DNA of 16,062 bases from a virus (taxonomy: Duplodnaviria; Heunggongvirae; Uroviricota; Caudoviricetes), in the IMG/VR virus record IMGVR_UViG_2698536355_000012, positions 1 to 16,062 of that record. One strand, given 5' to 3'. Positions 1 through 16,062 of this stretch are shown here, in pieces. Numbering within the stretch: position 1 is the first letter of the stretch; the number at the start of each line of letters is the position of its first letter. The notes below the pieces were generated by a model. It was not told the DNA's origin. It did no database searches and worked only from the letters and a program-made list of their open reading frames with translations. The position numbers were made by a program, and so were the translations under genes.

Positions 1-7266: not shown

Positions 7267-7296
7267 CAAAAAAATAGCCAAAGGTAACTTTGGCTA
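7267..7296 (-). terminator. Rho-independent terminator downstream of the repressor gene
   Basis: On the minus strand a 9 bp stem (7275-7283 pairs with 7288-7296, loop GTAA) is followed by a run of seven T (plus A7 at 7268-7274), 15 nt after the cI stop codon. Confidence 0.7.
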
Positions 7297-7310
7297 CATA
7301 TCTGGGGGGG

Positions 7311-7970
7311 TTAAATGTTCTGGGTTATTTGGACGACTTTGCCGACAATTCGGCAGTTTCCGTCAATTTGGATAGGCTTGAAAGCTGGGTTAAGTGGCAT
7401 GAGATAGGCGAATGGGCTATCCCACACTAATTTTTTTACAGTCGCTTCGGTAGAGCCTTCCAGTGTGGCAACGACTATTTTCCCGTAAAGATCATCAATT
7501 TGCCCGAAATGTGGTTCAACGATAACAATGGAACCTTCTGGAATTGATGGCAATCCATGAGGGTTAGTCATTGACTCTCCGCGGACCACTAACCCGAAAA
7601 CCTCTTCAGATACATTAGCTGTAGTTTGTGTCCATGCAATCACGTCTGTAAGCCTTGAACTGGCGTAGGTTTCTGTCCATAGACCAGCCTGAACGGCTGA
7701 TATAATAGGCACTGCTGTTGGCGGCTTAAGGAAGGGGACTAATTTGATATCATCAACGTCAGCATCTCCTTTGCCATAGAGAATCCATTCCGGGGTTACC
7801 TGAAGTACACCAGCAAGTTGGTGTAAATTCTCACCATCCGGCTTCGTTGTTCCATTCTCCCATTTCGTTACAGACACGCGACTGACCCCAAGCTTTTTGG
7901 CAAGGGTAAGCTGAGTCATATCGAGCTGGACTCGACGCGAACGAATACGGTCTTTCATCTCTGTTTTCAT
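7311..7970 (-). CDS. cI: CI-type repressor (P22 C2-like; HTH plus S24 LexA-like autopeptidase domain)
   Basis: 219 aa. N-terminal HTH (QLTLAKKLGVSRVSVTKWENG), C-terminal GESM (Ser) and VKKL (Lys) in S24 peptidase positions. Overall pattern closely parallels recalled P22 C2 (PIIS.V.AG.W, GDSM, PEG, ATVKKLV, NGNC.I.G.VV). Confidence 0.9.
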   Translation of the reverse strand: MKTEMKDRIRSRRVQLDMTQLTLAKKLGVSRVSVTKWENGTTKPDGENLHQLAGVLQVTPEWILYGKGDADVDDIKLVPFLKPPTAVPIISAVQAGLWTETYASSRLTDVIAWTQTTANVSEEVFGLVVRGESMTNPHGLPSIPEGSIVIVEPHFGQIDDLYGKIVVATLEGSTEATVKKLVWDSPFAYLMPLNPAFKPIQIDGNCRIVGKVVQITQNI

Positions 7971-8063
7971 GTAACCAATGTTACCTCTTTTGATGGTAAC
8001 TGTTGTTTGCTATTTAATGTACCTTTTGTTACCTTGTGGTGCGTAAGGTAACTAGGAGGAATC
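7971..8063. promoter_or_regulatory. Divergent immunity control region (OR with PR/PRM)
   Basis: 93 bp AT-rich intergenic between divergent cI and cro. Contains palindromic half-sites GTTACC (7980-7985) and GGTAAC (7995-8000), a third 18 bp operator repeat at 8018-8035, GGTAAC at 8047-8052, and the cro RBS AGGAGG at 8054-8059. Exact -10/-35 assignments not resolved. Confidence 0.6.
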
Positions 8064-8261
8064 ATGCGCAAATCTGAAGTCATAGAGCACTTCGGCGGAG
8101 TAGCCAAAACTGCTAATGCATTAGGTATTTCCCATCCAGCAGTTTGTCGATGGGGGGAGATCATCCCCGAGAAGCAAGCTTTTGTGATTGAGCGGATCAC
8201 GAAAGGAAAGCTCAAGTACAGCTCCGTTCTTTATCAAAAGTCTAATCAGACAGTCGCGTAA
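8064..8261 (+). CDS. cro: Cro-like repressor (P22 Cro family)
   Basis: 65 aa; VIEHFGG...ALGIS..AV..W.EIIPEK....I...T.G.LKY mirrors recalled P22 Cro (VIDHFGT...ALGISDAAVSQWKEVIPEKDAYRLEIVTAGALKY). Strong RBS AGGAGG upstream of ATG 8064. Confidence 0.85.
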   Translation: MRKSEVIEHFGGVAKTANALGISHPAVCRWGEIIPEKQAFVIERITKGKLKYSSVLYQKSNQTVA

Positions 8262-8289
8262 CGAATACCACAGAAACAAGGGGACAACC

Positions 8290-8856
8290 GTGGATAAACA
8301 ACACTGGAAAGTCGAACGACAGCCCGCCTGGCTGGTGGCTGCCATTAAACGGACTATCGCCGAAATGCCTGGTGGATATGCCGAAGCTGCTGAATGGCTT
8401 GGCCTGTATCGCGCCGGAAAAGTGTCAACCGATGCGCTCTATAACCGGCTGCGCAGCGAAGGCGATCAGATTTTCCCGCTTGAGTGGGCGATGGTGCTCC
8501 AGGATGCCAGCGGCACTAAGTACGTCACCGATGCGATAGCCCGCCGTAGCGGTGGTGTGTTTGTGCCGCTGGTGGACATTGATGACGTCGATAACGGTGA
8601 CATCAACCAGCGCCTGATGGAGTCAATCGAATGGATCGGCAGACACTCACAGTACCTGCGCAAAGCGACCGCTGACGGCGTTATTGACCCGGCAGAACGT
8701 GAGCAAATCGAAGAGAACAGTTACCAGGTGATGGCGAAGTGGCAGGAGCATCTGACGCTGCTGTTTCGTGTGTTTTGTGCGCCGGAAAAAAGTGACGCCC
8801 GCGAGTGTGCAGCTCCGGGCGCCTTGGCGAACAACTCTTCGTGTATGGAGAAATAA
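8290..8856 (+). CDS. CII/YdaT-like early regulatory protein (family assignment tentative)
   Basis: 188 aa from GTG 8290, with AAGGGG 6 nt upstream; the listed ORF start 8188 overlaps cro and is treated as an extension. Position immediately after cro is the cII position; sequence recalled as resembling CP76/YdaT-type proteins but not verified. Confidence 0.45.
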   Translation: MDKQHWKVERQPAWLVAAIKRTIAEMPGGYAEAAEWLGLYRAGKVSTDALYNRLRSEGDQIFPLEWAMVLQDASGTKYVTDAIARRSGGVFVPLVDIDDVDNGDINQRLMESIEWIGRHSQYLRKATADGVIDPAEREQIEENSYQVMAKWQEHLTLLFRVFCAPEKSDARECAAPGALANNSSCMEK

Positions 8857-9028
8857 TCCGCATGACCAGTTTAACGGCTTTTAACCGTTTACCGCAACTG
8901 AGGATGATCCCGGTGCAGGGAACTCCGCTGTTTCGGTATGAACGCAGAATATCAAACCGCTGGGTGCCATGTAACCACAGTCGGGCGGCCGCAATTGTGG
9001 GTGTTTACTACAGGAAGGCGAAACGCTT

Positions 9029-9214
9029 ATGCGCGAAGTTAACCGAAGGTTCAAAGACCACTACGGCGTGCCCGTCCGTGTTATCCGCTGGGAGCCAGAA
9101 ACGCGCCGCGTTATCTACCTGCGGGAAGGGTATCCGCATGAATGCTTCAGCCCGCTTGAGCAGTTTCAGCGCAAGTTCAGGGAGATAAAGAACGACCATG
9201 AGCCAGATATTTGA
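9029..9214 (+). CDS. Hypothetical small basic protein
   Basis: 61 aa ORF with AGGAAGG about 10 nt upstream of ATG 9029; balanced, charged composition. Overlaps the replication gene start by 17 nt. The alternative ORF 8805/8862..9188 in another frame looks less protein-like. Confidence 0.35.
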   Translation: MREVNRRFKDHYGVPVRVIRWEPETRRVIYLREGYPHECFSPLEQFQRKFREIKNDHEPDI

Positions 9215-10133
9215 AATCGTTCAATCACTGTCGGGGCAAAGGAACTGCATCACTATTCCGGTTCCGTACCTTGATTTTTTCTCGGGTGACCAACAGGCGC
9301 ATGCTTTGGGCGCAGTCCTAAACCAGCTTGTGTTCTGGTCTGGAAAATCAGACCTGAATGATGGTTGGTTTTACAAAGAGCACAGCGAGCTGGCGGAGGA
9401 GATTCACGGTGTAAGCGAAGACCAGGTACAGCGCCTGGTAAACAAGATTTGTACCCGCTGGCTACCTGATGTAGTTCAGAAAACACAGCGGCAGGTTAAC
9501 GGCACTAAAAAGACGCATTACCGTATCGATGGTGAAGCGCTAATCAACGTTTTATTCCCGCCAACACTGGTTCCCGCAGAATCGCGGAATGGGAAACGCG
9601 AAGTCGCGGAACATGTTCCGCAGAATCACGGAACAGAAAACGCAGACCCGCGGAACCCTAACCGTGAAGTCGCGGAACCTATTCTTTATACAGATCATTA
9701 CTCAGATCACCACAAACAGATCAGTAAACCTTCTTGTCCGGTTGCTGCGCAACCCGACCCGGAAGTGGTGATTACTGACCATGCGATTGAAGTTTTGCTC
9801 CATCTGAACCAGGTCAGCGGATCGCGCTACCAGAAATCAAGGACCTCGCTGGAAAACATCCGCGCCCGTCTGCGGGAAGGTTACAGCGTCAATGACCTGA
9901 AGCTGGTTATTGACCTGAAGCACGAGCACTGGAACGGCAACGATGAGCAGTACCAGTACATGCGTCCTGAAACCCTGTTTGGGCCGAAAAAGTTCGAAGG
10001 GTACCTGTCCAGCGCTACCCGCTGGGATAGCAAAGGCCGCCCGGAGCGCCAGTACTGGGATGCAGCTCGTAAGCATGATCCTGTGAAGTTCGGGCCAGTT
10101 GATACCAAGATTCCTGAGGGGTTCAGGGGATGA
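9198..10133 (+). CDS. Phage replication initiator (O-like replisome organiser with conserved phage C-terminal domain)
   Basis: 311 aa. The C-terminal YMRPETLFGPKKFEGY segment matches a recalled conserved phage replication-protein C-terminus. An iteron array lies inside the coding sequence, as with lambda O. Length and position are consistent with the intact form of KplE1 yfdO. Confidence 0.7.
   Translation: MSQIFEIVQSLSGQRNCITIPVPYLDFFSGDQQAHALGAVLNQLVFWSGKSDLNDGWFYKEHSELAEEIHGVSEDQVQRLVNKICTRWLPDVVQKTQRQVNGTKKTHYRIDGEALINVLFPPTLVPAESRNGKREVAEHVPQNHGTENADPRNPNREVAEPILYTDHYSDHHKQISKPSCPVAAQPDPEVVITDHAIEVLLHLNQVSGSRYQKSRTSLENIRARLREGYSVNDLKLVIDLKHEHWNGNDEQYQYMRPETLFGPKKFEGYLSSATRWDSKGRPERQYWDAARKHDPVKFGPVDTKIPEGFRG
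9562..9734. repeat. Candidate replication origin: iteron array with 22 bp periodicity, a 16 bp palindrome and a GATC cluster
   Basis: Five units beginning (G/A)CGGAA(C/T) at 9584, 9606, 9628, 9650 and 9672, exactly 22 bp apart, with a partial unit at 9562-9583. Perfect palindrome GCGGAACATGTTCCGC at 9606-9621. Three CAGATCA repeats at 9691-9697, 9703-9709 and 9717-9723 in a more AT-rich stretch. Confidence 0.65.
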
Positions 10134-11029
10134 ATGAAAATAAATACTGCCAGGCGCTGGCGGAAATGCGCAGCAGGAACGCGCACAAGCTGAAAGAAGT
10201 TGGCGATCAGTGGCGCACGCCGGAGCTGCTGTTCTGGGGGATTAATGCGATGTTTGGCCCGCTGGTGCTGGACCTCTTTGCCGACGACAGCAACGCTAAA
10301 TGCCCTGCCTGGTATACCGCAGAAGACAACGCGCTGACGCAGGACTGGTCTGAGCGCCTGGCGGAACTCGGCGGCGCCGCGTTTGCTAACCCGCCATACA
10401 GCCGATCGCAGTACCACGAAAAGCAGGCAATCACCGGGATGACCCACATCATTAACCACACGATGGCCATGCGAGAGAAGGGCGGTCGCTATGTGTTTCT
10501 GGTCAAAGCCGCACCAAGCGAAACATGGTGGCCGGAAGATGCAGACCACATTGTTTTCATCCGCGGTCGCATCGGTTTTGACCTTCCGGAATGGTTTGTA
10601 CCGACAGACGACAAGCAGCAGCCCACCAGCGCATTTTTTGCGGGCGCCATCGCGGTGTTTGACAAGACCTGGCGCGGCGAGCGCTTCAGCTATATCCACC
10701 GCACAGAGCTGGAGGCTAAGGGGCGGGCTTTCATGGTGCTGGCCGAATTTGCCGCGGGCAAGGTTCAGCCACCAGCAACACCGGCGCCAGCGCAGGTTGA
10801 CCCGGTTGTAGCGCCAGCAGCATTACCTGATGTTGATTCGCGCATCTGGCCGCTTGAGGTTGGGCTGGTGTTCAACCAGGTTGAGGGCGCGGATTCTCTG
10901 GATGCATCGCAGCAGAACAAGCTGAAAGCGAACATTAACCAGCTGTGGCTTGAGCGTATGCCAACCAGCGAAATCATAACGGTTGCTGGTGGACTGGTCA
11001 GCAGCATGCAGGGGGTGACCAGTGCGTGA
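10130..11029 (+). CDS. Phage Dam-type N6-adenine DNA methyltransferase with C-terminal extension
   Basis: 299 aa. N-terminal DQWRTPELLF and the catalytic-type NPPY motif (FANPPYSRS) are characteristic of phage Dam-family MTases. ATG 10130 overlaps the replication gene stop (ATGA). About 110 C-terminal residues (Pro/Ala-rich linker plus extra segment) exceed the usual family length. Confidence 0.8.
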   Translation: MNENKYCQALAEMRSRNAHKLKEVGDQWRTPELLFWGINAMFGPLVLDLFADDSNAKCPAWYTAEDNALTQDWSERLAELGGAAFANPPYSRSQYHEKQAITGMTHIINHTMAMREKGGRYVFLVKAAPSETWWPEDADHIVFIRGRIGFDLPEWFVPTDDKQQPTSAFFAGAIAVFDKTWRGERFSYIHRTELEAKGRAFMVLAEFAAGKVQPPATPAPAQVDPVVAPAALPDVDSRIWPLEVGLVFNQVEGADSLDASQQNKLKANINQLWLERMPTSEIITVAGGLVSSMQGVTSA

Positions 11030-13019
11030 AATTATCGTTGATAACTTCGCCGGCGGCGGCGGTGCGTCTACCGGGATCGAACTCGCTATAGGGCGCAGCG
11101 TGGATATTGCCATCAACCACGATGAAAACGCCATCGCCATGCACAAGACCAACCACCCCGACACGCTGCATTACTGCGAATCGGTGTTTGATGTGGATCC
11201 GGTTGCCGCCACTGGCGCGCATCCTGTTGGCCTGGCATGGTTCAGCCCCGACTGCCGCCATTTTTCAAAGGCGAAAGGCGCGAAGCCGGTGAAGAAGGAA
11301 ATCCGCGGGCTCGCGTGGGTAGTTATCCGCTGGGCGCTGGAGAAGCGACCGCGCGTGATGATGCTGGAGAACGTCGAAGAGTTTAAAACGTGGGGACCGT
11401 TGCTACGTGAAATGCCGTTCATTAGCCATGCGGAGCGTCACCTTAGCGACTTCATCGGGCCACCAGTACCAGTTGAACAGAACCCGGATCGTGCACGAGC
11501 TGGCGAGACGTTTGCAGCGTTTGTCGGCATGCTGTCGACGGGGATCCAGGCTGATCATCCGGCGCTGGCCGAGGTCTGCGAATTCCTCTCTATTGAACCT
11601 GGTAGCGGGCAGGCGCAACAGCTGGTTGCCGGGCTCGGCTATGACGTCGATTATCGCGAGCTGCGCGCGTGCGACTATGGCGCGCCGACAATCCGTCGCC
11701 GTTTCTTTATGGTCATGCGCTGCGATGGTAAAGCCATTCACTGGCCTGAACCGACCCACGGGGATCCGAAATCACTGGAGGTGCAGAGCGGCAGGCTGGC
11801 GCCGTGGCGCACCGCGGCGGAGTGTATCGACTGGAATATCCCGGCGCTGTCTATCTTCGATCGCAAAAAGCCCCTGGCAGAAAATACCCTGAAGCGTATT
11901 GCGCGCGGTATCCAGCGGTTTGTCATCGAGAGCGCCTCGCCGTTCATCGTGAAATGTAACCACACCACGACGAAAGGTAGCTATGACTGTTTTCGTGGTC
12001 AGGAGCTGGGCGCACCGCTGCAGACCATCACCAAAACCCACGGCTACGCGATAGCGGTACCGCACCTGACTAAATTCCGCACCGGCGCAACCGGGCAGCC
12101 CGTTACCGAACCGGTTCCTACGGTGACCGCCGGCACATCGGCGCGCCCGGGCGGAAATGGTCATGCCCTCGGTGTTGTTGAGGCGGAGCTGACACCATTC
12201 CTGGCTGGCAACGGCGGCAGCGAATACCAGGCGAAGCCGCGCGCGCTGAATAAGCCTGCCCACACTATCCTGAAGCAATCCCGCGCCTGCCTGGTTACGC
12301 CAGTGATTGCCCGCCAGTTCGGCGCCAGTATCGGCCACCGGGCAGACGAACCTAGCGCAACGATTACTGCGGGCGGTGGCGGTAAATCGCAGCTGGTGAC
12401 ACCGACGCTGATCCAGATGGGCTACGGTGAGCGTCCGGGGCAGGAGCCGCGCGTCCTGCAACTTAATAACCCGCTGGGAACCGTTACCGCTGGTGGCAAT
12501 AAGTTTGCAACGGTGAGCGCATTCCTGGCGAAGCACTACGGCGGGAATTATACGGGCCCGGGCGTGGGTCTGGATGAGCCAGCCCACTCCGTGACGACGG
12601 TCGATCACCATGCTGTTGTTGCCTCTCATCTGGTCAAGCTGCGCGGAACATGCCGCGACGGGCAGCGCCTGGACGAACCTATGCCAACCATCACTGCCGG
12701 CGGCCAGCACGTAGGGGAGGTTCGGACATTCCTTGAAACCTACTGCGGGGAAAGCGAAGACGAATGGCTGGTGACGATCGAGGGTGTTAAGTACCAGATT
12801 GTTGATATCGGCATGCGTATGTTGCAGCCCCATGAGTTGTATAAGGCCCAGGGTTTCCCGGATGGCTACGTTATCGATCAGGACTACCGGGGCAACCGCT
12901 ACGCGAAGGATAAGCAGGTCGCGCGCTGCGGCAACGCCGTCCCGCCACCATTCGCCCGCGCGCTGGTGGAGGCAAACTTACCTGAGATGTGCGCGGATCC
13001 GCAACGGGAGGTGGCATGA
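11022..13019 (+). CDS. DNA cytosine-5 methyltransferase, unusually large with repeat-containing variable region
   Basis: 665 aa. Motif I FAGGGGASTG, motif IV PDCRHFSKAKG (catalytic Cys), motif VI ENVEEF, motif VIII-like PTIRRRFFMV, motif IX-like LQPHELYKAQGFPDGY, motif X CGNAVPPP. GTG 11022 overlaps the Dam stop. About 370 aa lie between motifs VIII and IX, with recurring P-x-T-[IV]-T-A-G-G units. Confidence 0.85.
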   Translation: MREIIVDNFAGGGGASTGIELAIGRSVDIAINHDENAIAMHKTNHPDTLHYCESVFDVDPVAATGAHPVGLAWFSPDCRHFSKAKGAKPVKKEIRGLAWVVIRWALEKRPRVMMLENVEEFKTWGPLLREMPFISHAERHLSDFIGPPVPVEQNPDRARAGETFAAFVGMLSTGIQADHPALAEVCEFLSIEPGSGQAQQLVAGLGYDVDYRELRACDYGAPTIRRRFFMVMRCDGKAIHWPEPTHGDPKSLEVQSGRLAPWRTAAECIDWNIPALSIFDRKKPLAENTLKRIARGIQRFVIESASPFIVKCNHTTTKGSYDCFRGQELGAPLQTITKTHGYAIAVPHLTKFRTGATGQPVTEPVPTVTAGTSARPGGNGHALGVVEAELTPFLAGNGGSEYQAKPRALNKPAHTILKQSRACLVTPVIARQFGASIGHRADEPSATITAGGGGKSQLVTPTLIQMGYGERPGQEPRVLQLNNPLGTVTAGGNKFATVSAFLAKHYGGNYTGPGVGLDEPAHSVTTVDHHAVVASHLVKLRGTCRDGQRLDEPMPTITAGGQHVGEVRTFLETYCGESEDEWLVTIEGVKYQIVDIGMRMLQPHELYKAQGFPDGYVIDQDYRGNRYAKDKQVARCGNAVPPPFARALVEANLPEMCADPQREVA

Positions 13020-13402
13020 AGCTGGTGCTGCCGTTTCCCCCGAGCGTTAACACATACTGGCGCGCCCCTAACAAGGGGCCGCTGGCTGGGCGCCATCTTA
13101 TCAGTGCCGACGGCCGCAAATACCAGAGCGCGGCCTGCGCGGCGATCATTGAGCAGTTGCGCAGGCTGCCGAAGCCATCAACAGCGCCTGCTGCAGTCGA
13201 AATCACCCTGTATCCGCCGGACGCGCGCCGCCGGGATCTGGACAACTACAACAAAGCGCTGTTTGACGCGCTGACGCATGCTGGCGTGTGGGAGGACGAC
13301 AGCCAGGTAAAACGCATGCTGGTGGAGTGGGGGCCAGTGGTGCCGAAAGGCAGGGTTGAGATAACGATCAGCCAATACGAACCGGCGGGTGCAGCCGCCT
13401 GA
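13016..13402 (+). CDS. rusA: RusA Holliday junction resolvase
   Basis: Start placed at ATG 13016, overlapping the C5-MTase stop (ATGA). LPFPPSVNTYWR ... RRRDLDNYNKALFDALTHAGVWEDDSQV ... GRVEITI closely parallels recalled E. coli RusA (LPWPPSNNRYYR ... [28 protein letters not shown] ... GRLELTI). Confidence 0.9.
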   Translation: MKLVLPFPPSVNTYWRAPNKGPLAGRHLISADGRKYQSAACAAIIEQLRRLPKPSTAPAAVEITLYPPDARRRDLDNYNKALFDALTHAGVWEDDSQVKRMLVEWGPVVPKGRVEITISQYEPAGAAA

Positions 13403-13416
13403 TATGGAGAAATAGC

Positions 13417-13713
13417 ATGAGCAAACTTAGAGGATTGGTGTGTAGGCCTGATTTTTTGACTATTAGCAGTAATGAGATTGCCAAGGAATTTGGTAAACGA
13501 CATGACAATGTACTTCAGGATATCAGAAGAATTCTTCGCTCCCTGAATCTTCCAGAGGACCACCTTGCAGGGGAATACGCGGATGAAAGAGGAAGGCTCT
13601 ACCCATGTTTCAGGCTTGATAAGAGACTTGCATTGGTGTTGCTTACCTCGTACGACAACGTCTCACGTCTTAAGGTAATTGAATATTTTATTGAAAACGG
13701 AGGGCGCCTGTGA
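13417..13713 (+). CDS. Rha-family N-terminal domain protein (short paralog)
   Basis: 98 aa, GGAGA 6 nt upstream of ATG 13417. Clearly paralogous to the N-terminal ~90 aa of the next gene (EIA...KRHD.V..DIR..L..LN....F.G.Y.D.RGR.YP...L.K.L.L.L...Y...). Visibly more AT-rich than neighbouring genes. Confidence 0.7.
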   Translation: MSKLRGLVCRPDFLTISSNEIAKEFGKRHDNVLQDIRRILRSLNLPEDHLAGEYADERGRLYPCFRLDKRLALVLLTSYDNVSRLKVIEYFIENGGRL

Positions 13714-14411
13714 AAAGTCTAGTGAATGTTAAGAGTGATCCCGGCTTCCCTGCAATGTCCAGCCTGGAGATCGCCGGGTTGTGTGATAAGCGACACGACC
13801 ATGTAATGGCTGATATTCGCAATATGCTCGAACAGCTCAATATTCAATCTCCCGAGTTTTCGGGAGATTACCGGGACGACCGCGGGCGCTGTTATCCGCT
13901 TTACCACCTGCCAAAAGACTTATGCCTTACGCTGGTCTCCGGGTACAACGTGGTGCTGCGTAAACGCATTATCGATCGCTGGCTTGAGCTGGAGAACGGT
14001 CAGCAGGTCAGTGTGCCGCAGTCACTCCCGGAAGCGCTTCGCCTGGCGGCAGACCTCGCTGAGCAGAAAGAGCAACTGACCCAGCAGCTGGCCGCCGCGG
14101 CGCCAAAGGTCGAGTTTGTCGATCGCTACTGTACCGCGAAAGGGTCAATGTCGTTTCGCCAGGTGGCAAAGCTCCTGAACGCCAAAGAGACCGACTTCCG
14201 TCTGTTCCTCATCGACAGCGACATCATGTACCGCCTCGGGGGCGTACTGACCCCGCGGCACCAGCACATTAACGCCGGGCGGTTTGAGGTAAAAACCGGG
14301 ACCACCAGTGAATCGAACTATGCATTCAGCCAGGCGCGCTTTACCGCAAAAGGCGTTGAGTGGATCGGTGGCCTGTGGACGGCGCATATCGCTAAGGGGC
14401 ATGCCGCGTGA
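13710..14411 (+). CDS. Rha-family phage regulatory protein / antirepressor with C-terminal KilAC-like domain
   Basis: 233 aa; GTG 13710 overlaps the upstream stop, GGAGG 6 nt upstream. N-terminal Rha-like domain plus a C-terminal region typical of antirepressor (AntA/AntB, KilAC) proteins; domain names from recall. Confidence 0.7.
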   Translation: MKSLVNVKSDPGFPAMSSLEIAGLCDKRHDHVMADIRNMLEQLNIQSPEFSGDYRDDRGRCYPLYHLPKDLCLTLVSGYNVVLRKRIIDRWLELENGQQVSVPQSLPEALRLAADLAEQKEQLTQQLAAAAPKVEFVDRYCTAKGSMSFRQVAKLLNAKETDFRLFLIDSDIMYRLGGVLTPRHQHINAGRFEVKTGTTSESNYAFSQARFTAKGVEWIGGLWTAHIAKGHAA

Positions 14412-15469
14412 GAGCACTGCTGACAGCCGAAACGGTACCGCGCCTCGGCCTGGTGCTGCTGAAGCCGGGTAAAGACCTGATGCGCCTGTTCAGTGGCGGC
14501 CGTGTGCTGGTGGAGTCCGAGCCCAGGAGTATGGCCGCGCTTCCGTCAGGCCGTGTTCCCGATGCCCGGCAGCCGCTGGCTGATGATCCGCTTCTTATTT
14601 CCTTCTTCACCGACGAGCGGGTCATACGCGCCGCCGGCGGATTGCCCGGGCTCGAGTCCTGGCTGCTGCACCGTGTGCGTCAGTGCCAGTATCAGCACTC
14701 CGGCTACCACCATAAGGAGCTGGTCACAATGCGCCACCCGCCCGGGGCGATGGTGCTGTGCTGGCATTGCGATAACGAGCTACGCCAGCAAACGACAGAG
14801 CAGCTGGCGGAGCTGGCGCGCCGTAACGTTGTCGCCTGGGTGATCGATACCGTTCTGGCAGCGCTGGGTTTCAATAATGAGCGGGAATTGTCGCTGGGTG
14901 AGCTGTGCTGGTGGGCGGTCTGTGCAGGTATCGCCGGTGCAATCCCTGAAACGATGGCCCGCCGCGCGCTGCAGATGCCTGATGAGCCGTTTCTGCCGTT
15001 TTACCGGGAAAGCGATATTGTGCCAATGCCGCCGGCCACCAGCATCCTGCAGGAGAAGGCTGCAACCGCAGGAGCAGTAAAACAGCGCAGGAGCAGCACA
15101 AACCCGCAGGAGGTGCAGAAGCAGCCCGCAGTGCTGGCGCTGAGGATCGATCCGGAATCGCCGGAATCATTCATGCTGCGACCGAAGCGCCGCCGCTGGG
15201 TAAACGAGAAATACACCCGCTGGGTAAAGGTTCAGCCCTGTGAAGGTTGCCGCCGTCCGGCAGACGACCCGCACCATATCATCGGGCATGGTATGGGCGG
15301 TACAGCCACAAAAGCCCACGACCTCTTCGTGATCCCTCTGTGCAGAGAGTGCCACGACGAGTTGCACGCCGATGTAGCGGCATTCGAGAAGAAGCACGGC
15401 ACGCAGCTGGAGCTGCTGTTTCGTGTTCTGGATCGGGCGCTGGCGATCGGCGTAATTGTAAAAGCTTAA
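14408..15469 (+). CDS. NinG/DUF968-like protein with C-terminal HNH-like Cys/His motif
   Basis: 353 aa; GTG 14408 overlaps the upstream stop. C-terminus CEGCRRPADDPHHIIGHGMGG...CRECHDELH resembles the zinc/HNH-like motif of DUF968-type phage proteins usually found between rusA/nin genes and Q. Confidence 0.55.
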   Translation: MRALLTAETVPRLGLVLLKPGKDLMRLFSGGRVLVESEPRSMAALPSGRVPDARQPLADDPLLISFFTDERVIRAAGGLPGLESWLLHRVRQCQYQHSGYHHKELVTMRHPPGAMVLCWHCDNELRQQTTEQLAELARRNVVAWVIDTVLAALGFNNERELSLGELCWWAVCAGIAGAIPETMARRALQMPDEPFLPFYRESDIVPMPPATSILQEKAATAGAVKQRRSSTNPQEVQKQPAVLALRIDPESPESFMLRPKRRRWVNEKYTRWVKVQPCEGCRRPADDPHHIIGHGMGGTATKAHDLFVIPLCRECHDELHADVAAFEKKHGTQLELLFRVLDRALAIGVIVKA

Positions 15470-15483
15470 GTATGGAGAGCAGA

Positions 15484-16062
15484 ATGATCAATCCTTCAGT
15501 AGTTGGTAAAAGCGATGAAATGGTGCGCTTACGTACACTTGAGAGCGTCTGGATTCAAGGGAAATTGAGAATGTGGGGATGCTGGTCCTGCATTGGTAGC
15601 GGTTCTGGAGGCAACATGTTTAACCAGTTGTTGGCATCAGGAAAAGTTACCAAAACAGCTATTAACGATGCTATTCGCCGTATGAAAAAATCTGGTATTA
15701 CCAAACCTGAGTTGGAAGCGTTTTTCCTCGAAATTCTCAGGGGAAAGAAAAAAAGCAATCTTGCGTTCTGCACGGATGAGGAAGGACTGGCGACTGACGC
15801 CGTCCTCAGTGAAGTGCTGGTGCGTCCTGGGCACAAGCGTTTGTACCATGTAATTAGTGATCGCTATCGTTATCGAATGAGTAAGAAGGAAATGGCTCGA
15901 CAATTAAACGAGCGACATCCTGAATGGTGCTTGCGAACATGTGAAAGCAGAATTGATGTCTGGTTAAATATGGCGGAATCGATGCTATATCAACCAATGT
16001 GTGATGCTTTCGACACAAATGGCGACAGATTTTCATTGACGGATTGCGCAGAAACTGCTTAA
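15484..16062 (+). CDS. Putative late-gene antiterminator Q-like protein
   Basis: 192 aa from ATG 15484 (GGAGAG upstream); the listed ORF start 15247 overlaps the previous gene and is treated as an extension. Last gene of the early-right operon, basic with a Cys cluster (WGCWSC). Assignment is by position and general character, not verified similarity. Confidence 0.45.
   Translation: MINPSVVGKSDEMVRLRTLESVWIQGKLRMWGCWSCIGSGSGGNMFNQLLASGKVTKTAINDAIRRMKKSGITKPELEAFFLEILRGKKKSNLAFCTDEEGLATDAVLSEVLVRPGHKRLYHVISDRYRYRMSKKEMARQLNERHPEWCLRTCESRIDVWLNMAESMLYQPMCDAFDTNGDRFSLTDCAETA

Follow-up and report, generated by a model that had tools for sequence, protein, structure and literature searches.

A replication initiator gene with an internal origin, two orphan methyltransferase genes and no evident helicase loader in an enterobacterial prophage

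How does a phage operon that encodes a replication initiator and no recognizable helicase loader bring a helicase to its origin? The question is raised by a 16,062-nt stretch of a Caudoviricetes genome (IMG/VR record IMGVR_UViG_2698536355_000012), referred to here as the window. Positions 9029–13402 of the window make up the early-right operon of an enterobacterial prophage of the common ST64B/SfV/CPS-53 type, and its initiator module directly precedes the head of a nin-like accessory region (Table 1). A typical lambdoid prophage encodes either a loader, of the lambda P or the DnaC type, or a DnaB-type helicase (PMC2669165).

Overlapping genes and the missing helicase loader

The ORFs for the initiator, the Dam-type methyltransferase, the C5 methyltransferase and RusA overlap at their start and stop codons exactly as the preliminary description had it, with ATGA at 10130–10133, an 8-nt overlap in which GTG (11022–11024) is combined with TGA (11027–11029), and ATGA again at 13016–13019. 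Each start is preceded, within the upstream gene, by a purine-rich Shine–Dalgarno-like run (GAGGGG/AGGGG, AGGGGG and GGGAGGTGG). Four relatives that are about 80% identical at the nucleotide level, namely Citrobacter phage phiNP, Escherichia phage Eeyore, an E. coli prophage and a Cedecea locus, have the same set of 4-, 8- and 4-nt junctions. The first link of the overlapping chain is the small DUF4222 gene, in which substitutions relative to three relatives fall at codon position 3 of its frame. Overlaps are the rule across the operon: six of nine rightward junctions overlap, including DUF4222/initiator (17 nt), Rha/Ant (4 nt) and Ant/DUF968 (4 nt), and the leftward operon is likewise rich in them. 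The four genes are therefore not singled out by their overlaps. No promoter-like or terminator-like sites were found on the + strand within 8857–13402. Since the overlaps are kept in relatives and such internal signals are absent, the co-expression previously deduced from the coupling is plausible as far as the sequence goes, but the coupling belongs to the whole operon rather than to these four genes. The start/stop overlaps would represent ordinary phage gene packing that keeps the products co-expressed.

Table 1. Features of the window discussed in the text
Feature	Position	Strand	Identification or detail
YfdR homologue, HD-domain	4429–4962	−	66% identity over full length to E. coli K-12 YfdR, tblastn E 1.8e-82; phrog_318
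YfdQ homologue, DUF2303	5099–5929	−	tblastn, PF10065
YfdP homologue	5983–6354	−	tblastn, PF27127 in contig annotation
DUF4222 small gene, 61 aa	9029–9214	+	PF13973, E 1.1e-17; phrog_1343
Replication initiator, 311 aa	9198–10133	+	PF09524/TIGR02220, 82.6 bits
Five iterons, 22-bp period, each an imperfect dyad GTTCCG-N8-CGGAAC	9570–9679		repeat family D1
AT-rich region, probable unwinding, three ACAGATC repeats	9680–9735		GATC at 9693, 9705, 9719
Dam-type N6-adenine methyltransferase, 299 aa	10130–11029	+	PF05869, 149.5 bits, 9.6e-44; TIGR01712 equivalog, 202.6 bits, 2.7e-60; PADLOC MTase_II, 604 bits
C5-cytosine methyltransferase, 665 aa	11022–13019	+	PF00145, 75.8 bits; closest solved chain 3g7u, E 2.3e-7
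Seven tandem target-recognition-like modules in the C5 methyltransferase	11997–12746	+	residues about 326–575
RusA Holliday-junction resolvase, 128 aa	13016–13402	+	PF05866, 63.5 bits, 3.8e-17; phrog_34, 1e-57

Searches with the substantial ORFs of the window against Pfam, PHROG and PADLOC returned no match to helicase, loader or restriction endonuclease families, and no primase was detectable in the window or in complete relatives. No helicase or loader is annotated in the complete genomes of phiNP and Eeyore or in 44 kb around the E. coli prophage with the same module, and neither was found at the Citrobacter, Serratia, Sodalis and Cedecea loci or in the examined surroundings of the initiator gene in ST64B, SfIV and a Providencia phage. 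Thus, the earlier observation that no loader is evident holds for the scanned ORFs and for the relatives. The same relatives offer no loader elsewhere in the prophage; the window's own prophage was followed for about 4 kb beyond the window end. In no functional sense, however, do the methyltransferases occupy the place of a loader, as had been supposed. The ST64B/SfV/CPS-53 lineage is loader-less whatever comes after the initiator, be it Dam, PerC, a small unknown ORF, a PF01555 methyltransferase or a fusion protein.

The window shares its phage group and gene order with ST64B (sb42–sb45), SfIV/SfV, phiNP, Eeyore and CPS-53 (yfdO-yfdN-yfdM, yfdP-T): YfdP/YfdQ/YfdR on the left and, on the right, cI-cro-cII, the initiator, the methyltransferase(s), RusA or Ant, DUF968 and Q. 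At the nucleotide level, the genes for Dam, the C5 enzyme and RusA are about 81% identical, and all members of the group are loader-less. In ST64B and SfIV a PerC-like gene is inserted after the initiator, and SfIV has no methyltransferases there. Since phiNP, Eeyore, ST64B, SfIV and the Providencia phage are deposited as complete phage genomes, related loader-less modules exist outside prophage remnants. This bears on the idea that the prophage is defective and has lost its loader gene by deletion. A decayed relative, CPS-53 of E. coli K-12, does keep its initiator and Dam as fragments, YfdO and YfdM, the latter a 76%-identical N-terminal fragment of Dam. However, the window genes are all intact, the junctions are nucleotide-exact in relatives, the exact initiator protein is present in 66 index blocks of the assembly collection, and related modules are loader-less in the five complete genomes as well, making such a loss highly improbable.

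Known helicase loaders are diverse and some of them, such as SPP1 G39P and P2 B, are small. An unrecognized phage loader could recruit or remodel DnaB, and candidates would be DUF4222, YfdP, YfdQ, the ORFs at 2317–3033 and 3519–4223, or the C-terminal domain of Dam. The DUF4222 gene runs into the initiator start and, in most relatives, is again present upstream of the initiator (twice at the Serratia locus), the Dam C-terminal domain is conserved outside the Pfam Dam match, and every initiator with the alternative long tail has a small unknown ORF (80–156 aa) behind it. On the other hand, none of the candidates is universal: DUF4222 is absent at the Cedecea locus and unannotated in phiNP and Eeyore, and the SfIV initiator has no adjacent Dam. 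Nor does any candidate match a loader family in Pfam, PHROGs, NCBIfam or PADLOC. All in all, we regard a hidden loader as rather unlikely.

The initiator and the origin within its gene

The initiator consists of an N-terminal winged helix (about residues 20–120), a disordered linker (residues 123–181) and a helical C-terminal domain (residues 188–278, Phg_2220_C/TIGR02220), and ends in a conserved tail, IPEGFRG (IPxGFRG). In its AlphaFold model, the winged helix is followed by a disordered linker of 59 residues and then by a helical bundle with a pLDDT of about 90. Judging by its sequence features, the origin sits within the initiator gene, iterons first and an AT-rich stretch next, so that the origin DNA is at the same time the coding sequence of the disordered linker. 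The iteron units fit their consensus at 16–18 of 22 positions each, and the block is conserved as DNA at loci of five genera (Citrobacter, E. coli, Serratia, Sodalis and Cedecea). The lowest GC content of the 8800–13600 profile, 0.38, is at 9670–9729.

This arrangement is like that of lambda O and ori-lambda, in which the origin also lies in the linker-coding part of the initiator gene and phased dyad iterons are followed by an AT-rich region. Lambda has four iterons of 19 bp, whereas the window has five of 22 bp, carries GATC repeats in the AT-rich region and lacks a P gene after the initiator. As in lambda O, the N-terminal DNA-binding domain and the iterons behave as a travelling specificity cassette with an exchangeable C-terminal domain. 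In natural swaps, one N-terminal domain with its origin is joined to three C-terminal types: Phg_2220_C, a lambda-O-like domain found in close relatives (34% identity to lambda O, E 1e-18) and a third domain. No recognized loader gene was found after initiators bearing any of the three. In profile–profile comparison, Phg_2220_C and the lambda-O-like domain align at the extreme tail only and not in the core. In phiNP, Eeyore, SfIV and ST64B, both the N-terminal domain and the type of iteron differ from those of the window.

Iteron plasmids (RK2 TrfA, pSC101 RepA, P1 RepA/oriR) use host DnaB–DnaC and have origins with DnaA boxes. The window resembles them in having an initiator, iterons and an AT-rich region while the element itself encodes no helicase or loader. 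It differs in that its initiator joins a winged helix to Phg_2220_C instead of having the tandem winged helix of the RepA/TrfA type, and in that no DnaA box is evident. As no such box with at most one mismatch was found in the origin, help from DnaA at this site is unsupported.

Another possibility is that the host restart primosome (PriA/PriB/DnaT/DnaC) loads the helicase at an R-loop or D-loop at the origin, with the initiator acting as a DnaD/DnaT-like adaptor instead of touching DnaB–DnaC itself. Related initiators are annotated as 'primosomal protein', and there are matches to PHROG 'DnaD-like helicase loader' families (2.1e-14 and 3.6e-7). The loop could arise from rightward transcription or recombination, the origin being inside a transcribed gene, and both RusA in the gene chain and a 3′-5′ exonuclease-family gene in the left operon fit recombination-linked replication. 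However, the initiator bears little structural resemblance to the C-terminal domain of DnaD, and a phased array of five dyad iterons beside an AT-rich stretch is the hallmark of direct lambda-type opening. We therefore consider loading through the restart primosome quite improbable.

The Dam-type and C5 methyltransferases

The Dam-type enzyme is a typical member of the phage Dam family (PF05869/TIGR01712) in its full-length model match, its intact NPPY (residues 87–90, within a catalytic domain spanning residues 19–199) and the lack of a restriction partner. It differs from the family in that a further domain of about 60 aa (about residues 237–293) is present at the C-terminus; this domain follows a Pro/Ala linker and, in an alignment with four relatives, is highly conserved, more so than the linker. 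Some relatives have a 140-aa insertion in Dam. The enzyme presumably recognizes GATC, as do family members T1, HP1 and VT2 (VT2-Sa) Dam.

In both P1 oriR and E. coli oriC, Dam and SeqA control an unwinding region that is rich in GATC, and the GATC repeats in the unwinding region of the window recall P1 oriR. Dam could thus be tied to the origin: the GATC sites might need methylation for firing, or be sequestered by SeqA when hemimethylated, and rapid remethylation by the co-translated phage Dam would allow re-firing in lytic growth. The three ACAGATC repeats, spaced 12 and 14 bp, lie in the lowest-GC segment adjoining the iterons, where at least three GATC sites within the 60 nt arose in 2 of 1000 shuffles. 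By contrast, three GATC sites within 30 nt anywhere in the 16 kb are not rare (122 of 1000 shuffles). The three sites are kept in 6/6, 5/6 and 5/6 loci and persist where iterons or C-terminal domains have diverged, including a 47%-identical Providencia phage; in the unrelated second iteron type (phiNP, Eeyore, SfIV), two GATC sites directly follow the iterons. Several observations argue against the link. The host already has Dam, and the GATC specificity of the phage enzyme is assumed from that of family members. Moreover, the Serratia locus has the same GATC origin with a PF01555 methyltransferase in place of PF05869, SfIV has the sites and no adjacent methyltransferase, and ST64B has Dam, yet its origin has no GATC at the corresponding place. 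The proposal that methylation is coupled to origin control is therefore a guess that we consider unlikely, drawing on the conserved GATC triplet in the AT-rich region and countered by the Serratia locus.

In the C5 methyltransferase, motifs I, IV, VI, VIII, IX and X are intact, and GTG 11022 is the sole start that retains motif I (FAGGGG, residues 9–14). The consensus of its seven modules is L-[DN]-E-P-x-x-T-[IV]-T-A-G-G ... h-V, and homologues have six to nine modules through clean insertion or deletion of whole modules. Tandem target-recognition domains confer several specificities on Bacillus phage methyltransferases (PMC8936443). Those enzymes (M.SPRI, M.Rho11sI, M.Phi3TI, M.H2I) are likewise orphan and phage-borne, with tandem short modules between motifs VIII and IX, a common module core P-x-x-T-[ILV]-T ... 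G-G ... h-V, and gain or loss of modules among relatives. The same loose pattern marks two stretches in SPR and four in rho11s, compared with seven modules here. Further differences are the Gram-negative host, about 75 additional residues inserted between motifs VI and VIII, and the weak similarity of module sequences: the module shape is shared with the multispecific SPR and rho11s enzymes, but the best local match, 46% over 24 aa (E 0.005), is short and weak. The modular makeup suggests that the C5 methyltransferase may be multispecific, probably acting at several cytosine motifs at once.

Neither Pfam nor PADLOC revealed an endonuclease partner for the methyltransferases in the window or in one extra gene outside it, in agreement with their earlier description as orphans. 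C5 and Dam are fused independently in two relatives, a Sodalis prophage (1031 aa) and the Providencia phage (574 aa), and one of the two fusions also contains a PAPS-reductase domain. Both these fusions and the multi-module C5 enzyme strengthen the suggestion that self-methylation may serve anti-restriction. The best reading of the methyltransferases is that they are accessory anti-restriction genes.

Left-operon genes and helicase loading

In addition to the YfdR homologue, the left operon encodes homologues of YfdQ and YfdP (55% and 59% identity by tblastn); homologues of YfdS and YfdT were not detectable in the window by tblastn. YfdP is the neighbour of YfdQ in the CPS-53 prophage. It was shown that YfdR binds DnaA via Phe46 and moderately inhibits DnaA–DnaB and DnaA–DiaA binding, and that yfdQRST, YfdQ included, is an initiation-inhibiting cluster in which YfdS and YfdT are needed together with YfdQR for the effect (PMC4776307). 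By homology, the YfdR-like protein may be a candidate host-replication inhibitor working beside the loader-less module.

Taken together, the locus is probably, though by no means certainly, an initiator-only lambda-style module relying on DnaB and DnaC of the host, the methyltransferases being accessory anti-restriction genes. As in the case of lambda O, initiator dimers would attach to the iterons and unwind the AT-rich region, and the C-terminal domain and/or the IPxGFRG tail would recruit host DnaB–DnaC directly, in the manner of iteron-plasmid initiators. YfdQ/YfdR of the left operon could damp DnaA-dependent helicase loading at oriC, which in lambda is the second job of P. The Dam-type and C5 enzymes, made from the same rightward early transcript, would methylate progeny DNA and so protect it in the next restricting host, while RusA would resolve intermediates of recombination-dependent replication.

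New here are the anatomy of the origin, the C-terminal domain swaps, the seven-module C5 array, the C5–Dam fusions and the presence of YfdR in the left operon. The gene content as such is ordinary for this prophage group; the point of interest is how the host helicase gets loaded.

Gene organization and the phage group

The window covers one half of a lambdoid prophage, from the integrase gene to Q. Its left operon carries int and genes for a LexA-like protein, a 3'–5' exonuclease, an HNH protein, YfdR, YfdQ and YfdP, and the order of the right arm is cI, cro, cII (CP76), DUF4222, initiator, Dam, C5 methyltransferase (MTase), RusA, Rha, Ant, DUF968 and Q. Judged by sequence, the window belongs with Salmonella ST64B, Shigella SfIV/SfV, Citrobacter phiNP, Escherichia Eeyore and the K-12 cryptic prophage CPS-53. 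K-12 YfdR, YfdQ and YfdP are 66%, 55% and 59% identical to their window homologues, and K-12 YfdM is an N-terminal fragment of the window-type Dam (76% identical). Salmonella, Shigella, E. coli, Citrobacter, Enterobacter and Klebsiella often carry prophages of this large ST64B/SfV/CPS-53 group. The exact initiator protein was found in 66 index blocks of an assembly collection, and the exact C5 protein carries an E. coli label in NCBI. Complete E. coli genomes contained no high-identity copy of the window (best match, 82%); a related module was present in 45 of 5426. The phage group to which the module belongs is already known, occurs widely and was annotated long ago; genes like those of the module have figured in phage genome annotations for two decades.

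Features of the window, with positions and assignments
Feature	Position	Strand	Assignment
DpdH-like protein gene (234 aa)	3519-4223	-	residues 119-214 match PADLOC DpdH, E 1.5e-39
Interval between cII and DUF4222	8857-9028		
107-aa ORF	8865-9188	+	phrog_1170 (1.5e-21)
DUF4222 gene	9029-9214	+	DUF4222/phrog_1343
Initiator	9198-10133	+	Phg_2220_C/TIGR02220 by Pfam and NCBIfam; PHROG replication initiation protein (9.9e-53) and 'O-like' (1.7e-33)
Iterons	9570-9679		
AT-rich stretch	9680-9735		
Phage N6-adenine MTase (Dam)	10130-11029	+	PF05869 (149.5 bits, cut-off 28.1); TIGR01712 (202.6, cut-off 97.05)
C5 MTase	11022-13019	+	PF00145
RusA resolvase	13016-13402	+	PF05866 (63.5 bits, cut-off 22.8)
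First Rha-domain gene (98 aa)	13417-13713	+	Rha
Second Rha-domain gene	13710-14411	+	Rha plus KilAC/ANT

The four ORFs from initiator to RusA lie where the preliminary description placed them, and the junctions it reported were found in the sequence: ATGA at 10130–10133, GTG at 11022–11024 with TGA at 11027–11029, and ATGA at 13016–13019. The overlaps amount to 4, 8 and 4 nt, each start is preceded, within the upstream gene, by a purine-rich Shine-Dalgarno-like run, and only the GTG start at 11022 retains motif I of the C5 enzyme. Such stop/start overlaps with putative internal ribosome-binding sites are consistent with a translationally coupled operon. The same 4/8/4-nt pattern recurs in phiNP, Eeyore, an E. 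coli prophage with the same module and a Cedecea locus, and a site scan of 8857–13402 detected no promoter-like or terminator-like site on the + strand. Because the overlaps are conserved and no such internal site is apparent, co-expression is likely, as had been proposed. The overlaps are nevertheless not special to these four genes: of nine junctions between genes of the rightward operon, six are overlaps, among them DUF4222/initiator (17 nt), Rha/Ant and Ant/DUF968, and genes of the leftward operon likewise overlap, which is ordinary phage gene packing.

Directly upstream of the initiator, two overlapping ORFs occupy different frames, and the Eeyore annotation has the longer one (107 aa). 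Substitutions relative to three relatives fall at codon position 3 in the DUF4222 frame and at position 2 in the longer frame. We considered the 107-aa ORF as an accessory replication gene and rejected it, since the codon-position analysis marks it as a shadow of the DUF4222 frame. The phrog_1170 frame accordingly looks like a shadow ORF turned database family. The interval of ~170 nt between cII and DUF4222 is conserved above the flanking coding DNA (nine mismatches to Eeyore and nine to the E. coli prophage) and shows no codon periodicity; within it there was no Rfam match and no promoter-like or terminator-like site. It lies at the position of the lambda oop antisense RNA and may have a regulatory role. 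Nor did Rfam or tRNA scans give a match anywhere in the window.

Some observations concern neighboring parts of the element. Directly beyond the prophage integrase (positions 804–1979 of the source contig L006, window 1–1176), the source contigs carry another integrase gene of a different kind (L006 1–475), as if two elements had integrated in tandem at a single attachment site. Of the two tandem Rha-domain genes, the first encodes an abbreviated version of the second protein's N-terminal part, lies in a low-GC patch (0.33–0.40 at 13420–13540 against a window mean of 0.54) and looks like a recent insertion or partial duplication. About 80 nt past the window end, between Q and the holin genes, which is the usual moron/cargo position, L006 16942–17847 (-) encodes a 301-aa protein without a Pfam or PADLOC match.

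The origin within the initiator gene

The initiator gene contains five iterons with a 22-bp period, each an imperfect dyad GTTCCG-N8-CGGAAC that agrees with the consensus at 16–18 of 22 positions. Downstream of them comes an AT-rich stretch; the lowest GC content of the 8800–13600 profile (0.38) is at 9670–9729. With an AT-rich region beside phased iterons, all within the initiator gene, the arrangement is that of lambda O and ori-lambda. The likeness extends to the predicted protein. In an AlphaFold model, a winged helix (residues ~20–120) is joined to a confident helical domain (188–278) by a disordered linker (123–181), a two-domain arrangement with a flexible linker as in lambda O, and in this model the linker is the part encoded by the origin DNA. 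The winged-helix N-terminal domain also resembles that of DnaD-like replisome organizers. In contrast to lambda O, the C-terminal domain is Phg_2220_C, and profile–profile comparison with lambda-O-like C-termini (hhalign) aligned the shared extreme tail alone. Searches against solved structures returned only noise, both for the initiator sequence (E at least 1.8) and for a profile of its C-terminal domain (best E 0.031, a release factor). The origin contains no DnaA box at up to one mismatch, and DnaA dependence was dropped.

The block of iterons and AT-rich DNA is conserved as DNA in Citrobacter, E. coli, Serratia, Sodalis and Cedecea loci. The AT-rich stretch holds three ACAGATC repeats (GATC at 9693, 9705 and 9719), retained, by position in the gene, in six of six loci (496) and in five of six (508 and 522). 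A Providencia phage, with an initiator 47% identical and diverged iterons, still has three GATC repeats. At least three GATC sites in those 60 nt arose in 2 of 1000 dinucleotide shuffles, and such a cluster anywhere in the 16 kb in 122 of 1000.

P1 oriR and oriC are precedents for GATC in the unwinding region, and the conserved triplet, which recalls them, offers a concrete target for the methylation-coupled origin control raised in the preliminary description. We nonetheless regard such control as unlikely. A Serratia locus combines a GATC origin with a PF01555 enzyme instead of a PF05869 Dam, SfIV has GATC sites and no MTase adjoining the initiator, ST64B has a Dam and an origin without GATC, and the host already has its own Dam. 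As far as these sequences indicate, the association between GATC origin and phage Dam is not tight.

Helicase loading

Typical lambdoid prophages encode a lambda-P-type loader, a DnaC-type loader or a DnaB-type helicase (PMC2669165). Unlike in the lambda O–P module, no gene of these types stands beside the window initiator. Searches for the lambda P, DnaC/IstB, DnaB, primase and PriA families found no match among the substantial window ORFs scanned; the earlier statement that no helicase loader is evident was thus borne out. The advised check for a loader outside the window was carried over to relatives that share the module: there is none in the complete genomes of phiNP (54 features) and Eeyore (72 features) or in the PGAP annotation of 44 kb around the E. 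coli prophage. The window's own prophage was followed ~4 kb farther, as far as the lysis genes. One candidate was rejected: the phiNP 'AAA family ATPase' beside the integrase has AAA_15/AAA_21/SMC-like domains, as in defence ATPases, and not DnaC/IstB. The additional 140-aa insertion ahead of the C-terminal domain in the long Dam variants of Citrobacter and Eeyore (439–444 aa), considered as a possible hidden loader domain, contains no Pfam domain. Conceivably, a loader is hidden among the window proteins of no assigned function.

Comparison with relatives bears on how this absence should be read. The same N-terminal domain and origin are joined to three C-terminal types: Phg_2220_C, as in the window, a lambda-O-like domain (34% identity to lambda O, E 1e-18; for example, in the homologous initiator P0049) and a third type. 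Loci of these types (Citrobacter, Serratia, Sodalis and Cedecea) have no recognized loader, so that the group appears to be without one regardless of the C-terminal domain of its initiators. The initiator is followed by Dam in Citrobacter; by a small ORF and then a PF01555 MTase in Serratia; by a small ORF, PerC and a C5–PAPS-reductase–Dam fusion in Sodalis; by a small ORF and then Dam and C5 in Cedecea; by PerC in ST64B and SfIV; and by a 574-aa C5–Dam fusion in Providencia. Since the downstream genes vary while no locus has a recognized loader, the MTases have not replaced one, and the earlier notion that they occupy its position is not upheld. More probably, the whole lineage makes do with an initiator alone, and an accessory nin-like region begins with the MTases.

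The extreme tail of the initiator (...DYSxIPxGFRG, its last ~12 codons) is common to proteins with unrelated core C-terminal domains (P0049, two further homologous initiators, P0054 and P0055, and SfIV gp41), and the genes downstream of such initiators differ (Dam or PerC). Being common to different cores and different downstream genes, the tail is a candidate interaction peptide. An alternative tail of ~70 aa (ERDAAY...WNxIW...GGKAA) was observed on all three core types, and there a small ORF of 80–156 aa is always next.

How the replicative helicase is delivered to an origin is understood in detail for lambda (through P), for P22 (through a DnaB-type helicase of its own) and at oriC (through DnaA with DnaC). 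To our knowledge, the route taken by the ST64B/SfV/CPS-53 group has not been worked out, and literature searches yielded nothing usable on loader-less initiators, Phg_2220_C/TIGR02220 or the specificity of PF05869 enzymes. We propose that, at the opened origin, host DnaB–DnaC would be captured directly by the initiator; loading through the PriA restart pathway is a conceivable alternative. Direct capture by the initiator might be assisted from the left operon. K-12 YfdR binds DnaA via Phe46 and moderately inhibits DnaA–DnaB and DnaA–DiaA binding, and multicopy yfdQRST blocks initiation at oriC, an effect likened by its authors to the inhibition of DnaA by lambda P (PMC4776307). YfdQ and YfdR of the prophage may similarly damp oriC, helping the initiator to capture helicase.

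The methyltransferases

The catalytic N87-P88-P89-Y90 of the Dam-type enzyme is invariant in the alignment with relatives; its target is presumably GATC, which we take from the literature to be the specificity of the PF05869/TIGR01712 phage Dam family. A C-terminal domain of ~60 aa (residues ~233–293; 10826–11008) lies outside the Pfam Dam match (residues 19–199) and is nearly invariant among Dams that are 78–84% identical overall.

The C5 enzyme has all its catalytic motifs: I (FAGGG at residue 9), IV (SPDC at 75–78), VI (ENV at 116), VIII (RRR at 225), IX (QGFP at 610) and X (GNA at 637). Between motifs VIII and IX, residues 326–575 form seven tandem modules with the consensus L-[DN]-E-P-x-x-T-[IV]-T-A-G-G ... 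h-V. Among 120 close homologues (591–714 aa), the number of modules ranges from six to nine, and homologues at 77–89% identity differ by whole modules cleanly gained or lost. In Bacillus phage MTases, tandem target-recognition domains confer several specificities (PMC8936443). The window modules have the same shape as those of the multispecific C5 MTases of Bacillus phages SPR and rho11s (best local match 46% over 24 aa, E 0.005) and, as in SPR-type enzymes, behave as independent cassettes among relatives. The window enzyme, which is not from a Bacillus phage, may likewise be multispecific.

Restriction-enzyme families had no match in the window by Pfam or PADLOC, nor in the adjacent 301-aa gene, in agreement with the reported lack of a cognate endonuclease. 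HNH and DUF968 genes are also present in SfIV, where the initiator is not followed by an MTase. The Sodalis fusion (L018 6720–9815) joins C5 MTase, PAPS-reductase and Dam domains in one chain of 1031 aa, and that of Providencia phage PSTRCR_117lys (L013 5140–6864) is annotated only as 'DNA-cytosine methyltransferase'. These two independent fusions argue that the C5 and Dam enzymes work as one unit. Taken together, the module array, the fusions and the missing restriction partner support the anti-restriction role suggested earlier and point to broad-spectrum protection.

Further modification genes were seen in the group. Between Q and the lysis genes, phiNP (L004 26246–27298), Eeyore (L005 20317–21369) and the E. 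coli prophage (L014 28639–29691) each have a third MTase gene, and the left operon of phiNP contains a fourth, bringing these phages to three or four predicted MTases in all. The protein matching DpdH of the 7-deazaguanine Dpd system has no Pfam match above threshold; in the equivalent operon, Eeyore has a queuine tRNA-ribosyltransferase-like gene. These two genes are a hint of a second DNA-modification theme among these phages.

Several of these points can be combined into one reading, which as a whole we hold to be improbable. These widespread temperate phages of enterobacteria would have a lambda-type origin without a loader of their own, and the two jobs of lambda P would be split between an initiator tail common to three unrelated C-terminal domains, capturing DnaB–DnaC, and YfdQ/YfdR, blocking DnaA–DnaB at oriC and freeing helicase. 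Firing would be gated by methylation of the three GATC sites and reset by the co-translated phage Dam, and the C5 enzyme with its six to nine modules would represent the first multispecific cytosine MTase family outside Bacillus phages.

Overall, what the preliminary description observed was confirmed, and its interpretation was supported only in part. The interest of the module lies mainly in the group's apparently unstudied helicase-loading route and in a possible multispecific C5 MTase outside Bacillus phages. A group with no recognizable loader and a DnaA-binding YfdR in the same genomes leads to a testable hypothesis, namely that the initiator captures DnaB–DnaC while loading at oriC is inhibited. 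The very abundant prophage C5 MTase of 600–715 aa, with its variable target-recognition-like array, may be a broad-spectrum anti-restriction enzyme. If so, it would bear on how phage and transduced DNA cross restriction barriers and on the reading of 5mC methylomes of lysogens.

Follow-up and report, generated by a model that had tools for sequence, protein, structure and literature searches.

The segment at positions 9572-9758 of the window is most probably the origin of vegetative (theta-type) replication of this prophage, placed within the part of the initiator gene that encodes the initiator's own disordered linker. The window is the whole stretch of viral DNA analysed, 16,062 nt in length. 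The initial annotation had proposed a lambda-like origin, with iterons and an AT-rich region inside the replication gene. Sequence comparison with related loci argues strongly for this proposal, because the linker position is kept, synonymous change collapses to an extent that points to DNA-level constraint, the iteron half-sites covary and are swapped with the N-terminal domain, and the module is inherited whole, in some relatives with a lambda-O-type C-terminus joined to it at lambda's ori palindrome. The features are as follows.

9198..10133, + strand: replication initiator gene, 311 aa, of the O-like / DnaD-like "replisome organiser" type (ORF, Pfam, PHROG)
9198..9560, + strand: putative N-terminal origin-binding domain, aa 1-~121, predicted winged helix (PHROG, AF2, Foldseek)
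9572..9589, no strand assigned: candidate origin iteron 1, TCCCGC AGAATC GCGGAA, in 22-bp register
9594..9611, no strand assigned: candidate origin iteron 2, AAACGC GAAGTC GCGGAA
9616..9633, no strand assigned: candidate origin iteron 3, TTCCGC AGAATC ACGGAA, the best dyad
9638..9655, no strand assigned: candidate origin iteron 4, AAACGC AGACCC GCGGAA
9660..9677, no strand assigned: candidate origin iteron 5, AACCGT GAAGTC GCGGAA
9679..9730, no strand assigned: putative DNA-unwinding element, three 12-14-bp repeats with core CAGATCA, AT-richest, least stable and conserved
9736..9758, no strand assigned: palindrome GTCCGGTTGC-TGC-GCAACCCGAC, an inverted repeat at the start of the exchangeable C-terminal module
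9759..10130, + strand: C-terminal helical domain Phg_2220_C (Pfam PF09524, 2e-23), presumed to serve helicase/loader recruitment
10130..11029, + strand: predicted phage Dam-type N6-adenine methyltransferase (Pfam PF05869, 1e-43; NPPY motif)

The initiator matches phrog_428 "replication initiation protein" (1e-52) and phrog_9773 "replication initiation O-like"; its N-domain matches phrog_9773 at 7.7e-29 and also phrog_6493 "DnaD-like". The AF2 model of the N-domain, of moderate confidence, contains helices and a beta-hairpin at aa 93-110, and Foldseek returned generic PadR/MarR/GntR winged-helix matches with a probability of ~0.99 and weak E-values. A sequence search gave no useful solved-structure relative of the initiator. 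The N-domain has no Pfam match even at E<=10, and so none to PF04492 Phage_rep_O. The initiator would work like lambda O but lies outside the O sequence family. Between the N-domain and Phg_2220_C lies a linker (aa 124-178) predicted to be disordered, with a pLDDT <50 and without secondary structure. Its residues aa 126-178 are encoded by the array (9572-9677) together with the box (9679-9730). Pfam places Phg_2220_C at aa 199-270, within a region modelled with a pLDDT of about 90 (aa 188-280), and the C-domain also matches phrog_1701 "DnaD-like helicase loader" (3.6e-7). This domain is presumed to recruit the helicase or a loader.

Upstream of the initiator lie CI, Cro, CII-like, and DUF4222 genes; the genes that come next encode Dam, a C5-methylase, Rha/Ant, DUF968, and Q. 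The 6 kb downstream of the initiator contain neither a helicase gene nor a loader gene of the lambda P or P22 gp12 kind, and the helicase-loading route is guesswork for that reason. A Dam-type methyltransferase had been placed two genes downstream. The PF05869 gene is indeed present at 10130-11029; however, it is the very next gene, and its ATG overlaps the TGA of the initiator (ATGA). The encoded protein is 85% identical to Sb44 of ST64B.

The periodicity of the array is far above chance. Five units of the form (G/A)CGGAA(C/T) had been reported at 22-bp intervals, and matches to [GA]CGGAA[CT] do start at 9584, 9606, 9628, 9650, and 9672, with exact spacing; they make up 5 of the 12 matches on the + strand of the 16-kb window. 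The repeat unit is an 18-bp dyad, (T/A)(T/A)(C/A)CGC-N6-GCGGAA with core CCGC-N6-GCGGAA, present five times across 9572-9677. TRF called a period-22 array at 9575-9656, one of three arrays in the whole window, and a repeat search returned 44-nt copies at 9575, 9619, and 9641. Self-identity at period 22 is 0.614 (88-nt window) versus 0.469 +/- 0.015 in dinucleotide shuffles (maximum 0.523, n=200); with a z of about 9.6 against the shuffles, this is the strongest periodicity of the whole window. The perfect palindrome of the initial annotation, GCGGAACATGTTCCGC, is present at 9606-9621 but is better read as an inter-iteron junction than as a unit, being composed of the right arm of iteron 2 and the left arm of iteron 3. 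The linker repeats REVAEH and REVAEP that had been noted are iterons 2 and 5 in translation, which share a frame because they lie 66 bp apart.

The region has a strong single-strand fold (z=-5.4), which we attribute to the iterons being dyads. No Rfam family matched the window at the gathering threshold, and a structured RNA was rejected.

Three CAGATCA repeats in an AT-rich stretch had been described after the iterons, and both are found there: the repeats occupy 9691-9697, 9703-9709, and 9717-9723, and the AT content is high. The GATC sites at 9693, 9705, and 9719 are spaced by 12 and 14 bp, about one helical turn, within the putative unwinding segment. The AT-richest 50 nt of the initiator gene are 9679-9728 (68% AT, the 99.5th percentile of the window), and in 92 of the 99 distinct relatives, the least stable 40-bp window of the gene lies between -20 and +9 nt relative to the TATACAGA anchor. 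In position, the box corresponds to the AT-rich region of lambda and to the (TACAGAGAYTAC)n box of distant relatives.

Three other functions for this segment were considered and rejected. An internal promoter in the box was ruled out, as there is no sigma-70-like site in 7900-10300. A DnaA-dependent origin was ruled out because the window contains no DnaA box (TTWTNCACA) anywhere. A packaging site like P1 pac, which has TGATCA elements, does not fit a motif that reads AGATCA, lies in a replication gene, and is inherited with the initiator N-domain.

We compared about 130 related loci; 35 distinct relatives were used for synonymous change and 99 for stability. The array and box keep their position in the gene across these loci, and the period-22 array has the same gene offset in the Enterobacterales and Vibrionales relatives. 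Among the 35 distinct relatives, the synonymous differences are 0.42 for the N-domain but drop to 0.07 over aa 126-176, with about 0.04 in the box; the amino acid differences show no drop (0.09 against 0.13). Judged from this comparison, the array is under DNA-level constraint. It is barely conceivable that the repeats are a mere low-complexity protein linker (REVAE..REVAE) with no function in the DNA. Such a linker would agree with the translation of the region, with the identical peptide encoded by iterons 2 and 5, and with the predicted disorder. However, because 22 bp is not divisible by 3, successive units are read in all three frames; the synonymous sites, but not the amino acids, are about 6-fold more conserved in the linker than in the folded N-domain; the iteron half-sites change symmetrically; and the CA-GA of the box is invariant whether the amino acid is S, T, A, or P. 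A protein-only repeat was ruled out on this frame, synonymous-site, and codon evidence.

The half-sites vary symmetrically with the lineage of the N-domain, as TTCCGC..GCGGAA, TTCGGC..GCCGAA, AACGGC..GCCGTT, TTGGGCG..CGCCCAA, and TGGCGGA..TCCGCCA. The N-module, its iterons, and the box are found fused to Phg_2220_C, to lambda-O-type, or to other C-termini. Conversely, where the C-terminus is shared and the N-domain is another, the iterons are other ones as well, with spacings of 15 bp in L002, 23 bp in L017, and 21-24 bp in ST64B. The pattern indicates that the iteron sequence is specific to the initiator N-domain and co-inherited with it. Natural variants with two iterons differ in length by 66 bp, the equivalent of three iterons, so the reading frame is kept; these variants fit the minimal origin of lambda, which consists of two iterons and the AT-rich region (PMC7466680).

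The palindrome at 9736-9758 takes the position of lambda's GTCAGAGAATTCTGGCGAATCCTCTGAC and also follows different N-modules in L002 and L053. The lambda ori palindrome itself stands directly 3' of the box in L054, L009, L011, L022, and L032, and a lambda-O-type C-terminus is fused there. Mosaic breakpoints of the relatives fall at the 9736-9758 palindrome, right after the box, and the same box or palindrome flanks many N- and C-modules. These observations would also be expected if the box were kept mainly as a recombination "boundary sequence" for the shuffling of N- and C-modules and not as an unwinding element. We consider this very improbable. The 12-bp repeat is conserved across Firmicutes, Cyanobacteria, and Proteobacteria despite the local codon bias, which requires purifying selection and not recombinational convenience, and the box, the segment of lowest stability, always lies immediately 3' of the iterons. 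The recombination and unwinding roles are, moreover, compatible.

The candidate origin resembles ori-lambda in gene O, and the origins of Stx phages, P22, and phage L, in its location in the middle of the initiator gene (PMC7466680; PMC8022706). It shares with this group 18-bp dyad iterons at a spacing of ~20-24 bp, an AT-rich opening region, a palindrome, an N-terminal domain that binds the iterons (here a prediction), an exchangeable C-terminus, and iterons that differ with phage specificity. In ori-lambda, four 18-bp dyad iterons at spacings of 20, 24, and 23 bp are followed by the AT-rich region and then by the palindrome. Unlike in lambda, the N-domain is not Pfam Phage_rep_O, five iterons are spaced by exactly 22 bp, three 12-14-bp GATC repeats make up the putative opening region in place of an A-tract, and the gene that follows encodes not a P-like loader but the Dam methylase.

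Alternatively, the initiator could bind the iterons chiefly to regulate itself, to control copy number, or to exert incompatibility (through handcuffing or a roadblock to the transcription of downstream genes), with the true origin elsewhere in the phage. Rightward early transcription toward Dam and the later genes does pass through the array, and the Rep proteins of iteron plasmids, which bind iterons, commonly autoregulate. We nevertheless consider this reading improbable, if less so than the recombination boundary, since a conserved and least stable repeat box directly follows the array, and since the order of iterons, AT-rich box, and palindrome is that of ori-lambda, with lambda-type C-modules joined at the homologous point. 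Furthermore, no second comparable periodic array was found in the window, which covers only 16 kb of the phage.

Other known origins share parts of this arrangement. The iteron theta plasmids (RK2 oriV, pPS10, F, R6K, P1 oriR) have a winged-helix initiator, iterons phased at ~22 bp, and an adjoining short-tandem-repeat unwinding element, all of which have counterparts here (the winged helix and the unwinding element as predictions). In contrast to these plasmids, the origin proposed here lies inside the initiator coding sequence, the whole window is without DnaA boxes, and the element is a candidate phage lytic origin and not that of a copy-controlled plasmid. In E. coli oriC, the 13-mer region likewise has tandem repeats of ~13 bp, each starting with GATC, in the segment that melts (a putative role in the present case); the GATC spacings are 16, 15, and 13 bp in oriC versus 12 and 14 bp in the box. 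The bottom strand of the box reads GATCTG.., as in the oriC M 13-mer GATCTGTTCTATT; however, the similarity past GATCTG is weak, and the initiator is O-like and not DnaA. Among the DnaD-like or "replisome organiser" initiators of Firmicutes phages, the N-domains of Staphylococcus phage initiators (phiMR11 orf16, phages X2 and 37) are homologous to the one studied here, with 31-36% identity, and these phages carry in-gene iterons at 23-bp spacing followed by a box of ACAGAGA repeats. They differ in that adjacent phage genes encode a loader and a DnaB-type helicase and in that the box has no GATC; their hosts are not known to have Dam.

From these features, we infer the following sequence of events. 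Dimers of the winged-helix N-domain would bind the five 18-bp dyad iterons, whose phasing at 22 bp, about two helical turns, would assemble a nucleoprotein complex like the lambda "O-some". Strain in this complex would open the adjoining least stable segment at 9679-9730, with its three 12-14-bp repeats. The Phg_2220_C domain would bring the replicative helicase, presumably the host's DnaB/DnaC, since the neighbouring phage genes include no helicase or loader. Methylation of the GATC sites, full before firing and hemimethylated after it, would probably modulate melting, SeqA sequestration, or both, as in the oriC 13-mers and P1 oriR, and the phage Dam, being translationally coupled, may hasten remethylation and let the origin re-fire. 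SeqA recognises pairs of hemimethylated GATCs separated by about one turn (PMC2691817), and P1 oriR requires methylated GATCs according to Abeles and Austin (1987), as cited in PMC2865523.

The initial annotation had also suggested methylation-coupled control of origin firing. Three GATCs within 26 bp occur somewhere in 13% of shuffles (p about 0.13), so that the cluster is not significant in the window alone; its significance derives from conservation in the relatives and from nothing else. In the codons of the box, Asp is always GAT, the next codon always begins with C whether it encodes H, Q, L, or P, and Ile is ATC. Both GAT+C and ATC are retained through amino acid replacements in about 25 lineages, which implies that selection acts on the DNA. 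Every lineage of the GATC type keeps at least two GATCs, some of them only two, and a single GATC was lost in 8 lineages. A PF05869 Dam gene lies downstream in 19 of the 25 GATC-bearing lineages versus none of the 4 GATC-free lineages, which probably form one clade and often carry an MT-A70 methylase. This clade uses GAC even at the identical dipeptide (D-L), and the difference is therefore at the DNA level. The mEp390-type enterobacterial sister clade has CAGAC/CAGAG in place of CAGATC. The GATC spelling was found only in Enterobacterales, Vibrionales, and Algicola relatives, and was not seen in those from Halomonas, Marinobacter, Legionellales, Cyanobacteria, or Staphylococcus. The orders of the relatives with the GATC spelling have Dam/SeqA.

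The suggestion is supported in part, by the conservation of the GATCs through replacements and by the linkage to Dam. The coupling itself stays circumstantial because Dam also accompanies origins without GATC: in ST64B, the 85%-identical Dam is found beside an origin whose box has none. ST64B also speaks against a simple pairing of GATC boxes with Dam and of GATC-free boxes with an MT-A70 methylase of different specificity, as does the MT-A70 family itself, which has at least one GATC-specific phage member (PMC7556043); we rejected this pairing.

It is quite possible, although we lean against it, that the region is an origin but that its three GATCs have nothing to do with the control of firing, being a tolerated spelling of the CAGA repeat or serving another Dam-dependent process, with the phage Dam a generic anti-restriction or epigenetic accessory. 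The ancestral and widespread form of the box, ACAGAGAYTAC, has no GATC, and the ST64B combination, the CAGAC/CAGAG spelling of the sister clade, the loss of single sites, and the p value in the window all fit this explanation. In addition, PF05869 Dam genes are widespread in unrelated phages, the hosts already have Dam, and the role of phage-encoded Dam methylases is not well understood (PMC7556043). On the other side are the persistence of GAT+C and ATC, with at least two sites in each lineage, the use of GAC by the GATC-free clade at the same dipeptide, and the confinement of the GATC spelling to relatives from orders with Dam/SeqA.

The box appears as the GATC-bearing version of a 12-bp tandem repeat, (TACAGAGAYTAC), that adjoins the iterons in phage initiator genes across bacterial phyla. 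Two to five copies, (TACAGAGAYTAC)2-5, directly follow iterons phased at 22-24 bp inside initiator genes of phages of Firmicutes, Cyanobacteria, and many Proteobacteria, in combination with many N- and C-modules. The repeat is conserved against the local codon bias, as the ratio of Thr ACA to ACT is 37:7 inside the box and 56:76 outside (p=1.4e-6). A scan of IMG/VR with a 15-base GATC pattern gave 118 matches, 80 of them without the third site and mostly due to chance; only the 38 full boxes were used. In open-access text, searches for the motif strings (DNA or peptide) returned only unrelated primers and noise, and older subscription papers may describe them. We propose tentatively, and with some doubt, that 9679-9730 is the version for Dam hosts of an apparently undescribed cross-phylum origin element, in which respelling to ACAGATC in one enterobacterial/vibrio initiator lineage put opening under Dam/SeqA control, with the coupled phage Dam resetting the origin for rapid re-firing. 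The cross-phylum box might serve universally as the site of opening and helicase loading, possibly recognised in single-stranded form, and the AT-rich region of lambda (CTATTACAAAAGA...) may be a degenerate copy of it. If new, the box points to a common opening/loading element in phage replication and offers a marker for origin prediction in metagenomic viruses.

The locus provides a concrete candidate origin for a widespread and unstudied group of enterobacterial prophages, the genes of which carry no annotation beyond "conserved phage C-terminal domain protein". Such origins can be sought from sequence alone by looking in the initiator linker for a dyad array with a 22-bp period and a repeat box. 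With selected GATCs in the putative opening segment and a Dam gene overlapping the initiator stop, the purpose of phage Dam methylases becomes addressable in one small locus. There was no near-identical DNA in sequenced phages, and among sequenced isolates, this N-module occurs only in mEp390, Providencia phage PSTRCR_117lys, and one Klebsiella phage. Complete E. coli genomes gave only 5 matches, at about 83%.

The genes around 9198-10133 are a lambdoid early-right operon, arranged as follows.

Genes of the operon (coordinates, strand, product)
7311-7970, - strand, CI-like repressor
8064-8261, + strand, Cro
ending at 8856, + strand, CII/YmfL-like
8805-9188, + strand, ORF without assigned function
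9029-9214, + strand, DUF4222
9198-10133, + strand, initiator, 311 aa
10130-11029, + strand, PF05869 Dam
11022-13019, + strand, C5-methylase, 665 aa
downstream, + strand, Rha/Ant and DUF968 (a Q antiterminator is annotated in the relative L001)

The initial annotation placed Dam two genes downstream of the initiator; this was wrong, as the start codon of Dam and the stop codon of the initiator share bases (ATGA), which makes Dam the adjacent gene. At 9198-13019 of the window and in the relatives L001, L007, and L054, DNA methyltransferase genes come directly after the initiator, and neither a helicase or helicase loader nor a primase gene was found beside it. A P-like gene is absent in this set even where the relatives have a lambda-O-type C-terminus.

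The initiator has a Pfam Phg_2220_C match at aa 199-270, and its N-terminal 121 aa match the PHROG categories "replication initiation O-like" (7.7e-29) and "DnaD-like helicase loader". In an AlphaFold model built from 46 homologues, the N-domain is a helix/beta-hairpin fold whose matches have weak E-values and are winged-helix regulators of a generic kind, and the C-domain is confidently modelled as helical. Residues 124-178 are predicted to be unstructured (pLDDT <50); the iterons and the GATC box encode exactly these residues.

The claimed 22-bp array was recovered, with [GA]CGGAA[CT] starting at 9584, 9606, 9628, 9650, and 9672, a step of exactly 22 bp; only seven more matches occur on the + strand of the 16 kb. 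Period 22 is the top periodicity in the window: self-identity is 0.614 (88-nt window) versus 0.469 +/- 0.015, with a maximum of 0.523, in 200 dinucleotide shuffles. Tandem Repeats Finder called the array as one of three in the window, and a repeat search of the window found a 44-nt super-repeat within it. In register, the unit is an imperfect 18-bp dyad plus a 4-bp spacer.

Dyads of the five iteron units
unit 1, TCCCGC-AGAATC-GCGGAA
unit 2, AAACGC-GAAGTC-GCGGAA
unit 3, TTCCGC-AGAATC-ACGGAA
unit 4, AAACGC-AGACCC-GCGGAA
unit 5, AACCGT-GAAGTC-GCGGAA

The perfect palindrome GCGGAACATGTTCCGC (9606-9621), earlier taken to be formed by one of the units, is present but spans a junction, where the right arm of unit 2 meets the left arm of unit 3. 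A peptide repeat was ruled out as the source of the array, because the 22-bp period puts successive units in three different frames. Among relatives, iteron copy number shifts in 66-bp steps (L073, L018, L029, and L032 compared to 9572-9677 in the window); three 22-bp units are the sole step that preserves the reading frame. Two-iteron versions occur naturally in close relatives (the 288-aa proteins P0018 and P0019).

The three CAGATCA repeats start at 9691, 9703, and 9717, with the GATCs spaced 12 and 14 bp apart, and the stretch described as AT-rich (9679-9728) is indeed, with 68% AT, richer in A+T than any other 50-nt stretch of the gene. By itself the GATC cluster is not significant, since three GATCs fall within 26 bp somewhere in 13% of shuffles. 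In 92 of 99 distinct relatives, no 40-bp window of the gene is thermodynamically less stable than the box. A 23-bp palindrome lies 3' of it, at 9736-9758.

Codon usage was compared among 35 distinct relatives (at least 75% identity), using identical-residue pairs with differing codons as the measure. The differing-codon fraction was 0.42 in the N-domain versus 0.04-0.14 over nt 9558-9707, and averaged 0.07 over aa 126-176, while amino-acid divergence was no lower in the linker than in the N-domain (0.13 vs 0.09). Within the box, every Asp codon is GAT and is always followed by a C-initial codon, even though the residue there is H, Q, L, or P; Ile is spelled ATC except in three distinct boxes, and the "CA-GA" is invariant despite a first residue of S, T, A, or P. 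From these codon patterns, we infer that selection in the iterons and the box acts on the DNA and not on the peptide.

The loci retrieved as encoding relatives were 50 genome loci and 80 viral contigs. A period-22 array recurs at an unchanged offset within the gene in Enterobacter, Citrobacter, Serratia, Sodalis, Ewingella, Proteus, Morganella, Enterovibrio, and others. The iteron sequence tracks the N-domain lineage, and both half-sites alter symmetrically.

Iteron half-sites by lineage
window, TTCCGC..GCGGAA
Ewingella/Serratia, TTCGGC..GCCGAA
Buttiauxella, AACGGC..GCCGTT
Enterovibrio, TTGGGCG..CGCCCAA
Halomonas, TGGCGGA..TCCGCCA

Symmetric change is expected when a protein that binds as a dimer co-evolves with its site, and the iterons are the predicted cognate site of the initiator. 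The initiator family is mosaic. The N-module together with the iterons and box (aa 1 to ~175) is also found, at about 90% identity, fused to a very different, lambda-O-like C-terminus, and a 100% identical copy of the C-terminus from the palindrome KPSCPVAAQPDPEV on occurs behind an unrelated N-domain. Different N-domains come with different iterons, spaced 15 bp in L002, 23 bp in L017, and 21-24 bp in the Salmonella phage ST64B. The window's own module also occurs, at 89% protein identity, in a contig of 44.5 kb that was assigned to a "Geobacteraceae bacterium" bin (DAINBV010000046.1); its sequence is typical of Enterobacter prophages, and the contig is probably mis-binned.

The claimed likeness to the lambda origin held. 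The annotated ori-lambda has four 18-bp dyad iterons (ATCCCTCAAAACGAGGGA etc.) with starts 20, 24, and 23 bp apart, followed by an AT-rich stretch and GTCAGAGAATTCTGGCGAATCCTCTGAC; the candidate origin shares this order and geometry. In Providencia phage PSTRCR_117lys the N-module, iterons, and GATC box are followed directly by the lambda palindrome and a lambda-O-type C-terminus, and the same fusion occurs in Sodalis, Acerihabitans, Morganella, and Pluralibacter prophages; the box therefore holds the place of lambda's AT-rich unwinding region. In lambda and Stx phages, O binds the iterons and also single-stranded AT-rich DNA (PMC7466680); that paper cites Dodson et al. 1986 for a minimal unwinding unit of two iterons plus the AT-rich tract. 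The equivalent gene of P22 and phage L has different iterons (PMC8022706). Unlike lambda, the window initiator has no Pfam Phage_rep_O match, no P-like loader/helicase gene lies downstream of it, and no DnaA box was found in the window. The array and box most likely constitute a lambda-type replication origin within the linker of an O-like initiator gene. In-gene iteron origins are a known kind; what is new here is a putative opening element with three selected GATCs beside a translationally coupled Dam.

A second new aspect is a 12-bp repeat element, conserved very widely, that comes to light through this variant and merits its own study. Distant relatives chosen solely because their N-domains are similar as proteins (Halomonas, Marinobacter, Marinospirillum, Methyloprofundus, a Legionellales MAG, a cyanobacterium, and Staphylococcus phage phiMR11) carry iterons of their own, spaced 22-23 bp, then a near-identical box, ATTACAGAGAYTAC-TACAGAGACTAC-nnCAGAGACTAC. 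The exact pattern ACAGAGAYTACNNCAGAGAYTAC is present in at least 120 viral contigs, where an arithmetic estimate of chance expectation is about 9e-13 matches per position. Among the matches listed, it lies about 140-200 residues into the ORF (110 distinct ORFs, of which 109 translate it as TE(I/T)T repeats) and follows arrays of mostly 23-bp period in ORFs with a G+C of 0.29-0.65. A 53-nt box consensus matched 129 records among sequenced isolates; among the matches listed, most fall in genes that carry the annotation replication initiation O-like, DnaD-like, primosomal protein I, or replisome organiser, and the hosts and phages include Geobacillus, Synechococcus, Vibrio, Erwinia, Bacillus, Acinetobacter, Staphylococcus, Stx phages, Lactobacillus mv4, Burkholderia, and Pseudomonas.

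In the protein-selected loci, Thr codons ACA/ACT versus ACC/ACG number 37:7 in the box and 56:76 outside (Fisher p=1.4e-6), and the motif recurs frame-shifted in L049 and L046; the skew and the shifted frames argue that the repeat is conserved at the DNA level. Tandem (TACAGAGAYTAC)2-5 repeats, the counterpart of window 9679-9730, lie just 3' of 22-24-bp-phased iterons in initiator genes of phages and prophages from Firmicutes, Cyanobacteria, and many Proteobacteria (L037, L040, L043, L046, L048-L050, L136, and L139-L258), conserved against local codon bias and in many combinations of N- and C-terminal modules. The window box (TATACAGATCATTACTCAGATCACCACAAACAGATCA) is a respelled form of the widespread repeat. 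The full GATC spelling was found only together with the window-type N-module in IMG/VR (36 of 38 full boxes) and isolates (PSTRCR_117lys alone). By eye, lambda CACTATTACAAAAGAAAAAAGAAAAGATTATTCG looks like a degenerate copy of the box, which we note as a lead only. No description of the 12-bp repeat was found in the searchable open-access literature; older subscription papers may contain one.

In most Enterobacterales relatives, the GATCs lie +496, +508, and +522 into the gene; the Photobacterium, Enterovibrio, and Algicola relatives have similar triplets, and at least two of the three are kept in every GATC-type lineage. When N-modules were clustered at 90% identity, a PF05869 Dam gene lay no more than a few kb downstream, usually directly after the initiator, in 19 of 25 GATC-type clusters versus none of the four GATC-free clusters. 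The latter probably represent a single sister clade of the same initiator family (L053, which is mEp390, L008, L077-L079, L092, and L096-L135), which limits the association; PF05869 Dam was never found downstream in its 38 loci. Its boxes are spelled CAGAC(T/G)T / CAGA(G/C)TT / CAGACT, with Asp always GAC, even for a D-L dipeptide also found in GATC-type phages, so the difference between the two types lies at the DNA level.

The box spacings are like the start-to-start distances in the oriC 13-mer region (16, 15, and 13 bp), and would suit SeqA, a protein that binds hemimethylated GATCs in pairs spaced about one turn (PMC2691817). Against a clean methylation link, three of the four GATC-free clusters (28 of 38 loci) encode an MT-A70 methylase, a family in which one phage enzyme is specific for GATC (PMC7556043). 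ST64B also counts against a role for methylation: its sb42 "putative replication protein" gene has an in-gene array (1456-1604) of (T/A)GTGCAGGAGATTCACTAGG repeats at 21-24 bp, then the box GAACCAGTCA three times, the same architecture as the window with different sequences, and its Dam, 85% identical to that of the window, is encoded two genes further downstream, yet the box has no GATC. The hosts, moreover, possess their own Dam, a further limiting point. Methylation-coupled origin firing, as initially proposed, would be a plausible refinement with comparative support, but it is unproven and we lean somewhat against it.

The 61-aa DUF4222 ORF (9029-9214) overlaps the initiator start by 17 nt, and its position is kept upstream of initiators with other N-domains (L001, L002). 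In the 665-aa ORF (11022-13019), the best of three C-5 cytosine methylase Pfam stretches is aa 6-122. L001 encodes a similar 645-aa protein and a longer Dam (444 aa vs 299 aa in the window), which suggests that both methylases carry variable fusion domains. A Rha domain opens two successive ORFs, 13417-13713 (98 aa, Rha alone) and 13710-14411 (233 aa, Rha+KilAC/ANT); the pair resembles either the product of a partial duplication or an antirepressor gene split in two. Within the DUF968/HNH-like gene (14408-15469), a 19-bp tandem repeat, CCGCAGGAGCAGCACAAAC, in 2.5 copies (15066-15112) is the second strongest periodicity of the window (period 19, identity 0.53).

Follow-up and report, generated by a model that had tools for sequence, protein, structure and literature searches.

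A phage C5-cytosine methyltransferase with a tandem array of seven putative mini target-recognition units

The stretch of DNA analysed here, referred to as the window, comprises 16,062 nucleotides, positions 1 to 16,062 of the Caudoviricetes record IMGVR_UViG_2698536355_000012. It encodes a C5-cytosine DNA methyltransferase (C5-MTase) of 665 aa with a GTG start, located at 11022..13019 on the + strand. The assignment is based on the list of open reading frames, a match to PF00145 (E = 5e-21, 75.8 bits versus a cut-off of 22 for the Pfam profile), and the 100% identity of the product to P0001, a protein named 'DNA cytosine methyltransferase [Escherichia coli]'. The NCBIfam superfamily model TIGR00675 reaches 56 bits against a cut-off of 100.65, as the match is split by the variable region of the enzyme. 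A long antisense ORF at 11772..12833 was rejected as a real gene, given its location within a high-GC gene and the absence of a Pfam match.

The upstream partner of the C5-MTase gene encodes a Dam-type N6-adenine methyltransferase (10130..11029, + strand; PF05869, E = 1e-43), and its stop end and the start of the C5-MTase gene share 8 nt. The same gene pair is found in phiNP and in E. coli ST536. Downstream follows the gene of a RusA resolvase (13016..13402, + strand; PF05866, gene call in L009), the ATG of which overlaps the stop codon of the C5-MTase gene (ATGA). A CI-type repressor with HTH and S24 peptidase domains (PF01381, PF00717) is encoded at 7311..7970 on the - strand, in line with the gene order of L009. 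Overall, the genes are arranged in the order int, CI, Cro, CII, replication, Dam, C5-MTase, RusA, Rha/Ant, DUF968, Q, lysis, and terminase. The enzyme had been described in the earlier note as an orphan of a prophage, and this description fits: the gene order is that of a prophage, and neither the Pfam annotation of the window nor the gene order of L009 places a nuclease gene next to the C5-MTase gene. No promoter-like or terminator-like sites were found on the + strand between 8560 and 15400. The C5-MTase gene is located between the replication genes and Q of a lambdoid prophage. Because it lies downstream of CI, Cro, and CII and no such sites intervene, it is probably expressed from the delayed-early operon. 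Translational coupling to the Dam-type adenine methylase is likewise probable. CI is expected to hold the rightward early operon, including both methylases, silent in the lysogen.

The catalytic motifs I, IV, VI, VIII, IX, and X are all present in the window enzyme and follow the canonical order. Motif I, FAGGGG (aa 9-14, 11046..11063), is responsible for AdoMet binding and is invariant in an alignment of 130 relatives (alignment A3). Motif IV, SPDCRHFS (aa 75-82, 11244..11267), contains the catalytic Cys78, and is followed by motif VI, ENV (aa 116-118, 11367..11375), and motif VIII, PTIRRRFF (aa 222-229, with RRR from aa 225; 11685..11708). Motif IX, RMLQPHEL (aa 599-606, with QPHE from aa 602; 12816..12839), and motif X, GNAVPP (aa 637-642, with GNAV from aa 637; 12930..12947), are located near the C-terminus; all six motifs are encoded on the + strand. 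The earlier claim that every canonical motif is present stands, with one correction to the sequence of motif IV. The Pro-Cys dipeptide of this motif is absent, as Asp77 replaces the proline ahead of Cys78. S75-P76-D77-C78 is invariant across the 130 aligned relatives, and SPDC is found in 126 of 129 cluster representatives.

The interval between motifs VIII and IX, previously estimated at about 370 aa, measures 369 aa. It contains seven tandem units, which are 32-34 aa long as profile matches and share the core P-x-x-[TS]-[IV]-T. The seven cores are located at T335, T367, T415, T447, T487, S523, and T556, with a spacing of 32-48 aa. Each unit is laid out as a short loop, often with G-Q or G-H, the element (D/N)(E/K)P-x-x-[TS]-[IV]-T, a Gly-rich loop, and a hydrophobic strand. 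Unit 1 (type C, aa 322-353, DCFRGQELGAPLQTITKTHGYAIAVPHLTKFR) is encoded at 11985..12080 and matches the unit profile with 35-38 bits. The same profile locates unit 2 (type F, aa 354-387, core PVPTVTAGT) at 12081..12182, unit 3 (type G, aa 402-433, core KPAHTILK) at 12225..12320, and unit 4 (type B, aa 434-466, core DEPSATITAGGGG) at 12321..12419. Unit 5 (type H, aa 474-505, core NNPLGTVTAGG) follows at 12441..12536, unit 6 (type D, aa 510-541, core DEPAHSVTTVDHHAVVA) at 12549..12644, and unit 7 (type A, aa 543-574, core DEPMPTITAGGQHVGEV) at 12648..12743, all on the + strand. A weak match to profile positions 23-32 marks the remnant of a terminal type-E unit (aa 583-592, LVTIEGVKYQ; 12768..12797, + strand). 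The P-x-x-T-V-T core of this terminal unit is lost in the window enzyme and retained in phiNP, ZF40, and LPM4. The recurring strings quoted in the earlier note were all recovered, namely PTVTAGT at aa 366, ATITAGG at aa 446, GTVTAGG at aa 486, and PTITAGG at aa 555, as were the degenerate copies QTITK (aa 334), PAHTIL (aa 412), and PAHSVTT (aa 520).

The unit array is not a product of chance. Pairwise Smith-Waterman comparison against shuffled sequences gives z = 8-10.6 for the unit pairs 2/7, 4/7, and 5/7, and z = 6.3 for units 3/6. Searched against all six reading frames of the whole window, the unit profile matches exactly seven times, each time within the C5-MTase gene, while the background is approximately 0.01 matches per shuffled family protein. 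Repeats at the DNA level are weak within the gene (at most 73% identity over 45 nt), so the array is old and derives neither from a recent duplication nor from an assembly artefact.

Relatives of the window enzyme differ from it by entire units. Among 57 homologues with 79-93% identity, the indels are single whole units of 32-41 aa, and the junctions lie in the same register, inside the strand that follows the core. Unit 2 (whole, aa 349-389) is missing in P0086, unit 3 (whole, aa 394-428) in P0036 and P0045, unit 4 (aa 424-457) in P0114, and unit 5 (whole, aa 459-497) in P0025, P0057, P0071, and P0092. The number of units per protein ranges from 1 to 11 with a mode of 7, as counted in 129 complete representatives of clusters at 50% identity; for phages PVJ1 and K478a the numbers are two and three, respectively. 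In 163 typed proteins, at least 14 recurrent unit types form more than 45 architectures, including some changes in order. Unit types are conserved from Escherichia to phages of Pectobacterium, Aeromonas, and Pseudomonas. The window enzyme has matches at E <= 1e-30 in at least 2,500 clusters (50% identity), and the unit array was checked in the best approximately 150 of them. Judged by these comparisons, the units behave as separable cassettes. Type A occurs in all 163 typed proteins, type B in 154, and type C, the near-universal first unit, in 152. The near-universality of these three types would also be compatible with a role as scaffold of the structure.

Tandem target-recognition domains (TRDs) are known from the C5-MTases of Bacillus phages, where they confer multiple recognition sequences (PMC8936443, PMC12707154). 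M.SPRI, M.Phi3TI, M.Rho11sI, and M.H2I (records K02124, M13488, X05242, M72412) served as references. The expectation that the window enzyme follows the same plan, with a Thr-hydrophobic core in each TRD, is borne out in position and in kind. Between motifs VIII and IX, T-[LIV]-x cores occur three times in SPR, twice in phi3T, and four times each in rho11s and H2, one per cassette, compared with seven units in the window enzyme. Both are phage-borne orphan C5-MTases with tandem T-[LIV] cassettes in the same interval, and in both groups relatives differ by whole cassettes, which are 33-58 aa long in the Bacillus enzymes (alignment A4). The strongest resemblance involves unit 6, which of all window units is most like the TRD common to SPR, phi3T, rho11s, and H2, namely their last TRD, EPAFTVNTIDRHGVA. 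The Smith-Waterman score of this pair is 52 (z = 10), which none of 500 shuffles equals, and BLASTP yields E = 3e-4. At the level of profiles, the comparison of the unit profile with the Bacillus core profile scores 14.9 and exceeds all 200 column shuffles. Unit HMMs, built from the seven units of the window or from family units, pick out the true TRD cores in the Bacillus enzymes, yet with a non-significant score of approximately 0 bits. With hhalign, only motifs IV-VIII of the whole family align with the Bacillus enzymes (85% probability), and BLASTP finds no match between the C-terminus of ZF40 and SPR. For the window units other than unit 6, the tie to the Bacillus TRDs is a common motif rather than demonstrated homology.

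The two groups also differ in several respects. The catalytic subfamily is a different one, with SPDC in motif IV of the window enzyme and PC in the Bacillus enzymes, and the hosts of the window family are Gram-negative. The window enzyme has seven units and its family 1-11, whereas the Bacillus enzymes have 2-4, and the family cassettes, with 32-41 aa, fall near the lower limit of the Bacillus range. The Dam-type adenine methylase partner is a feature of the window enzyme, unlike the Bacillus enzymes. Finally, the Bacillus specificities were mapped by genetics, whereas the multispecificity of the window enzyme is predicted from its sequence. Another comparable system is M.(phi)BssHII from a prophage of Bacillus stearothermophilus, likewise a C5-MTase with many specificities arising from several TRDs (PMC8936443). 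According to the title of the paper, its TRDs are at separated locations, unlike the contiguous units of the window enzyme; this comparison is by description only.

Taken together, the window enzyme is probably a phage orphan C5-MTase, the target-recognition region of which has been expanded to a tandem array of seven mini TRDs, and it is predicted to methylate several distinct sites. The number of units is a ceiling on the number of specificities and not their count. In the proposed mechanism, the cassettes would dock singly onto the catalytic domain, above the flipped cytosine, and each active cassette would direct methylation at its own short target sequence. Repression by CI would keep the C5-MTase silent, and induction would turn on its expression. 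Phage progeny would then carry DNA that is methylated at several families of sites on leaving the cell and that may withstand several of the restriction systems met in the next host. Swap, loss, and gain of cassettes in relatives would retune the set of protected sites.

Solved monospecific enzymes contain a single core of this type, NEPAFTV at residues 231-237 in M.HaeIII and GQ237...T250-L-S-A-Y-G-G-G in M.HhaI. The TL dipeptide sits between two recognition loops (PMC2790894), and the cassette layout of the window enzyme, as read from the sequences, matches the loop 1/Thr-Leu/loop 2 core that M.HhaI and M.HaeIII have in their single TRD. These enzymes have the catalytic fold in common with the window enzyme, but one element and one target against seven elements. 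In comparison with the TRD segment of HaeIII, z is 5.4-5.8 for units 3 and 5, the observed score being attained by 0 of 1000 shuffles, and 4.7 for unit 4 (2 of 1000 shuffles). The HhaI segment shows significant similarity to none of the seven units. Searches of PDB sequences returned only a chance match for the unit profile (E = 0.43) and no match for units 6-7 as a plain query; the TRD-plus-motif-IX segment of SPR aligns there at motifs IX-X and nowhere else.

Structure prediction, which had been suggested for the variable region, was performed with two alignments and yielded no confident model of the array. Using 57 close homologues, AlphaFold2 assigns the variable region a pLDDT of 20-27, and with 130 diverse homologues aa 309-565 remain below 50 and lack secondary structure. 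The catalytic parts were modelled with pLDDT values of mostly 75-98 from the 130 homologues. Foldseek relates this catalytic model to 3g7u, DNMT1, M.HaeIII, and M.HhaI with a probability of 1.00; because AlphaFold2 leaves the array unfolded, the search is informative for the catalytic core only. The best PDB match in both sequence and structure is 3g7u, the putative DNA methyltransferase of E. coli prophage CP-933R and thus also an enterobacterial prophage C5-MTase. At 376 aa it has a variable region of ordinary size, and it aligns with the window enzyme at the catalytic motifs only.

The array could instead form one composite DNA-binding domain, such as a repetitive beta structure, to which all units contribute jointly, and which would read a single long target or have a relaxed, nearly context-free specificity. 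Protection would then be broad through low specificity, as with M.EcoGII for adenine, and not through several discrete targets. In favour of this, types A, B, and C are near-universal, as is type E in most relatives, and they keep the first or last positions. In addition, a length of 32-41 aa is small for a module that reads DNA on its own, and prophage methylases without sequence specificity do exist in E. coli (PMC5778455, PMC4659465). Against this, single units are gained and lost between proteins that are otherwise 80-90% identical, in more than 45 architectures of 1-11 units, a pattern that fits poorly with a single integrated fold. Each unit also repeats an element that is present once per TRD in the solved enzymes, and AlphaFold2 shows no compact domain. 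We therefore regard a composite domain as unlikely. M.EcoGII itself, a non-specific adenine methyltransferase of prophage origin (PMC5778455), resembles the proposed window enzyme as a silent prophage-borne orphan thought to be broadly anti-restriction on exit from the cell (PMC12707154). It differs in methylating adenine N6, in its fold, and in owing its breadth to absent specificity instead of an array of readers.

The array of putative mini TRDs is under selection in each of its units. Its dN/dS is 0.035, compared with 0.044 for the N-terminal catalytic part (dS approximately 1.1), and the values for single units are 0-0.10 (dS approximately 1). Amino acid conservation is 0.87-0.93 for units 1-6, 0.79 for unit 7, and 0.89 for the core. 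Purifying selection on the array is as strong as that on the catalytic core. These data bear on a further possibility, namely that most units are inactive relics ('pseudo-domains'), and that DNA is read by only one or two cassettes, such as the terminal ones, which would make the enzyme mono- or bispecific in effect. Inactive 'pseudo' TRDs are said to occur in the Bacillus phage enzymes, reportedly described by Lange et al. in 1991 (Nature), and the terminal type-E unit of the window enzyme is itself devoid of a core. Decay of most units is nevertheless decidedly unlikely, considering the strong purifying selection on every retained unit, the core-like conservation of units 1-6, with unit 7 only somewhat lower, and the retention of unit types from Escherichia to the phages of Pectobacterium, Aeromonas, and Pseudomonas. 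That the enzyme is no protective methylase, and either transfers another C5 group in the first step of a hypermodification (compare the carboxymethyltransferase CmoX) or serves phage gene regulation or packaging, is very improbable: the C5-carboxymethyltransferase 8yf3 is among the Foldseek matches, motif IV is atypical with DC for PC, and the Dam methylation of P1 serves packaging (PMC12707154), but 8yf3 ranks below ordinary methyltransferases, the operon contains no genes for cofactor synthesis, TET/5mYOX, or glycosyltransferases, and a regulatory role would leave the array of interchangeable reader cassettes unexplained.

Within the literature searched, multispecific cytosine methyltransferases are confined to a handful of Bacillus phages (PMC12707154, PMC8936443), where they are thought to shield phage DNA from many restriction systems (PMC12707154). 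The search found no publication on the C5-MTase family of the window or on any multispecific C5-MTase from Gram-negative organisms, and the methylome papers on Klebsiella and E. coli ST131 do not report matching 5mC motifs in lysogens. McrBC-type nucleases occur in E. coli (PMC2993543); heavy m5C marking would expose DNA to such nucleases, an observation that counts against the proposal.

A wider generalisation, which we advance tentatively and consider somewhat doubtful, is that the window enzyme belongs to a very large C5-MTase family of proteobacterial phages with expandable and shuffleable arrays of 1-11 autonomous mini-readers of approximately 35 aa, each with its own site, and that the window enzyme reads up to seven motifs. 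Seven motifs would be more than for any characterised methyltransferase, and among the self-contained sequence-reading modules known for base-flipping enzymes, the cassettes would rank as the smallest. If the family works like the Bacillus enzymes, the strategy would be common in prophages of Escherichia, Klebsiella, Enterobacter, Citrobacter, and Salmonella, as well as Pectobacterium, Yersinia, Serratia, Pseudomonas, Vibrio, and Aeromonas, with far more cassettes than in the Bacillus enzymes. Restriction barriers between clinically important Enterobacterales would then hold back temperate phages and transduced DNA less than gene annotation implies, and unexpected 5mC motifs after prophage induction would be explained. 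For engineering methyltransferase specificity, the family would also offer a naturally occurring set of small DNA-reading cassettes that can be exchanged. Natural variants that differ by a single cassette make the multispecificity hypothesis directly testable.

The ORF at 11022..13019 on the + strand starts with GTG and encodes a 665-aa C5-MTase. The protein is identical to P0001, an Escherichia coli homologue that carries the NCBI name "DNA cytosine methyltransferase", and PF00145 matches three stretches of it in Pfam (E = 5e-21). A motif scan, together with alignments to methyltransferases of solved structure, locates FAGGGG of motif I at aa 9, SPDCRHFS of motif IV at aa 75-82 (window 11244-11267), ENV of motif VI at aa 116, PTIRRRFF of motif VIII at aa 222-229, RMLQPHEL of motif IX at aa 599-606, and GNAVPP of motif X at aa 637-642. 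The earlier note had proposed that about 370 aa lie between motifs VIII and IX, and the measured distance is 369 aa. Its statement that all canonical motifs are present was borne out for the location of motifs I, IV, VI, VIII, IX, and X, but motif IV itself is noncanonical, as Asp77 rather than Pro precedes the catalytic Cys78 (S-P-D-C-R-H-F-S). This Asp-Cys pair is invariant in 130 aligned relatives and was found in 126 of 129 cluster representatives. It marks a distinct catalytic subfamily, and the window enzyme is probably catalytically active despite it.

Seven cores that fit the pattern P-x-x-[TS]-[IV]-[TL] lie between motifs VIII and IX of the window enzyme, at aa 335, 367, 415, 447, 487, 523, and 556, and every peptide string quoted in the earlier note was located in the protein. 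The repeats are real and significant, not a product of chance. In Smith-Waterman comparisons of the unit-bearing segments with shuffles, unit 7 scores z = 8.2, 9.3, and 10.6 against units 2, 4, and 5, respectively, and unit 3 scores z = 6.3 against unit 6. The layout is exemplified by unit 4, which reads G-H-R-A-D-E-P-S-A-T-I-T-A-G-G-G-G, followed by a hydrophobic strand. A profile of 32 positions, built from an alignment of the units of the window enzyme and four phage homologues, gave seven matches, scoring 21-41 bits, when run against all six translated frames of the window; every one lies within the MTase gene (nt 11985-12743). The same profile finds 5-10 matches per protein in 163 family members, compared with about 0.01 in each shuffled sequence. 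As DNA, the copies resemble each other only weakly, with identity no higher than 73% over 45 nt, and the array is therefore ancient.

The units behave as cassettes. In an alignment of 57 homologues that are 79-93% identical to the window enzyme, unit 2 (aa 349-389) is missing from P0086, unit 3 (aa 394-428) from P0036 and P0045, unit 4 (aa 424-457) from P0114, and unit 5 (aa 459-497) from P0025, P0057, P0071, and P0092, while many other homologues contain an additional unit of 35 or 32 aa after aa 532. Additional units also distinguish P0009 (type M) and P0024 (D-type). The junctions of these indels always fall in one register, within the strand after a core, as in the joining of SRSC to LVTPTLIQ, where the tail of unit 3 continues at the equivalent point in unit 4. 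The sample was enlarged by searches from the homologues of Pectobacterium phage ZF40 and Pseudomonas phage UAntarctica, and clustering of 1,174 units yielded 14 recurrent types, designated A to N. The window enzyme has the architecture C-F-G-B-H-D-A, one of more than 45 found in 163 proteins. In these proteins type C comes first and A or A-E last, and the middle varies among types F, G, J, B, H, D, M, K, I, L, and N, sometimes in altered order (e.g., C-F-H-D-B-A-E). In most relatives the terminal type-E unit (EPLxTVTTxDRFGLVTV) leads directly into motif IX. In the window enzyme this unit (window 12747-12797, aa 576-592) has lost its core, with GESEDEWLVTIEGVKYQ in place of EPLxTVTTxDRFGLVTVxGxxYQ and LVTIEGVKYQ as the remnant; it is degenerate in the closest homologues as well. 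When 1.84 billion cluster representatives were searched exhaustively, 2,508 clusters matched at E <= 1e-30, and the 129 complete top representatives contain 1-11 units per protein, with a mode of 7. Short members occur in cultured phages, namely Psychrobacillus phage PVJ1 with two units and Vibrio phage K478a with three. The relative P0479 gives just one confident unit match.

The deposited SPR, rho11s, H2, and phi3T genes of Bacillus phages were translated as a multispecific reference set. The parallel drawn in the earlier note holds, as these enzymes carry tandem Thr-hydrophobic cores between motifs VIII and IX (three in SPR, four each in rho11s and H2, two in phi3T) that follow the pattern x-[SP]-x-T-[LIV]-[TSN]. 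Otherwise near-identical, they differ in alignment by whole blocks of 33-58 aa with one core apiece. In SPR-type enzymes, multiple tandem target-recognising domains (TRDs) confer multiple recognition sequences (PMC8936443), and multi-TRD enzymes protect Bacillus temperate phages against many restriction systems (PMC12707154). The solved monospecific enzymes M.HaeIII and M.HhaI have one such element each, NEPAFTV at aa 231-237 and G-Q237...T250-L-S-A-Y-G-G-G, respectively. In solved monospecific structures, the conserved TL dipeptide is placed between two base-reading loops (PMC2790894). The window units share this layout of loops around a T-[LIV] dipeptide with M.HaeIII and M.HhaI. Units 3, 4, and 5 score above shuffles against the TRD segment of M.HaeIII (z = 4.7-5.8), and no unit does so against the M.HhaI segment.

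Unit 6, of type D (LDEPAHSVTTVDHHAVVASHL), matches the one cassette common to all four Bacillus enzymes (GEPAFTVNTIDRHGVAVGEY). Its Smith-Waterman score of 52 (z = 10) was reached by none of 500 shuffles and ranks first among 70 type-by-cassette comparisons. BLASTP of the C-terminal third of the window enzyme against the C-terminal quarter of SPR recovers exactly this pair (E = 3e-4). The four Bacillus enzymes are all known to methylate GGCC. M.HaeIII, which also contains the EPAFTV string, is likewise a GGCC enzyme (PMC2790894), and for this reason the D/E class may have descended from a GGCC-type TRD; this reading concerns ancestry and claims no GGCC specificity for unit 6. In a profile-profile comparison, the unit profile scores 14.9 against the Bacillus cores versus 6.1 ± 1.5 for column shuffles, none of 200 of which reach it; since both alignments are anchored on the Thr, this score demonstrates a common motif but does not prove homology. 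On the Bacillus enzymes the plain unit profile scores about zero, and a whole-protein profile comparison with them aligned motifs IV-VIII alone.

The best-supported reading, and a fairly probable one, is that of a phage orphan C5-MTase with a tandem array of alternative mini-TRDs. The enzyme would then work like the Bacillus phage multispecific enzymes, with one target per active cassette and a presumed anti-restriction role, but it differs from them in its catalytic subfamily and in having many more cassettes. In both AlphaFold2 runs the catalytic domain was modelled well, and aa 309-565 had pLDDT <50 and no secondary structure. The top Foldseek matches were 3g7u (a methyltransferase of prophage CP-933R), DNMT1/MET1, M.HaeIII, and M.HhaI; as the array has no confident model, they confirm the catalytic fold alone. 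The low pLDDT fits a beads-on-a-string array that becomes ordered only on DNA, and could equally stem from misaligned, shuffled cassettes in the input alignment. An array that acts as one composite reader, or that confers relaxed specificity, is an unlikely alternative to separate mini-TRDs.

That most cassettes are inactive is more doubtful still, given the selective constraint on the units. Among close homologues, units 1-6 have mean pairwise identities of 0.87-0.93 versus 0.89 for the catalytic core, with unit 7 below the core at 0.79. In a codon comparison with an E. coli ST536 prophage gene (dS ~1.1), dN/dS is 0.035 for the array versus 0.044 for the N-terminal catalytic part, and 0-0.10 for single units; a Klebsiella phage gene gives the same picture. 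Conservation and low dN/dS argue against both a disordered linker and decaying pseudo-domains, and the units are predicted to be functional. Another chemistry or role is very improbable for this enzyme.

The tandem multi-TRD principle is already known, and the window enzyme would be a variant of it, not a new category. Neither this family nor any multispecific C5-methyltransferase from Gram-negatives was described in the searchable literature, whose scope did not extend to REBASE and several key papers. The family stands out by its scale, with thousands of clusters, up to 11 cassettes, and natural single-cassette variants, and is directly testable.

The C5-MTase lies in a prophage operon. From integrase to the Q region, the window covers the left and middle of a lambdoid prophage, and an identical contig shows the same element. 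The order is integrase, early-left genes, CI-type repressor (7311-7970, - strand), Cro, CII, DUF4222, replication-region protein, Dam-type N6-adenine methyltransferase (10130-11029), C5-MTase, RusA, Rha, antirepressor, DUF968, Q, holins and lysis genes, and terminase. The stop codon of the upstream Dam-type gene and the C5-MTase start share an 8-nt overlap, and the C5-MTase stop overlaps the RusA ATG. No promoter-like or terminator-like sites were found on the + strand at ~8560-15400, and no nuclease gene adjoins the C5-MTase. The operon layout suggests expression only after induction, in the lytic phase, which agrees with lysogen methylomes reporting no additional 5mC motifs. The Dam-type and C5-MTase pair recurs in Citrobacter phage phiNP and E. 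coli ST536. The Dam-type partner has a tail of ~100 aa past its PF05869 domain; PHROG phrog_33262 contains relatives fused to a PAPS-reductase-like domain, and its E. coli ST536 homologue has 444 aa. An antisense ORF of 353 aa (11772-12833, - strand) wholly within the MTase gene lacks any Pfam match, and the high GC (0.59-0.64) of this stretch most likely gave rise to it.

Of 5,426 complete E. coli genomes, 45 match window 9000-14500 at the DNA level, none over 80% of it, so the element is uncommon in this species. Close MTase homologues (76-91% identity) are found in Enterobacter, Klebsiella, Citrobacter, Salmonella, and Kluyvera, and more distant ones in Pectobacterium, Yersinia, and Serratia. 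Matches to the variable region occur in 111 phage records, among them one in Escherichia phage Flotzy (94%) and others in phages of Pseudomonas, Vibrio, Aeromonas, Burkholderia, and Rhizobium. Two further length differences among close homologues have no connection with the units. About half of these homologues have a 21-aa segment (window 11412-11477, aa 131-152) between motifs VI and VIII, and many others carry a 17-aa acidic helix (e.g., LAVDGYDEQRAQQALE) after aa 569 that the window enzyme lacks. The Pseudomonas-phage relatives P0285, P0307, P0321, and P0338 reach 980-1070 aa and carry intein/homing-endonuclease domains (PF14890, PF14528, PF05204) within the methyltransferase.

Follow-up and report, generated by a model that had tools for sequence, protein, structure and literature searches.

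A stand-alone Rha-domain gene upstream of a Roi-like gene in a lambdoid Escherichia coli prophage: a conserved, probably separately acquired module with a possible tuning role

Introduction

Why should a temperate phage carry, immediately ahead of a gene for a full-length regulator, a second gene that encodes only a counterpart of that regulator's N-terminal domain? The question arises in IMG/VR virus record IMGVR_UViG_2698536355_000012, of which we analysed positions 1 to 16,062 (the whole stretch of 16,062 nucleotides, hereafter the window). There, a gene for a 98-aa stand-alone Rha-domain protein (here S; 13417..13713, plus strand, ATG start) is followed by one for a 233-aa Roi/Ant-like protein (here B; 13710..14411, plus strand, GTG start). 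An initial annotation had taken S for a separately acquired, AT-rich copy of the N-terminal domain of B, translationally coupled to it and perhaps a dominant-negative modulator or decoy of an antirepressor.

In temperate phages, few ‘regulator’ or ‘antirepressor’ annotations are commoner than those of the Rha, Roi and KilAC kinds, and the mechanisms of these proteins are poorly understood. Rha domains, KilAC proteins, the shuffling of both and the mosaicism of the nin region (the early genes that separate the replication genes from Q) are already known, and NCBI lists a protein identical to S under the name ‘Rha family transcriptional regulator [Escherichia coli]’. A conserved, putatively translationally linked, domain-only paralogue upstream of a Roi/Ant-type gene, carried as a portable one-gene module, seems by comparison to be undescribed; our search of the literature on tandem Rha genes and on the mechanism of the Rha domain returned nothing specific beyond a study of the Listeria phage protein AriS (PMC9043618) and a restated phenotype of the Rha genes of phages phi80 and P22.

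Results and discussion

The prophage and its early rightward operon

The window is the early region of a lambdoid E. coli prophage, and contigs of three E. coli assemblies match it at 100% over at least 3 kb. Its leftward genes include the integrase gene (1-1176, minus strand) and genes for a LexA_DNA_bind protein, an exonuclease and others; the repressor gene, encoding an HTH and a Peptidase_S24 domain, also lies on the minus strand (7311-7970). The rightward genes run in the order Cro, a CII-like gene, a replication gene, Dam, a 665-aa Dcm-type methylase, RusA, S, B, a DUF968/HNH-like gene and the start of Q, and the RusA-(S)-B-DUF968-Q part of this order is kept in all related loci. The DUF968/HNH-like gene (14408..15469, plus strand, from the list of open reading frames; Pfam DUF968, 246.6 bits) begins with a GTG that overlaps the stop codon of B by 4 nt (GTGA), an arrangement that appears to extend the nin-region chain of putatively coupled genes up to Q.

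We found neither a promoter nor a terminator on the plus strand that belongs to S, nor either signal on that strand between S and B, so a single transcript of the two genes is expected. Repeats around S and B, considered as possible operators, were limited to two-copy matches of 10-22 nt at chance level. A single sigma-70-like site lies on the minus strand at 13714-13685. The PADLOC defence-system models matched none of S, B and the DUF968 protein at E ≤ 0.01.

S as a stand-alone counterpart of the N-terminal domain of B

Both proteins score above the cut-off of 29.9 bits for the Pfam Phage_pRha domain (PF09669), S with 48.2 bits and B with 55.4 bits. In B the Rha domain spans aa 16-96 (about 13755-13997) and is followed by an ANT/KilAC domain (PF03374) at residues 125-223 (about 14082-14378; 82.4 bits, cut-off 25.3), whereas S gives no Pfam match to KilAC and stops where its Rha domain ends. 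BLASTP aligns the two with 41% identity across residues 1-93 of each (E = 2e-22), so the initial description of the 98-aa reading frame as a copy of the following protein's N-terminal domain holds. Neither reaches the 45.95-bit cut-off of the NCBIfam subfamily TIGR02681 (S 39.1 bits, B 24.0 bits), and by these scores S and B belong to the wider Phage_pRha domain family, outside that narrower subfamily.

The predicted structures agree with this assignment. The AlphaFold model of S (pLDDT 75, pTM 0.60) runs strand, helix, helix, beta-hairpin, helix, helix; that of B, which is poor over KilAC (pLDDT below 50) and was read only for the N-domain and long helix, repeats the same order of elements in its N-domain and continues into a long helix at aa 106-130. 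The end of S coincides with the end of the Rha domain of B, and S is thus the stand-alone equivalent of that domain, as had been proposed. S also keeps the family-wide motif SSxE[IV]A...GKRHDxV..DIR...G.Y.D..GR.YPC, and in it the sequence ‘VIE[HY]FIxxGG’ replaces the usual C-terminal ‘IDRWxELE’ helix. Sequence searches of solved structures found no relative. Rha, Bro-N and AntA/B have long been predicted to be DNA-binding modules, a prediction cited in PMC9043618; the models of S and of the N-domain of B fit this prediction without proving it, and the Rha-type domain of S, with its weak winged-helix resemblance, is a predicted DNA-binding domain.

In composition the two genes differ sharply, in line with the initial annotation. 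S has a GC content of 0.434 and a GC3 of 0.424, against 0.571 and 0.679 in B, 0.635 and 0.725 in RusA and 0.619 and 0.709 in the DUF968 gene, and AGA or AGG accounts for 8 of the 12 arginine codons of S but for none of the 16 of B.

Evidence that S is a genuine gene

A short reading frame of odd composition, missing from most relatives, might be a non-functional remnant: either what truncation or a frameshift has left of a longer antirepressor gene, or a reading frame that is never translated. One gene caller, moreover, began B at Met16 (218 aa), which leaves no overlap between the genes. We compared five independent S-B pairs, namely the window, L004 (one sequence type, L004-L010, from sequencing-run assemblies) and the IMG/VR contigs L041, L056 (with L057) and L075. 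S is exactly 98 aa long in all five, down to 59% identity (L075), and in every pair its stop codon shares 4 nt (GTGA or ATGA) with the start of a B of 233 aa; the start, too, is invariant. Among the window, L004 and L041, synonymous sites of S are saturated (pS 0.81-0.88) and pN is only 0.07-0.16, giving pN/pS of 0.09-0.19, as compared with 1.1-8, and 4-14 stop codons, when S is read in the two shifted frames. A good Shine-Dalgarno sequence, GGAG at 13406-13409, lies 7 nt before the ATG, and conservation of codons 1-15 of B supports its upstream start at GTG 13710 and hence the overlap. On these observations we reject an untranslated reading frame, as well as the frameshifted fragment that the initial annotation had named as a possible refutation, and consider a remnant of any kind extremely improbable. 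They point instead to a genuine, selectively maintained gene under strong purifying selection.

The family of S is small. An exhaustive HMMER search of 1.84 billion representatives returned a single 50%-identity cluster, followed by generic Rha domains at 36-49% identity; clustered at 90% identity, the family comprises the cluster of S itself and just three others (74-78% identity), all four of 98 aa. A metagenome scan for relatives of S yielded generic Rha domains alone, all of them distant and matching parts of the query at 37-62% identity. Short ‘stand-alone’ Rha entries in the representative library mostly resemble truncated or frameshifted metagenomic fragments, and we do not take them as evidence that lone Rha domains are common.

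A conserved junction and the capture of a ribosome-binding site

S begins at the end of a conserved mosaic junction of 37 bp (13384..13420, plus strand) that is shared across phages and comprises a GC hairpin GGCGGGTGCAGCCGCC at the 3′ end of rusA (13384-13399), the rusA stop codon TGA (13400-13402), and the Shine-Dalgarno sequence and ATG (13417) of S. Phages LLS, Eeyore and Flotzy and E. coli prophages carry this junction at 100% identity ahead of other Ant-type genes; in phage LLS and a prophage of Nissle 1917 it precedes unrelated Ant N-domain types, and in phages without S it precedes B. In an alignment with L045, a near-isogenic E. coli prophage without S, S occupies the ribosome-binding site that serves B in L045, and by this comparison S has taken over the site that drives B in S-less phages.

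How, then, would B be translated where S is present? The predicted reinitiation site of B (13699..13713, plus strand) consists of a GGAGG (13699-13703) placed 6 nt before the GTG of B (13710-13712), which in turn overlaps the stop codon TGA of S (13711-13713). The GGAGG lies inside the Gly-Gly codons at the end of S, so that the codons ending ‘VIE[HY]FIxxGG’ double as the Shine-Dalgarno sequence of B, and a GGAGG, GGGAGGG or GGTGG motif together with the GTGA or ATGA overlap is present in all five pairs. The S-B pair thus has the conserved stop/start overlap and internal Shine-Dalgarno sequence of a translationally coupled pair, and we infer that translation of B is now tied to that of S; the anatomy behind the earlier claim of coupling is solid, and coupling as a mechanism is what that anatomy suggests. 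An S-B fusion by programmed -1 frameshifting is unlikely, since 13690-13713 contains no slippery heptamer and L004, L041 and L075 do not conserve one.

Origin of S

L045 shares with the window the gene order Dam-Dcm-RusA-B-DUF968-Q and locates the difference between the two closely. By blastn, L045 1708-2504 corresponds to window 12624-13420 at 97.0% identity and L045 2516-4275 to window 13725-15484 at 95.2%, leaving a differing module (13421..13724, plus strand) of 304 nt in the window against 11 nt in L045. This module, whose left border is the conserved junction, takes in the body of S together with codons 1-5 of B, and its homology breakpoints coincide with the break in composition.

In a neighbour-joining analysis of 164 Rha domains, S was monophyletic in 200 of 200 bootstraps and B in 196, and a clade uniting S with the N-domain of B appeared in none. 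The branch of S is long, its mean distance from other Rha domains being 1.27 (0.77 for B), and S is 41-44% identical to B as against 44-48% to many unrelated Rha domains. The alleles of S and B also recombine independently: between L041 and L056, S is 96% identical at the nucleotide level, the B N-domains 78% and the B C-domains 69%. The N-domains of B from S-bearing and S-less phages are 91-97% identical and interleaved.

Because L045 lacks exactly this module, because S and B never group, and because the two recombine independently, we favour separate acquisition over a recent local duplication, as the initial annotation did, and regard S as a one-gene mosaic module whose acquisition by recombination at conserved junctions is well supported by these comparisons. 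An older event, in which the 5′ part of B was duplicated in tandem, diverged fast and was lost from most lineages, would be consistent with the adjacency, common domain, common orientation and like predicted secondary structure of S and B, and long-branch effects could mask a sister relationship. We nevertheless consider it improbable: besides the bootstrap result, many unrelated Rha domains are as close to S as B is, or closer, the B N-domains with and without S are closely similar and interleaved, the starts of S and B lie 293 nt apart and out of frame, and composition changes at the homology breakpoints.

The AT-richness of S calls for more than the reading first given to it. S is indeed AT-rich, but this is not merely the scar of a recent transfer, as its GC3 is 0.40-0.475 in every S lineage although synonymous divergence is saturated; across the same lineages the GC3 of B is 0.48-0.68 and the GC of the 300-400 nt flanks 0.55-0.65.

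Distribution of S and B

B has 3,841 homologues, nearly all of the best 120 being 233 aa long, in hosts that include E. coli, Enterobacter, Kluyvera, Atlantibacter, Citrobacter and others. S is far scarcer. All four species-representative genomes that bear a B-type gene lack S, as do the B-type loci L045-L050, and no match to S was found in 5,426 complete E. coli genomes. Among the best 80 IMG/VR matches, 28 of 31 B-type loci were without S and 3 with it, and S was present at none of the 49 loci having other Ant N-domain types. S is thus rare, present at about 10% of B-type loci, and since most of these loci lack it, S is dispensable for the function of B. Where S does occur, in the five independent pairs, the next gene downstream is always of the B type, even though the same junction also precedes other Ant N-domain types.

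Identity of B

The initial annotation called the 233-aa protein an antirepressor. B does match PHROG 63, ‘anti-repressor Ant’ (1.6e-62), and its KilAC part is 38.6% identical to P1 Ant1; the label, however, comes from the KilAC domain and this homology alone. B is also recognizable as a relative of Roi of phage H-19B (32.6% identity over residues 16-219, E = 1e-20) and has the position of roi, between nin-type genes and Q; by homology and position we therefore describe B as a Roi-like nin-region gene. Its place downstream in the early rightward operon, with no plus-strand promoter nearby, and the Peptidase_S24 domain of the repressor call for caution in ascribing an antirepressor function to B. 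Repressors of the Peptidase_S24 type cleave themselves in established examples.

What S may do

Our preferred, though decidedly tentative, reading is that S is a KilAC-less DNA-binding paralogue that tunes the Roi-like B, with DNA binding, coupling and the direction of the effect all being suggested by sequence and analogy. The S module recombined in between the rusA-end junction and the opening codons of B; S now holds the strong initiation site, and B starts at the stop/start overlap behind the internal GGAGG, so that S and B would be made from one mRNA in linked amounts. Because S keeps the core motif SSxE[IV]A...GKRHDxV..DIR and is without the long helix and the KilAC effector domain, it most likely acts on the class of DNA sites or partners of B: it would occupy the same class of sites as the N-domain of B, or the same partner, and would thereby tune, probably dampen, the action of B during lytic development. 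The specificity of S for DNA or partner may nonetheless differ from that of B, given an identity of only 41% and a long branch, and the free swapping of S and B alleles argues against a tightly co-evolved interface between the two. The dominant-negative or decoy role first proposed may be correct as one of several readings that the data allow. A tuning role does not account for the GC3 of S, which stays low in every lineage.

The serious, main rival, doubtful in our estimation, holds that S and B form one split regulator with two Rha domains, acting as a heteromer or at adjacent half-sites, in which S is a required partner that extends DNA recognition rather than an antagonist. About 18 of the best 150 Rha relatives have two or three Rha domains per chain, and three of these, P0127 (341 aa), P0130 (327 aa) and P0144 (324 aa), are Rha-Rha-KilAC proteins close in length to S and B together (98 + 233 = 331 aa); the conserved stop/start overlap would also link the amounts of the two proteins. 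Yet S has no specific kinship with such chains, its best-matching stretch being the first domain in P0125 and the second in P0126, P0127 and P0130, and with Rha domains outside its own family it reaches no more than 48% identity; none of the four clusters of that family includes a fused form. Independent recombination of S and B, and the roughly 90% of B-type loci that do without S, likewise fit poorly with a required partner. It is also conceivable, although rather unlikely, that S is an independent accessory gene, a small regulator with a target of its own in the host or in other phages, for which the rusA-ant junction is a mere landing site. Such a gene would explain a clean one-gene module with sharp homology breakpoints, the rarity and dispensability of S, foreign codon usage that persists across lineages and the exchange of S alleles independently of B; it would explain less well why S precedes a B-type gene in five of five pairs (and at 3 of 31 B-type loci but at none of 49 others among the best 80 IMG/VR matches), why it is always joined to B by the 4-nt overlap, or why it lacks a plus-strand promoter or terminator of its own, and S matches no known defence family.

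Returning to S as a tuner of B, a broader generalization can be offered, which we regard as speculative and possible rather than probable: S could be a phage microprotein, a natural domain-only regulator that evolved as a portable one-gene switch for Roi/Ant-type genes and, inserted upstream, resets both their translation, by capture of the ribosome-binding site, and what they do, through competition or partnership by way of the Rha domain, with AT-rich, AGA/AGG-rich coding being selected, for example, to throttle the coupled gene. Were this true, the regulators of lytic growth in the Rha/Roi class would have a mechanism of tuning that is both defined and transferable.

Taken conservatively, S-B is a modest variation on the shuffling of phage regulators rather than a new kind of system, and will not surprise the specialist. 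The locus is, at the same time, a clean example of one-gene mosaic exchange at a conserved junction with apparent translational rewiring downstream, and S together with the near-isogenic, S-less L045 offers a ready genetic handle on the role of the Rha domain; comparison of S-B with L045 could reveal whether forms that consist of the N-domain only antagonize or assist the full-length protein, as engineered fragments of AriS suggest.

Comparison with known systems

Several phage systems resemble S-B in part. The Ant1/Ant2 locus of phage P1, like S-B, makes two related proteins of unequal length. Both P1 proteins come from one antirepressor gene, Ant2 lacking the N-terminal part of Ant1 but being in frame with it and retaining its C-terminus, whereas S is a gene in its own right and codes for an N-domain paralogue only. 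The metagenomic Rha-Rha-KilAC proteins P0127, P0130 and P0144 contain the three domains of S-B in the same order, in 324-341 aa as compared with 98 + 233, but they do so in one polypeptide rather than two genes, and their two Rha domains, often near copies of one another, belong to the common type, whereas the family of S is divergent, has a long branch and reaches no more than 48% identity with any of them.

Roi of phages HK022, H-19B and 933W is a nin-region DNA-binding protein, and B is homologous to Roi of H-19B and occupies the same position in the locus. Roi has been described as a single gene, and among the Roi-bearing records listed no domain-only paralogue is annotated upstream of it, in contrast to S-B. 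Roi reportedly binds a site inside its own gene beside an IHF site (Clerget and Boccard, J Bacteriol 1996). By comparison, the IHF consensus WATCAANNNNTTR has no match in 13000-14500, the region of S and B, which is weak negative evidence only; across the whole window the consensus occurs once, at 9542, and one or more matches turn up in 77 of 200 shuffles.

Rha of phage phi80 and ORF201 of P22 share the Rha domain model (PF09669) with S and with the N-terminus of B, and all four are genes of temperate phages that lie outside the immunity region. The phi80 and P22 proteins are about 200 aa long, with more sequence after the domain, whereas S is the domain alone. Their phenotype, as summarised in PMC4936722, is a block to phage growth in IHF-deficient hosts, and the functional class to which they give their name is defined also by IHF-regulated expression.

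The nearest experimental parallel, drawn by analogy, appears to be AriS of Listeria phage phi10403S, which joins an AntA/B domain to an ANT/KilAC domain (PMC9043618). Its two activities are separable: KilAC inhibits the SOS response, and the variable N-domain, which in homologues is AntA/B, Bro-N or pRha, works on genes of the phage itself (PMC9043618). AriS and B have in common this layout of a variable N-domain followed by a conserved KilAC C-domain. They differ in that the N-domain of AriS is AntA/B and not Rha and that the hosts are Firmicutes. When the N-domain of AriS was supplied alone, phage transcription fell by about 50% and virion yield about 10-fold (PMC9043618); there the domain-only form is an engineered construct, whereas in S it is a natural, conserved gene.

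Junctions and base composition around the S–B pair

At the start of S, the stand-alone 98-aa Rha-domain gene, lies a 37-bp junction (window 13384-13420) that combines a GC hairpin (GGCGGGTGCAGCCGCC) with the stop codon of rusA, a Shine-Dalgarno sequence and an ATG, and that is 100% identical across the unrelated E. coli phages LLS, Eeyore and Flotzy as well as prophages. The genes on either side of it vary among these phage and prophage records: upstream it adjoins rusA in some cases and a methyltransferase gene in others, and downstream it is followed by three different Ant N-domain types. The junction looks like a conserved recombination linker serving module exchange.

The GC of S at third codon positions (GC3) stays at 0.40-0.475 in every lineage (the window and the pair loci L004, L041, L056 and L075), even though synonymous sites between lineages are saturated. 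The GC3 of B, the downstream 233-aa Rha + ANT/KilAC gene, ranges from 0.48 to 0.68 across lineages, and the 300-400 nt flanks of the S–B loci have a GC content of 0.55-0.65. This persistent AT-richness of S is unexplained by a simple ‘recent foreign origin’. A renewed GC drop, from about 0.62 to 0.44-0.49, occurs at the start of the Q (DUF1133/antitermQ) gene (about 15470-16062), so that the operon of S and B has two module boundaries marked by an abrupt change in composition.

Stop/start GTGA overlaps follow in succession at 13710-13713 (S–B) and 14408-14411 (B–DUF968 gene), which suggests that these nin-region genes form a translationally linked run from S to B to the DUF968 gene. At the 3′ end of S, a predicted sigma-70-like site on the minus strand (13714-13685; TTCACA and TAAAAT separated by 18 nt, 10/12 matches) points antisense into the gene, and could yield an antisense transcript across S; its -10 element (ATTTTA on the plus strand) is also found in upstream sequences of L004 and L041. 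One further locus, L135 (IMG/VR 3300011527_000007, 2794-3327), carries an intact S identical to that of L056, followed by a gene that switches after 35 residues of B to tape-measure-like sequence; the contig is either chimeric through misassembly or has undergone a large rearrangement.

Other regulators and neighbouring genes

At 665 aa, the Dcm-type cytosine methylase (11022-13019) is of unusual length, and the breaking of its Pfam match into three stretches implies large insertions. Its counterpart in L045, the near-isogenic E. coli prophage lacking S, is 679 aa, with a similarity gap around window 11405-11482 and 12620-12623.

Near the integrase, a 135-aa protein (1340-1744, minus strand) consists only of a LexA DNA-binding domain, and LexA_DNA_bind-only ORFs of 106-108 aa lie directly upstream of rusA in two related prophages that have a B-type gene and no S (L046 1775-2101; L048 1782-2102). 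Such proteins may be SOS-box decoys or regulators. Finally, Pseudomonas phage PS-1 (L042 1024-2675) encodes an annotated ‘antirepressor’ of 326 aa and then a 224-aa ‘phage regulatory protein Rha’ with a 4-nt overlap, and is an unrelated phage with another adjacent, overlapping couple of shuffled-domain regulators.
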